43,428 nucleotides of DNA from a virus (Duplodnaviria; Caudoviricetes), in the IMG/VR virus record IMGVR_UViG_3300017766_001361, positions 1 to 43,428 of that record, one strand, 5' to 3'. The notes beneath the pieces were generated by a model. That model was not told where the DNA came from and searched no databases. It was given only the letters and a program-made list of their open reading frames with translations. How positions within the stretch are numbered: position 1 is the first letter of the stretch; every line of letters starts with the position of its first letter. Of the stretch, positions 1 through 43,428 are shown in pieces. The translations under genes were made by a program, and so were the position numbers.

Positions 1-304
1 CGAACAGAATAAAAAAAGCTGGGCAATGTATACCGACATAGCTAACCAGCTTACATGGCATGGCGAGAAGCTAGAAAAAGAGGATTGGAAAATTTTACTA
101 ACTAACGAGTGGAAGCCACAGTCAATAATTCCAGCAATTAGCGGCGGGTTTTGTGTGTTGAATGCAAAGACTAGCAAGGCTAAAAAGGATGAAATGGCAG
201 ATTTGATCGAAATTGTGTATAGCTTCGGCTCTAGTCATGGCGTTGTGTGGAGTGAGCCGGCAATAGCTTGTTACGCTGAATACAAAGAGGCGCAGAAATG
301 TTAA
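1..304 (+). CDS. ninB: NinB-like recombination protein, 3' part (gene spans the circular junction)
   Basis: Joining 43284-43428 to position 6 gives ...RSNEQNKKSWAMYTDIANQLTWHGEKLEKEDWK...TSKAKKDEMADLIEIVYSFG...GVVWS, the NinB pattern; lies near a NinG-like gene. Confidence 0.85.
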   Translation, partial: EQNKKSWAMYTDIANQLTWHGEKLEKEDWKILLTNEWKPQSIIPAISGGFCVLNAKTSKAKKDEMADLIEIVYSFGSSHGVVWSEPAIACYAEYKEAQKC

Positions 305-777
305 AGGCAAAAGTAGAAGTAGCAAAAAAGCGCGGTAGCAACCCCAAGATGAAAGCGCAGTACATGAAGCGCGCGCGCCGAGGAATGATGGGCTTTACTA
401 TCATATGGGCCGATTCCGATCCATTTACTGAAAACGGAAGGATTGATGGTGGAGAGATAGATCACGCCAATCCTACTCAAAAGCTGATTTGCCGTGATAT
501 GTGGAAACGCTGCAGCCAGTGGATAGTAAGCACAGAATTCACCTGGTCTGTGATTATGCGCGTTGTGTTCGTTGGCGCACCTAAAGGAGATTGCTATTAT
601 GATAACGAGTTCACGTATACATGCACACTGCGCGGCAATAAGTCTGAAATTCTTAACGATGCGATGGAGCAGGCGCTTAAAGAGGCTATTGCGGGAAATT
701 ATGCTTACCCTGACGGCCATAAAAATAAAGGCGTATATTCAGCTTGTGAGTTTATGGCACAGGTCGTGGGGGTGTAA
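298..777 (+). CDS. hypothetical phage protein
   Basis: 159-aa ORF overlapping the ninB stop, preceded by GAGG; fills the operon. Confidence 0.7.
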   Translation: MLKAKVEVAKKRGSNPKMKAQYMKRARRGMMGFTIIWADSDPFTENGRIDGGEIDHANPTQKLICRDMWKRCSQWIVSTEFTWSVIMRVVFVGAPKGDCYYDNEFTYTCTLRGNKSEILNDAMEQALKEAIAGNYAYPDGHKNKGVYSACEFMAQVVGV

Positions 778-1323
778 GTGAAGGAGTTAAAACCAAAGAA
801 GTGCAAGAGCTGCGGAATAATGTTTAAGCCATTTTCAAGCATGGCCAAGGTGTGCTCAATGGCTTGTAGCCTAGATTTTGTTGATAAGCAAAAAGCGGTG
901 AAAGTTAAGCAAGAACACGTCAAGCAAAAAAAAACTTTCTTGGATAATGATAAGTCGTTTCAGCGCGCCAAGGCCCAGAAGGCGTTTAACGAGTTTATTC
1001 GATTGCGCGATGCTGGACTAGGCTGCATTAGTTGCGATAAGCCAAAAGACTGGAGTGGGAAGTGGAACGCTGGCCACTTTAAAACGGTAGGTTCGCGCCC
1101 TGATTTGCGTTTTAACGAAGATAATTGCCACAAGCAATGCGAGCAATGCAACTCATATTTGAGCGGAAATATAGGGCCATATACAAAGGCTTTAGAGCGT
1201 AAAATAGGGGCCGAAAGGCTTGCTGCGCTTGATATTGAGGGTGGGCCACAAAAATACACGGCCAGCGATTACGCGGCTATACACGCTGAATACTCAGCAA
1301 AGATAAAAGAGCTTAAATCATGA
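778..1323 (+). CDS. ninG: NinG/Rap-like recombination endonuclease
   Basis: KPKKCKSC...VCSMAC N-terminal Zn motif; AFNEFIRLRD, CISC, AGHF, LRFNEDNCHKQCEQCNSYLSGN. Confidence 0.9.
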   Translation: MKELKPKKCKSCGIMFKPFSSMAKVCSMACSLDFVDKQKAVKVKQEHVKQKKTFLDNDKSFQRAKAQKAFNEFIRLRDAGLGCISCDKPKDWSGKWNAGHFKTVGSRPDLRFNEDNCHKQCEQCNSYLSGNIGPYTKALERKIGAERLAALDIEGGPQKYTASDYAAIHAEYSAKIKELKS

Positions 1324-1460
1324 GAGAAAACCAACAATGTAACGTATGCAAGCACTATGCCTTATACAAGATGCCAAGCGCAGGTAAGACCATTTGCGCA
1401 CGGTGCCAGGAGATTGAGAGATCAAGAGTGGCAAATGCAAGTGTAAAAAAGAATTTATAG
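1320..1460 (+). CDS. small Zn-ribbon protein (46 aa, absent from ORF track)
   Basis: ATGA overlap with ninG stop; MRENQQCNVCKHYALYKMPSAGKTICARCQEIERSRVANASVKKNL has two CxxC pairs. Confidence 0.6.
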   Translation: MRENQQCNVCKHYALYKMPSAGKTICARCQEIERSRVANASVKKNL

Positions 1461-1496
1461 CGTATACTTCAATCGCACACCAAGTTTGCTCCTATT

Positions 1497-1518
1497 CCCT
1501 GCCTAGGCGGGGTTTTTT
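1497..1518 (+). terminator. intrinsic terminator ending the nin region
   Basis: CCCTGC-CTAG-GCGGGG followed by TTTTTT. Confidence 0.7.
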
Positions 1519-1548
1519 ATTGCCTGAAATATGCTATTATATCCGTTA

Positions 1549-1570
1549 TACGGTTACTATACGGTTACTA
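1549..1570. repeat. 11-bp tandem repeat TACGGTTACTA x2
   Basis: Read directly; ends just before the terS ATG. Confidence 0.8.
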
Positions 1571-1571
1571 A

Positions 1572-1994
1572 ATGGCAAATAAGACTGGTAAAGGCGCATT
1601 CACTGCCGATAATCAACCGCAAAACAGGCGCGGCCCATTGTTCAGAACGATGGCTGTAGCTGCATTAAAAAAGAAATCAATGACAGAGCAAGACTTTGTT
1701 GATTTGCTTGTAGAAAAAGCCGTTGATGAAGGCGGCGTACATCTGCAAGAGCTTCTAAAGCGTTACTATCCAATACACAAGCAAACCCAAGAGCCAATAG
1801 AGTTTGAGTACGAGAAAGAGTGGACGCCATTACAGAAGGCCGACGCTATCATGCAATCAGCATCTAAGGGCGAGATACCGCCAGACATAGCTTCAATGCT
1901 TATAGAGGCGCTAGGTAAGATGATACTTATTGAAGACCAAACCGATTGGATTATTAGATTGCAGGCTATTGAGAAATTACTGGAGTCGAAATAG
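1572..1994 (+). CDS. terS: terminase small subunit
   Basis: Directly upstream of terL; N-terminal G.F..xNQPxxR motif, helical C-terminus. Confidence 0.7.
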   Translation: MANKTGKGAFTADNQPQNRRGPLFRTMAVAALKKKSMTEQDFVDLLVEKAVDEGGVHLQELLKRYYPIHKQTQEPIEFEYEKEWTPLQKADAIMQSASKGEIPPDIASMLIEALGKMILIEDQTDWIIRLQAIEKLLESK

Positions 1995-3659
1995 TTGCGT
2001 AAGCGCCTAACCCTGCAAGCAATTGAAGCCTGCGAGCAAAAGGTCGCCAATGCTGATGGCAGCTTCCACTCTACTGTATTTGGGATAGTGCATCCTAATG
2101 GCGACTTGCTACGCTGCATTGAGTGTATAGATGGTGAATGGATAGAGGTAGACAAGCCTGCTGACATTTACACTGCTGAGAAGCTAGAGCGCGCAGTCAC
2201 AAGCAAGAAGCGCTTTGTTATCGTGATTGGTGGGCGCGGCTCGATGAAGTCCGTAGGTGTAGTTGATATATGCTTGGCAGGGGTTCAGGACTACGGCGAT
2301 AAAGTCTATTGCTTGCGTGAATACCAAAGCTCGATAAGCGAATCAGTTCACGCGCTTAACAAGGGCGAGATACAAAGGCTTGAGCTTGAAGGGTTCGAGA
2401 TACTAGATACCACTATCAGACACAAGAACGGCGGCGAGCTGAAATACCTGGGACTATCAAGAAATCCCGAAAGTATTAAGTCGGCGGCAGGGTTTAGACG
2501 GTTTTTCAGTGAGGAATCGGCAAAGTTAAGCGAATCATCACTAACTAATCTCACCCCCACGGCACGTAACAAAGCAAAGGCCGGACTACCTAATCAGCAG
2601 CAAGAAGAAAAGAAATCGGCTATTGACGATGTGCAAATGTTTTTCGTTGCTAACCCTAACTCAAGCAACGATCCATTTAGTAAGCGCTTTATCGTACCGT
2701 TCCAAAGTGAGCTAGATAAACACGGATTCTACGAAGACGATCTACATCTCATTATCAAGATGAACTATACGGATAACCCATGGTTTTCTGATTCAGGACT
2801 TGAGCAAGAAAGAGCGTTTGACTATGCAAACAAGTCACGCGCTAAGTACGATCACATATGGCTAGGGGCATTTTTGGACGACATTGATAACTCAATCATA
2901 GAGGCTGAATGGTTCGACGCTTGTGTCGATGCACACATTAAGCTTAACTTTAAGCCGTTGGGGCAAGAGAAGATTGCGTTTGACCCTGCTGATAGCGGTG
3001 ACGCCAAGGCAATGGCATATCAGCATGGTTGTGTAGTTCTAGGCGTTACAAGCTCAACCGCTGGCGACATTAACGAGGCCACCGATTGGGCGCTTGGGCA
3101 TGTTAATAAGCTCAAGCCTGACGTTTTCTTGTGGGATAGTGACGGGGTGGGCCTAAGTCTTCGTAGGCAGATTACAGATGGCGTGAAGGGTAAGCGGATA
3201 AAACTAGTTCCCTTCCACGGTGGTGGCTCAGTTGATAGCCCGTTCGATATTTATGACGAGATTGGCAGCGACTTTGCAGGCGACATAGACAAAGAGCGCA
3301 ACAATGCCGAGATGTTCACTAATGCCCGCGCACAATGCTATTGGATGCTGCGGGATAGAATGTTCAAAACTTATTTAGCTGTCGAGAAGGGCCACAACTT
3401 CCCCAATGATGAGCTAATAAGTTTTAGCAGCGGGATCAGTGAGTTGGCAGGCTTAAGGGCGGAGTTATGCAGAATCCCAAGAAAGTACAATAACGCCTCA
3501 GGCCGCGTGCAAATAATGAGCAAGCCAGAAATGAAGAAGTTAGGCATACAATCGCCGAACATGGCCGATGCTGTTATGATGTTACAAAAGCAGGTTGATA
3601 TATATGAGTATGATCAATCAGATTATTCACCCAAGAAAACTACAGGTAATTGGGCATGA
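1995..3659 (+). CDS. terL: terminase large subunit (PBSX-like)
   Basis: Walker A IGGRGSMKS, CLREYQSSISESV, SIKS..G, EE Walker B, NP motif, nuclease FDPADSG, WDSDGVG, SPNMADA; TTG start with GGAG RBS. Confidence 0.95.
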   Translation: MRKRLTLQAIEACEQKVANADGSFHSTVFGIVHPNGDLLRCIECIDGEWIEVDKPADIYTAEKLERAVTSKKRFVIVIGGRGSMKSVGVVDICLAGVQDYGDKVYCLREYQSSISESVHALNKGEIQRLELEGFEILDTTIRHKNGGELKYLGLSRNPESIKSAAGFRRFFSEESAKLSESSLTNLTPTARNKAKAGLPNQQQEEKKSAIDDVQMFFVANPNSSNDPFSKRFIVPFQSELDKHGFYEDDLHLIIKMNYTDNPWFSDSGLEQERAFDYANKSRAKYDHIWLGAFLDDIDNSIIEAEWFDACVDAHIKLNFKPLGQEKIAFDPADSGDAKAMAYQHGCVVLGVTSSTAGDINEATDWALGHVNKLKPDVFLWDSDGVGLSLRRQITDGVKGKRIKLVPFHGGGSVDSPFDIYDEIGSDFAGDIDKERNNAEMFTNARAQCYWMLRDRMFKTYLAVEKGHNFPNDELISFSSGISELAGLRAELCRIPRKYNNASGRVQIMSKPEMKKLGIQSPNMADAVMMLQKQVDIYEYDQSDYSPKKTTGNWA

Positions 3660-5950
3660 CAATAGAATCAATAGTAAAATTTGTAGGCGAAACAAACATA
3701 GCGTCAAGCCTTGATAAAGAAGAGCTTGCCAAGATTGCACGCGGTGTAATTGAGCGCGCCGATCAAGACAAGGCCACCATGAAGGATTGGGAGGATTGTG
3801 TTACGGAAGGTATCAAGCTGTGTAAGCCTGAGTTTAAATCCGGCAATAGACAGTGGCCGGGTGACGCAAACTTCAAGAGCACGATACTCACCGAGGCCGC
3901 TAACACGTTTGGCAATCGCGCCAGTGTTGAGGTTATGCGAGAGCTAAAGCTAGTGGGTGCTGATGTTATTGGTGCTGATACGGTGAAGGCTGTGATTGAT
4001 CGCAAGGCCAGTCAAACCAATCAGCTAAAGTCAGAGCTTGAGCCTTTAGTCGCACAAGTAGCGCAGATGAAAGAAGCGGGACAAGATACCGCTGAGCTAG
4101 ATGCCGTCATTCAGCAATTCCAGCAACAGATTCAAGCTAACGAGAAAACAGTCAAAGAAAAGCGCTTGGCAATGCGCAAGAAGTACGACAAGGCTGATAG
4201 AAGGTCAGAGCTATTAAACTGGCAGATCAACTATGAGATGGCCGAGTGGCGCAAAGACCAGAAACGGTTGTTCTACTCTCTCCCGCTGGAAGGTACGAAG
4301 TTTAAAGAGACGTTTTATGATGATACGCTAGGCCGTTGCATATCGAAAACAATAAAATGGCCTGATTTCATAGTCAATCAATCTGCAACAGATGCAAATA
4401 GTGGTAGGGCATTTACCCACGTTTGCGCATTCACTAAGTCTGAATTTGAAACCCGCGTAAAGGCTGGAATATGGGTAGGCGATGTATACGCCGAAGGCTT
4501 GCCAAGCGATACAGGCGGCAATGAAGAGAGCGACTCCGATAACGCATACGACAACAGCGACAAGTTCTATAAGCAGTATTGTTGGTTAGATTTAGACGAT
4601 GACGGTGTAGAAGAGCCCTATATTGTTACCGTCCACGTTGCGAGCACCACAGTAGTTCGTATCGTTGCCCGTTACGCAATGGATTCAATCATTGTGAAGC
4701 TTGAGGGTGGCCGCCCTATGAAGCTATCCGCCGCGAAGAAGTTACAGCGCTCGCGGATTGATTCTGACAATGAAGAATTCGGCACCAGTCTTGAATACCC
4801 AGCAGAAGATGACTTAAGTGAGTTTGAGGTGGTTCGCATTGAGCCTATGCCAATCCTAACTAAATACGGGCTAATACCTAGTTTCGATGGCACATTCTTA
4901 GATGTTGGTTATTATCACCTGATCGGCTCAATGTCGATGGGGGTGAACAAGACCACCAACACGCTATTGAACAATGGCGACTTGGCAACAATGAACGGCG
5001 GCTGGGCGGCTAAAGGCGCGAAGATGAAAAGCGGTTCATTCGCTGTTAATCCAGCCGAGTTTATCCAGACTGACATCCCGCCTGAGCAGCTAATGCAGTC
5101 GTTCATGCCTTTCCCGTACAAAGAACCAAGTCAGATGCTATTCATGCTCCTGCAGATGATGGAGCAGCAAGCGAGAGGCTTTAGCGCTAACGTTGACGCT
5201 GGCATACAGCCCAACACCGCACCGACTACCGCACTTGCAATGATCCAAGAGTCAATGCTCAAGCAAACCGCACACAACGCAATGATTGCTGACTCGATGG
5301 CAGAAGAGTTCAAAATTCTGTACATGCTAGACCGAGACTATTTTGACGGTGAGCGGTACAAAGAAATCGTAGGCGATGACGAAGCGGTCTTTGCAGAGGA
5401 TTTTGAGGAGGACGGCATTCAAATCACATGCACATCTAACCCAGAAACCTCAAGCAAGATGCAAAGAATGTTATTGGCTGAGGCAGAAATGCAGCAAGTA
5501 CCATTGGTAATCCAAGCGGGCGGTAACGCGGTAGAAATCATTAAAAACTACTTCAACCGCATTGGCTCTGAAAACACCGACAAGATTTTCCCCAACGAAG
5601 CTGAAATGTCGCCAGAAGACAAGGCGCAGATGCAAGCTATGCAGCAGCAACAACAGCAAGCTAACAAGATGGCTGAGACTCAAGAGAAGCTACTCACAGC
5701 ACAGACTGAAATTCTACTGGCCGGAGAGAAGCGCAAAGATGCTGAGTTTGAAGCAAGCAAGCAAGAGACATTGGCAGCGATTGATAAGATGCTGGCCGAG
5801 GTTCGCAAGATCAATGCAGATACTTTGCTAAGCGTTGAAAAGGCGCTTACTGAGAAGGTTAACAACGGGCTTTCCATTACTACCGCTATCAGTAGTGAGA
5901 TGGATAAGGTAGCAGAGCTGGCTAACGGGGAGATTGATGCGAATGAGTGA
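3656..5950 (+). CDS. portal protein (podovirus type)
   Basis: ~765 aa directly after terL (ATGA overlap); LDLDDDGVEEPYIVTV, P.PYKEPS, NTAPTTALAMI motifs; Q-rich coiled-coil C-terminal barrel. Confidence 0.85.
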   Translation: MTIESIVKFVGETNIASSLDKEELAKIARGVIERADQDKATMKDWEDCVTEGIKLCKPEFKSGNRQWPGDANFKSTILTEAANTFGNRASVEVMRELKLVGADVIGADTVKAVIDRKASQTNQLKSELEPLVAQVAQMKEAGQDTAELDAVIQQFQQQIQANEKTVKEKRLAMRKKYDKADRRSELLNWQINYEMAEWRKDQKRLFYSLPLEGTKFKETFYDDTLGRCISKTIKWPDFIVNQSATDANSGRAFTHVCAFTKSEFETRVKAGIWVGDVYAEGLPSDTGGNEESDSDNAYDNSDKFYKQYCWLDLDDDGVEEPYIVTVHVASTTVVRIVARYAMDSIIVKLEGGRPMKLSAAKKLQRSRIDSDNEEFGTSLEYPAEDDLSEFEVVRIEPMPILTKYGLIPSFDGTFLDVGYYHLIGSMSMGVNKTTNTLLNNGDLATMNGGWAAKGAKMKSGSFAVNPAEFIQTDIPPEQLMQSFMPFPYKEPSQMLFMLLQMMEQQARGFSANVDAGIQPNTAPTTALAMIQESMLKQTAHNAMIADSMAEEFKILYMLDRDYFDGERYKEIVGDDEAVFAEDFEEDGIQITCTSNPETSSKMQRMLLAEAEMQQVPLVIQAGGNAVEIIKNYFNRIGSENTDKIFPNEAEMSPEDKAQMQAMQQQQQQANKMAETQEKLLTAQTEILLAGEKRKDAEFEASKQETLAAIDKMLAEVRKINADTLLSVEKALTEKVNNGLSITTAISSEMDKVAELANGEIDANE

Positions 5951-6179
5951 TTCCTATGTTTTTATAGGTAACCCGTCAATAACAATTAAGGCTGGGAAAG
6001 AATGCTTATGCACAATCGATAAGAAGAATAATTATTTTGAGTGTGGAGAATACACTCTCGGCGGGGTCAATTGTAGCGCAAAAATAATACCTCCTATTTC
6101 AGATTGGACGGTAAGAGATGGGCTTATGTATGACATTGGTAAAATTATCTTAGAGGAGCTTGAGAAAAATAATGAATAA
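5943..6179 (+). CDS. hypothetical protein
   Basis: Short ORF coupled to the portal stop; start uncertain (5934-5943). Confidence 0.55.
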   Translation: MSDSYVFIGNPSITIKAGKECLCTIDKKNNYFECGEYTLGGVNCSAKIIPPISDWTVRDGLMYDIGKIILEELEKNNE

Positions 6180-6375
6180 AGACGCATTCATACTTTGGCA
6201 GCAGAACGAAGTCACTCAGATGTTTATGCGAGAGGTTAAAGAAAGCCTTAAATCGCTAACAGATGACGAAATCAGCGGCGCAACAATAGAGGCGTTAGGC
6301 ATTGGCGCGCTGACTAGAAAGGCCAGTATGCGAACGCTAGAAAAAATTCTTAAGTGGAAGCCAGAAGGGGTATAG
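6172..6375 (+). CDS. hypothetical head-region protein
   Basis: GAGGAG upstream; F..W..N.VTQ motif common in small proteins after podovirus portals. Confidence 0.65.
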   Translation: MNKDAFILWQQNEVTQMFMREVKESLKSLTDDEISGATIEALGIGALTRKASMRTLEKILKWKPEGV

Positions 6376-6376
6376 A

Positions 6377-6643
6377 ATGATTCTTAATTTCGAGCACAAG
6401 ACGCCAGCTAATTTTTACGATGGGTTGGTAAAGGTAGATGAAAACGAGGCAGCAATAAAGAAGTGGGGAATGGTTGTTATTGACTTAGACTCCCTGCCCA
6501 AAGATGCAATATTAATTAGCACTAAGGTCATGTTTAGTGCGCTTGAGGCTGGCTATTACCACGAAAGCTCAGGCTATAAAAACGATGAATTCTATTTTGT
6601 AATGGTTCCTAAAAAAGAGGTGATTAATGACAGTAACGATTAA
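6377..6643 (+). CDS. hypothetical protein
   Basis: 88-aa ORF tightly packed in the operon. Confidence 0.6.
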   Translation: MILNFEHKTPANFYDGLVKVDENEAAIKKWGMVVIDLDSLPKDAILISTKVMFSALEAGYYHESSGYKNDEFYFVMVPKKEVINDSND

Positions 6644-7010
6644 AGCAGCAGGCCATAAGCTACTGATTGAGCCTGTAAAGGTAAAGACTGTAAGTGCGGG
6701 CGGTATCATTTTAGGAGATGCTGAGCGTGAGAATAAGGCTATTGGTCTTGGTCGTGTTGTTGATATTGGCCCTACTGCTTTTGTTGGTGTGGCAGGTTGT
6801 GATCCTTCAGGGTATCCAACTAATGACCCACGCTACAAGATGGATGCGCACGAAATTTGGGGCGTAAAGGTTGGCGATGTAGTGATTTACAACCGATTCG
6901 CAGGCTTTAACCCAGATGTTCCAGAGTACAAGGACTTTAAATTTATACCTGACATTGAGGTTTCAGGCGTTGCATGCGGAGAGTTTGAAGTAAGCAAATC
7001 AGATTTTTAA
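6627..7010 (+). CDS. groES: GroES-like co-chaperonin
   Basis: IKAAGHKLLIEP..SAGGIIL, GRVVDIGP, VKVGDVVIYNRFAG match the Cpn10 pattern. Confidence 0.85.
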   Translation: MTVTIKAAGHKLLIEPVKVKTVSAGGIILGDAERENKAIGLGRVVDIGPTAFVGVAGCDPSGYPTNDPRYKMDAHEIWGVKVGDVVIYNRFAGFNPDVPEYKDFKFIPDIEVSGVACGEFEVSKSDF

Positions 7011-7029
7011 ATAACCGAGGGAACCCCCT

Positions 7030-7866
7030 ATGTTTGACCAAGAAGCGCTTGAACAAGAGTTTGACGTAGAAGACGAAGAAATTAACGAGGCGTTAAAGCA
7101 GGAAGAGACCAAGGAAGAGGGCATAGAGCCTAAAGAATCCGAGCCGGCGCCCAAGATGCACATTAGCAAAGAGGACTGGGTAGCTAGTGGGCGCGATGCT
7201 GATTTATGGGTTCCGCCCGAGGTATTCAAAGAGCGTACCCAACGCATTAACGAAACCAGCAAGCTCAAGCAAGAAAATCAGCGGCTACGGGCTGAGCGCG
7301 AAGAAGACAACCGCAGATTAACTAACGTAGCATTCCTTCAGCAACAGCAAATAACCCGCTTACGGGCAGACTTAGAGGGGCGTCGTGATGACGCTATTGA
7401 TGTTGGCGACCGTACAGCGGTTAAGGCATTTGATAAGCAGCTTAGAGATTTAGAGACAGAAGAATCTCTGATTAAAGAACAACCAAAGCAGCAAGCATCT
7501 ATTCCGCCAGAGGTGCAAGAGTGGAATCAAGAAAACCCTTGGCTTACTCCAGACCACCCGCTAAACGGCATGGTTAACGAGGTGTTTGTAAAAGCCATGA
7601 ATCAAGGCAAGACAATCGCAGGCGCTTTGCGAGTTGTTGATCGTGAGCTGGCAAAGCATAAAGACGAGCCGCAGAAAAAGGTTGCCACCAAGTCGATGGT
7701 TGATAGCCCGTCACGCGGCACAGTGTCGCGTTCTGACTCGGTAGGTCTTAGATTCGAGGACTGCACACGCGAAGAGAAAGAGCTGTTTAATGAATTCTAT
7801 AAGCCGAGCGGCGCAACGCTTAAAGAGTTTCTGAAAGATGTATCACTAGCACGCAAAGGTAATTAA
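7030..7866 (+). CDS. scaffolding protein (putative)
   Basis: Acidic N-terminus, long coiled coil, W..ENPW motif; lies between portal and capsid. Confidence 0.75.
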   Translation: MFDQEALEQEFDVEDEEINEALKQEETKEEGIEPKESEPAPKMHISKEDWVASGRDADLWVPPEVFKERTQRINETSKLKQENQRLRAEREEDNRRLTNVAFLQQQQITRLRADLEGRRDDAIDVGDRTAVKAFDKQLRDLETEESLIKEQPKQQASIPPEVQEWNQENPWLTPDHPLNGMVNEVFVKAMNQGKTIAGALRVVDRELAKHKDEPQKKVATKSMVDSPSRGTVSRSDSVGLRFEDCTREEKELFNEFYKPSGATLKEFLKDVSLARKGN

Positions 7867-7868
7867 CC

Positions 7869-8351
7869 ATGATTGAACAATCGAAAGAAGTAACACGCCC
7901 ACGCTCAACTACTGACAAGAGCAACAAAGAGGCCAGCGAGAACCGTTTTAACATTGAATTTGGTGATCGTTCGCGTCCTCGCCAATCTAATGAAAATGAT
8001 GACCTAAACCTATCAATACCTGCCGGTGTAATTCCTGAGGGGTATATCCCGCAATGGGTGATTGATGACGGAAAAGGTTCTTTAGATAGAAAGCTAGGCG
8101 ATTGGTGGGCATTCATTACCGACTCGCAGGGTGTTCGTTATGCGCGCCCAACTGGCGGAGGTAAGACTCAATACCTAATGGTAATAGAGAAAAGCTATTA
8201 CGATGAGTCTGAAGCGTTGCGCATGAATAGATATCGTGCTAGCATTGGTGAAGATGACTCTAAATCCCTTGGCGTTCAAGGTTTGGAGTCATACACGCCG
8301 AACGGTGATGCAAACAAAATTAAGGTCACAACTGACCCTTTTACTAGTTAG
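7869..8351 (+). CDS. conserved head-region hypothetical protein
   Basis: 160 aa between scaffold and capsid genes. Confidence 0.65.
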   Translation: MIEQSKEVTRPRSTTDKSNKEASENRFNIEFGDRSRPRQSNENDDLNLSIPAGVIPEGYIPQWVIDDGKGSLDRKLGDWWAFITDSQGVRYARPTGGGKTQYLMVIEKSYYDESEALRMNRYRASIGEDDSKSLGVQGLESYTPNGDANKIKVTTDPFTS

Positions 8352-8439
8352 CTCACAATTTCAGGCAGCGACCTTTCGCTGGAATTTGAAACGATGAGAT
8401 CACACATTCATTTATCATCTTTTAGTGGAGGTTGCTATT

Positions 8440-8994
8440 ATGGCGATCAAATTATCAGGCTCAGGACTCAATGGAGTTTATGGCCGTTTAAATCAACACC
8501 CTATCGCGTCTAGCCATGCCGGTATTCTGGCAATTGGCGACTTTGTTACTCTCACTGGCACTTCAGATGCTACAACTGGCCAATCTACTGTAGATATTGG
8601 CGTTGCTGGCTCACCCTTGCTTGGCCAGATTGCTGGCTTTGTTCCTGATTACTCAAGCGAAAACTTTACCGATGCTGGTGGCCTTGCGGCTTCTACTGCT
8701 GGCATTGCTTATATTCTTGATGACCCACGCGCTGAGTATATCGCAGACGTATCTAACGGCCCTCTTGCCGCAGCCGATGTAGGTCTTAACGTAAATTTGC
8801 TTGCAACTGTTGCCACTAAATCAGGTGGATTGACTATTTCAAACATGAACGTTAATGCAACTGGCAAAAACACCACTTCATCACTCAATTTCCAAGTTCT
8901 CGCCTTGCTTCCTGATGATGCGGGCGTACTTGGTAATCGTGCATTGGTTCGCCTGAACTCTACTTACTCAATCGCTGGCGCTACAGGGGTATAA
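8440..8994 (+). CDS. capsid decoration/cement protein (putative)
   Basis: GGAGG RBS; G/A/T-rich beta protein (IGDFV, ILDDP, ADVGLN) immediately upstream of the capsid gene. Confidence 0.65.
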   Translation: MAIKLSGSGLNGVYGRLNQHPIASSHAGILAIGDFVTLTGTSDATTGQSTVDIGVAGSPLLGQIAGFVPDYSSENFTDAGGLAASTAGIAYILDDPRAEYIADVSNGPLAAADVGLNVNLLATVATKSGGLTISNMNVNATGKNTTSSLNFQVLALLPDDAGVLGNRALVRLNSTYSIAGATGV

Positions 8995-8997
8995 TTT

Positions 8998-9912
8998 ATG
9001 TCAAATGTTATCACTAGCGGTTCAGCCGCACGTTTATTACAAGATGGCGTTAAGAAGGTTTGGAACGCTGCGAGTAAAGAATGGGAACCGATCTACACCC
9101 AGCTTTACAAAACGGATACCTCTTCGAAAGCGTATGAACTTACTGTTCAAATGGAAAACATGGGCTTGGCTTCTGTTAAGACCGAAGGCGATGATATTAC
9201 CTTCGACTCTTTCCGTCAGTCGTTCGCGCCTAAGTTTGTTCACGTTGCATACGGTAAGGGTTTCATTGTTACCCGCGAAGCCAAAGACGATAACCAATAC
9301 GGTTATTACAAGAAAGGCGCTCGCGCTCTTAACCGTGCAATGAATATCACAAAAGAAGTTCGCACACACGTACTTTACAACACTGCATTTGCTACCAGCT
9401 CAGCAATGACTGGCGGTGACGGTATTGCTATGTGTTCAGCTTCACACATCAACGGCCCGTCTGGTGGTACTTACTCCAACATTATCACTGCTGCTGACTT
9501 TTCGGAATCAGCATTAGAAGATATGTTAAAGGTAATCATGCGCGCTAAAGATGATCGCGGTTTAGCTATTAAATTGCGCGCAATGAAGTTAGTGGGCCAT
9601 ACCAACAGTAAGTTCGAATTTGATCGTGTATTGAATTCTAGCTTGCGTAGCGGTACTGCTGACAACGACAAGAACGTGCTTATGGGTACTGTTGCGAACG
9701 GTGTTGTTACATCTCCCTACTTGGATGCAAACACTAAAGCATGGTTCATCATGACCGATGCCGAAGAAGGTTTGACTTACTACGACCGTGTTCCATTAGA
9801 GTTTGACGAAGATAAAGCGTTTACCTCTGATAACAGTCGCTATAAGGCTTACATGCGTTTCAGCACTGGCTACAGTGATCCTCGCGGTATTTACGGTAGC
9901 AATCCTACCTAA
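8998..9912 (+). CDS. major capsid protein (HK97 fold inferred)
   Basis: 304 aa; S.KAYE, K.EG..I.FD, H..YG.GF.VTREA..DN.Y, GGDG..MCS..H, AWFIMTD, DPRGIYGS; strong codon bias; followed by a terminator. Confidence 0.9.
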   Translation: MSNVITSGSAARLLQDGVKKVWNAASKEWEPIYTQLYKTDTSSKAYELTVQMENMGLASVKTEGDDITFDSFRQSFAPKFVHVAYGKGFIVTREAKDDNQYGYYKKGARALNRAMNITKEVRTHVLYNTAFATSSAMTGGDGIAMCSASHINGPSGGTYSNIITAADFSESALEDMLKVIMRAKDDRGLAIKLRAMKLVGHTNSKFEFDRVLNSSLRSGTADNDKNVLMGTVANGVVTSPYLDANTKAWFIMTDAEEGLTYYDRVPLEFDEDKAFTSDNSRYKAYMRFSTGYSDPRGIYGSNPT

Positions 9913-9918
9913 TTAATC

Positions 9919-9938
9919 GGGGGAGCAATCCCCCTTTT
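9919..9938 (+). terminator. intrinsic terminator
   Basis: GGGGGA-GCAA-TCCCCC-TTTT. Confidence 0.85.
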
Positions 9939-9989
9939 ATTTAATCCTAAATTTTCTACATAGACCGCACGCGGTTTAGGAGTAATAAA

Positions 9990-10955
9990 ATGGCTTATTC
10001 TCATTTTCAAAATGGTTTTTCTAACGGCGTAACGCTGCGCGGATTGCCATTGCAACAAGTTCAGCCCGGCAAAGTCTGTTTCGTTGGCAACTCTACCACT
10101 GTAGTTGAAGGCGGTATTGGTGGCTCAAACGGTAACAAAGGATCATATCAACAACCATTCGGCACTCTTGATTATGCAATTGGTCGCTGCACTGCTGGCC
10201 GTGGCGATGTTATTTTTGTTTTACCGGGTCACGCTGAAACAATATCTAGCGCTACCGCACTGAATTTAGATGTTGCTGGCGTTGCGATCATTGGGTTAGG
10301 TGTTGGCACTTCTCGCCCAACATTTACGCTTGATACCGCTACAACCACAACTATTCCCGTAAGTGCCGCGAACATCACGGTATCAAACTGTGTATTCACT
10401 GCTAACTTTGCGGATATTGTTTCTGTATTCACTTTGACTACCGCTAAGAATTTCTGCTTGGACAATGTGTTTGTGAAAGCAACCTCTACTAACATGAACT
10501 TCTTGTATGTAATTGATACCGATGCAACCACTGCTAACGCTGACGGTTTAACTGTTATCAATTGCGAGTGGATTGAGCCTGACACAGCTACTTTGTCATT
10601 TGTTAAGTGTGACGGCACAAACGACAACTGGTATTTCCAAGACGGCTATCTAGGTTTGGGTGTAAACAACAACAAAGCGGCGTTGATCGAAATTGCGGCT
10701 GGTAAGATTCTTACCAATGCGATAGTAGATGGCGTGTCTGTTTACCGCTTGAACACTGATACCGCTACCGGTGCGCTGTTGATTACAACCAACGGCACTA
10801 CCAATACCGGTATTATTCGCCACTGCCACTTGCAGCATGCGGATACTGCTGGCGAGTTGATTGTGACTGCATCCTCTGGCTTTGGTTTCATTGACAACCG
10901 CATGTCTGGTGTTGCTGGCGCTTCTGCTTACTTATTGCCTGCTGCTGATAGTTAA
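9990..10955 (+). CDS. putative virion protein with beta-helix-like domain
   Basis: AGGAG RBS; PFGTLDYAIGRC..GRGDVIFVLPGHAE resembles pectin-lyase-like N-termini. Confidence 0.65.
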   Translation: MAYSHFQNGFSNGVTLRGLPLQQVQPGKVCFVGNSTTVVEGGIGGSNGNKGSYQQPFGTLDYAIGRCTAGRGDVIFVLPGHAETISSATALNLDVAGVAIIGLGVGTSRPTFTLDTATTTTIPVSAANITVSNCVFTANFADIVSVFTLTTAKNFCLDNVFVKATSTNMNFLYVIDTDATTANADGLTVINCEWIEPDTATLSFVKCDGTNDNWYFQDGYLGLGVNNNKAALIEIAAGKILTNAIVDGVSVYRLNTDTATGALLITTNGTTNTGIIRHCHLQHADTAGELIVTASSGFGFIDNRMSGVAGASAYLLPAADS

Positions 10956-10961
10956 TAGTCT

Positions 10962-10980
10962 GGGGGTGTAAGCCCCCTTT
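10962..10980 (+). terminator. intrinsic terminator (short U tract)
   Basis: GGGGGT-GTAA-GCCCCC-TTT. Confidence 0.7.
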
Positions 10981-11000
10981 AACCCATTCAGGAGTAGAGC

Positions 11001-11612
11001 ATGAATTTTCAGAAAACATATACACCCGCAGACGCGAACCTTACGGGGTTTGCTTCTAACGTAACAGGCGCAGCGTTTACGCTAACTGCTTCAACAAGCG
11101 GCGATTCTTTAGCACATCAAGTTTCTATTCGTAATGATTCGGCAACGGATCACAGCGGTAAAACCGTTACGTTAGTTGGCACCGATCACTTAGGCCGTGC
11201 GTTAACTGAGATAGTAACCGGCCCTGCTGGTTCCGCTACGGTTGAATCTACCGGTTATTTCTTGACTCTAACTAGTGCTACACCTTCTGCAACTATTGGC
11301 GCAGATACCTTTGATATCGGCTGGGTTGATGAGTTCTTAACACCGGCCATTCCAATGGACTGGCGCGCTGGTGTTGGTGCTTTGCTTGTTACTATTACGG
11401 GCACTATTAGTGTTGATTTGCAGTCTTCAAACACTGACATAAACGGCACCACTACCACGCCTTCATGGTTGGTTGATTCAACGGCAAATACGGCGTTTAC
11501 AGCTAGCCAATGGTGTACGTTCAATTCAACACCTAGATTCATTCGCATTAAAGCTAATTCTTATTCGTCTGGCGCAACCGTGAAGCTCGAATATGCACAA
11601 GCGAATAGCTGA
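11001..11612 (+). CDS. putative virion structural protein
   Basis: AGGAG RBS; T/S/A-rich beta protein in the structural operon. Confidence 0.65.
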   Translation: MNFQKTYTPADANLTGFASNVTGAAFTLTASTSGDSLAHQVSIRNDSATDHSGKTVTLVGTDHLGRALTEIVTGPAGSATVESTGYFLTLTSATPSATIGADTFDIGWVDEFLTPAIPMDWRAGVGALLVTITGTISVDLQSSNTDINGTTTTPSWLVDSTANTAFTASQWCTFNSTPRFIRIKANSYSSGATVKLEYAQANS

Positions 11613-11838
11613 TGGTGATTACCAAGTCAGATGTGATTACAGTGGTTTTAACTGTTTACGCAGCGAATGCGTTATAATGTGGAATGGGCTTTTAGTTCGC
11701 AGGGATTTTGCAGAACTAGAGCGCCACCCGCAAGACAATATACCTGTAGCAAAAGAAAAGCCGTTTAAAGGCGAAGTTAGAAACGAACAGGCGGATCCGC
11801 CACTCGACCCTTTGATAACAGTAGATCAAATGATATGA
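11593..11838 (+). CDS. small conserved phage protein
   Basis: CDYSGF...WNGLLV...ERHPQD motif; overlaps both neighbours. Confidence 0.7.
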   Translation: MHKRIADGDYQVRCDYSGFNCLRSECVIMWNGLLVRRDFAELERHPQDNIPVAKEKPFKGEVRNEQADPPLDPLITVDQMI

Positions 11839-12752
11839 GTACGGGTGTATACGCCAAGACTGCCGGAGATTTAATCCGTGATGCGTTGCGAGCTGCAACT
11901 ATTACGGGTATTGCCTTACCTGTTGACCCTTCTGACTTTGCTCAAGGTGAAACAGCGCTAAACGATATTCTGCTAAATCTGCAAACAAAGAAAGTACATA
12001 TCTGGTCTGAGACCGAGGCTGTAATTCCTCTTAATGCTGACCAGCAGAAATACACTTTCGGCACCGATCACGCATTCACCGATTACGTTTACACCACGGC
12101 TAGTGCTGCGATTGCTGGTGCGACCACTTTAAACGTAGTTAGCACAACCGGAATGACTACGGGTGACAATATCGGTATTGAGCTATCTACCGGCGTTCGC
12201 CAATGGACTATTTTAACCGTAGTTGATGGTGACACCGTAACGCTAGGCGCTGCCCTATCTGCTGCCGTTGATGATCTTGCCAGTGTGTACACTTACACTA
12301 CAGGTATTGACCAGCCAATTAGAATAGAAAGCGTGCGCTATGCCGATAACTACACGGCTAACGAAATCAGCACCGATGGCGTAGCGCGAGACACTTACTT
12401 CAACCAATCAAGTAAAGACGCTACTGGCTCGGTTAATAGCTGGTATTTCTCTCGTAAGTTGGATGTTGGCGAGCTTTACGTTTGGCCAGTAGCTAACGAT
12501 TGTAAAAGTCTATTAAGAATCACATTCTTAAAGCCACAATATATTCCAGAAGATCAGAGCGAGAATATTCTCATCCCGCCTGAGTGGTATATCGCCCTTA
12601 AATTTAAGCTGGCGGCTGATTTGGCTATCACTTACTCGGTGGATGCCAATAAGCAGATGATGCTGGAACAAAAAGCCGCCATCTATTTGAAAGACGCAAT
12701 GGAATCTGATGATGATAGCGCGCCATTTCAGTTTTATCCGAGGTTTCGTTAA
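11835..12752 (+). CDS. head-tail adaptor (P22 gp4-like position) with inserted beta domain
   Basis: TAGDLIRDALR...ALNDIL..LQ N-terminus; LYVWPV and IPPEWYIALKFKLAADLA C-terminus; precedes nozzle gene. Confidence 0.7.
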   Translation: MSTGVYAKTAGDLIRDALRAATITGIALPVDPSDFAQGETALNDILLNLQTKKVHIWSETEAVIPLNADQQKYTFGTDHAFTDYVYTTASAAIAGATTLNVVSTTGMTTGDNIGIELSTGVRQWTILTVVDGDTVTLGAALSAAVDDLASVYTYTTGIDQPIRIESVRYADNYTANEISTDGVARDTYFNQSSKDATGSVNSWYFSRKLDVGELYVWPVANDCKSLLRITFLKPQYIPEDQSENILIPPEWYIALKFKLAADLAITYSVDANKQMMLEQKAAIYLKDAMESDDDSAPFQFYPRFR

Positions 12753-14224
12753 TGCCTCGCACTAAACTACCAATTGCTAAAGGTTTCAACCGTGACGAAT
12801 CGCTCACGGTGGCCGCGATTGACTGTGTAAACCTATTCCCGCATATCCCTCAAGGCAAGACCGTTGAGGATGGTGTGTTGTTTGGTGTTGCTGGCATTGA
12901 GCAGGTAACAGATACAGCCGTGAATGCGTTCAACCGTGGCGGCACGGCAATGGCTGGCATTCCGTACTTTGTATGTGGCGACAAACTCTATAACGTGACC
13001 TATACAACTGATTTGGCGGGGGTGCGCACTTACACAGCTAATGACGTAAGCGGGGCTGAGACAATCAATGGAACGGCTAGAGTCTTTTTTTCTAATAACG
13101 GTGTTCAGCTTGTTATTGTGGCGCCTGATTACGCTAACCAGTTTAACGCATGGGTTTACACCGTTGCAGGTGGGTTGGTGCAACTTACTGATGCTGATTT
13201 TGATGGTCCGGTTGCTGGTGTAGATTATTCATACGGTTACTTTCTATTTGCTAAAGCAAGTTCTAATAAGTGGTTTCAGTCTGATTTAAGAGATGGCGAA
13301 TCATACATAGCTACTGACTTTACAATAGCCGAGTCCGACCCAGACAACATAGTAGTTATTAAGTCTCTTAATGGCTTGGTTTACGTGTTCGGCACCACAA
13401 CGATGGAGCCTTATCAAAACATTGGCGGGGCTGGCTTCCAGTTTCAAACTATCCCTTCGGCAATTCAGCAAAAAGGCTGCACTGCACCGCACTCAATTGT
13501 TGAGCTAAACGGCAACTTGATGTGGATAGGGGCGGGTGTTAATGAGCAACCTGCTATCTATGCGTCAAGTGGTGGCTTGCCTGAAAAGCTATCTAGCGCA
13601 GCTATCGATAACCTGATTTATCAGGGCGGAATAACTCAGCTACAAAACGCCTACGCGATCAAGTGGGCTGAGCGCGGTCATTCGTTTGTTTCGATTACTG
13701 TTCCTAGCGTTTGCACCATTGTTTATGACGCTGTTACAGGTCTATGGCATGAGCGCAAAAGTGTTGATAGATTCTACCAGCCGCAACCGTGGCGCGTTAC
13801 CTCAATGGTTGATGCTTACTCTGTGCGATTGGTTGGTGATGAGCTAAGCGGTGTTATTGGCTTGATGAGTGAGGGCACTTTTTACGAATACGGTGATGAA
13901 ATTCGCTCTTACTTTACAACCGAAGCAATAGAAAACAGCGGCAAGCCTTTTAGTGTTTCACAGGTTCAATTGCAGATGGAAACCGGCACTAACCCCGTAA
14001 CCGGCCAAGGTTCGGCACCTGTGGTGCGCATGAGTGTATCGAAAGATGGCGGCATTACCTACTCGCCCGAGATATCACGCGAGATGGGTTCAACTGGTGA
14101 TTACTATTCAGCTATATCATGGCCTGCGCTTGGGCGTTACTCACGTTCAGCGTGTTTTAGATTTGATATAAGCGAGCCTATTAAAAAGGTATTTTCGCGT
14201 CTGGAGGTAGAAATTGGAGCTTAG
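12752..14224 (+). CDS. DNA stabilisation/tail nozzle protein (P22 gp10-like)
   Basis: 490 aa; AESDPDNIV, VFGTTTME, GH.F, YDAVTGLWHER, SKDGG.T.S, W..LGR motifs. Confidence 0.85.
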   Translation: MPRTKLPIAKGFNRDESLTVAAIDCVNLFPHIPQGKTVEDGVLFGVAGIEQVTDTAVNAFNRGGTAMAGIPYFVCGDKLYNVTYTTDLAGVRTYTANDVSGAETINGTARVFFSNNGVQLVIVAPDYANQFNAWVYTVAGGLVQLTDADFDGPVAGVDYSYGYFLFAKASSNKWFQSDLRDGESYIATDFTIAESDPDNIVVIKSLNGLVYVFGTTTMEPYQNIGGAGFQFQTIPSAIQQKGCTAPHSIVELNGNLMWIGAGVNEQPAIYASSGGLPEKLSSAAIDNLIYQGGITQLQNAYAIKWAERGHSFVSITVPSVCTIVYDAVTGLWHERKSVDRFYQPQPWRVTSMVDAYSVRLVGDELSGVIGLMSEGTFYEYGDEIRSYFTTEAIENSGKPFSVSQVQLQMETGTNPVTGQGSAPVVRMSVSKDGGITYSPEISREMGSTGDYYSAISWPALGRYSRSACFRFDISEPIKKVFSRLEVEIGA

Positions 14225-14414
14225 GCCAATTGATAGGAACCAACCAATTACGGATGATAAATTCAGGCCATTGCAAAACTTGCATATATTTTGTACGCAA
14301 GTTAGAAAGTTATTGTTGGACCTGTATAATGGTGCTACTTCTGGCAGCTTCTCACTAGATGACGGATCGGCTAGCGCCGATGGTTCTTTTATATTCGATG
14401 AAGGTGGCGCATGA
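14214..14414 (+). CDS. small tail-associated protein
   Basis: 66-aa ORF coupled to nozzle and fibre genes. Confidence 0.55.
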   Translation: MELRPIDRNQPITDDKFRPLQNLHIFCTQVRKLLLDLYNGATSGSFSLDDGSASADGSFIFDEGGA

Positions 14415-16327
14415 CTATTCAATTAAGACGCGATACAGCGGCAAATTGGGCAAGCGTTAATCCAGTTTTAGCATCTGGTCAGCCTGGCTACGACACCACA
14501 AATAAAATACTAAAAATCGGCGATGGTGTTACGGCATGGGCGTCCCTTACTGGAATTGGTACTGGCACAGGTTCGGTATCATCGGTAAGCGTTGCAACGG
14601 CTAACGGTTTCTCTGGCAGTGTTGCCAATCCTACTACCACGCCGGCCATAACAGTTTCCACAAGCGTAACCGGTATATTAAAAGGCAATGGAACCGCTAT
14701 TTCTGCCGCTGTAGCGGGCACTGATTATCTTACACCTACAGGTAATGGATCTGGGCTTACTGGAATAACATCAAGTCAGGTGTCTGGAGTTGAGGTTACA
14801 TCGAATAAAGATGCGAGCAATGGCTACACAGGACTTACTCTATTTAAGATTAACTTCAAGAATGCGCTCGACACTTTTACATCTTTCTTTACAAACTCTA
14901 ACACAGCAGCTAGAACCTACACATTCCAAGATCGTGATGGAACAATAGCGGACGGTACGGATTTAGCATTAAAAGCTGATCTTGCATCGCCTACCTTCAC
15001 CACTCAGGCAACATCGCCAATTGTTTACGGCTCATCTTCTGCTTCTGGTGACTTAACTTTAGGGTCAACAAGCAACGCCACAAAAGGCAGAGTGCTTATT
15101 GGCTCATCTATTTATGATGAAGTGAACAATAAGTTTGGCGTGGGAGTTGGTACGGGTAACTTTGCTGCTGCTTTGGACATAGTTTCTCTCGGTAATGCTA
15201 CAACGTGCCTAAGATTCCAAGATAAAACAACAAGGATTCCTATTCTTAATTTGGAGCAAGGAGCTTCTGGAAACTGTAACTTTCTTTTTTATAACACTTC
15301 GGCGGATTGCACAGTAGTTTTAGCGGCTGGGACTGGACAGGCTTCTTTTCAGGGAGGAGCTGCTATCGGTATGCGTAAAGCCGGAGCAGTGGCTGCTGGT
15401 TCAGCGGTCGATGTAGTTGGGGTAGGTGGTGTGAACTGCATAAACACTACAGGCATCACGCTAGCTGCCGAGTCTCTTACAAACGGCGCATTAACATCTG
15501 GCACATCATGGACTGCTTCTGGGGATGCTTCACTGACTGGAGGCCAAGCTGTTTTCACATATTCCACAGGTGCTTTGTCATTCATCAACCAAACCACTGC
15601 GGCAATGGCAATAGCGTTGAAGTCAAACACTTATTACTGTTTTACAATGACGATAACTGGTGCGACTGCAAACGCTAATGGATACACACAGGTAACGTTA
15701 ACTGATGGAACAAACCAATCAACTTTTGTCGCTTACAACAGGTCTTTAGTTTTCTACTTCAAAACCAAAAGTGGTCCTACGCAATTTAGGTTAACTGCAA
15801 CTCTAACATCTGGGCAAGCGTTCACAATTGACGATATTTCATGCAAAGAAGTTACGAGCGGTGGGTTATATACTGGCGGCGGTAGTAATGGTTTAAACAT
15901 TATGCCAGACGGTCGTTTGTACGGGACTGCGCTGCACAATAATGCTGGCGCTGTAACTGGCGCGACAAACCAATATATTGCATCAGGAACGTACACCCCC
16001 ACGCTCACGAACGTCACAAACGTAGCAGCTTCAACGGCACGATTGTGCACCTGGACTAGGGTCGGCAATTCTGTTGAAGTTCGCGGACAAATAGACATCG
16101 ACTTAACAACGACACTTCTAGCTTCTGAAATAGGCGTTAGCCTGCCCATCGCGTCCGCTTTCACCACGGCCTACCAATGCGGGGGGAGTGCTGCGGCAAT
16201 AGCATTTCAGGCTAACTGGGCGATACAAGCGGATGCCACAAATGACAGAGCTAAATTCAGTGCCACGGGGATATCAAGCGTGACCAATGACACATACACA
16301 TTCAACTTTGGTTATGAAATCATTTAA
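14411..16327 (+). CDS. tail fibre / receptor-binding protein with Mtd-N-like attachment domain
   Basis: IQLRRDTAANWASVNPVLASG.PGYDT...KIGDGVTAW N-terminus; G/S/T-rich shaft; GTYTPTL..WTRVGNSV C-terminal domain. Confidence 0.8.
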   Translation: MTIQLRRDTAANWASVNPVLASGQPGYDTTNKILKIGDGVTAWASLTGIGTGTGSVSSVSVATANGFSGSVANPTTTPAITVSTSVTGILKGNGTAISAAVAGTDYLTPTGNGSGLTGITSSQVSGVEVTSNKDASNGYTGLTLFKINFKNALDTFTSFFTNSNTAARTYTFQDRDGTIADGTDLALKADLASPTFTTQATSPIVYGSSSASGDLTLGSTSNATKGRVLIGSSIYDEVNNKFGVGVGTGNFAAALDIVSLGNATTCLRFQDKTTRIPILNLEQGASGNCNFLFYNTSADCTVVLAAGTGQASFQGGAAIGMRKAGAVAAGSAVDVVGVGGVNCINTTGITLAAESLTNGALTSGTSWTASGDASLTGGQAVFTYSTGALSFINQTTAAMAIALKSNTYYCFTMTITGATANANGYTQVTLTDGTNQSTFVAYNRSLVFYFKTKSGPTQFRLTATLTSGQAFTIDDISCKEVTSGGLYTGGGSNGLNIMPDGRLYGTALHNNAGAVTGATNQYIASGTYTPTLTNVTNVAASTARLCTWTRVGNSVEVRGQIDIDLTTTLLASEIGVSLPIASAFTTAYQCGGSAAAIAFQANWAIQADATNDRAKFSATGISSVTNDTYTFNFGYEII

Positions 16328-16339
16328 CAGGGGAGCAAA

Positions 16340-16531
16340 ATGACACACGAAGTAGAAGTTGTAGACGAAAACACAGTTCGACTTACCGAGTCAGTTTCGA
16401 CAGTGACTGAGTACGATATCCCAACACTACAAGAACAGCGAGCTAGGCTTGTTGAGTGGACTGCAAAGTATGTCGATGAAAGAAATGCGGAAATTGCAGA
16501 GATCGACCGTATTTTAAATATTATTTCTTGA
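16340..16531 (+). CDS. small hypothetical protein (possible fibre chaperone)
   Basis: GGGGAG RBS; 63 aa after the fibre gene. Confidence 0.6.
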   Translation: MTHEVEVVDENTVRLTESVSTVTEYDIPTLQEQRARLVEWTAKYVDERNAEIAEIDRILNIIS

Positions 16532-16543
16532 TTGGGGGTTGGC

Positions 16544-17125
16544 GTGAATAACTTTTTAAAGATGAGTGATGGCGCAAACGTTATGCCTTTATTGCTTGCT
16601 ATTCATAGGCTAGAAAAATCTCATGGCGCATGGAAAGAAGACACATATCTGCGCGATTACCCGCAAGGCCCATTTGGTGATACCGACTCAATTATTCTTA
16701 GGTTTCCAACTAGAAGCAATCAAGAAACAAAGGATGCGATAATCGGAAAAATAGAAGGTTTTGACCAGCATGAAAACCATGACCAGCCTGTATTTAAACT
16801 ATTACCAGAGGCGCGCCAGTTAATTTTCACGCTAATGGCATTCGTTAATGGCGAAAGGCTTGGACGCTGCATAATCAACAAAATTAAGTCTGGCGGAGTT
16901 ATCTATCCTCACTGTGATGGCGAAGAGCATGCAAATTATTGGGATCGTTTTCATATCGTTTTGAGTTCTAGCGCTGGGTGTAACTTTAGGTGCGGAGATG
17001 AAATAGTGCATATGAACCAAGGCGAGGTATGGTGGTTCAACAATAAAGTCGAGCATGAAGTTATAAATAACTCTGCCGATGACAGAATCCATTTGGTTAT
17101 AGATATTAGGACAAGCAAACCATGA
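16544..17125 (+). CDS. 2OG-Fe(II) oxygenase, aspartyl/asparaginyl beta-hydroxylase-like
   Basis: IYPHCD (HxD), RFHIVL, GEVWWFNNKVEHEVIN, RIHLVIDI; GTG 16544 preferred over TTG 16532. Confidence 0.85.
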   Translation: MNNFLKMSDGANVMPLLLAIHRLEKSHGAWKEDTYLRDYPQGPFGDTDSIILRFPTRSNQETKDAIIGKIEGFDQHENHDQPVFKLLPEARQLIFTLMAFVNGERLGRCIINKIKSGGVIYPHCDGEEHANYWDRFHIVLSSSAGCNFRCGDEIVHMNQGEVWWFNNKVEHEVINNSADDRIHLVIDIRTSKP

Positions 17126-17577
17126 TTACAGCGCAAATCGAAAGCTTCGAGAAAACACTTGGCGAGTTTAGTCCGCTATTCCCAATGCACTATGAAGAGC
17201 TGGCGCTTAACAAAGACAAAATTCCGCTTGATCCTCAATACGATGTTTATATTGCTAGAGAGCAAAGAGGTGAGCTGTTGTTTGTAACGCTGCGAGAGCT
17301 TGGAAAGCCAGTTGGCTACTTTATTGGATTCATAAATCCAGCGCTACATTACAAAACATGCCTAACTTGCATAATGGATATTTTCTATGTGTCACCTGAG
17401 TATCGTGGCAATGGTGGCGGTAAATTATTGTTTACGTTTGTCGAGAAAGAACTAAAAAGACGCGGTGTTGATCGGTGGTTTGTTGGATCAAAATTACATA
17501 AGGATTCTAGTTGGTTATTCGAGCATCTTGGGTTTGAAAAAGTAGAGATTTATTACTCTAAATGGCTGGGAGATTAA
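17122..17577 (+). CDS. GNAT-family acetyltransferase-like protein
   Basis: DIFYVSPEYRGNGGGKLL acetyl-CoA motif A, LFEHLGF. Confidence 0.85.
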   Translation: MITAQIESFEKTLGEFSPLFPMHYEELALNKDKIPLDPQYDVYIAREQRGELLFVTLRELGKPVGYFIGFINPALHYKTCLTCIMDIFYVSPEYRGNGGGKLLFTFVEKELKRRGVDRWFVGSKLHKDSSWLFEHLGFEKVEIYYSKWLGD

Positions 17578-17578
17578 T

Positions 17579-18103
17579 ATGGTTGCGGCAGCAGTAATAG
17601 GTTCGGCTGTAGTTGGTGCGGCAGCTTCAAAAAGTGCATCAAAGTCAGCAGCAAAAGGGCAAGAGAAAGGCTTGGCTGCATCTAATGCCATGTCCCAACA
17701 AGCCATAGGCCAAGCCAAAGACTATTTCAACATTGGTCAGCGTTCGGCACAGGCTGGATTCCAAAGCGCATTGGATTTTTTCAAGAATACTCAGCCCGCC
17801 AAATATGAGCCAATGATTCAAGGCAATGTGGCCGCTCAACGAGTTATAGGCCAAGGTGCGCAGCAGGCTAACAACGCGATTCTAGGGCTTCCGGTTGATA
17901 TGTCATTCGCTAATCAGCAAACCGCCATACAACCTAATTACTCAGCGATTCAAAGCGCGCAGATTCCAATGTCGTACAGTCTGCAAACGGGGCCACAGCA
18001 AACAACTACACAACCACTCACCTGGGAGCAGTCGGCGGAACAGTCAGCGCGTTCATCTCAGCCAAGTGCATACATATTCAGCGGCATGCTGGGGGGTAGA
18101 TAA
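17579..18103 (+). CDS. DNA ejection protein (P22 gp7-like)
   Basis: MVAAAVIGSAVVGAAASKSASKSAA amphipathic N-terminus; first of the ejection cluster. Confidence 0.7.
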   Translation: MVAAAVIGSAVVGAAASKSASKSAAKGQEKGLAASNAMSQQAIGQAKDYFNIGQRSAQAGFQSALDFFKNTQPAKYEPMIQGNVAAQRVIGQGAQQANNAILGLPVDMSFANQQTAIQPNYSAIQSAQIPMSYSLQTGPQQTTTQPLTWEQSAEQSARSSQPSAYIFSGMLGGR

Positions 18104-20307
18104 TGGCATCACCTATTCCAATGCCACAAGGTGCCCGCCTACTAGGGCAGCCAACAATGAGCGCGCAGGTTATGCCTACGACTAGCAGTGCATCCTTACC
18201 GTCTCAGCAAACCCCATATCAGTACGCAGGGTATGGAGCAAAGTACGGACTAGACCAAGCGTCTATTGATGCCGACCCAGCTGCTTTCGGTAAATATTTG
18301 CAGGGCGCGCAAGCCGCAACAAGTGCTGGACAAGGCACATTTCTGAATGGCGGGGCTACATCATTGCTTCCTGCTCAGCAAGCGCCACAAACTGGGTTAA
18401 TAGGCCTCGAGCAAGCTTTAATGGCTGGTCAGTCTGGTTATGAGATGGCTTTGAATCAAGGATTATGGCGATCTACCAACACAATCAACCAAGGATTAGC
18501 TCATGGAACTAATACGCTATATGGCGGCGTGAATCAGTCAAACCAAATGCTAAACCAAGGGTTGACGGGTGCTAATAACTCTATTCTTGGCGGTACGACT
18601 GGAGCTGTTAATGCTATAAATCAGGGTTATCAAGGCGCTACAGGTGCGCTTGCTGGGTTTAATCCTAGCTACAATGCTGCACAAGTATCGCCAATTTATG
18701 CGCAGGGTGTGCAGAATGTTAGCGCGCAAAATTTGCAAAATCAGCCACAGATTAATGCACAGTATTTGCAAAATCAGCCACAGATTAATGCACAGTATTT
18801 GCAAAATCAGCCGCAAGTTAATGCTGTAAGTAATAATTACTCTGCGAATACTGGAGTCGGCTCAAATATAACAGACCCACTAAATCAGGGTGCAGCTAAC
18901 TTTCAAGGCATGCTTGGCGGGGGACAGAATGCGGCAAAATTACAGGCCGATTTAACTGGCGCTAATGGTGTTCCTGCCGCAAATGCAGCCAAAGCGGTTC
19001 TTGCAAACTCACCTGCCATGCAATATCAAATGGAGCAAATGCAGCGCGCAACTGAAAGAAGTGCGGCAGCGAAAGGTGGGGCGCTGGGCGGTAATGTTCT
19101 GATGGAGTTACAGCGAAATGCAGGAGGCATAGCCTCGCAAGATTATCAAAACCAATTTAACAATATGAACACAGTCGCCAACCAAGGTATTAATGCCGCG
19201 AATCAAATCGCAGGTTTAAAATCAACTCAGGCGGGTATCGCAGGTAATTTACAGCAGGCAGGTATTGCGGCAGATGCACAAGCCTCTATCGCGAACCAAG
19301 ATGCTGCAATGCGTTCACAGATAGCTAACCAACAAACAGGTTTGCAAACAGGCTTAGCTAACCAGCAAACAGGTATGCAGGCGCAAATTGCCAATCAAAA
19401 CGTAGGACTGCAAGAAAATATAGCCAATCAAGATGCTGGTATGCGAGCGCAAATTGCCAATCAAAACGTAGGACTGCAAGAAAATATAGCCAATCAAGAT
19501 GCTGGTATGCGAGCGCAAATTGCCAATCAAAACGCAGGATTGCAGACAGGCATGGCAAACCAGCAGGCGGGAATGCAGGCAGGAATAGCAAACCAAACAG
19601 CTGCTAATCAGCAACAAATGTTCACGCAAGAGCAGAAGATAAATATTGCCAGCAAGCTGGCTGATCTTTCAAATATGTACGGTATTAACACGGGCAGCCT
19701 GTTATCGAGCACTGGCAATTTATTGGGCTCGAATCAGCTTAATGTTGTCGGAGCGCAAGCGGGTAACGTATTGGGCGCGGCTGGTAATGTGGCGCAAGCA
19801 CAATTAGGCGCAGCTGATGCTATTGCTAACAACCAGCTAGGCACTAGTCAAATACTTGGCCAGTCTCGCTATACTACTGGCACTAACTTAGCGTCTGGCA
19901 GAACAGCGGCGGGTAATGCTATTGCTCAGAATGCAAGTAACGCGGCTACTAACATCGGTAATCTGTTATCTCAGCAAGGCTTGAATATTTCTAACGAAAT
20001 GGCTAATGACATAAGCACCACCACAAAGCTGATTTATGACTACGGACTACAGGACAAGATTAGCAATGAAAACCTAGCGGCGATGATTGCAAACATAACC
20101 AGCGGCCAAGCCACGAACACGCAGAACGCTTATGCTAATATAGGCGCAGCAAATGCGGCTGGAACTATGGGTGTTGCGAATGCGCTGCAGGGTGGCTTGC
20201 AGATGGGATTGCAAACTGGCTTATTAGGCGGTACTTCTACACCAGCGGCAAACCCATCGTATAGCGGCTTCAATATTGGCTCAAATCAATACGGTATAAA
20301 ACCATGA
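18103..20307 (+). CDS. DNA ejection/pilot protein with 11-residue repeats
   Basis: Q/N/A/G-rich; SPAMQYQ...ERSAAAKGGALGGN..ELQR motif of pilot proteins. Confidence 0.7.
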   Translation: MASPIPMPQGARLLGQPTMSAQVMPTTSSASLPSQQTPYQYAGYGAKYGLDQASIDADPAAFGKYLQGAQAATSAGQGTFLNGGATSLLPAQQAPQTGLIGLEQALMAGQSGYEMALNQGLWRSTNTINQGLAHGTNTLYGGVNQSNQMLNQGLTGANNSILGGTTGAVNAINQGYQGATGALAGFNPSYNAAQVSPIYAQGVQNVSAQNLQNQPQINAQYLQNQPQINAQYLQNQPQVNAVSNNYSANTGVGSNITDPLNQGAANFQGMLGGGQNAAKLQADLTGANGVPAANAAKAVLANSPAMQYQMEQMQRATERSAAAKGGALGGNVLMELQRNAGGIASQDYQNQFNNMNTVANQGINAANQIAGLKSTQAGIAGNLQQAGIAADAQASIANQDAAMRSQIANQQTGLQTGLANQQTGMQAQIANQNVGLQENIANQDAGMRAQIANQNVGLQENIANQDAGMRAQIANQNAGLQTGMANQQAGMQAGIANQTAANQQQMFTQEQKINIASKLADLSNMYGINTGSLLSSTGNLLGSNQLNVVGAQAGNVLGAAGNVAQAQLGAADAIANNQLGTSQILGQSRYTTGTNLASGRTAAGNAIAQNASNAATNIGNLLSQQGLNISNEMANDISTTTKLIYDYGLQDKISNENLAAMIANITSGQATNTQNAYANIGAANAAGTMGVANALQGGLQMGLQTGLLGGTSTPAANPSYSGFNIGSNQYGIKP
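18731..18812 (+). repeat. 33-bp coding tandem repeat (2.5 copies)
   Basis: ATTTGCAAAATCAGCCACAGATTAATGCACAGT; encodes LQNQPQINAQY. Confidence 0.9.
19381..19534 (+). repeat. 66-bp coding tandem repeat (~2.3 copies)
   Basis: Exact duplication encoding AQIANQNVGLQENIANQDAGMR within a longer degenerate ANQ array. Confidence 0.9.
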
Positions 20308-21494
20308 ATGAAGGTATTTTAGGCGCAATCGCAAACCCACAACTAGCCGATGTTGCCGGGGCTTTGCAGTACCGTAAATCTAGAATGGATGAGGACGAAG
20401 CCAAGCGTAAAGAGCTGCGAATGAATCAGCTTATCGCTCAGGCCATCCCAAACATGGCCGAAGATTCGCCATTGCGTGAGATTGCACAAACCGACCCGCA
20501 AAAGTTCGCAATGATGGCCAAAGTGTTAAACATTCCTTTAAACGAAGGTGAGCGCTTTGAACAATTGCGTTCGCGTGTTGGCCAGTTATCGGCATTGGCT
20601 GAAAGTGACCCGCGTGAAGCCTATCAGTACGCACAACGAATTCAAGCAGAAAATCAACGCAACGGCATACAAGACACAAACCTTGATAAATGGCTGCAAA
20701 CCGTTGATAAAGACCCGATTACAGGGTTTAACGCGCTGCATGTGATGAATCAATCGCTTAACCCTGTTAAGGCTGATGTTATTACGGCAAAAGATAAGGC
20801 CGAGATTGCACTAAAAGAAAAAGAACTTAACTGGAAAATGTCTCAGCCTGCTGGTGGCGCAGACAATAAGCCTGCCGCAAATATTGAAATATATAACGAA
20901 TGGAAAAAGATTAAAGCATCTGGCGATACAGAAGGCGCAGAGGCTTTTGCTCGCGCCAATAGATTAATGCCGGAATGGGGACAAGACCCTGAAAATCGCG
21001 GGAAAATCAAATCCAAAGAAGTCGGAATTGCGTCTACCAATAAATTAATAGATGAGTTTTATTCAAAAATACAGCCAATTAACGTAGGTATATCAAATTA
21101 CAGCCGTGCCATTGAGCTTTTAGATAAAGATGGCGCAAAAAGCGGTGTTATTGATAACTTAATCCCAAGCTTTACCGCTGCCACTCAAGAGCTTGATAAT
21201 CTTAAGCTACGGTTTGGCGCTGACATTCTATCTAGTGGTATTTTCGGTGCTCAGGTATCGGATCGAGACGTTAAAAATGCCTTCTCTATGGCAGCGCCGC
21301 CCATGGATGAAAAGCCATTAAAAGCATGGCTAAAAGATAAGAAAGAATCGCAAGAAAAGGTTCGCTCTATTTATGAGGGCGCTATTAAATACTTGGCGAA
21401 AGGTAACACTGTAGCCGACCTTGCAGACCTGCAAGCCAAAGAAAGAGATAAAAACGGCAAAAATGAAAATAAACCAACAGTGAGCAATTGGTAA
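20304..21494 (+). CDS. DNA ejection protein (gp20-like position)
   Basis: 396-aa helical protein in the ejection cluster; FGAQVSDRD motif. Confidence 0.6.
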   Translation: MNEGILGAIANPQLADVAGALQYRKSRMDEDEAKRKELRMNQLIAQAIPNMAEDSPLREIAQTDPQKFAMMAKVLNIPLNEGERFEQLRSRVGQLSALAESDPREAYQYAQRIQAENQRNGIQDTNLDKWLQTVDKDPITGFNALHVMNQSLNPVKADVITAKDKAEIALKEKELNWKMSQPAGGADNKPAANIEIYNEWKKIKASGDTEGAEAFARANRLMPEWGQDPENRGKIKSKEVGIASTNKLIDEFYSKIQPINVGISNYSRAIELLDKDGAKSGVIDNLIPSFTAATQELDNLKLRFGADILSSGIFGAQVSDRDVKNAFSMAAPPMDEKPLKAWLKDKKESQEKVRSIYEGAIKYLAKGNTVADLADLQAKERDKNGKNENKPTVSNW

Positions 21495-23518
21495 TGCCAA
21501 GAAATATAACAGTAACTCTTGATGATGGTACGCAACACTCTTACCAGAATGTACCTGATGATGTTACCCCTGAGCAAGTAACACAAAGGGCACAGCAAGA
21601 GTTTGACAAGGGTGTAACTTCTATTGATGGCGGTAGAAGCTCTGAAAACCAGCCGGACGAACAAGAGCAAAAAAAAGAAAGTATAGGCGTATTTGATGCC
21701 TTAAAGGCTGGCGCTAAACGCGGCGTTGAGCAGGTAGCGCTAGGTGTAACTCAACGAGTAATGGAATTTAACAAAGGTCGCCATGAAAAAGCGATTGATG
21801 AATTTGCATCTAAAATGCAATCGGGTGAGATTCCTGCTACCGCTGAAAACATTGCCAAGCTTGATGAAATGCAGCAGCAAGTTATAAATGAGCAAAAAGC
21901 GTTAGGGCTTGGCCAAGGCTTTGAGCAATCGCAACGTGAAAACATGGCACCCATATCTGAGGCTCAGCCAGTGGCTAGTTTTATTGGCAATGTAGCTGGG
22001 CAAATGGCAGCGGCACCACTTCCAGCGGCTAAAGGTCTTAACTTGTGGGGGCAGTCTGCAAAAGCTGGCGCTGAAGGGGTAGGTCTTGGATTTGTACAGC
22101 CAACAGTTGAAGGCGAAAGCGTTGACGCTAACGCCATGATAGGTGGTGGCGTTGGGTTACTTGCACCGTCTGTATTGCGCGGAGTATCAACTGCCACTGG
22201 CGCAGGATATAGAGCTGTAACAGGAAATCCAACTCAGGAAATGGCAGAGCAAATTAAGTACGCGCAAAGTAACAACTTGCCGCTTATGACTACTGATTTG
22301 CTACAGCCTCAAACTGGTATGGGTAAAAAAATCAGATCAATTGCCGAAGATGTTCCATTAACCGGAACAGGCGCAGCAAGAGCAGATCAGCAAGCGGCAC
22401 GCGTTGCCCAAATGGAAAAGCTATCCAATGATTTTGGCGTGCCAAATGACCGTGAAATAATTGAATCTATAAACAGGAAAGGAAACAAAATCACGGCGGC
22501 GGCGGGTGAGCGATATAAAAATGTTATTTCTCAAATGGGCGATGAGCCAATACCACTTACCAATACGAATAAGGCTATTGACCAAGCCATAGCTGCGCAC
22601 ACGCGAGGCGGTAGGCTTGAAAATAAAGCACTCGTTGATCAACTTCAAAGTATTAAGGCAAAGCTAAACGAATCAGGCCAAGATATAGAGCTGTTACGTC
22701 TAAACCGTACTGATGTGCGCGAGAGACTAAAAACCGATGAAACCATTGGCAGAGATACAGCCGCAAGAGTTATTGATAAACTTTATGCCGGAATGACTCA
22801 AGATATGACAAATGGCGTAGCTGCAAAGCTTGGCAACGAATCGGCGGCTAAGATGCGCCAAGCTGATGCAATTTGGGCAAGAGAAACAAATGAAATACAA
22901 AAAACAAAGCTAAAGAACATCTTGTCAAAAGGCGAAATATTGCCGGACAAAGTTAATGCCATGCTGTTTAGCCGTTCACCAGCAGAAGCCGAAATATTAT
23001 ACCAATCACTAGATAAAGCTGGCCGAAATAACGCAAGGGCTGCAATATTTGGCAAGGCGTTTGAGATTGCACAAGGTAGTCCTGATAAGTTCTTAGCTGA
23101 AATAAACAAGTTAAGATTTAAAGATGGAACTGGAAAATCTACGATTGATGTGTTTTTCAAAGGTGATAATAAAAAGCAACTTGATGGGCTTATCAAATAC
23201 CTAGACTCGACCCGCGAGGCTTCAGCGGCTGCTTTAAACCCAGCTACAGGCCAAAGATTGGGAGCTTTAATCCCTACTACATTTGGCGGCATTGGGTTAA
23301 CGGCAGGCGGGCCAACTGGCGCTGCGATTGGTGTTGGCTCTTATCTTGGTGTTGGCGCATTGGCTAGCGTTTACGAATCGCCACCTGTTAGAAATCTAAT
23401 GGTAAAAATGGCGGGTACGCCAAAAGGCTCTACACAGTTTGAAAAGTATGCGCGCCAGCTAGAAGAAGAGCTAGTTAAAGCATCATCAAAAATCACACAA
23501 GTAGGTAAGCAAGAATGA
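21494..23518 (+). CDS. DNA ejection protein (P22 gp16-like)
   Basis: TAATG coupling; LMTTDLL.P...EDVPLTGTG..RA.QQ.AR, G..NARAAI, YESPPVRNL motifs. Confidence 0.7.
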   Translation: MPRNITVTLDDGTQHSYQNVPDDVTPEQVTQRAQQEFDKGVTSIDGGRSSENQPDEQEQKKESIGVFDALKAGAKRGVEQVALGVTQRVMEFNKGRHEKAIDEFASKMQSGEIPATAENIAKLDEMQQQVINEQKALGLGQGFEQSQRENMAPISEAQPVASFIGNVAGQMAAAPLPAAKGLNLWGQSAKAGAEGVGLGFVQPTVEGESVDANAMIGGGVGLLAPSVLRGVSTATGAGYRAVTGNPTQEMAEQIKYAQSNNLPLMTTDLLQPQTGMGKKIRSIAEDVPLTGTGAARADQQAARVAQMEKLSNDFGVPNDREIIESINRKGNKITAAAGERYKNVISQMGDEPIPLTNTNKAIDQAIAAHTRGGRLENKALVDQLQSIKAKLNESGQDIELLRLNRTDVRERLKTDETIGRDTAARVIDKLYAGMTQDMTNGVAAKLGNESAAKMRQADAIWARETNEIQKTKLKNILSKGEILPDKVNAMLFSRSPAEAEILYQSLDKAGRNNARAAIFGKAFEIAQGSPDKFLAEINKLRFKDGTGKSTIDVFFKGDNKKQLDGLIKYLDSTREASAAALNPATGQRLGALIPTTFGGIGLTAGGPTGAAIGVGSYLGVGALASVYESPPVRNLMVKMAGTPKGSTQFEKYARQLEEELVKASSKITQVGKQE

Positions 23519-24558
23519 CAGAAAGATTCCGCAATCCAGTTATAAAATACACAACCGATACGCTTAAAACGCTACCTGGTTCGATTCTGTACTTTTACCA
23601 AAACGGTACAAGCACCCCCAAAACAGTATATGCCGACAAGAACAAGGTCACGTCACTTGGGGCTACTGTTACCGCTGACTCGGCTGGTATATTCGTGCCT
23701 ATCTTTTTAGATGGCACTTACCGAGTGACGCTTAAAAACGCGGCTGGTGTTACTCAAACAGGCTGGCCAGTTGATAACGTAGGCGGCGAGGATACCACAG
23801 GCCAGTTTGACGACTGGTCATCTATCACCGTTTACACCGAGGGCGATATTGTCACCGGTTCAAACGGGCTTAGGTATGTAGCAATTTTCAACGCTTCGCA
23901 AAACTTGAACCAAGACCCAACAACAGCTACTACGTTTTGGGATGAGTTACGATTAACGCTTGAATGGGATTCGCTTAGTAATTTTTCTATCAATGATCGG
24001 GTTTTCTATTCTGGCGGCGAATACATTTCATTGCAGAACGCAAACACCGGCAACACGCCAGCAAGCTCTAGTGCATGGTGGAAGAAGCTAAAAGATCACG
24101 ATCAATGGAATAGTGCAACCACTTACGGCTCTGGCGCTTATGTTTACGAAGGCGACCTTAGATATAAATCAATGCAGGCCGCGAATACCAATCACACACC
24201 AAGCACAGACACTGCATTTACATGGTGGAAGCCAGAATCAAGAGTTTACGTTGAAGCTGTTCCACAGCTAATTAAAATTAAATACTTAAGCGGTGGCGGC
24301 GCTCTATCGGCAGAGTGGGAAAATGCTTTAACTGATGCAAGCACATACACATTGCCATTGGCTAACAGCGTTCCAGTCGATACGGTAATTTTAATTTCAA
24401 AGGCGGATGTTGCAAGAAACCTAACGCCTGCATTCGATTGCTCTGGGGCTGATACCATTCTATGGCTTAGCGGAACTGCAACAGGAATAAATATAGACGT
24501 TTTATGGGGCGACTGCATAAGACTTTCATCAAACGGCACGAATCAGTGGAGGTCTTAA
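23515..24558 (+). CDS. tailspike/fibre adaptor with head-binding-like N-terminus and carbohydrate-binding-like repeats
   Basis: LYFYQNGTSTPKTVY...ADSAG..IFLDG.Y N-terminus; three W...Y/F..xD/xV repeats resembling CBM5/12. Confidence 0.7.
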   Translation: MTERFRNPVIKYTTDTLKTLPGSILYFYQNGTSTPKTVYADKNKVTSLGATVTADSAGIFVPIFLDGTYRVTLKNAAGVTQTGWPVDNVGGEDTTGQFDDWSSITVYTEGDIVTGSNGLRYVAIFNASQNLNQDPTTATTFWDELRLTLEWDSLSNFSINDRVFYSGGEYISLQNANTGNTPASSSAWWKKLKDHDQWNSATTYGSGAYVYEGDLRYKSMQAANTNHTPSTDTAFTWWKPESRVYVEAVPQLIKIKYLSGGGALSAEWENALTDASTYTLPLANSVPVDTVILISKADVARNLTPAFDCSGADTILWLSGTATGINIDVLWGDCIRLSSNGTNQWRS

Positions 24559-24561
24559 ATA

Positions 24562-25041
24562 ATGGCTAGAATAAACAGAAGCTCAATGTACCCAAGCACT
24601 GCGGGGACTAGAAGAACAGCATCTATAGTTGGGCCTTGGTCATCGGCAGGATACACACCATCTTCTATAGACGCCGATTCTTCATCGGTAGCTACACTGA
24701 GCGGAGCGCTTACCGCAAACACACTTAAAACACTTTTTAACTTAACCAGCCTTGCTGGCAGGGTTCCAAAATTAGCTATAAAAACAAATGACGCTTCAGC
24801 TCGTACAATAAGGGTTGTGATAACCGTAGATGGGTCGGCTGTGTACGATATCACCAGCGCGTCAACATCAGCGAATAATGTTGGGGCATGTTTTGCCGGG
24901 AAAGCTAGGACTGAAACTTCTGGATACTTAGGCGGACAGCCTGACATTGTATTTACTACATCATGCAAAGTTGAGTACGCGTCAAACAATAGCGAAACAG
25001 ATAAATTTACCCTATACCACATCTACAACACGGAGTCATAA
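24562..25041 (+). CDS. putative tail-associated protein
   Basis: GGAGG upstream; S/T/A-rich beta protein. Confidence 0.6.
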   Translation: MARINRSSMYPSTAGTRRTASIVGPWSSAGYTPSSIDADSSSVATLSGALTANTLKTLFNLTSLAGRVPKLAIKTNDASARTIRVVITVDGSAVYDITSASTSANNVGACFAGKARTETSGYLGGQPDIVFTTSCKVEYASNNSETDKFTLYHIYNTES

Positions 25042-25043
25042 TC

Positions 25044-25460
25044 ATGGGCGAATATGTAGAGACACAATTACAAGGTGGCGGCACTATTGTTGAATGGGTT
25101 AACCCACCCCCAGCGCCTACACACAAAACAACAGGGCTTTCTCGTACTGAGTACATAGAGTTGTTCACGCCTACCGAGCAAGCGCTTTATTTCAAGTTTA
25201 TGGATAACATCTATGGCGACCTGTCATTCATGCCAGTCGGTGCAGTAGATATAGGTGATGTTGCGGTAGAGCTTGGGTCTTCGCTTACTTACATGGATTT
25301 GATGATTATCGGGAAATCATCTTTTGTGCTCGCGCATGCGGAAAATGGCTTTGACATGACGAGCTCAAAAGTCATTGGCGGCCTAACTGCAATGAATCTT
25401 TTGGGTATGCTCGACGACGAAACAAGGTTGGCAACGATTTTAAAGGGGGCCCCACTATGA
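25044..25460 (+). CDS. hypothetical protein
   Basis: GGAG RBS; tightly packed. Confidence 0.6.
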   Translation: MGEYVETQLQGGGTIVEWVNPPPAPTHKTTGLSRTEYIELFTPTEQALYFKFMDNIYGDLSFMPVGAVDIGDVAVELGSSLTYMDLMIIGKSSFVLAHAENGFDMTSSKVIGGLTAMNLLGMLDDETRLATILKGAPL

Positions 25461-25783
25461 AAAAATACCTACTGGAAGCGCTAATTTTTTACGAATTGCT
25501 CCCCGCCAGGCTGCGCCTATTTATTGCCATGCTTATTGCTGCTAATACTGCGGCGCTAGCGATATACTTTAGCTTGGGGTTGATTGACGGGCTTGATGCT
25601 GTTGACTATTGGGCTTGCCTTGGCGTGTTTTTGGCTTATCGGGCTTGCGCGTTTATGGCTAATAAAAGCATGCCATTGACCGATAAAAACGTGGCCTTTA
25701 TGAGTTCGGAGCGTACCTTGTGGAATCTGGCAACCATAGCAATTCTGGCGGTGATGAGCGTATTAAAATCATTGATCGGCTAA
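25457..25783 (+). CDS. membrane protein (about 3 hydrophobic segments)
   Basis: ATGA overlap; hydrophobic stretches. Confidence 0.55.
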   Translation: MKKYLLEALIFYELLPARLRLFIAMLIAANTAALAIYFSLGLIDGLDAVDYWACLGVFLAYRACAFMANKSMPLTDKNVAFMSSERTLWNLATIAILAVMSVLKSLIG

Positions 25784-25897
25784 TAGAAACAATAGAAAAA
25801 ACAAACGAGCCGCTGCCAATGGTGGCGGCGATGATAAATGTTACAATGTACCGTGGCGAAATAGATAAATTCAGGGCTTTAATCAGGACTAAAGATT

Positions 25898-26227
25898 ATG
25901 CAGGACTCGAGAGACGATCAACCGGGTAATGAGTGCTCAAATATGCAACGAGATTTTCTCATTGCGTTTCGCCGTCATCTTGAGGACTCTGCGCGAATTG
26001 ACAACATTGACAATCGCGTCTCGGAATTAAAAAAAGAGCATGACGAATTCAGAGAAAAGTTTTCTAATTTTGTGGAAAAATTGCAGCCGGTGCACGAAGC
26101 GTATTTAAAAGGGATGACGATTAAATCAAAAGCTGGAACGGTTGCTATTGCGTACGTTGTAGCGATGTCGTTATTTCCTCAGCTTTCACCAATTTCTATA
26201 CTGTCGCTAATAAAGTTATTGATATGA
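25898..26227 (+). CDS. coiled-coil protein with C-terminal TM segment (holin/antiholin candidate)
   Basis: Composition and position upstream of the endolysin. Confidence 0.55.
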   Translation: MQDSRDDQPGNECSNMQRDFLIAFRRHLEDSARIDNIDNRVSELKKEHDEFREKFSNFVEKLQPVHEAYLKGMTIKSKAGTVAIAYVVAMSLFPQLSPISILSLIKLLI

Positions 26228-26418
26228 ATATCGAAAACTACGGTGGGCGTAGGTTTCTAATAACCATCGGGTGCGGCGTAGTTTCAACGTTGCTTTTGTG
26301 GTTCGGGAAAATATCGGGCAGCGAGTACGTTACGCTAGTCACACTAACCGTAGTCCCCTACATTGGGTTCAACACTCAGCAGAAAATACAGGGCCTAAAA
26401 AATGACAGCAGCAATTGA
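26224..26418 (+). CDS. holin candidate (2 TM)
   Basis: GGRRFLIT..LLLWFGKISGSEYV.LV..V..YI..N; directly before the lysozyme. Confidence 0.65.
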   Translation: MNIENYGGRRFLITIGCGVVSTLLLWFGKISGSEYVTLVTLTVVPYIGFNTQQKIQGLKNDSSN

Positions 26419-26872
26419 AATCAGTGGGCGGATGGAAAAAAAAGAAGAAGGCTTTCGAGCGAAACCGTATTATTGCTCTGAAAACTTTCCAACAATAGGC
26501 TACGGCGAAAAGATCGGCGACAAATACGAAGCACTGCCAAACATTGAAACTACCGAGCCAGAAGCCTATAAAAAAATGCTTTCAATGAACGAAGTAAACG
26601 AAAAAACATTTTTAAACAACCCGGATATTTATCGCTGCTATTTCCATCTAAACGATAACCGCAAGGCCGTCATGTTGTCGATTGCGTATCAAATCGGAAT
26701 CTATGGCGTGATGAAGTTCAAAAAGATGCTTGGAGCGCTAGAAAACGCCAATTACAGCGCGGCAGCTGATGAGATGCTTAACTCGCTAGCCGCACGTCAA
26801 ACACCCGCCAGATGGAAGCGTAACGCGGAACAGATGCGCTCAGGAGAACTGCATGCCTTTTACCAATCTTAA
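26402..26872 (+). CDS. endolysin, T4-lysozyme-like (GH24)
   Basis: EEGFRAKPYYCSENFPTIGYG catalytic region; YQIG..GV.KFKKML, AADEMLNS..ARQTP.R. Confidence 0.9.
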   Translation: MTAAIEISGRMEKKEEGFRAKPYYCSENFPTIGYGEKIGDKYEALPNIETTEPEAYKKMLSMNEVNEKTFLNNPDIYRCYFHLNDNRKAVMLSIAYQIGIYGVMKFKKMLGALENANYSAAADEMLNSLAARQTPARWKRNAEQMRSGELHAFYQS

Positions 26873-27320
26873 ATTATGGGTTTACGGCGGTCTAGCCGTT
26901 GCGCTATTCGGCCTAGTTTTACGTTTTGACTATTTGAGTGAAAAAGTTGAATCGCAAAAAATAGAGCTGGCGCAAAAAAACGTACAACTAAACGAAACAA
27001 ACGAAACGCTAAAGTCTGAACGTGAATCACTGCGGATTGCCACCGAAAACCGCACAAAATATATTTTAGAATTGGAGTCAGCAGAAAATGAAATTAAAAC
27101 TTTACGCGCTCGCGTTGATTCTGGCGCTGCCAAGTTGCGCCTCAAGGCCACCTGTGCAAACGTGCCCACAACTTCAGCCAATACCGCCGGAAGTGCTGAA
27201 ACCGCTCCCGAACTCACAGAAGACGCTGGACAGGCTTATTGGGATCTCCGAAACGAAATAATACAGTGCCCAGCACAATTAGCGCTAGCAATTAAAACTT
27301 TGCAGGATGACCGTAAATAA
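26853..27320 (+). CDS. Rz: i-spanin (Rz-like)
   Basis: N-terminal TM, coiled coil, LRARVDSG..KLRLKATC, ELT..A...Y..LR. Confidence 0.9.
   Translation: MPFTNLKLWVYGGLAVALFGLVLRFDYLSEKVESQKIELAQKNVQLNETNETLKSERESLRIATENRTKYILELESAENEIKTLRARVDSGAAKLRLKATCANVPTTSANTAGSAETAPELTEDAGQAYWDLRNEIIQCPAQLALAIKTLQDDRK
27088..27261 (+). CDS. Rz1: o-spanin (Rz1-like lipoprotein) embedded in Rz (absent from ORF track)
   Basis: +1 frame, GGAG upstream; MKLKLYALALILALPS-CASRPPVQTCPQLQPIPPEVLKPLPNSQKTLDRLIGISETK: signal peptide, lipobox Cys, Pro-rich. Confidence 0.85.
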   Translation: MKLKLYALALILALPSCASRPPVQTCPQLQPIPPEVLKPLPNSQKTLDRLIGISETK

Positions 27321-28615
27321 TGGCTAACTTACCAATAACCGCCTCGCGCAACCTAAGTGGAAAATTACAGGGTAGCTACGTCCCGATTTTAGAGGGCGTG
27401 AACTTCATCGGCACAGTTGGCCACGGTAACACACTGACGATTACTGACAGTTTGGGCAGATTCGGGACGAGAACAAACGTAAAGCCTCTATTTGTAAATT
27501 TTGGCGATAGTCGTTTTGGCAGCTCACTAGGACGAATCACGACTACTCACATTAGTCCCAATGCTGTGTCTGATACAGTGGTAAAGCTGGGCGGTATGGC
27601 ATCTTCTTGGAAGCTCGATATTCGGCAGTTCGGGGATAGTGGGATTATCGGCACACCAGTAACCACGCAAGATCAAACCAAGCCGCTTATCCAGTACATC
27701 GAACGGCGCTATGGTTTTGACTACGCAGACCCAACAATCCAGAACAATGGGTATTATTTCAACTCTCCACCGGACGCGAATATAAGACTTTTCAGTCTTA
27801 GCATTGATGGTCGCACCTACTCACACACAAATGATGGCAGCCCAGCATCTGCTAACAACGCTAGTGCCGTTGCAGTAATTATCGCAGCACAAATAAATTC
27901 AGATTTGCTGTGCAAATGTACCGCTGTTGCGAACGACGGAACGTTTGATTTGCGGTTAACCAAGAAAAACATGGGCGACACATTCTCTCCGGTGTTAATT
28001 GAAAACCTTTATCAGAATTTCAACAATAAAACAGCCCGCATCTATTCATGGAATGATTCAACACCCAATGACGCCTACATGATTTCGGCAGGATCAGGCG
28101 CGGGGAGCTCGCATACAAACATGGAGAACACAAGCGGCAGCGCTAACACTCCGGACTATAATGCGAAACAAGAAACCTCATTGTGGATGAGCGAGGAATT
28201 AGTGTTAAAAAATTCTTCTGCAGGTGGTGTTTCTGACGGCTTTTACAATCATTACAAAAATGGCGAGCTGTTAAATACTGGGAACTCCCTCGTTACGTAT
28301 AATGTTGGCCAGCAGCCTCTTGGTCGTTGTTATTTAACGCAGTTCTCGAATGGGCCATATGGATATTGGCGTGCTGATTTGCCGATAAACGTGGGCTACC
28401 AGTGCTGGGATGACGAATATCTAGGAATCTATTTTGCAGATTCAGAAACGATAGCTGCAGGCACAACAAAATTAGTGCGTCAGCCGCAAGCCACGTGGTC
28501 GTCAGAAATAGTCAGAATTTCTCAGGTAGGTTCGCATGTTGCCCCTGCAGGTGCCTACGTACACTTGAGAACCGGCCTAGCAACTTATATTTATCTTGGG
28601 AGGTTGCCAGTATGA
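27320..28615 (+). CDS. hypothetical beta-rich protein (possible virion accessory / carbohydrate-binding)
   Basis: 431 aa, N/S/T/G-rich, coupled to the Rz stop. Confidence 0.65.
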   Translation: MANLPITASRNLSGKLQGSYVPILEGVNFIGTVGHGNTLTITDSLGRFGTRTNVKPLFVNFGDSRFGSSLGRITTTHISPNAVSDTVVKLGGMASSWKLDIRQFGDSGIIGTPVTTQDQTKPLIQYIERRYGFDYADPTIQNNGYYFNSPPDANIRLFSLSIDGRTYSHTNDGSPASANNASAVAVIIAAQINSDLLCKCTAVANDGTFDLRLTKKNMGDTFSPVLIENLYQNFNNKTARIYSWNDSTPNDAYMISAGSGAGSSHTNMENTSGSANTPDYNAKQETSLWMSEELVLKNSSAGGVSDGFYNHYKNGELLNTGNSLVTYNVGQQPLGRCYLTQFSNGPYGYWRADLPINVGYQCWDDEYLGIYFADSETIAAGTTKLVRQPQATWSSEIVRISQVGSHVAPAGAYVHLRTGLATYIYLGRLPV

Positions 28616-29766
28616 CGGTATTGAATTTTTCAGGGGTTTCTAACGGAACCGATCTCTCAGCTCTTGGATTCACAAAAGAGGCAGGGAGTGCATCAGATTC
28701 ATCTATAACAGTCACATCAGGCGAGCTAGATTTTAATTTTGGCTCAGGGATAGCTACTTATTCTTTGCCGCTGTCATCGGGCGATTGTGATATTTCGTGC
28801 GAGTTCGGTGGGTATTACGCGAGTTATTGCAGCCCAATAGTTTTTAGGATTCAGGATTATCAAAACTACTGGGCAGTGCGGGCGGGCGATGCTGGCACTA
28901 TAAATTTGATTCGGGTAGTTTCTGGCTCGACTACGAGCGTTTCTACGCAGTCAATATCCCGAAACTCATCAGGCGATATTTTCCGCGTGTTAGCGATTGG
29001 CTCGTTAATAAAAGTGTATTTCAACGGTGCCGAGGTAATATCTGTCACCGACTCAACATGGTCTACTAATAATAAAATTGGTATGAGCGTGAGGCTCGGA
29101 ACCGAACTAGCTCTAATTACAACCTATACATACATTGACCCTGCCGTGGCAGTGACGTCTATAAACGGCGGAAGCCCGATAACCGCAGGCCAGTCAGGGA
29201 TCGCCTCTGTATCGACTGGGTTTAGTGGGCTGCCTGCTACGATCACTACAAATGCCAGCGGCGTAACGTGTAGCAATATTGGCGGCACAACCAACGCGCC
29301 AACGTTTACTATTAGTGATCGTGTGGATGGCGGGCTATATCCAAAATCAGGAACGAGTGTAAATTTTACGTTCGTTAATGGCACTGAAAACGCGGTAGGT
29401 GCGCAAACAATTGTAAAAAAATCTACTGAAACAAAAGTTGTAATAGCGTCACCGCTTTTTTCAGACAATACCATTGCACAGGCTATTTTTGCCGCGTTTG
29501 GCAGAACTGTTGCTGCTGCTGATGAGTTTTATCACACAACCTATAGTGACTTAGTCATCACACCCGACACCGATTTCACAGTGACCGCCGCAGGGAGCTT
29601 TGATCTTTGGCTTTATGTCAATGCTGGCGCAGACGCGGGTAAAAACTACTATTACGCAGTCACAATTACCGAAAGCGGTACAATTGTAATTGCTGGCGGT
29701 TTAACAGCGGCTGGCCTGACATCTATCGGATTGACTAGAGCAGGCCAAACTAGCGCAGGACTTTAG
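28612..29766 (+). CDS. hypothetical beta-rich protein with lectin/LamG-like N-terminal segment
   Basis: ATGA overlap and GGGAGG RBS favour 28612; FRVLAIGSLIKVYFNGAEVISVTDS pattern; GLTxx repeats at C-terminus. Confidence 0.65.
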   Translation: MTVLNFSGVSNGTDLSALGFTKEAGSASDSSITVTSGELDFNFGSGIATYSLPLSSGDCDISCEFGGYYASYCSPIVFRIQDYQNYWAVRAGDAGTINLIRVVSGSTTSVSTQSISRNSSGDIFRVLAIGSLIKVYFNGAEVISVTDSTWSTNNKIGMSVRLGTELALITTYTYIDPAVAVTSINGGSPITAGQSGIASVSTGFSGLPATITTNASGVTCSNIGGTTNAPTFTISDRVDGGLYPKSGTSVNFTFVNGTENAVGAQTIVKKSTETKVVIASPLFSDNTIAQAIFAAFGRTVAAADEFYHTTYSDLVITPDTDFTVTAAGSFDLWLYVNAGADAGKNYYYAVTITESGTIVIAGGLTAAGLTSIGLTRAGQTSAGL

Positions 29767-30029
29767 TGAAAGAAATCTCGCAATGATGTGTACATTTCAT
29801 CTGTGTTTTTATTGAGTGTTGCATGGCGCTTTTTGCTCATCTTTTGTGTGAACTCAAAAGCGCCAATTACTGCAGCAGATACTAGACAAGCACCAAAAAA
29901 CCAGAAAAAAACCGACCATTTAAGCTCTAGGCTTGAGTCTATGCACATTTTCAGCAGTATTCCCCACGCCGATATTGACGCGATAAAAACGAGAAATAAG
30001 ATTAAAAGCTGGCGGCATGTCATGATCAT
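29763..30029 (-). CDS. small membrane protein
   Basis: Two hydrophobic segments; GAGGTG RBS; last gene of the leftward operon. Confidence 0.55.
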   Translation of the reverse strand: MIMTCRQLLILFLVFIASISAWGILLKMCIDSSLELKWSVFFWFFGACLVSAAVIGAFEFTQKMSKKRHATLNKNTDEMYTSLRDFFH

Positions 30030-30475
30030 TTTTTCACCTCTTTAAGTTTTGGGTTATTGTTAAAAACTGCAATAACAGAATCAAATCCTTTCTGTGTTTT
30101 CATTCCTTGCAATATGGTTACGATTGAGCTTATAGGCTGGTGCTTAACCGAGCGCCAGAACTGGCCAATGGGTAGCAGCTTGCCCATGGTTATGGATATT
30201 TCGCCAGCATCCGCACGGCCAGCAACATGGTTAGATACCTCGGTGAAAATCACGAATTCATCGCTATTGAAGAGGCTTACAGCTTCTTGCTCAACCGGCT
30301 CCATGTTTGCAATTTTCGTAGTTAGCCAGCGATTTTTCTGTTCAAGATTACTGTTTCTAGTGTGCAATCGTTTATTGCGATCTTCCATCTTTGCTATCTC
30401 GGCGCGCAGTCCGGCACTAACCCCGCGCTCATAGTTAAGCGCTGCAAAGCATTCATCTATTGTTAGTTCGTTCAT
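30026..30475 (-). CDS. hypothetical protein
   Basis: AGGTG RBS; coiled-coil N-terminus. Confidence 0.6.
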   Translation of the reverse strand: MNELTIDECFAALNYERGVSAGLRAEIAKMEDRNKRLHTRNSNLEQKNRWLTTKIANMEPVEQEAVSLFNSDEFVIFTEVSNHVAGRADAGEISITMGKLLPIGQFWRSVKHQPISSIVTILQGMKTQKGFDSVIAVFNNNPKLKEVKK

Positions 30476-30482
30476 GGTTCAC

Positions 30483-30974
30483 CTATTTGATCAGTAGTGC
30501 GCGCTTGCCTTCGACAAGTTCAATATCAACCTTACCAGCTTTGGCGGCACTCAGAAGCGCGACTTTATCCAGCGATTTTGACTCAGGAATAACCTTGAAA
30601 TATTCGGCAGGCAATTCGCCTTCGTTTATGTCGTTTGGCAGCTTAAGACTGGCTTTTTTCAGCGTTAGGCTAAAAATCCCTAAATCCAGCTTATCGTGAT
30701 GAGTGACTTCCATATTGTGGCGTAGGTATTCTTCTATGCGCTCAATAGCGGCATTCTGTGCGCGCTCTAGCTTGCCTAGGCGCTCTTTCTCGGCCTTAAT
30801 AGCTGATAGTCGCATTTCAAGCTCGCGTTGCATCATGACGCAATTACGAGCCTTATCGTTGAAGTCTGCTTCAATGCTTTCTAGCGTGTCTGCGAATGAC
30901 TGCGCGTCAATTAGTTCATCGTCAAACAAGGATTGCAGGCTTCTGAATTGTTCGCTAATTTCGTAAAGTTTCAT
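30483..30974 (-). CDS. Siphovirus Gp157-family protein
   Basis: MKLYEISEQF...DTLESIE..F.DKA...IKAEKERL...LP.EY...LDK..L; adjacent to ERF. Confidence 0.85.
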   Translation of the reverse strand: MKLYEISEQFRSLQSLFDDELIDAQSFADTLESIEADFNDKARNCVMMQRELEMRLSAIKAEKERLGKLERAQNAAIERIEEYLRHNMEVTHHDKLDLGIFSLTLKKASLKLPNDINEGELPAEYFKVIPESKSLDKVALLSAAKAGKVDIELVEGKRALLIK

Positions 30975-31573
30975 TATTTTTCACCTGCTAGGTTTTTAAG
31001 AATTTTCATTACTTTCGGATAGTCTTTAGCATATATCTGTTCAGCCGATTGATAACCGCCTTGCGCAACGAATTCAGCCTCGTTCATGTTTGTTTTAGCC
31101 AGATACTCGCGCACAGTTGCAACTTGCTCAGAAGTAATTACAGCCTCTTGCAATGGTGCTTGTGCTGCTTTTGCCGGAGTCTTTGAGCCAATGCTTGCGT
31201 TAGCATCATCATCCTCTTGGGCAACGCCTGCAAACGCGGCTAGAGAGTAGCGGCGAAGATAAGTAATAGCAGAGCCAACACCTTGCGCATCTTGCTTAGT
31301 GATTGGGCTAGATGCTGTCTCGCTGATCCACTCGCCGGACTCGTGCATCAAAACGGTTTCAACCATTACCACGCCATCGGCAAAGCTTGGCATTTGCACA
31401 AAGCTCAATCCATTAGCTGAGAATACTGGACGCACAGTGTTTAACACCTCTGCAAGATCAGCGTACTTGCTTTTAAAGTGCGGGTTGATACTTGCTTTGC
31501 TGGCGTTCTCAACTTCGCCCTGTGCCATTGCTAGAGCCTTTGCGAGACTAGCAATTGATTCTGACTTATTCAT
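30974..31573 (-). CDS. erf: ERF-family single-strand annealing protein
   Basis: LAKAL..AQ, NPHFKSKYADL, LMHESGEW, QGVGSAITYLRRYSL, EDDDAN. Confidence 0.92.
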   Translation of the reverse strand: MNKSESIASLAKALAMAQGEVENASKASINPHFKSKYADLAEVLNTVRPVFSANGLSFVQMPSFADGVVMVETVLMHESGEWISETASSPITKQDAQGVGSAITYLRRYSLAAFAGVAQEDDDANASIGSKTPAKAAQAPLQEAVITSEQVATVREYLAKTNMNEAEFVAQGGYQSAEQIYAKDYPKVMKILKNLAGEK

Positions 31574-31707
31574 TAATTAAACCCCTGTGACAATTGCTGC
31601 TCTTTGGCGTATTGGTCGCCGTATCCTTCGTAATACTCATCTGACATTCCGTTTTGCGGGATTTTGTTATTCATGCAATCCAAAACCCCTTGCTGATAAT
31701 CTGTCAT
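31573..31707 (-). CDS. small hypothetical protein (44 aa, absent from ORF track)
   Basis: MTDYQQGVLDCMNNKIPQNGMSDEYYEGYGDQYAKEQQLSQGFN; TAATG coupling to erf, fills the gap exactly. Confidence 0.65.
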   Translation of the reverse strand: MTDYQQGVLDCMNNKIPQNGMSDEYYEGYGDQYAKEQQLSQGFN

Positions 31708-31710
31708 CTC

Positions 31711-32025
31711 TCACCCCACAATAATAGAAGCCAATACATGCGCCTGTGATTTAATTAATTGATTTACACCGCCGCAAAATTCGCCACGGTTGTACGCCGC
31801 CATAAAGTCGTAATCTGTATCTACAAAAGCCGCAAACTCTTCGAAATCATTTGCTAGCCTTTCTGCCAATGTATACACCCGCCCGTTTTCGCGTATCTCT
31901 AGCCCTTGCAAAAGCATCTTCACGTACAGCTTCCATTTGTAGTGCTCTAGATCATAAGCAGCGCGCTCTTGGGCTGATGTTTGTCTATCGTTGTTTATCT
32001 CTGCAATTCTTACTGCGCATTCCAT
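31711..32025 (-). CDS. hypothetical protein
   Basis: GAGGG RBS; first gene of the leftward operon. Confidence 0.65.
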   Translation of the reverse strand: MECAVRIAEINNDRQTSAQERAAYDLEHYKWKLYVKMLLQGLEIRENGRVYTLAERLANDFEEFAAFVDTDYDFMAAYNRGEFCGGVNQLIKSQAHVLASIIVG

Positions 32026-32176
32026 TTTGTATTCCCTCGGTTGGTTTCGACAAATTCAGATTAACACCAAAAACCAAAAAAACAATAGGTAAAATAAAAT
32101 ATATTTTTAATAAAATGATATTGATTTATGTAATCCAATGCGCTAGAGTTCAATCTCAATACAGCGAGGGCGTTAA
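32026..32176. promoter_or_regulatory. AT-rich divergent promoter region
   Basis: Rightward TTGATT-17-TAGAGT (32121-32149); leftward TTGTTT-16-TAATCT with extended TG. Confidence 0.6.
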
Positions 32177-32389
32177 ATGAAATCAAGATGCACTAAAGAG
32201 GAATTGCTAAAACACATTCGAGCACAGATACGGCGCGAATATGAAAGCCAAGTTGAGGCTGCTAATGATATGAATCAGTCTCCACCATATTTAAATATGG
32301 CTTTAAATGGAAAGCTGAAGGAAATACCAGGCTGGCTAATTGAGCGGTTCGGCTACAGAAAAACGGTTGTTTATGAGCGGGTTAAGTAA
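32177..32389 (+). CDS. Cro-like helix-turn-helix protein
   Basis: SQVEAANDMNQSPPYLNMALNGK HTH pattern; first gene of the rightward operon. Confidence 0.7.
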   Translation: MKSRCTKEELLKHIRAQIRREYESQVEAANDMNQSPPYLNMALNGKLKEIPGWLIERFGYRKTVVYERVK

Positions 32390-32468
32390 CGACGCCTTTT
32401 AACTCGGCGTTTAACTAATGAAAATTTAACCGACTTACAAGCCGTCCTTTTTGAACAACTTGTTACAT
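32384..32468 (-). repeat. attC-like site 1 (degenerate left arm)
   Basis: AAGTAAC...CGGC...GCCG..TTGAAC-AACTT-GTTACAT; L-box pairing poor. Confidence 0.65.
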
Positions 32469-32492
32469 TTACTTTTTGCCGATGGGGGCGAT

Positions 32493-32789
32493 ATGAATTT
32501 ATTGAAAGAAACAAAAGAGCTTTTGGAGGAAAAAGGGAAGACCATATTTGACGTTTTATGGATTGGAACCAAAGACGCTGTTTGGGATGTTGATATTCAA
32601 CAGTTATTTAATGTTGATTACGATGATGGATTTGGAGTCCAAGAAATACCCGACGAGCTTATTGTTGTGGGCGAGGATTGGTGGCTAGAGCGCCATGAGT
32701 ACGATGGTTCTGAGTGGTGGGAATTTAATACAATGCCAGTTAAGCCAACCGCTATTAAGCAAGGCGCTAATTTATTGCAGCGCTGGTAG
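32493..32789 (+). CDS. cassette 1: conserved acidic phage protein
   Basis: GGGGG RBS; YDDGFG.QE...LIVVGEDWWLERHEYDGSEWWEF. Confidence 0.75.
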   Translation: MNLLKETKELLEEKGKTIFDVLWIGTKDAVWDVDIQQLFNVDYDDGFGVQEIPDELIVVGEDWWLERHEYDGSEWWEFNTMPVKPTAIKQGANLLQRW

Positions 32790-32792
32790 TGA

Positions 32793-32880
32793 ATGTAACG
32801 CCCATGTACAGCCGCGCCAACGCCGTACTAATTAAAAACCACGGCCTATGCAGCGTCGGTGCTGCTACGCCTTGTTATGA
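32793..32880 (-). repeat. attC-like site 2
   Basis: ATGTAAC-GCCCAT-GTACAGC ... GCTGCTAC-GCCTT-GTTATGA. Confidence 0.9.
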
Positions 32881-32899
32881 CCAATTACCGGAGTGAGAT

Positions 32900-33100
32900 A
32901 TGGATACAAGACAATTTATAGAAACCCTTTGCGAAGACGGTTTTGACAACAATTCCATTATTGATTTTGTAAATACAAAGCAGGCGAGAATTGACGAGCT
33001 TGAATATGCGCTAAGTGTTTGCATGTGTGTACACGATGACGCTGAAAATATGACAGGCGCACAGCGTCACGCATTGGCGATGAAGGTTTTAGACTGCTAG
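32900..33100 (+). CDS. cassette 2: hypothetical protein
   Basis: GGAG RBS; fills the cassette. Confidence 0.7.
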   Translation: MDTRQFIETLCEDGFDNNSIIDFVNTKQARIDELEYALSVCMCVHDDAENMTGAQRHALAMKVLDC

Positions 33101-33184
33101 TCATAACGCCAAGTTCAGCCCGTGGCGGGGAGTAGAGATTAAATGGCCGATTCTAGCACCATCGGCTGCAACTTTTTGTTATGT
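33101..33184 (-). repeat. attC-like site 3
   Basis: TCATAAC-GCCAA-GTTCAGC ... GCTGCAAC-TTTTT-GTTATGT. Confidence 0.92.
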
Positions 33185-33210
33185 GCAACTGTGCTTGCGA
33201 GGATTTAGAA

Positions 33211-33375
33211 ATGTGGTGCTGTTACTTCAAAGATGGAGAGCTGATAGTTTCAAGCTTGCGCGGAACACAGAAAGGAAGCCAAACTGCAGTTGTTAAAAAG
33301 CTAGGCTTTCAAAGCTGGAAGAATGCGAAAGATCACGGGATAAGATGTTACGAGGTTGAAGTAAAAAAGTGTTGA
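33211..33375 (+). CDS. cassette 3: hypothetical protein (54 aa)
   Basis: GAGGA RBS before ATG 33211. Confidence 0.65.
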   Translation: MWCCYFKDGELIVSSLRGTQKGSQTAVVKKLGFQSWKNAKDHGIRCYEVEVKKC

Positions 33376-33383
33376 TGCGACAC

Positions 33384-33470
33384 ACATAACACCCATGTTC
33401 AGCGGCGGCGTTTTACAAATTGAGCAGTGCGTGACTCTAACACCGTCCGTGCTGGAACTCCTTGTTATGA
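33384..33470 (-). repeat. attC-like site 4
   Basis: ACATAAC-ACCCAT-GTTCAGC ... GCTGGAAC-TCCTT-GTTATGA. Confidence 0.9.
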
Positions 33471-33496
33471 CCAATCAATCGAAGCGAGGTAGTGGT

Positions 33497-33664
33497 ATGC
33501 GAGTTTCAGTCAGGCAAGAAAAAGATGGCTGCTGGTATGTGATAGACGAAAAAGGCGTGCGCTATTCTCAGTGTGGCCGATGGTCAACAGCAGAGCTTGC
33601 GCAAGAGGAAGCTAGAAAATTCTTGAACTCACTAGGTTATAAGAACTGTGAGCCACAGTCATAA
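33497..33664 (+). CDS. cassette 4: hypothetical protein (55 aa)
   Basis: GAGGT RBS before ATG 33497; stop codon lies in the TAAC core. Confidence 0.65.
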   Translation: MRVSVRQEKDGCWYVIDEKGVRYSQCGRWSTAELAQEEARKFLNSLGYKNCEPQS

Positions 33665-33746
33665 CGCCCATGTTCAGCGGTGCCCTTGGGGATAGAAATT
33701 AAATACGCAACGCTAGCAGCATCCGCGTTGTAACTGCTTGTTATGT
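33659..33746 (-). repeat. attC-like site 5
   Basis: TCATAAC-GCCCAT-GTTCAGC ... GTTGTAAC-TGCTT-GTTATGT. Confidence 0.9.
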
Positions 33747-33757
33747 GAGGTGACGAA

Positions 33758-34450
33758 GTGGAATTTTGGAAGGATATTACAGGCTTTGAAGGCTTTTATA
33801 AGGTTTCAAATACAGGGAAAGTTTCGTCTTGCGATAGACAAAAAGAACAGCACGGAAGAAAAAGAACGGGCCGCGAATTAAGGCTGGAACAAAACAAAGC
33901 AGGCCAAGAGAGCGTATGCCTAATGGCTTATGGAGAAAAGAAAAAGGTTCTGGTGTCAAGAATTGTGGCGTCTGAATTTATTAGACCTTTGAAAAAAGGT
34001 GAATCTGTATTTCATTTAGATTTAGTAAAATTCAACAATAATGTAGATAATTTAATTATTTTGAAGAGTGGTAAAGATGTTATGGAGCTTGTAAATAAAT
34101 CTCTTTGCGATGGCTTTGAGAAAATAAGCAGGGATCAAATAACTGTTGAGAAAGTTAAGGAGTATTTATTTTATTTAGATGGCGATCTCTATTTTAAAAA
34201 GAGAACCGCATTAACGGTAAAGGTTGGTGAAAAATCAGGTTTTGCGCAAGAGGGGCACTGGAAAATACATTTGTGCGGTGAGACTTATATGAGAAATTGG
34301 CTTATATATTTTTTACACACGGGCGAGCGCAATGATTATGTCTTGCCTAAAAACGGTGATTTTATGGATGGAAGGGTTGAAAATTTATATTCGGTAAGCG
34401 CAAGCGAATATGCGAAAATCACAGACAGGGTGCAAAACATTCACACATAA
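33758..34450 (+). CDS. cassette 5: NUMOD4-domain protein with degenerate HNH-like motifs
   Basis: WKDITGFEGFYKVSNTGKV (NUMOD4); VFHLDLVKFNNNVDNL and PKNGDFMDGRVENL; GAGGTG RBS. Confidence 0.8.
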   Translation: MEFWKDITGFEGFYKVSNTGKVSSCDRQKEQHGRKRTGRELRLEQNKAGQESVCLMAYGEKKKVLVSRIVASEFIRPLKKGESVFHLDLVKFNNNVDNLIILKSGKDVMELVNKSLCDGFEKISRDQITVEKVKEYLFYLDGDLYFKKRTALTVKVGEKSGFAQEGHWKIHLCGETYMRNWLIYFLHTGERNDYVLPKNGDFMDGRVENLYSVSASEYAKITDRVQNIHT

Positions 34451-34578
34451 CGCCCATGTTCAGCGGCAGGATTTAAGGCGAATTTTTATGGAATACTTTG
34501 CGAAGCAAACCATAAAAAGGCGACTTAAAGACTGTCCAACGTAGCGCAGCGGAGTGGTGCTGCAACGACTTGTTACAA
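34445..34578 (-). repeat. attC-like site 6 (long, 134 bp)
   Basis: ACATAAC-GCCCAT-GTTCAGC..TTTAAG..TTTTTATGG/CCATAAAAA..CTTAAA..GCTGCAAC-GACTT-GTTACAA. Confidence 0.9.
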
Positions 34579-34648
34579 ATGTTTTACAGCAAAAAACTTA
34601 GACAAAAACGGCTTTTAATTTTTTAACTTTAATACAAAGAGGTTTTCT

Positions 34649-34807
34649 ATGAATTTAACAGACAGAACTAAGCTCGTCCTTGAACTAATGAAAGTAAAGC
34701 CTTCGCTAACAGCTGAGAAAGCTGCCGAAGAAATTATTTTGATTCAGAAATTGCTTGTGAAGCAGGGGTTCCTTGCACGACTTTTAAGCAAGCTTCATAC
34801 AGCTTAA
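34649..34807 (+). CDS. cassette 6: small ORF a (52 aa, absent from ORF track)
   Basis: AGAGG RBS; MNLTDRTKLVLELMKVKPSLTAEKAAEEIILIQKLLVKQGFLARLLSKLHTA. Confidence 0.55.
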   Translation: MNLTDRTKLVLELMKVKPSLTAEKAAEEIILIQKLLVKQGFLARLLSKLHTA

Positions 34808-34904
34808 GTCTTTCTAAGTTGGTGCCATTGCCATAATCACAGTTACGGTACAGCTTGTAAGCGACTTCTTCTTTTGAGTTAATTTCAAGATTTGCATCTG
34901 ACAT
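34734..34904 (-). CDS. cassette 6: small ORF b (56 aa, absent from ORF track)
   Basis: AAGGAG RBS; MSDANLEINSKEEVAYKLYRNCDYGNGTNLERLKLYEACLKVVQGTPASQAISESK. Confidence 0.6.
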   Translation of the reverse strand: MSDANLEINSKEEVAYKLYRNCDYGNGTNLERLKLYEACLKVVQGTPASQAISESK

Positions 34905-34943
34905 TGGTACTTCTCCTTTGGTGATGTGCTAATTGCACTGACT

Positions 34944-35029
34944 TTGTAACGCTTAGCGCAAATGCGCGCTGGGAGTAAGAGTTAAAAACCGATATTTAAA
35001 CCGCGTCATTTTGACGCTACTTGTTACAT
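34944..35029 (-). repeat. attC-like site 7
   Basis: TTGTAAC..AGCGCAAATG-CGCG ... CGCG-T-CATTTTG-A-CGCT-ACTT-GTTACAT. Confidence 0.85.
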
Positions 35030-35058
35030 TTACTTTTAACTACAAGGCGTTTACTAAA

Positions 35059-35232
35059 ATGGCAGAACAAACAGAAGTAATCATTCGGGCAAACTCAACT
35101 ATAAAATTGAAAACTCCAAGCGGAATGACTAGCACTTGGACTTACGTAAAAGGCACAACGGCAAAGGCTATGCTGGACGATATTGCGCGCTCACTTGGCT
35201 ACGAAGTTGTGCCGAAAGTTAAAAGCCAGTGA
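35059..35232 (+). CDS. cassette 7: hypothetical protein (57 aa)
   Basis: ATG 35059; fills the cassette. Confidence 0.6.
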   Translation: MAEQTEVIIRANSTIKLKTPSGMTSTWTYVKGTTAKAMLDDIARSLGYEVVPKVKSQ

Positions 35233-35396
35233 ATGTAACAGCGGAATCAAAGGGCCACCCATTAAAACTCCGACATTTAGACGACAAGCATCATTGATTT
35301 TATTTGAGTTTTTCAGTGTGTTTGTAGTTTTACGGCCTAGGCCGCAATTCCACAAAATCAGCACCAATACGGTGCTTTGAACTAAATAGGTGCAGA
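35233..35396 (-). other. attI-like terminal element, copy A
   Basis: Single core (GTTACAT on minus strand), no closing attC arm; homologous to 42866-43029. Confidence 0.65.
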
Positions 35397-35636
35397 ATGA
35401 CCGACTTATGCAAACGATTAAGCGAGGCTACTGATTTACGTTTTCGCGTTGACGATGACACTTGCGAGCCTGCTGCTAGCGGTGCGGCTTTATATTACTG
35501 GCTAACTAGCTACAAAGATGGCTATCACCTTGTGGCTAATTCGATATATGACGAAGTGTTTGATGGCCATGTGGGGGGTGAATCTGATTTGATCGCGAAG
35601 ATCAACGAGTTAGAAAACGAATTCCGTCATGTATAG
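35397..35636 (+). CDS. hypothetical protein
   Basis: AGGTG RBS; 79 aa. Confidence 0.6.
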   Translation: MTDLCKRLSEATDLRFRVDDDTCEPAASGAALYYWLTSYKDGYHLVANSIYDEVFDGHVGGESDLIAKINELENEFRHV

Positions 35637-35699
35637 AAAATCGCAAAATCTATACATGAGGCTAATGTCATGTATAAAAATATTAATTTTTTAAACATG
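35628..35699. repeat. two 31-bp palindromic elements CATGT-N21-ACATG
   Basis: 35628-35658 (perfect arms CATGTATAGA/TCTATACATG) and 35669-35699. Confidence 0.8.
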
Positions 35700-35727
35700 T
35701 TGCACTTGGTTTATGTGGTGCTATAAT
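35700..35727 (+). promoter_or_regulatory. sigma70-type promoter of the replication operon
   Basis: TTGCAC-16-TATAAT with extended TGn. Confidence 0.75.
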
Positions 35728-35763
35728 AAAAGCGCGGTAAGTCACCTTTGAGGTTATCCGCAA

Positions 35764-35884
35764 CCAGTGTGAGAGCTGGGGTAAACACAAATTAAATCGG
35801 GTCGTTAAGACTGCTTGAAGATTTACAGTGTATTTGTGCGCTGTTTATCACTCTCACCAAGCAGCCTTAACGGCCTTTTTTATT
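35764..35884 (+). ncRNA. putative structured leader / attenuator RNA
   Basis: 18-bp imperfect stem 35800-35817/35858-35875 plus U tract; loop CTCTCAC complementary to upstream GTGAGAG. Confidence 0.5.
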
Positions 35885-35895
35885 GGATTGAATTT

Positions 35896-36045
35896 ATGAA
35901 ATACCCATGCAAAACCGAAGAACAAAAACAGCGCTGCCAAGAGCTACAAGAAAAGGCAAACAGGCTAGCAAATAATATCAAGTATGCCAAAAACAAAAAG
36001 CTTGCTGTTAGATCATTCTTGCAATGCCTTTACCTGAGTATTTAG
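35896..36045 (+). CDS. small hypothetical protein (49 aa)
   Basis: ATG 35896 after GGA; follows the leader. Confidence 0.55.
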   Translation: MKYPCKTEEQKQRCQELQEKANRLANNIKYAKNKKLAVRSFLQCLYLSI

Positions 36046-36047
36046 CC

Positions 36048-36761
36048 ATGGATAGACCAGACGTATTCATGCCGCTTTATATTGGCGACTACCTCGCGGG
36101 AACCTCTAGGCTGACTACAGAGCTTCATGGTGCATACATGTTGCTGATAATGGACTATTGGATGAATGGCGCTTTGCCTGATGACAACAATGCGTTAGCT
36201 TCAATAGCCCGCATGAATTTGGATGCTTGGAGCATAGCTAGAGCAGTGCTTGAGAAATACTTTAGCATTGCCGATGGGGTTTGGATTCACAAAAGAATTG
36301 AAGAAGAATTGCAAAAAGCTGTTGAAAAGAAGTCAAAAGCCAAAGAAAAGGCAGAAAAAGCAGCTAAAGCAAGATGGGGAAATGCTCCAAGCATACCGCA
36401 AGCAATGCTTAAGGAATGCCCTTCACCTTCACCTTCACCTTCACATAAAGAATTAAAAGATATTGTTCCTACGGAACGCGAAGCTGTGCCAGTTCAAGAA
36501 ATAATTAACTTGTTCAACCAGTCTTTTGAAACTTTGCCAGAAGTAAAAATTCTAAGCGATAAGCGCAGAGCTGCAGTGAGAAAGCGCTGGCTTGAAAACA
36601 AGGGAATGCAAACAGTTGAGAGATGGGGAGAGTTTTTTGAATGGGTAAAAAAATCAGACTTTTTGATGGGTAGGTCTGAAAAGGCGTTTAGCATGACTTT
36701 TGACTGGATGTTCAACGCCACCAACTTTATAAAAATTTACGAAGGGAACTACCACAAATGA
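36048..36761 (+). CDS. replication initiator, DUF1376/YdaU-like N-terminus
   Basis: FMPLYIGDYLAGTSRL...HGAYMLLIM.YW; C-terminal SDFLMG...FDWMF...NF.KI.EGNY; upstream of DnaB; alternative start 36024. Confidence 0.85.
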   Translation: MDRPDVFMPLYIGDYLAGTSRLTTELHGAYMLLIMDYWMNGALPDDNNALASIARMNLDAWSIARAVLEKYFSIADGVWIHKRIEEELQKAVEKKSKAKEKAEKAAKARWGNAPSIPQAMLKECPSPSPSPSHKELKDIVPTEREAVPVQEIINLFNQSFETLPEVKILSDKRRAAVRKRWLENKGMQTVERWGEFFEWVKKSDFLMGRSEKAFSMTFDWMFNATNFIKIYEGNYHK

Positions 36762-38116
36762 GATTTTCGATAGAGGCAGAACAATCAGTCATAGGCGCAT
36801 TGCTGCTAGACCCTGCAAAACTGGATGACGTTTTAGAAATAACCGCCGATGCAGATTTTTACGGTGCAGCTAATCGCGCAATATTTAAAACAATCGTTTC
36901 TGTTTGCCAAGCTGGAAAAGCTGCAGATGTGATAACGGTGGCTGATGCAATGAGTGACGCAGGTACGCTAGATCACGCTGGCGGCGTTGGTTATTTGGTT
37001 GAGATAGCCAATAACACACCAAGCGCCGCGAATGTTAAATCTTACGCCTCAATCGTTGCTGAGAGAGCCATAGAGCGCCGCATAACCGAGGCAGGGCAAC
37101 GAATAGCCGAGATTGGCGATGATGATGCCATTGACGTTGATAGCAAGCTGGATTCGCTTCACGGAGAAATTGCAGGGATAGAGCGCAGGGATAGTGTTGA
37201 GCATATAACTTTTGACCAACTGATTAAATCACGAATTCTCACGCTAGACGGTAAATTCAACGGCACGCACCCTAGAGGCATGGAAACAGGGTTTAAAGCG
37301 CTGGATGAGCGATATGGCGGCATAGGCAATACCGCGCTTTGGGTTTTGGCCGCGCGACCAGCACAAGGGAAAACGGCGCTAGCTATGAATATCGCTTACA
37401 ACATAGCAAGGCAAGGGAAAGAGGTTTTAATTTTTAGCATGGAGATGGGGAAAGAGGAGCTTGGCGACCGACTAATGGCAAGCGCCAGCGGAGTAAACTC
37501 TAAAAAGATTCGCAGCGGAGAGCTAGAGGGTCAAGACTGGAATTCATTGTCCGCAGGCGTTTTGAAGCTTCGGCCGCTAAAAATTCACATTGTTGATATT
37601 CCGGCAATCGATATACACCGAGCCAAGGCCATTGCGCGCAAGTTCAAGCGTCACGGTGAAATAGGGCTAATCGTTATCGACTATCTGCAGCTTATGACTG
37701 ACAGCAAAGCCAAGAGCCGATTCGATGAGGTTTCAAGCGTAAGCCGTGAGCTTAAAGTGTTAGCCAAGATGATAGGGTGCCCAGTGCTTGCCTTATCTCA
37801 GCTTAACCGCAGCGTTGAGACAAGGCCAAACAAGCGCCCACAAATGGCAGACTTGAGGGAGAGTGGCCAGATAGAGCAGGACGCAGACATAATCAGTTTT
37901 ATTTACCGCGATGATTATTACTTACCTGACAGCCCAAACAAAAACACGGCTGAGATAATTACAGCAAAGTTTCGAGAGGGAGAAGTGGGGGTGGATATTT
38001 TAGGAACACAACTGCAGTTCAGCAGATTTATTGACTTCGACCCTTCAAGCTACATTTACAACTGGGAAGATAAAAAAACTAACGGATCAAGAGCTCGTGG
38101 CGGTTTTGATTCTTAA
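36758..38116 (+). CDS. dnaB: replicative DNA helicase, DnaB family
   Basis: EAEQSVIGALL, AARPAQGKT, FSMEM, IVIDYLQLM, LSQLNR, DLRESGQIEQDAD. Confidence 0.97.
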   Translation: MRFSIEAEQSVIGALLLDPAKLDDVLEITADADFYGAANRAIFKTIVSVCQAGKAADVITVADAMSDAGTLDHAGGVGYLVEIANNTPSAANVKSYASIVAERAIERRITEAGQRIAEIGDDDAIDVDSKLDSLHGEIAGIERRDSVEHITFDQLIKSRILTLDGKFNGTHPRGMETGFKALDERYGGIGNTALWVLAARPAQGKTALAMNIAYNIARQGKEVLIFSMEMGKEELGDRLMASASGVNSKKIRSGELEGQDWNSLSAGVLKLRPLKIHIVDIPAIDIHRAKAIARKFKRHGEIGLIVIDYLQLMTDSKAKSRFDEVSSVSRELKVLAKMIGCPVLALSQLNRSVETRPNKRPQMADLRESGQIEQDADIISFIYRDDYYLPDSPNKNTAEIITAKFREGEVGVDILGTQLQFSRFIDFDPSSYIYNWEDKKTNGSRARGGFDS

Positions 38117-38166
38117 CGTTTCACCAATCGCTGCAAGAAGCGGCAAAGACTAAATAGGGGATTAAC

Positions 38167-38403
38167 ATGCAATCAAAAAAAGGAAGCGCCATAGAATCGG
38201 CTATAAATATCGCTATTGGGTTTGGTGTGGCTTTGGGTAGTCAGTTGGTAATATTCCCGCTCTACGGCGTTCATGTACCGATTGAGACTGATTTGGCAAT
38301 AACCTGCTGGTTCACATTAATAAGTTTTGCGCGCAGTTATTTTATTCGCAGGATATTTAATGGTCTAAGCGTAAAGATTTGCAATGATTCTACTAAACAA
38401 TAA
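38167..38403 (+). CDS. small membrane protein typical of phage methylase neighbourhoods
   Basis: MQSKKGSAIES..NIAIGF...FTLISFARSYFIRRIFN. Confidence 0.75.
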   Translation: MQSKKGSAIESAINIAIGFGVALGSQLVIFPLYGVHVPIETDLAITCWFTLISFARSYFIRRIFNGLSVKICNDSTKQ

Positions 38404-38417
38404 GGCGGTAACAGATA

Positions 38418-38630
38418 ATGAAACAACTAAGCACTTTCAGCGATAAGGAGAATTACTGGATTACGTTCATAGGACTTAGAAAGCAAATAGGGATATTGGA
38501 TAAATCACTTGCCATTGAGCTAGGAATAAGCACAAGGGCATTAACTGAGCGAGTATGTGGAAGGGCTGAGATTAAGCGCGAAACATTGCTGGCTATGGAA
38601 TATTTAATATTAAAAAAGGCACAGATATGA
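38418..38630 (+). CDS. small HTH DNA-binding protein
   Basis: LRKQIG....LAIELGISTRAL. Confidence 0.65.
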   Translation: MKQLSTFSDKENYWITFIGLRKQIGILDKSLAIELGISTRALTERVCGRAEIKRETLLAMEYLILKKAQI

Positions 38631-40030
38631 CTTTAACAACTGATATGTTCAAAAATGAAGGCGCTATTGAATTTGAAAATGTTGCTAGCGTGATTGGATC
38701 AGGCTATGAAAATGATGTTGCTGTACTGGCTATCGAAGACAAAATAGCTTACCGCGCAGCCCGTAAAAATATGCAAATACACTCTGCAATTATTTTAAAA
38801 GTGATGGGGGTGGTTTCTGGTTTCTTTACTTATCAAATTAACCATGACGCGCGTGAGTTTTGTTTGTTGCAATCAACTATTCGACCAGAAGTGTTTGATT
38901 TTGATTTGTACAAGGCAATGGTACAAAAGATTATCGAAAACAACACCTACGGCTATCCAATGTTTATTACCACAAACCCAAAAAGTAAATTTGAAACGCC
39001 AAAGTTATTTGAAAGCATTGGGTTTACAACGTACCTAGAAATGTCTGGTTATGCCTACATGGTTTACGGAGATATGGGCGATGCGCGGTTAAAGTATTTG
39101 GCACATATAACAATGTGTAATGTATGGAATTCAATTAGCGGGAAATGGTTAAAGGTTAAGCGCGAATGGAACGAAAAAATTGAAGCTGCTGGCGCTAAGC
39201 ATAATATTCCTAATCCTAAATTTGCCTCGCGTGATGGATGCTGGCAGGGAACAAATGGTTATTCTAATGTAGTTCTTGGGTCTCATGAAATAAATGAAGA
39301 CGGCGAAGTAGTACACAAGGTAGGAAAATCATTCAATGGTAATGCCTCTGTGCTTGACCCTGTCGCATGCGAAGTAATCTTGCGGTTCTTTATGCCTACT
39401 GACGGTAGCTTTGTTTACAACCCGTTTGGCGGCGGCGTACAAATGGGGTTTGTGACTGGAGACTATGGATACAAATATATTTCTAGCGAAATTAGACAAA
39501 ATCAGTGTGATGCTAATAACGCAATATGCCAAGACTTGAAAGGTAGCGCAAAGTGGATTAAAAGCGATAGCTCTGAATACGTGCCAGACGAGCGACCAGA
39601 TTTGGTTTTCACGTGCCCTCCATACTATAAAGTTGAAGAATATCTTGATTATGACGGCAATCCTCCAGAGGGCGAGCTTAACTCATTTCCAACTTATCAA
39701 GAGTTTAGAGATACGCTTTTCAAAGGGTACAAAAAAGCAATTGACGCGCTAAAAGATGATAGTTTTTTTGTTGTGATGACTGGTGATAGTCGTGATAAAA
39801 ATGGCGCTTATTATTGCTGTGAGTCAGAACATGAATTGTTTTTCCGTGACAATGGGTTACACGTTTACAATAAAATTGTTTATTTAGAGTGTGAATTTAC
39901 CCGATTAGCCCATGCAAAAAAGACTTTAAACTATCGCAAGTTTCCAAAGCGTGAACAAAAAATTATTGTCGCTTACAAAGGTGATATGTCAAAGATTAAA
40001 GACCGTTTCCCAACTGTAGGGCGTTTATAA
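38627..40030 (+). CDS. SAM-dependent amino-(N6A/N4C) DNA methyltransferase with GNAT-like N-terminal domain
   Basis: SVLDPVACE, YNPFGGG (motif I), SEIRQNQ, FTCPPYY (motif IV); N-terminal ~140 aa ends in LFESIGF. Confidence 0.8.
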   Translation: MTLTTDMFKNEGAIEFENVASVIGSGYENDVAVLAIEDKIAYRAARKNMQIHSAIILKVMGVVSGFFTYQINHDAREFCLLQSTIRPEVFDFDLYKAMVQKIIENNTYGYPMFITTNPKSKFETPKLFESIGFTTYLEMSGYAYMVYGDMGDARLKYLAHITMCNVWNSISGKWLKVKREWNEKIEAAGAKHNIPNPKFASRDGCWQGTNGYSNVVLGSHEINEDGEVVHKVGKSFNGNASVLDPVACEVILRFFMPTDGSFVYNPFGGGVQMGFVTGDYGYKYISSEIRQNQCDANNAICQDLKGSAKWIKSDSSEYVPDERPDLVFTCPPYYKVEEYLDYDGNPPEGELNSFPTYQEFRDTLFKGYKKAIDALKDDSFFVVMTGDSRDKNGAYYCCESEHELFFRDNGLHVYNKIVYLECEFTRLAHAKKTLNYRKFPKREQKIIVAYKGDMSKIKDRFPTVGRL

Positions 40031-40031
40031 A

Positions 40032-40868
40032 ATGGGTGCTTATGGTCATCAAATAACACTGAGTAAAAACTCTCGTGGCATTTATAGTATTGACCCGATA
40101 ATGGGCTGCGAAAGCGGCCTGTTACGAAATCCTAAAGGCTGTTACGGCGAGTGCTACGCTGCATCATATGCAAAGCGCTACGGGTATGACTTTGGTAAAA
40201 ATGTTAGGCGTTATTTTGATAGTGATAGCCATGCTGCAATGATTCGCAGAAAGATAAACCGTATAGAAATGCCTTTTGTTCGCATGGGCACTAGCGGCGA
40301 TCCTTCTGAGGATTGGGAGCATACTCTTTATGTTTTGAGCAAGCTGTACGGTATAACCAAGGAAGTAGTTATTATTACAAAGCACTGGTACAACTTAACT
40401 GATACGCAGTTGCAAACATTATCGGCGTACAACGTGTGTATAAATACTTCAGTATCAGCCCTTGATTATCCCGACACGTTAGAAAATGCGCTTGAACAAT
40501 ACGAAAGGGTAAAGCCTTATTGTAAAAGCGTTTTGAGGGTAGTTAGTTGTGAGTTTAATTTGGAAAATAAAGAGGCTAAAAGATTAAACGATATACAAGA
40601 AAAACTATTATCGGTTGAGGGTTATATTGATACTGTATTGAGAATATCGAAATCTAATGAGTTGGTATCAAATGGTATAGTAAAAATAAATGACTTGAAG
40701 TTTTTAGGAAAAAAAATTACTGCAAGCAAAAGAAATAAAAGCACTTATTTTGGTAAGTGCGCAAGCTGTAAAGAAATGTGTGGCTTAAATACTGGCGATA
40801 AAATAGAGCACAAGTTTAAGCCGAATCCTAAGCAATATGAACTTATAAAAACAAAAGCCATTCGATAG
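40032..40868 (+). CDS. radical-SAM-like Fe-S protein (SPL/DUF5131-like)
   Basis: DPIMGC..x9..GCYGECYA, VRMGTSGDP, IITKHW, INTSVSALD, C-terminal C..C...C. Confidence 0.7.
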   Translation: MGAYGHQITLSKNSRGIYSIDPIMGCESGLLRNPKGCYGECYAASYAKRYGYDFGKNVRRYFDSDSHAAMIRRKINRIEMPFVRMGTSGDPSEDWEHTLYVLSKLYGITKEVVIITKHWYNLTDTQLQTLSAYNVCINTSVSALDYPDTLENALEQYERVKPYCKSVLRVVSCEFNLENKEAKRLNDIQEKLLSVEGYIDTVLRISKSNELVSNGIVKINDLKFLGKKITASKRNKSTYFGKCASCKEMCGLNTGDKIEHKFKPNPKQYELIKTKAIR

Positions 40869-40927
40869 TAAAGAAATGTTAAACCAAGTTACAAACTATA
40901 AATAAAGAACGATAATAGGAGCTAATC

Positions 40928-41197
40928 ATGTACGTAGATTTAAATACACAGTTCAAAATTAGAAACAAGGTAACAGGCGAGATTAAGACCGCATACCAAG
41001 GCCACAAGTTGTGGTTAATCGTAGATGAGAAAGGGGTTGAGATAATGGCAGATTGGGAAGTATGCGAAGATGTAGGCGTGTTCAAATCAATCACAGCGCT
41101 TTCGTCTATATTTTTTATTGCAGGGTTCATTTACTGGGTTTGTTTTTCTGAGTCGTTTTATTTGCGAGTTTTAAGTTTATGTGATGTTTGTAGTTAA
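40928..41197 (+). CDS. hypothetical protein with C-terminal TM segment
   Basis: AGGAG RBS; stop codon lies in the TAAC core of attC-like site 8. Confidence 0.6.
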   Translation: MYVDLNTQFKIRNKVTGEIKTAYQGHKLWLIVDEKGVEIMADWEVCEDVGVFKSITALSSIFFIAGFIYWVCFSESFYLRVLSLCDVCS

Positions 41198-41275
41198 CGC
41201 CGTTATAAACGGTGCGCAGTACGAAAATTAATAATGCGGTGTTCTATCCGCATCCGTTTGATGACTTTGTTACAC
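41192..41275 (-). repeat. attC-like site 8
   Basis: AGTTAAC-GCCGT-TATAAAC-GG-TGCG ... CGCA-T-CC-GTTTGATG-ACTTT-GTTACAC. Confidence 0.9.
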
Positions 41276-41298
41276 AAAACTAAACTTGGAGATTTACT

Positions 41299-41712
41299 AT
41301 GTTTGCTTTAATTGAAACTAACAACGCCACCCACATTGCTATTAATATTCCGCTTGATGGCGCAGATAAAACCTTACCAGCTCTTGCTGCAATGCTTGAG
41401 AATAACGCTGTATTTATCCGCAAGGACTATTCAAGCTGCCAAAGTGTTACACCAAAAATGAGTTTTATTTTAGGCGATAAAGTTCCTTTTGACACCTACG
41501 AAACGGAACTTGTAATTCAAAAATCAAGTTGCGCAATAGGTGAAGATTTTGTAGTTGAGTCACCCGATGTGATTGTCAGTAACGCAAAAGGTCTAAAAAG
41601 CAAAAGCGAACAAATTACAAAACAGAACACGGAGATTGCATTTTTAAAATCAGAGCTAGAAACACTCAAGGCTAAAATTGCAGAATTAAGCCAAGACACT
41701 GCGCCTGTGTAA
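41299..41712 (+). CDS. cassette 8: hypothetical protein with C-terminal coiled coil
   Basis: GGAG RBS; stop codon in the TAAC core. Confidence 0.75.
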   Translation: MFALIETNNATHIAINIPLDGADKTLPALAAMLENNAVFIRKDYSSCQSVTPKMSFILGDKVPFDTYETELVIQKSSCAIGEDFVVESPDVIVSNAKGLKSKSEQITKQNTEIAFLKSELETLKAKIAELSQDTAPV

Positions 41713-41789
41713 CGCCGTTATAAACGGTGCCAGTACGAAAATTAATAGTGCGGTGTTCTAGCCGCATCCGTTTGATAACCTTGTTAAGT
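41707..41789 (-). repeat. attC-like site 9
   Basis: GTGTAAC-GCCGT-TATAAAC ... GTTTGATA-ACCTT-GTTAAGT; near-identical to site 8. Confidence 0.9.
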
Positions 41790-41802
41790 TTGGTGGCTAC
41801 TT

Positions 41803-42027
41803 GTGAATATGTTTAACGAACACCCTGATTGGGTTGGTATGCCTGAATTTGTGCAGGAAAAGAAATATCCTTACAAAACCCTGATTGTTAGGTTTGAAAC
41901 AGAGCAAGACTATAATGATTTTGCACAATTGATAGGGCAAAAACTAACAAGTAAGACAAAAAGCATATGGCACCCGTTTAAGTCGCATTGTGGATTAGAA
42001 AAAAAGGTGTACAAAAATGCCGACTAG
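41803..42027 (+). CDS. cassette 9: small partner of the glycosyltransferase
   Basis: WVGMPEFVQE...IVRFETEQDY..FAQLIGQKLT.KTKSIWHP; overlaps the next gene. Confidence 0.75.
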   Translation: MNMFNEHPDWVGMPEFVQEKKYPYKTLIVRFETEQDYNDFAQLIGQKLTSKTKSIWHPFKSHCGLEKKVYKNAD

Positions 42028-42871
42028 ATACCCCGTGTATATTGTTTCAAAAGGTAGGTATAAAAACGGACTTACCACAAAAGCGCTTGATGTAATGGGT
42101 GTTAAGCACTTTATAGTTTGTGAAGAATTTGAAGCTGATTTATACCGCGAACACACGAGCGCTGAAATACTGGTTTTACCGCAAGAGTATTTAGATTCTT
42201 ATGATACGTGTGACGATTTTGGAAAAGAAAAAAGCAAAGGCCCAGGGGCTGCTAGGAATTTTTGCATAGACCATAGCGCACAATTCAAGCGCCATTGGGT
42301 TATGGATGATAATTTAGATGCGTTCCATTACCTAAACAGAAACGAAAAATTCGAGGTTGAGTGTGACGGGACGCTGAGGGCCGCTGAAGATTTTGTAGAT
42401 AGGTATTCAAATGTTCCGGTGGCAGGTTTTAATTATTATTCATTCTGCAAAAAGACAGATAAGTTGCCGCCGTTTATTTGTAATACAAGAATATATTCAT
42501 GCCTTCTTATTGAAAATGGCGCTGGCTATAGGTGGCGAGGTAGATACAATGAAGATACAGACCTAAGCTTGCGAATACTAAAAGACGGACTCTGTACAAT
42601 ACAGTTTAATGCGTTTTTGTGCGGGAAGGTTACAACGCAGCGAATGAGCGGCGGTAATACGAAAGAGTTTTATGATGACGAAGGCACATTGCCAAAATCC
42701 GAAATGCTTGCAAAGTTGCACCCAGACGTTGCGAAAGTTGTGTTTAAGTTTGGGCGATGGCACCACCATGTAGATTACAAACCATTCAAAAAAAATAGAC
42801 TTGTTTTGGCGGATAAAGATAAGGTTTATTCTGGTACTGACAACTACGGTATGCGATTGGTTTCAACTTAA
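42017..42871 (+). CDS. cassette 9: GT-A fold glycosyltransferase (TET-associated/GREB1-like)
   Basis: YPVYIVSKGR, GPGAARN, HWVMDDN, RIYSCLLI, WRGRYNEDTDLSLR, TQ...GGN. Confidence 0.75.
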   Translation: MPTRYPVYIVSKGRYKNGLTTKALDVMGVKHFIVCEEFEADLYREHTSAEILVLPQEYLDSYDTCDDFGKEKSKGPGAARNFCIDHSAQFKRHWVMDDNLDAFHYLNRNEKFEVECDGTLRAAEDFVDRYSNVPVAGFNYYSFCKKTDKLPPFICNTRIYSCLLIENGAGYRWRGRYNEDTDLSLRILKDGLCTIQFNAFLCGKVTTQRMSGGNTKEFYDDEGTLPKSEMLAKLHPDVAKVVFKFGRWHHHVDYKPFKKNRLVLADKDKVYSGTDNYGMRLVST

Positions 42872-43029
42872 CAGTTTATTCAACTGGTTGACCCGCGAAA
42901 CTACGACATTTTGACGACAGGCTTCATTGATTTTATTGAAGTTTTTCGGTGTGTTTGTAGTTTTAATGGGTAGGCCGCATTTCCACAAAAATTGAACCAA
43001 AATCGTGCAAAGCACAAAAGAGGTGCAAA
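42866..43029 (-). other. attI-like terminal element, copy B
   Basis: Single core (GTTAAGT on minus strand); homologous to 35233-35396. Confidence 0.65.
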
Positions 43030-43287
43030 TTGACAAATAAACAACTAAAGCCGCGTGATGTATTCGAATGTGAATATATTCACTGGCACATGGCGCAGGA
43101 CGTTTACGCTGATGCAAAGTCAAGCTTGGAGTCATTGCGCAATGGGTTGACGTATGACGATGATGGAGTGCATCGAGCGTTTAATAATTGGATAATGGGG
43201 GTTGATATTTCTCAAGAGCAAGGCAAACACAATAGAATTGGCGACATACACATAGGCGGCGAGATGCTGCCAGAGTTTGAATCATGA
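43030..43287 (+). CDS. hypothetical protein
   Basis: GAGGTG RBS before TTG; ATGA coupling to ninB. Confidence 0.6.
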   Translation: MTNKQLKPRDVFECEYIHWHMAQDVYADAKSSLESLRNGLTYDDDGVHRAFNNWIMGVDISQEQGKHNRIGDIHIGGEMLPEFES

Positions 43288-43428
43288 GCGAGCATGTAAA
43301 AGTAATAGACGGTTTAGTAAGTATCAAACCTGTGCTTGACTGGGCATATCAGCTAATCACTAAGGGGTTGGCTGGGGGAGCTGTAGAAGTTGCAATTAGA
43401 CGGCATGAAGAAGGTCGTAGCAACGAAC
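43284..43428 (+). CDS. ninB: NinB-like protein, 5' part (continues at position 6)
   Basis: MSEHVKVIDG...VEVAIRRHEEGRSNE; open to the window end and in frame with 26-304 across a 5-nt overlap. Confidence 0.8.
   Translation, partial: MSEHVKVIDGLVSIKPVLDWAYQLITKGLAGGAVEVAIRRHEEGRSNE

Follow-up and report, generated by a model that had tools for sequence, protein, structure and literature searches.

Two reversed arrays of integron-type cassettes in a freshwater phage without an integrase, and the likely part of a host integron enzyme

Results

The phage considered here has freshwater as its habitat and carries two rows of small accessory genes in integron-type cassettes. The window, by which we mean the whole stretch of 43,428 nucleotides that was analysed, closes into a circle: the ends of the record (IMGVR_UViG_3300017766_001361) overlap by 5 bases and, once joined, continue the reading frame of ninB, and this end-to-end junction is likewise present in four relatives. 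CheckV, by contrast, judged the record, an apparently complete genome in the original prediction, to be linear and 71% complete. The prediction was correct in describing array 1 as seven cassettes; it missed a second array at 41195-42871 and the attI-like ends of both. Several large ORFs in the window have no family assignment. The main features are these:

30974-31573, minus: ERF single-strand annealing protein (PF04404), a candidate for homology-based swaps
32177-32389, plus: Cro-like gene, whose TAA stop marks the left limit of array 1, distal to attI
32387-32465, minus: attC 1; left arm (32388-32411) turned round compared with other members of its hairpin family, the site probably defective
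32390-32798, plus: cassette 1; ORF 32493-32789, 98 aa, phrog_3972 (no known function)
32796-32877, minus: attC 2; L boxes 7/7, model E only 5.8, fold z +0.4
32799-33106, plus: cassette 2; ORF 32900-33100, 66 aa, no assigned function
33104-33181, minus: attC 3; model E 8e-5, from a common phage hairpin family
33107-33389, plus: cassette 3; ORF 33211-33375, 54 aa, no assigned function
33387-33467, minus: attC 4; model E 0.0025, minimum-energy fold of attC type
33390-33664, plus: cassette 4; ORF 33497-33664, 55 aa, no assigned function
33662-33743, minus: attC 5; model E 0.0012
33665-34450, plus: cassette 5; NUMOD4-HNH endonuclease ORF 33758-34450, 230 aa (PF07463, phrog_1492)
34448-34575, minus: attC 6, 128 bp; its family is that of resident attC in bacterial chromosomal integrons
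34451-34949, no strand assigned: cassette 6; overlapping ORFs 34649-34807 (plus, 52 aa) and 34734-34904 (minus, 56 aa, bacterial polarity)
34947-35026, minus: attC 7; model E 0.0004, attC-type fold
34950-35238, plus: cassette 7, attI-proximal; ORF 35059-35232, 57 aa
35236-35390, minus: attI-like site that ends array 1, with crossover predicted between 35238 and 35239
36024-38116, plus: replication initiator-like gene and DnaB helicase, separating array 1 from array 2
41195-41272, minus: attC 8, with which array 2 begins (nin region); model E 0.002
41198-41712, plus: cassette 8; ORF 41299-41712, 137 aa, no assigned function
41710-41786, minus: attC 9; best model match, E 1.4e-5
41713-42871, plus: cassette 9; ORF 41809-42027 and TET-associated glycosyltransferase 42017-42871 (PF20691)
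42869-43025, minus: attI-like site that ends array 2, with crossover predicted between 42871 and 42872

The Cro-like gene gives a weak HTH_37 match (E 0.0015, below the cut-off). PADLOC, run on 11 cassette ORFs, returned a homing-endonuclease match only, and a promoter scan found no promoter above chance (7 found, 10.3 expected).

The seven hairpins of array 1 lie where they had been placed, each beginning with TAAC at the first coordinate given above and running 78-128 bp to GTTA. In all nine modules of the window (both arrays, cassettes 1 and 8 among them) the R'' and R' cores pair 8/8 across the gene, which bears out the seven exact 8-bp reverse complements first reported for array 1; the chance of that 7/7 is 0.0016 when cores are permuted within the array and 5e-8 from pooled core frequencies. 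Among relatives, 38 arrays in 37 of the 70 scanned sources gave 182 segments, of which 137 match at 4/4 variable core letters across the gene and 6 do so within one hairpin, and the array detector found no array in eight shuffles of the window. Complementarity past the 8-bp core falls to 0.2-0.4 after position 8, ruling out extended stems. Inside the hairpins, L'' and L' boxes with an extrahelical base and 5-6 bp spacers pair at 6-7 of 7 positions in eight of the nine sites (site 1 fails). L-box covariation was seen in 122 of 143 sites picked by their left arm alone, with 6.4/7 positions paired compared with 3.1 across families.

An attC model built solely from 12 attC of a Shewanella integron recognised seven of the nine hairpins. 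These matches, at E<=0.0025, were without exception on the minus strand, and the best match elsewhere had E 0.19; sites 1 and 2 were not significant. Because it finds no site in Tetrasphaera phage TJE1, this model must miss some real attC. Rfam had no match in the window. Model, core pairing and L boxes support, at the level of sequence, the proposed identity of these hairpins as attC-type sites. Folding, another of the proposed checks, divided them: only site 6 was better than its shuffles (z -4.0), the other eight lying between z +0.4 and -1.9, and the minimum-energy structure was of attC type in four sites and not in five. The bottom strand is the lower in energy at 161 of 260 phage sites and 23 of 27 bacterial sites, its advantage over the top strand being weaker in phage (-0.5 as against -2.6 kcal/mol).

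Site 1 is probably a defective attC; the other sites keep their L boxes. The slice 32388-32411 matches ten family members at 19-23 of 24 positions on the other strand and at 12-17 as it stands, the L boxes pair at only 4/7 positions and the model gives E 0.37. The same form occurs in run X3, where the broken site precedes a different gene, an arrangement poorly explained by an IntI fold.

The original prediction was silent on the orientation of the genes. The plus strand of the window is the attC bottom strand and the attC top strand is the minus strand; therefore the phage genes run opposite to those of bacterial cassettes. Genes are reversed in 248 of 266 phage modules and in none of the bacterial ones (17/17 normal). 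Replication polarity was provisionally rejected as the main cause, because both arrays have the same polarity and flank the replication genes, and because a site on a divergent arm in L240 flips together with its genes (one site).

Each array ends in an attI-like element of about 150 bp. The two are identical at 124 of 168 aligned columns, and 37 of 44 resolved array ends among the phages are attI-like. Over its first 16 bases attI 2 matches, without a difference, a site in G073 and one in G071, at 177 and 282 bp from intI, and attI 1 aligns with intI-adjacent sites although several of its letters differ from the bacterial core. In four bacterial genomes (G071, G072, G073 and G075) this core family is placed at a distance of 177-282 bp from intI, and all five genomes that have the family encode an IntI above the TIGR02249 cut-off; in the Cellvibrio genome G074 intI has another kind of flank. 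Eleven of 24 genome matches to the attI pattern look like chance. The array-end element is a predicted attI, its function being read from the place of the core family beside intI in bacteria. Cellvibrionaceae as the host found no family-wide support (the pattern occurs in 7 of 151 Cellvibrio-family genomes versus 6 control matches), and no host name emerged from a search for DnaB homologues. A DnaB search in metagenomes returned, besides the window, a pair of short relatives and 77 distant helicases, and nothing of use among them. GenBank phages included no record with the array in common and none with attI 2.

As the original prediction had it, no tyrosine recombinase is recognisable: profile searches of the window turned up neither PF00589 nor IntI, even with the limit relaxed to E 10, and a recombinase is absent from all six array-bearing related records that are at least 90% complete. 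With docking sites like those beside the integrases of certain bacteria and no integrase of its own, this phage likely borrows the host enzyme. Recombination by an unrecognised phage protein, or by the recombinase of a co-infecting element, seems very improbable to us. It could draw on the large ORFs without a family and on the tyrosine recombinases in 3 of 70 related records, two of which carry arrays; yet the two recombinases of the array-bearing records do not match TIGR02249, and the sites are of IntI type with an attI family found beside intI in bacteria.

Related phages supplied about 54 arrays, and the cassettes they have in common break at AA|C, which agrees with the predicted unit boundaries and with the proposed comparison of relatives; the break can be placed to within a few bases, TAACGC being conserved. 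The same loci hold other cassettes in L010, L289, L141 and L128. The Cro-like gene has a homologue in L289 whose break is at this TAA|C too, with other cassettes following it, and the genes flanking array 2 bound other arrays in L141, L128 and L169. In run X4 a homologue of cassette 1 adjoins an attI-like end at 32799. Copies of attC 3 precede other genes in L010 and L011, the leader of cassette 5 (21-22 nt) is found again before other genes, and cassette 7 recurs in L010 as a 90% identical module that stands first, not last, with other hairpins on both sides. Cassette 9 is common to L011 from TAAC to TAAC, hairpin included. Modules that are 100% identical are found in different neighbourhoods. 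Among the assembled contigs, no junction of a circular cassette was seen.

One hairpin per gene is not a fixed unit among these phages. Matching modules end downstream at TAAC in all pairs, and upstream their homology stops at TAAC when the hairpin is kept. Among 24 homologous pairs, which are not independent and whose modules were picked for matching cores, the upstream hairpin is kept in 10 and replaced in 12, the gene then being the same and the break adjoining G|TT; the downstream hairpin is kept in none. One leader/trailer shell holds seven unrelated ORFs, exchanged from start to stop codon.

These exchanges are where a phage annealase enters the argument. ERF is encoded in the genome, and it could do most of the shuffling through short stretches of hairpin arm and leader that modules have in common. 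The shapes of attC and attI would then survive from an ancient capture, in the service of RNA structure or spacing. Hairpin and ORF swaps are easily accounted for in this way; the hairpins fall into families and unrelated modules have in common a leader of about 15 nt on average, the swap behind the broken site in X3 fits, and so does the weak folding. Against this, homology breaks at TAAC downstream, and upstream too when the hairpin is kept, and some 54 arrays have preserved the core pairing, the covarying L boxes and the attI cores. Leaders shared by swapped pairs are hardly longer than those of kept pairs (18.1 versus 16.5 nt), although leader length gave no separation of annealase swaps from top-strand IntI swaps. 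We regard the annealase account as unlikely.

The family of attC 6 points towards bacteria (81-85% identity to bacterial copies, with 31 matches in G072, 5 in G075, 3 in G073, 2 in G074 and 0 in G071), and cassette 6 is possibly of host origin; each of its ORFs has one homologue only (77% and 90%), and either may be the real gene. This bacterial-family site and the broken site 1 are what might be expected of a single illegitimate capture of a piece of host chromosomal integron that is now decaying. We give that account very little credence, and the turnover among relatives largely refutes it: the identical modules sit in different neighbourhoods, the genes are reversed where bacterial ones are not, the cargo comprises 265 proteins in 220 clusters, none of the cassette genes matched five bacterial genomes, and the annotated cargo is phage-type (methyltransferases, glycosyltransferase, RNA ligase, polynucleotide kinase, Lar-like protein). 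No near-identical free copy of a cassette gene, above about 70%, was truly outside a cassette. Some apparent free copies are missed sites or decayed cassettes.

Discussion

We consider it likely that the window carries, in its early region, two backwards integron platforms without an integrase and with host-type attI ends, on which the integrase of a host would act in trans to add, remove and reorder accessory genes. Action of a host IntI, already proposed in the original prediction, is supported on sequence evidence because the attI family adjoins intI in bacteria, no recombinase is found and exchange occurs at AA|C. The folded gene-sense (bottom) strand would be cut at AA|C, circles would enter at the promoter-distal attI end, and the cassette genes would be read from phage early promoters. 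A bacterial cassette of the ordinary kind, and many of these act against phages, would be inserted antisense and would not be expressed. Genes may be re-paired with hairpins by a second, less frequent exchange at the other core, through top-strand IntI events or ERF-type annealing, and replacement of ORFs inside reused leaders and trailers could yield new cassettes.

A wider reading, offered tentatively and in our estimation rather less likely to be right than wrong, treats the reversed, parasitic integron as a cassette factory. Both strands of the hairpins, whose selectivity would be weak, would serve host IntI as substrates; the ORF, its leader/trailer shell and the hairpin would each be exchanged as a part of its own, ordinary phage genes being packaged into cassettes in this manner, and reversal would silence host defence cassettes in the phage and phage cassettes in the host.

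Host integrons are described as stores of anti-phage genes (10.1101/2024.07.02.601686, 10.1101/2024.07.02.601719), and a phage that uses the host integron enzyme for its own accessory genes would turn an anti-phage system against the host. The arrays also provide around 220 small proteins as candidates for counter-defence. The origin of new cassettes is described as not known in passages of PMC4889954 and PMC8618304. The new combinations of gene, hairpin and leader in relatives may reveal the way in which new cassettes arise: genes that are identical but differ in their attC, and a single shell that holds seven unrelated ORFs, are concrete intermediates that make cassette origin testable.

The original prediction had left novelty in phages to a literature check. 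Clusters of attC in phages are already in print: Qi et al. (2023, PMC9892861) describe CALINs in the virulent Pseudoalteromonas phage PH101 and in TJE1, and five of six tested phage attC sites, those of PH101 among the sites that recombined, were active with IntI1. We found no paper in the openly accessible literature that describes reversed phage arrays with attI. We find the PH101 sites opposite to the annotated genes, the polarity of the window arrays, and those of TJE1 normal; the sections of PMC9892861 drawn on here make no remark on reversed genes or on turnover among relatives, and report attI only for the Shewanella prophage M16-3 and a class 1 case. Like those phage CALINs, the window has attC clusters without an integrase; as far as those sections go, it differs in its two arrays, host-type attI, about 54 related arrays and swaps of hairpins and ORFs.

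The term CALIN (Cury et al. 2016, PMC4889954) stands for a group of at least two attC that lacks a nearby intI, a description that covers the window arrays with their seven and two sites; unlike CALINs in general, they keep attI, show active-looking turnover, reside in a phage and have reversed genes. In a complete integron the genes lie on the top strand of attC and are transcribed from Pc, next to attI; the window has a predicted attI at the head of each array but no intI beside it, and its genes are reversed. The sedentary chromosomal integrons of Gammaproteobacteria (the Shewanella type in phage M16-3; G071-G075) share with the window the anatomy of attC, the 8-bp core pairing, the attI core family and one attC family, whereas the phage has no intI, genes antisense to attC, a promoter-distal attI and cargo of phage type.

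Two reversed attC arrays in a closed phage genome

The seven hairpins of the original prediction and their seven core pairs (7/7) are present in the window as described. For core agreement in array 1, permutation gives a p value of 0.0016 and the pooled core frequencies give 5e-8; a true integron likewise pairs the cores of each cassette, so the pairing in the window is the normal cassette footprint. Using an attC model built from 12 bacterial sites of the Shewanella-type integron of prophage M16-3, we found that seven window hairpins match at E<=0.0025, every one of them in minus-strand orientation; with this model, sites 1 and 2 were not significant. The sites located by the model also include those at 41195 and 41710, which belong to a second array that had been left out of the proposed cassette set, correct for the seven cassettes of array 1:

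32390-35238, genes on plus strand, attC sites on minus strand: array 1, seven cassettes
41195-43025: second reversed array, two cassettes plus their own attI, in the nin region

The gene strand of the M16-3 sites reads TAACAA...GCGTTA, and that of the window hairpins reads the reverse of this pattern, as published bottom strands do. From this reading and the minus-strand matches, the recombinogenic bottom strand is the one that carries the window genes, with crossover at AA|C on the plus strand, in agreement with the unit boundaries first proposed. Folding of the window hairpins is modest, and bottom-over-top stability is -0.5 kcal/mol for phage hairpins (n=260) against -2.6 kcal/mol for bacterial ones (n=27), in sets whose sites are related and whose lengths differ. 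One arm of site 1 (32388-32411) is inverted between 4-bp inverted ends; this is not an assembly slip because sequencing run X3 has it too. Hairpins of about 110 bp in two related viral contigs (L010 3227-3339 and 4758-4870; L011 5275-5387) include the RBS and start of the next ORF.

The 43,428-base record encodes terminase, portal, capsid, DNA ejection, lysis, ERF, DnaB and nin functions. Its CheckV entry is linear and 71% complete; nevertheless, we treat it as a whole circle, because its first five bases equal its last five, its terminal ORF runs on in frame into ninB at the record start, and the two ninB pieces are contiguous in four relatives. The claim that no tyrosine recombinase is recognisable also held: Pfam on called ORFs, a six-frame PF00589 search and an IntI query were all negative in the window. 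Of 70 related records searched, three have a tyrosine recombinase, and neither of the two that occur in records with an array is an IntI.

The window also has ORFs resembling GroES within the head module (6627-7010) and an Asp/Asn beta-hydroxylase beside the tail fibre gene (16532-17125). A DNA methyltransferase-like gene, a 278-aa ORF without known function and a TET-associated glycosyltransferase (38627-40868 and 42017-42871) suggest a DNA-modification set; a methyltransferase-like ORF of L011 is interrupted by an internal stop.

Gene polarity and cargo in related phages

Judged by the longest ORF per module (core-to-core unit), polarity in related phages is reversed in 248 of 266 cases, normal in 15 and undecided in three; all 17 modules (17/17) from bacterial loci have normal polarity. 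Contig L240 has a lone attC (5001-5079) in the divergent early arm, flipped along with its genes, and 127-bp hairpins of a bacterial attC family are joined to genes in reversed phage polarity in L115, L144, L161, L168 and L136.

Scanning viral contigs by pattern and by protein yielded about 54 non-redundant arrays with 2-14 sites apiece, a few small ones of which may be spurious. At the array-1 locus L010 carries about 14 other cassettes, the last cassette of the window's array 1 being first there; L289 has the same Cro-like gene, a break at TAA|C and a homologous attI at its end. The 265 cassette proteins form 220 clusters; PHROGs matches were obtained for 29 of the 100 longest among 211 representatives, and include DNA methyltransferases, PAPS-reductase-like proteins, RNA ligase, polynucleotide kinase, exonuclease and a Lar-like protein. 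Several cassettes, in L166/L258 (592-bp module), L247, L161, L165, L267 and L127, pair a long leader bearing promoter-like boxes with a 3' ORF that is conserved, and from this layout they are perhaps self-expressed two-gene units.

Breakpoints, hairpin swaps and shared shells

Homology spans core to core in 28 homologous module pairs. Of the 24 pairs that are informative, 10 have their upstream hairpin in common (cut-off >=0.75) and none the downstream one, against a background of 3%. Where the upstream hairpin is kept, homology ends at its TAAC, and a module of this kind is, on its boundaries, a reversed cassette. The breakpoints predicted for relatives are borne out for kept hairpins, but in 12 of the 24 pairs the upstream hairpin is unrelated, and identity ends to the left of G|TT, within 0-6 bases of it. 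A module of 275 bp recurs with 100% identity downstream of two hairpins that differ, and in run X3 one contig retains the Cro end together with hairpin 1 (two differences in 128), followed by 237 other letters. The available text of PMC5027507 has IntI cutting the top strand at AAC of R'', with selectivity that differs between sites; top-strand excision between two sites would produce exactly such swaps. No cassette circle was seen in the assembled contigs of the runs, among which X1 may come from the sample that yielded the window.

ERF-type annealing within shared leaders would account for the swaps about as well. Nine modules have in common a 46-48 nt leader and a 33-35 nt trailer around seven unrelated ORFs, exchanged from start codon to stop codon, with five types of hairpin left arm:

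L010 2785-3230; L243, L269, L144, L161, L172, L162, L127, L204: seven-ORF shell

Both ends are common to 89 module pairs with unrelated ORFs, and window cassettes 2, 3, 4, 5 and 7 share leaders of 21-33 nt with other modules; in the small sample of 17 bacterial modules the shared leader is at most 14 nt. A member of one gene family stands outside any cassette in the window (38167-38403), whereas its L010 counterpart, at 58% identity, is cassette-borne.

attI-like ends and their bacterial counterparts

Each window array terminates in an element of about 150 bp that starts with TAACAG and differs in kind from the attC hairpins. The two are identical at 124/168 positions, and elements of this kind make up 37 of 44 resolved array ends. 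Both contain repeated CCGTATAT-like motifs (35290-35380 and 42925-43010) and a partial IHF-like box; the CCGTATAT-like repeats and this box are possible accessory binding sites.

A genome scan with the core of the element gave 24 loci, of which 13, in five genomes (Cellvibrio sp., Pseudomonadales and other Gammaproteobacteria or Pseudomonadota bins), extend like the phage elements and the other 11 resemble chance matches. All five genomes (5/5) encode IntI. The matched site lies 282 bp from intI in G071 and 177 bp in G073, with normal cassettes on the opposite side, and near-identical cores adjoin the intI of G072 and G075. Motifs resembling the LexA box stand at 5/6 intI starts examined, and a LexA box is annotated in the M16-3 record. 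Window site 6 has 81-85% identity to a resident attC family of these bacteria. Because Cellvibrio G074 has a different flank at its own intI and the attI pattern is not family-wide (7/151 genomes of the Cellvibrio family; control matches, six), we make no firm host call. G071 has at least seven attI copies (L180, L183, L189, L191, L197, L199), mostly without an intact intI; one adjoins a truncated intI. The attI site is reportedly recognised by its cognate integrase only, in the available text of PMC2095811.

Comparison with known systems

Taken from sequence, the window arrays would work like an integron run in trans. They differ from a complete integron in lacking intI, the recombinase search of the window being negative, and on gene content they are CALINs (at least two attC without nearby intI) by definition. 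The question of phage novelty raised originally is answered by Qi et al. 2023, whose available text (PMC9892861) reports 17 CALINs among 10,705 phage genomes, with IntI1 recombination shown; our literature search turned up no publication describing reversed arrays that have an attI. The PH101 attC cluster (KR534323 76528-77990, L301) contains duplicated hairpin-plus-leader blocks. Of the published arrays (PMC9892861), that of PH101 is reversed relative to its genes, like those of the window, whereas that of TJE1 has normal polarity.

What the first reader, a model, noticed from the sequence alone, without database searches (positions are those of the whole stretch)
32793..35029. Cassette genes are systematically inverted relative to their attC sites
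Seen: the extra unpaired L-box base is on the right arm of the plus strand in sites 2-9 (e.g. GTTCAGC vs GCTGCAAC, GTACAGC vs GCTGCTAC, TATAAAC vs GTTTGATG). The 5-nt spacer is on the right and the 5-6 nt spacer on the left. On the minus strand, site 3 reads ACATAAC-AAAAA-GTTGCAGC-CGA...GCTGAAC-TTGGC-GTTATGA, the canonical R''-L''-L'-R' layout with the extra base at L'' position 4. So attC polarity is minus, yet 8 of 9 cassettes carry only plus-strand ORFs. Established: ordinary cassette ORFs run toward their own attC and are read from Pc. Inference: these form a phage-adapted cassette class read by the phage rightward early transcript. They would be silent or antisense if captured in a host integron.
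Basis: partly seen in the sequence, partly recalled or inferred. Interest (0 to 1): 0.85.

Follow-up and report, generated by a model that had tools for sequence, protein, structure and literature searches.

The report
Phage integron with backward gene cassettes
This phage carries two copies of a bacterial gene-capture platform (an integron landing site plus swappable cassettes, but no integrase found) whose genes face the opposite way from those of bacterial cassettes, a layout shared by 40 of 43 related viral contigs, so these phages likely use the host's integrase to swap their own genes while any host cassette that lands would be read antisense.

Summary
Observation confirmed and extended. 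All nine attC sites have minus polarity: a model trained on bacterial integrons of 9 minus. Eight of nine cassettes carry plus-strand genes only.

New here: each array ends, at its right, in a ~165-nt element (35233-35396, 42866-43029). It is the attI of Cellvibrionaceae chromosomal integrons, without intI. No tyrosine recombinase was found in the window or in 10 related phage records.

The inversion is a class trait. IMG/VR cassettes: 131 inverted, 7 canonical, 29 unclear of 167. Cellvibrionaceae integrons: 63 canonical, 4 inverted, 14 unclear of 81. Phage PH101, whose bottom strands were assayed in print, is also inverted; TJE1 is canonical. One relative holds a bacterial cassette at its attI, antisense to the phage genes.

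Best reading (0.75): integrase-less phage integrons shuffled by host IntI, with cassettes fitted to phage transcription. Against a strict unit: attC bodies are often swapped between identical genes. Expression and recombination are untested. Phage CALINs are published; the inversion was not found in nine searches. The scan noted a similar inversion in a jumbo phage.

The parts
32177..32389 (+). 70-aa gene opening the rightward operon, cro-like by position; its stop overlaps the tail site of array 1
   Evidence: weak HTH_37 match E 0.0015, below cut-off
32384..32468 (-). attC S0, tail of array 1, left arm broken by an 18-nt micro-inversion (32391-32408)
32462..32799 (+). cassette A, 98-aa ORF 32493-32789 (phrog_3972), ends GTTACAT/ATGTAAC
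32793..32880 (-). attC S1 (88 nt, phage type)
32874..33107 (+). cassette B, 66-aa ORF 32900-33100, ends 7/7 complementary
33101..33184 (-). attC S2 (84 nt)
33178..33390 (+). cassette C, 54-64-aa ORF ending 33375
33384..33470 (-). attC S3 (87 nt)
33464..33665 (+). cassette D, 55-65-aa ORF ending 33664
33659..33746 (-). attC S4 (88 nt)
33740..34451 (+). cassette E, 230-aa NUMOD4/HNH protein 33758-34450
34445..34578 (-). attC S5 (134 nt), host type: 86% identical to a Cellvibrionaceae chromosomal attC
34572..34950 (.). cassette F, convergent overlapping ORFs 34649-34807 (+) and 34734-34904 (-); the exception
34944..35029 (-). attC S6 (86 nt)
35023..35239 (+). cassette G, 57-aa ORF 35059-35232, first position next to attI
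35233..35396 (-). attI of array 1, host type, ending in an intI-like start context (GGTGCA..ATG) used by phage gene 35397
41192..41275 (-). attC S8, tail of array 2
41269..41713 (+). cassette H, 137-aa ORF 41299-41712
41707..41789 (-). attC S9
41783..42872 (+). two-gene cassette I: 74-aa ORF and 284-aa TET-associated glycosyltransferase (PF20691)
42866..43029 (-). attI of array 2, homologous to the first (80% over 136 nt)

Best explanation
The phage carries two integron platforms without an integrase gene found, each a host-type attI at the right end of a minus-polarity attC array whose genes lie on the attC bottom strand, and these arrays are likely shuffled by the host's IntI and likely read by phage rightward transcription from the tail of the array towards attI. 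Shown: sites, polarity, attI homology, cassette ends, gene strand, and spread across phages. Inferred: during infection of a Cellvibrio-like host, IntI excises cassettes at attC and inserts them at the phage attI. The platform probably came from the host intI-attI interval, taken up with intI facing the phage operon; intI was then replaced by a phage gene, leaving the array antiparallel to phage transcription. Only cassettes with a flipped gene would then be expressed, so an inverted, phage-specific pool was selected. Host cassettes can still land but would be antisense. attC bodies are also exchanged between genes, probably by top-strand events or phage Erf recombination.
For: Polarity. Cassette ends: 6 of 6 cassettes between scanned sites close 7/7; 17 of 18 phage attI close the last cassette 7/7. 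attI identity: the same motif lies beside IntI in two metagenome contigs (375 and 378 bits, cut-off 265) and 207-249 nt upstream of intI in 14 of 16 Cellvibrionaceae loci with IntI >=66% identical to L249, against 2 of 19 more distant loci. That IntI is 71% identical to one named from Cellvibrio sp. BR. Nine of 18 phage attI end in GGTGCR-NN(N)-start, as do 10 of 21 host intI rows, some duplicated. No PF00589 match in the window or 10 of 10 relatives, 5 of them >=90% complete. Orientation: viral 131 inverted/7 canonical/29 unclear of 167, SD on bottom ORF 89 vs top 0; Cellvibrionaceae 4/63/14 of 81; pattern-matched bacteria 6/64/18 of 88; 40 of 43 viral contigs. L036 has a 94% host-like attC with a canonical 200-aa bacterial gene directly at its attI. 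An unrelated lambdoid phage contig in a Cellvibrionaceae genome has 9 such sites plus attI. PH101: the assayed bottom strand is the minus strand, which carries all 16 annotated CDS of the stretch.
Against: No recombination or expression data for this phage; the promoter scan shows nothing above chance. In 10 pairs of homologous cassettes the upstream attC is clearly co-inherited in only 2, of the same L-box family in 3 and different in 5, once beside a 100% identical gene; the bias to the upstream site is modest (8 of 10, p=0.025; all 14 pairs p=0.074). So bottom-strand IntI events alone do not explain the arrays. TJE1 is canonical, so inversion is not universal in phages. The window is rated 71% complete, so an integrase could lie outside it. 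The GGTG motif could be convergent, being SD-like. The loci were found with patterns taken from the window's sites, so they are enriched for relatives.
Confidence: 0.75

Rival explanations
1. Shuffling is done mainly by phage homologous recombination (Erf single-strand annealing) between look-alike attC repeats; attI and attC are inherited anchors.
For: Erf- and Gam-like genes lie next to array 1. attC bodies differ beside near-identical genes in 5 of 10 pairs, with mosaic loops in 3 more.
Against: Identity ends at the R boxes, which are identical in 10 of 10 pairs. attI is kept and closes the last cassette 7/7 in 17 of 18. A bacterial cassette sits exactly at attI in L036. L arms of many different types stay complementary.
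Confidence: 0.12
2. Polarity is set by phage DNA replication (bottom strand kept on the single-stranded template in rolling-circle replication); the gene inversion is a by-product rather than a fit to transcription.
For: Replication orientation is known to set attC folding and excision (PMC8946536, passages).
Against: The two arrays lie on either side of the initiator and DnaB genes with the same polarity, which a bidirectional fork from there would not give. Genes still need the phage's sense strand. Not exclusive of the best reading.
Confidence: 0.07
3. A different recombinase with opposite strand preference acts on these sites, so the cassettes are ordinary for that enzyme.
For: [quoted passage not shown] An earlier scan note describes a phage array with a Xer-type enzyme (unchecked).
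Against: No tyrosine recombinase in 11 of 11 records. attI is the host's and sits at the minus-polarity head. PH101 bottom strands recombine better than top strands with IntI1.
Confidence: 0.03
4. The arrays are frozen relics, no longer recombined.
For: S0 is broken; no integrase; no expression data.
Against: 159 protein families among 172 cassette ORFs, the same gene in different neighbourhoods and perfect cassette ends point to recent turnover.
Confidence: 0.03

Closest known systems
Phage CALINs (Qi et al. 2023, PMC9892861: TJE1, PH101, P12002L; attI-headed CALIN in prophage M16-3)
   Same: attC clusters without intI in phages; sites recombined by IntI1 with bottom-strand preference; DNA methyltransferase cargo.
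   Different: The text calls TJE1 and PH101 typical of bacterial arrays and does not mention genes inverted against attC (figures not seen). By my check PH101 is inverted and TJE1 canonical. Here a host-cognate attI heads each array, and the class is common in uncultured phages.
Sedentary chromosomal integrons of Cellvibrionaceae (intI-attI-attC array)
   Same: Same attI motif, same attC grammar, one host-type attC in the window.
   Different: No intI, no LexA-like box in 18 of 18 phage attI against 14 of 21 host rows; genes on the bottom strand; shorter cassettes (median 256 vs 440 bp) and attCs (85 vs 131 nt); phage-type cargo.
Wrong-way cassette insertion by top-strand recombination (Nivina et al. 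2016, PMC5027507)
   Same: A gene facing away from Pc.
   Different: There gene and attC flip together, as a rare error; here all attCs are aligned with attI and only the genes are flipped.
Integrons with inverted intI (Spirochaetota; passages in PMC8352920 and 10.1101/2022.02.06.479319)
   Same: A non-standard platform orientation.
   Different: That concerns intI against the array, not gene against attC.

Membership tests
Complete integron | Integron integrase gene beside attI | tested here: not met
   TIGR02249 and PF00589 give no match in the window; record rated 71% complete
Complete integron | attI site at the head of the array | tested here: met
   homology to the site upstream of host intI; closes the first cassette 7/7
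Complete integron | attC sites: R''-L''-L'-R' with extrahelical base, one polarity | tested here: met
Complete integron | Cassette gene runs towards its own attC, in the Pc direction | tested here: not met
   8 of 9 cassettes have only a bottom-strand ORF
Complete integron | Pc promoter driving the array | tested here: inconclusive
   promoter scan at chance level, no minus-strand hit in attI
CALIN | Cluster of attC sites without a neighbouring intI | tested here: met
   7 + 2 sites, no intI
Integron cassette | Complementary GTTRRRY/RYYYAAC ends | tested here: met
   6 of 6 by script, 2 more at attI, cassette A read from the sequence
Integron cassette | Gene and its attC travel as one unit | tested here: inconclusive
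   upstream attC closer in 8 of 10 pairs but clearly shared in 2
Integron cassette | Excision and insertion by IntI through the bottom strand | not testable with these tools
   shown in print only for PH101 and TJE1 sites with IntI1

The most novel reading that the evidence does not exclude
Many phages run their own integron economy on the host's integrase. They keep the host attI, build cassettes from phage genes with the gene flipped, and so share the enzyme but not the readable gene pool. Host defence cassettes land antisense in the phage, and phage cassettes would be unreadable from a host Pc. Such arrays would be a place where new cassettes are made and could be caught forming.
Probability: 0.45. 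Interest if true: 0.92.

Novelty: new variant of a known kind. Interest (0 to 1): 0.8.

Why it matters
The rule that a cassette gene faces its own attC is what lets integrons express captured genes. These phages break it systematically while keeping the host's attI, which points to host IntI being used in trans as a phage diversification engine. The cargo includes DNA methyltransferases, a Mom-like protein, a PAPS-reductase-like protein, a queuine tRNA-ribosyltransferase-like protein and a glycosyltransferase, plausible counter-defence genes. Host cassettes include defence genes (4 of 63 hit PADLOC; bioRxiv 2024.07.02.601686). The finding recasts a published example (PH101). It also bears on how cassettes arise: one gene family is a cassette in one phage and cassette-free in two others, and host-type attCs sit on inverted phage genes in 3 of 6 cases. 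Both the enzyme and the sites are identified, so the model can be tested directly.

Tried and rejected
Rfam found nothing in the window. Two exact viral patterns gave no hits, nor did a generic pattern on five published phages. Unconstrained folding did not separate the strands. The promoter scan was at chance level, so no promoter is claimed. No expression data were obtained, so transcription stays open. My scanner did not recover the published CALINs of Vibrio phages jenny 12G5 and H188 or Shewanella phage 3/49, and was unclear for MW202573; P12002L is mixed; PhiCHU and Chronis were not scanned for sites. I first took cassette F for a captured host cassette because of its host-type attC. I rejected that: its only match in 251 Cellvibrionaceae genomes keeps both convergent ORFs and, read by eye, has no attC beside it. 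Mobile attC insertion (MITE-like) was rejected because ends match across cassettes (7/7) and never fully within a site. Phage cassette ORFs had one weak hit (E 5e-4) among 169 bacterial cassettes, so they are not flipped host cassettes as far as sampled. A phage-type attC pattern hit 1 of 251 Cellvibrionaceae genomes, on a phage-like contig, not in a host array, so capture by the host was not seen. DnaB gave no close isolated phage.

Full report
Setting. The window is a whole virus record of 43,428 bases, rated 71% complete. PHROG matches give a P22- or lambda-like layout: terminase, portal, DNA transfer proteins, lysis genes, leftward Erf and Gam genes, and a rightward run with initiator, DnaB, methyltransferase, NinB and NinG (60 ORFs scanned). 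No integrase was found with TIGR02249 or PF00589.

The observation. A scan scoring both polarities found eight attC-like sites, six at 32793-35029 and two at 41192 and 41707, all with the extra L-box base on the right arm of the + strand. Thirty Markov resamples gave 0.23 sites on average. A ninth site at 32384-32468 has 18 nt of its left arm inverted; intact relatives occur in other loci. Six of six cassettes between scanned sites have perfectly complementary 7-nt ends that differ from cassette to cassette, while no site is fully self-complementary at its R boxes. That is what recombination at the R box leaves.

Polarity. The published bottom strand of attC-aadA7 has the window's + strand layout (PMC9892861 Table S3). 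My extra-base rule agreed with intI geometry at 131 of 134 scanned sites in intI-bearing bacterial loci; one of the three misses lies over the intI-attI interval itself. A covariance model from 36 of 44 short bacterial attCs (8 near-duplicates dropped), oriented by intI, put all nine window sites on the minus strand, seven at E<=0.002. Eight cassettes have only a + strand ORF; cassette F has two convergent ORFs.

The missed part. Both arrays end on the right in homologous ~165-nt elements. Iterated searches found the element at the same place in about 20 other phage loci. In 17 of 18 with a scanned attC nearby, its first seven bases close the last cassette perfectly. A metagenome scan found the motif directly upstream of an integron integrase in two contigs. 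One, L249, is a complete integron whose scanned cassettes all carry top-strand genes. Its IntI is 71% identical to one named from Cellvibrio sp. BR and up to 81% identical to IntI in genomes of the family of a Gilvimarinus genome, Cellvibrionaceae by my recall of its taxonomy. The motif lies 207-249 nt upstream of intI in 14 of 16 loci with IntI >=66% identical, and in 2 of 19 more distant ones. So the element is the host attI, at the head of the array in minus polarity. Nine of 18 phage copies end in GGTGCR-NN(N)-start, the context of 10 of 21 host intI rows (some duplicated), and none has the LexA-like box seen in 14 of 21 host rows. I infer that the phage took the intI-attI interval with intI facing its own operon and replaced intI.

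A class trait. The same attC pattern was run on viral and bacterial collections (the bacterial scan covered 38 of 64 parts and fetched flanks for 80 loci). First pass: viral 56 inverted, 8 canonical, 38 unclear of 102; bacterial 8, 47, 29 of 84. With more loci and only cassettes with 7/7 ends: viral 131, 7, 29 of 167, with an SD motif on the bottom ORF in 89 and on the top ORF in 0; Cellvibrionaceae integrons 4, 63, 14 of 81; pattern-matched bacteria 6, 64, 18 of 88. By contig, 40 of 43 are mostly inverted, 2 tied, 1 mostly canonical. Of the 60 longest bottom-strand ORFs among 153 family representatives, 16 hit PHROGs; of the 30 longest top-strand ORFs, none did (the bottom set is longer on average). 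In 15 GC-rich viral loci found with another pattern (one on a contig already counted), 37 of 37 cassettes are purine-rich on the bottom strand, with SD 12 against 3; ORF length alone is unclear there. A lambdoid contig in a Cellvibrionaceae genome, with no protein match to the window at 1e-8, has nine such sites and an attI between the nin-like and lysis genes. No PF00589 match was found in 10 of 10 related records.

Published phages. Qi et al. assayed attC sites of PH101 and TJE1 and found bottom strands more recombinogenic. In PH101 that strand is the minus strand, which carries all 16 annotated CDS of 73,000-80,500; my model puts four sites on + as top strand. PH101 is therefore inverted. 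TJE1 is canonical, P12002L mixed and M16-3 a canonical complete integron.

Traffic with the host. Seven window attCs are 56-62% identical to their best host match and 74-97% to their best phage match; S5 is 86% identical to a host site. Six of 243 phage sites are host-like. Of these six, L036 carries a canonical 200-aa gene directly at its attI, antisense to the phage genes, with 229 homologues, some named from Nitrospira, Rhodanobacter and Gammaproteobacteria. Three carry inverted genes, one has no ORF and one could not be delimited. Four of 63 host cassette ORFs hit PADLOC, three strongly. The L036 gene did not, so the idea that inversion shields the phage from defence cassettes is inference.

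Against a simple picture. Among 172 phage cassette ORFs there are 159 families. In 10 pairs at >=60% identity the upstream attC is closer in 8 (p=0.025; p=0.074 for all 14 pairs). Alignments show identical R boxes in 10 of 10, but a clearly shared attC body in only 2, the same L-box family in 3 and a different one in 5. attC bodies are thus exchanged apart from genes. Top-strand recombination, which some sites allow (PMC5027507), or Erf-driven recombination could do this. Transcription was not measured and the promoter scan is at chance. The loci come from patterns drawn from this window, so the counts describe relatives, not all phages.

Mechanism. Shown: attI, attC polarity, cassette ends, gene strand, no integrase found, spread. 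Established: IntI inserts at attI through the attC bottom strand, attI sites co-evolve with their integrase, and many intI genes are SOS-controlled (PMC8946536 passages). Inferred: host IntI acts in trans during infection; phage transcription crosses the array from its tail; only flipped genes are expressed; host cassettes land antisense.

Literature seen. PMC9892861: parts 1-4 of 7 of the text and part 1 of 2 of the supplement; figures and the Dryad annotation file were not seen and could show the PH101 orientation. PMC5027507, PMC8946536, PMC8352920, 10.1101/2024.07.02.601686 and 10.1101/2022.02.06.479319: passages only; their supplements were not seen. Nine searches listed no paper on genes systematically inverted against attC in phages; the library lacks most subscription journals. 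Earlier scan notes describe an inverted array in a jumbo phage and a host cassette docked in a phage cassette; both are unchecked here.

Verdict. It works like an integron, counts as a CALIN with attI, and fails complete-integron membership on intI and gene orientation. New variant of a known kind; interest 0.8.

Noticed in passing
window 32391-32408: An 18-nt micro-inversion between short inverted repeats breaks the left arm of the tail attC of array 1 and would lock cassette A; it may be natural or an assembly artefact.
   Followed up: partly
window 34649-34904; L313 (G226:C24): Two small convergent ORFs overlapping at their 3' ends are both conserved in a Cellvibrionaceae contig, there between ~38-nt direct repeats and with no attC seen by eye; possibly an antisense-regulated pair.
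   Followed up: partly
window 38167-38403; L032; L001:3944-4168: The phrog_4276 gene is cassette-free in the window and L001 but is an inverted cassette in L032 (56-58% identity), a possible step in cassette formation.
   Followed up: partly
window 35233-35396; alignment A2: The attI holds four copies of a ~12-nt motif arranged as two inverted pairs, shared with the host attI; candidate accessory integrase or host-factor sites.
   Followed up: no
L247, L236 (large metagenome contigs): Host-type attI with cassettes but no intI match in the ~4 kb downstream, so integrase-less attI platforms also occur in bacterial contigs.
   Followed up: no
window 38627-42871: A methyltransferase-like gene, a 278-aa unknown gene and a cassette-borne TET-associated glycosyltransferase suggest a DNA modification module built partly from cassettes.
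   Followed up: no
L249:1597-2382: A host cassette encodes a TIR-domain protein matching PADLOC TIR-TM (E 3e-60); L310:10145-11560 matches PD-T7-3.
   Followed up: no
L359:18281-19713 (G226:C54): The terminase large subunit appears as two adjacent ORFs.
   Followed up: no
viral cassettes: In 76 of 131 inverted phage cassettes the stop codon is the TAA of the closing R box, against 22 of 63 canonical host cassettes.
   Followed up: no

What the first reader, a model, noticed from the sequence alone, without database searches (positions are those of the whole stretch)
35233..35396. The same ~160-bp element caps both arrays: candidate phage attI platform
Seen: 35236-35396 and 42869-43029 are diverged copies. 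Shared blocks include TAACAG, AAACT.CGACATTT.GACGACA.GC.TCATTGATTTTATT..AGTTTTTC.GTGTGTTTGTAGTTTTA, TAGGCCGCA.TTCCACAAAA and AGGTGCA. Each begins at the last AAC core of an array, has no closing GTT arm, and contains imperfect inverted arms (AAACT.CGACA / TGTTTGTAGTTT). In the minus-strand reading each lies upstream of the first cassette, exactly where attI belongs. The leftmost cores of the arrays (AAGTAAC, AGTTAAC) have no complementary partner, as expected for the displaced half of the original empty site. Small unrelated ORFs occupy the position where intI would be. Inference: the phage has two independent cassette landing pads.
Basis: partly seen in the sequence, partly recalled or inferred. 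Interest (0 to 1): 0.85.

Follow-up and report, generated by a model that had tools for sequence, protein, structure and literature searches.

The report
Phage carries host integron landing pads
This phage carries two copies of a DNA site that matches the gene-cassette landing site (attI) of Cellvibrio bacteria, each capping a row of swappable small genes, and it likely borrows the host's integrase to collect and reshuffle those genes, since no integrase gene was found in the phage.

Summary
In detail: the two copies are 121/161 identical (next best place in the window 64/161), and each starts at the last AAC core of an attC cassette array. The attI reading is now supported by comparison. The same core plus a fixed-register arm lies 204-342 bp upstream of intI in 24 of 26 closely related integrons of a genus identified as Cellvibrio. 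The element recurs in 21 other contigs at various gene positions; in all 17 checkable pattern-found copies (two are this window's) the last cassette's core matches 7/7. No tyrosine recombinase was found in this phage, so host IntI acting in trans is inferred, not shown. Corrections: only about 120 bp is attI-like, and no empty site was seen. Two additions: phage cassette genes face attI (88 of 98), opposite to host cassettes, though one relative has host-type cassettes beside its attI; and Cellvibrio chromosomes themselves carry up to 12 attI copies, many away from intI. Phage attC clusters are published; this platform was not found in eight literature searches. This scan noted reversed phage arrays and solo attI before on other DNA (unchecked notes).

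The parts
35233..35251 (-). attI copy 1 simple site: R box (35233-35239, crossover inferred between 35238 and 35239), 5-bp spacer, L box (35245-35251)
   Evidence: 11 of 15 positions shared with copy 2; left 7-mer is the exact complement of the last cassette's other core; same spacer variant in L102, L103, L024, L028
35260..35272 (.). Arm A, fixed 24 nt from the core start; holds an AAC 29 bp from the core's; candidate accessory IntI site (inferred)
   Evidence: AAC at offsets 30-32 in 18 of 19 copies, partly selected for by my patterns; homologous arm in the same register in host attI
35289..35318 (.). A/T-rich centre with half of an IHF-type consensus (consensus recalled); likely bend site
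   Evidence: Half site in 15 of 19 copies, full consensus in only 2; the motif alone is generic: 6 of 7 viral hits lacked the element
35324..35335 (.). Arm B, inverted copy of arm A
   Evidence: host loci carry inverted arms further out
35342..35353 (.). Arm C, direct copy of arm A
35361..35393 (.). Two tandem 15-bp imperfect palindromes running into the ribosome-binding region of the next gene; separate module, not attI
   Evidence: Present in 11 of 19 copies; 4 of the 5 window-wide matches lie in the two elements; first scores as a minus-strand terminator-like hairpin
42866..42884 (-). attI copy 2 simple site, crossover inferred between 42871 and 42872
   Evidence: First 15 nt identical to the site upstream of intI in L030 and relatives; 10 of 11 positions match the minimal attI2 consensus printed in PMC12901181 (compared by eye)
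42893..42986 (.). Copy 2 accessory region: arm A 42893-42905, A/T-rich centre, arm B 42957-42968, arm C 42975-42986
42994..43026 (.). Copy 2 tandem palindromes
32390..35238 (+). Array 1: seven cassettes (32390-32798, 32799-33106, 33107-33389, 33390-33664, 33665-34450, 34451-34949, 34950-35238); genes on +, facing attI; includes an HNH/NUMOD4 gene and a phrog_3972 gene
41198..42871 (+). Array 2: two cassettes (41198-41712; 41713-42871 with two ORFs, the second a TAGT-family glycosyltransferase)
34449..34574 (.). 126-bp host-type attC; its cassette holds a minus-strand 56-aa ORF (34734-34904) with a purine-rich leader, in host orientation, and a 52-aa plus-strand ORF
   Evidence: Matches attC repeats in 51 of 64 genus genomes, up to 96% identity; ORF has one 77%-identical relative; leader read
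32177..32389 (+). Resident HTH (cro-like) gene whose stop codon forms the left border of array 1
   Evidence: Weak HTH_37 match below cut-off; same junction with different cassettes and a variant element in L118
40928..41197 (+). Resident gene whose stop codon forms the left border of array 2
   Evidence: Same junction with different cassettes in L001/L105 and L015; no array after the homolog in G002

Best explanation
The element is a phage-borne copy of the Cellvibrio integron attI site, present twice, and it likely serves as the entry point where the host's integron integrase, acting in trans, inserts gene cassettes into the phage genome. Shown by sequence: homology and register with host attI, exact cassette junctions, variable cassette content between fixed flanks, no tyrosine recombinase found in the phage. 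Inferred: IntI binds the R and L boxes and recombines the + strand AAC with a folded attC; each new cassette lands next to attI and pushes older ones towards the upstream resident gene; arms A-C and the A/T-rich centre are accessory binding and bending sites. No Pc-like promoter was found in the element; phage cassettes carry their genes backwards, so they would be read from the phage's own rightward transcription, while host-type cassettes that land here would face against it.
For: Host match: best hit of a phage-built 40-bp profile falls on the TAACAG core 204-342 nt upstream of intI in 24 of 26 loci with IntI at least 54% identical to that of G001, above the best of 20 shuffles in 19 of 26; in 4 of 29 more distant intI loci. 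The motif occurs in 43 of 64 genus genomes (reversed control: 1 match) and 1 of 300 other Gammaproteobacteria. Genus named from IntI cluster members. At host sites the first cassette's core matches 7/7 in 11, 6/7 in 3 and 4/7 in 1 of 15 checkable sites. Phage side: 7/7 in 17 of 17 checkable copies, with many different 4-mers. Searches blind to the element recovered variants at array ends in L015, L118, L115, L117. L103 has three long host-type attC cassettes next to its attI, two with the longer ORF in host orientation. Five cassettes recur in different phages among different neighbours at 81-96% identity. No PF00589 match in this genome or five partial relatives; window ends join in frame in ninB. 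Extra base on the arm opposite AAC on the + strand in 8 of 9 window sites and 27 of 27 host sites, the bottom-strand signature in PMC5027507.
Against: No recombination was observed. No empty site in any copy, nor in contigs of four runs laid on array 1. Folding energy does not pick a strand: + is more stable in 5 of 9 sites, - in 4, some by larger margins. Both window copies miss my strict host pattern (compared by eye), and copy 1's spacer variant appears in that list only on a phage contig. No AAC in arm A of the G001-type hosts. 30 of 45 host sites had no attC found within 1.1 kb by a strict finder. One array (L114) has no attI and L110/L111 end in a different site. None of the window's own cassettes was found in the other fetched phage contigs. 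The best host homolog of an L103 cassette gene had no attC near it. CheckV rates the record 71% complete, so a missed gene cannot be fully excluded.
Confidence: 0.82

Rival explanations
1. The element is a real attI by descent but now inert; arrays vary by homologous recombination between look-alike attC sites and by phage mosaic exchange (Erf, NinB, NinG), not by IntI.
For: Phage encodes Erf, NinB and NinG. attC families are near-identical across phages. The first attC of array 1 is broken by a 16-bp inversion. One contig in run X3 leaves the window's sequence at the right end of that site rather than at the AAC (letters between not known).
Against: Exchange between attC sites would not renew the cassette touching attI with an exact core match, seen in 17 of 17 copies. 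Host-type cassettes sit directly at attI in L103. Core, arm register and arm spacing are kept in copies only 41-86% alike.
Confidence: 0.1
2. The element is mainly a regulatory module (IHF-type site, operators, translation start) for the next gene; cassettes entered at a chance secondary site (attG-like) and piled up by attC x attC recombination.
For: The central motif is common in unrelated viruses. Tandem palindromes overlap the next gene's start region. IntI inserts cassettes at many genomic attG sites (10.1101/2022.09.11.507474, passages). L114 has an array with no attI.
Against: Conservation starts exactly at the core and matches host attI. The downstream gene differs among phages while the core does not. 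Homologs of gene 35397 in G002 and L107 lack both element and array. This rival probably does explain the last 35 bp.
Confidence: 0.05
3. The site is used by a recombinase other than host IntI, for example a Xer-type enzyme from a helper element.
For: Phage arms and spacer diverge from host versions in a shared way. Unchecked notes of this scan describe Xer-type cassette systems in other phages.
Against: No tyrosine recombinase in six phage records. The matching host site sits beside a typical IntI (TIGR02249 382 bits; E 1e-77 to the solved IntI4).
Confidence: 0.03

Closest known systems
attI of sedentary chromosomal integrons (here Cellvibrio); attI1 and attI2 of class 1 and 2 integrons
   Same: R box, 5-bp spacer and L box at the head of an attC array; copy 2 matches the minimal attI2 consensus at 10 of 11 positions; extra repeated arms recall DR1/DR2 of attI1.
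   Different: No intI beside it, no Pc found; arms are direct-inverted-direct around an A/T-rich centre; two per phage genome; cassette genes face attI.
CALINs and integrons in phage genomes (Qi et al. 2023, PMC9892861)
   Same: attC arrays without integrase in phages; phage attC sites worked with IntI1; one cryptic Shewanella prophage has an attI heading a CALIN.
   Different: That paper names no conserved attI platform in integrase-free phages, no reversed genes, and suggests illegitimate acquisition; here the attI is conserved across 22 contigs and matched to a host genus. Its supplements were not read.
attG secondary-site insertion and SALINs (10.1101/2022.09.11.507474)
   Same: IntI acting away from the integron; may explain how the platform first joined a stop codon.
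   Different: attG sites are unlike attI in sequence and structure; this site is a conserved attI homolog with accessory arms.
attI-type and delta-attI cassettes (PMC12901181)
   Same: attI pieces can move inside cassette units; tandem attI-headed units occur in Cellvibrio arrays.
   Different: [quoted passage not shown]

Membership tests
attI site | R box with GTT core, 5-bp spacer and degenerate L box, no hairpin partner | tested here: met
attI site | Heads an attC array, junction formed with the first cassette's core | tested here: met
   7/7 in 17 of 17 checkable copies
attI site | Homologous to the site beside a cognate intI | tested here: met
   24 of 26 close intI loci
attI site | Bound and recombined by IntI as double-stranded DNA | not testable with these tools
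   needs EMSA and attI x attC assay
attI1-type accessory repeats (DR1/DR2) | Direct repeats of the R box upstream of L that bind IntI | tested here: inconclusive
   AAC 29 bp from the core in phage copies and one host subtype, not in the G001 subtype; one arm is inverted
Complete integron | intI gene next to attI | tested here: not met
   no PF00589 match in the genome
Complete integron | Pc promoter reading into the array | tested here: inconclusive
   no sigma-70-like site in either element; a consensus scan is weak
Complete integron | Cassette genes oriented away from attI/Pc | tested here: not met
   88 of 98 cassette rows have the longer ORF facing attI; host genes face away
CALIN | Two or more attC sites, no intI nearby | tested here: met
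   own finder, IntegronFinder not available
attC sites | AAC/GTT cores, paired L boxes with an extra base opposite AAC on the bottom strand | tested here: met
   8 of 9 window sites; the ninth is broken by an inversion
attC sites | Bottom strand folds more stably | tested here: inconclusive
   5 of 9 versus 4 of 9
IHF site (consensus recalled) | Full consensus | tested here: not met
   half site only in both window copies; full in 2 of 19

The most novel reading that the evidence does not exclude
Cellvibrio phages run their own branch of the host integron: a portable, integrase-free attI platform, placed one or more times behind phage stop codons, draws on a phage-specific pool of short-attC cassettes built with reversed genes. 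Orientation works as a filter, expressing phage cassettes and silencing host cassettes (often anti-phage) that land there. The host uses the same solo-attI design across its chromosome.
Probability: 0.45. Interest if true: 0.9.

Novelty: new variant of a known kind. Interest (0 to 1): 0.78.

Why it matters
It would turn phage attC clusters from passive relics into working gene-capture platforms that use a host enzyme, and it gives a physical route for cassette traffic between phage and chromosome. Integron arrays are reported to store anti-phage genes (10.1101/2024.07.02.601686 and .601719, search listings only), so a phage plugged into that system is of direct interest. attI sites are unknown for most integrons (PMC4889954, passage); here 19 aligned phage copies and over 100 host matches define one, with arms that can be mutated. 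A large pool of reversed cassettes with shared ends also offers a handle on how cassettes are made, which that paper calls unknown.

Tried and rejected
blastn of the element against GenBank phages: no match. Rfam: no match. The central motif alone mostly hit unrelated viruses. The Marinicella hit L019 has no array and was treated as chance. One search used a pattern one base out of register and found 2 of 64 genomes; corrected. My first attC scan was too loose to use. The 89 of 89 extra-base count for phage attC sites is biased by how they were found and is not used. G001 contigs C55 and C19 first looked like host arrays but carry phage-type genes, so they are counted as phage. Inverted insertion through top-strand recombination was rejected as the cause of reversed genes: the window's long attC lies in the same orientation to attI as its host homologs. 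A DnaB search did not name the host. Small-share runs were not used. No earlier scan notes on this genome or sequence.

Full report
Setting. The window is a whole 43,428-bp virus record with terminase, portal, head, lysis, Erf, NinB, NinG and DnaB genes. Its ends overlap by 5 nt and join in frame in ninB (read by eye against L001), so it is likely a full circle, although CheckV gives 71%. A six-frame search for tyrosine recombinases (PF00589) found nothing in it or in five partial relatives.

Observation. The two copies match at 121 of 161 positions; the best other place scores 64. Seven attC-like sites precede copy 1 and two precede copy 2. No site has matching cores within itself (0 of 9), but every cassette has matching cores at its two ends (9 of 9; 1 in 100,000 permutations), as expected if each unit was a circle opened at AA|C. 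Eight of nine sites carry the extra base on the arm opposite AAC on the + strand, the bottom-strand signature in Nivina et al. (PMC5027507, passages). The ninth, at 32388, has a 16-bp inversion in its left arm. Folding energies do not favour either strand.

Other phages. Pattern scans gave 19 distinct copies, 2 here and 17 in other contigs: 11 from IMG/VR and 6 from metagenome or genome assemblies (duplicates and the chance hit L019 dropped). Seventeen have an upstream attC, and in all 17 the last cassette's core matches the element's left 7-mer exactly; L024 and L025 are too short to check. These scans selected on the core, so I also searched without it. The gene left of array 2 led to L015 and the cro-like gene to L118; both have the same left junction, different cassettes and a variant element at the array end. 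Of the attC-selected arrays with enough downstream DNA, L115, L116 and L117 end in attI-like sites, L110/L111 in a different site, and L114 in none. Element and array are absent together after the homologs of genes 35397 and 40928 in G002 and before the 35397 homolog in L107. Five cassettes recur in different phages among different neighbours. No empty site was seen.

Host match. One phage contig is binned in genome G001, whose IntI has, about 220 bp upstream, the same first 15 nt as copy 2, followed by a related arm. A profile built only from phage copies lands on this core in 24 of 26 loci with IntI at least 54% identical, beating 20 shuffles in 19, and in 4 of 29 more distant loci; 5 loci with partial alignments were skipped. 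Members of two of three IntI clusters looked up are named Cellvibrio. A core-plus-arm pattern hits 43 of 64 genomes of this genus and 1 of 300 other Gammaproteobacteria. The host site behaves as attI: genes of the adjacent cassettes point away from intI, and cores match 7/7 in 11 of 15 checkable sites out of 45. The window's 126-bp attC matches repeats in 51 of 64 genus genomes. A LexA-type box (consensus recalled) lies near the intI start in 13 of 24 loci.

Anatomy. From the core: R box, 5-bp spacer, L box; arm A at +24; an A/T-rich centre with half an IHF-type consensus (recalled); inverted arm B at +88; direct arm C at +106. Direct-to-inverted arm spacing is 62-64 bp in most phage copies, 53 in one, 85 in one and mostly 83-85 in hosts; steps of about one or two helical turns suggest, by inference, proteins meeting across bent DNA. 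What binds the arms is open. The last 35 bp is a pair of palindromes found in 11 of 19 copies and is probably regulatory. No sigma-70-like promoter was found in either copy.

Orientation. In 88 of 98 cassette rows the longer ATG-started ORF faces attI, and in 49 its stop codon is the TAA of the core (rows with core match under 6 or odd length were dropped, and a few duplicate contigs remain). Phage attC sites are mostly 70-79 bp (72 of 89); host ones mostly 100-139 bp (22 of 27). L103 has three long host-type sites directly at its attI, two with the longer ORF in host orientation. One of those genes has homologs in 2 of 201 family genomes; only the weaker lies near an attC. The window's cassette 34451-34949 may be a similar case.

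Solo attI in the host. Genus genomes hold up to 12 matches. Eighteen fetched regions from four genomes, holding 25 sites, contain no IntI homolog; most sites have a row of genes pointing away on the core side, with attC sites found in many. G140 has six sites and one intI elsewhere; G130 has ten and no intI match. Integrase-free platforms therefore look normal in this genus, which makes use in trans by a phage plausible.

Mechanism. Shown: identity with host attI, exact junctions, variable content, no integrase found. Inferred: host IntI, probably SOS-induced, inserts cassettes at AA|C; rightward phage transcription reads reversed cassettes; host-type cassettes would be antisense. How the platform reached each stop codon is unknown; secondary-site insertion of an attI-bearing unit and phage mosaic exchange are both possible.

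Literature. Qi et al. 2023 (PMC9892861; main text read, parts 1-4 of 7, supplements not) report phage CALINs and one prophage CALIN headed by an attI. Passages only were read in PMC8946536, PMC8191803, PMC12901181, PMC4889954, PMC8876359, PMC5027507, 10.1101/2022.09.11.507474 and 10.1101/2025.06.18.660453; the last states that CALINs can be mobilised in trans. Eight searches of the open-access library showed no paper on a conserved phage attI, reversed phage cassettes or Cellvibrio attI; subscription papers are not covered. Unchecked notes of this scan describe reversed phage arrays and solo attI in other genomes; they are not counted as support.

Verdict. A real attI homolog heading integrase-free arrays with reversed genes: it likely works like an integron platform, is not a complete integron, and is best filed as a new variant of a known kind. 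Activity is untested.

Noticed in passing
G130:C1 (L131-L138), G140:C1 (L143-L148), G150, G159 (L139-L142): Cellvibrio chromosomes carry many attI copies away from intI; some arrays hold tandem attI-headed units; one single-contig genome has ten sites and no intI match.
   Followed up: partly
window 32388-32411: A 16-bp inversion between 4-bp inverted repeats breaks the first attC hairpin and may lock in the oldest cassette; a run X3 contig matches 32338-32465 with 2 other letters, then leaves the window's sequence.
   Followed up: partly
window 34451-34949: Cassette with a long host-type attC and two convergent small ORFs, one in host orientation with a purine-rich leader.
   Followed up: partly
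L103:7030-8650: Three host-type cassettes next to a phage attI.
   Followed up: partly
cassette ends in window, L105, L109, L104, L114: Unrelated cassette genes share the same terminal sequences, with complementarity often 10-13 of 14 nt, as if genes were dropped into a few standard frames.
   Followed up: no
window 35361-35393 and 42994-43026: Tandem 15-bp palindromes over the next gene's start region; resemble FIS or NtrC-type sites (recalled) or a phage operator.
   Followed up: no
L110:5980-6050 and L111: Same cassettes as L115 but the array ends in a different site with a full IHF-type consensus.
   Followed up: no
window 38627-42871: DNA methyltransferase, a Cys-rich ORF of no known family and a cassette-borne TAGT glycosyltransferase lie close together; possible DNA modification cluster. 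Methyltransferase-like genes also appear in cassettes of G002 and L108 (my reading of the ORFs).
   Followed up: no
window 6627-7010: GroES-like protein in the head region.
   Followed up: no
window 32025-32177: Divergent promoter region with a cro-like gene but no repressor or integrase found; lifestyle unclear.
   Followed up: no
window 18719-19630: 33-bp tandem coding repeats in a DNA ejection-type gene.
   Followed up: no
L001:5806-5835: A collapsed attC with the two cores almost adjacent, fusing two cassettes.
   Followed up: no
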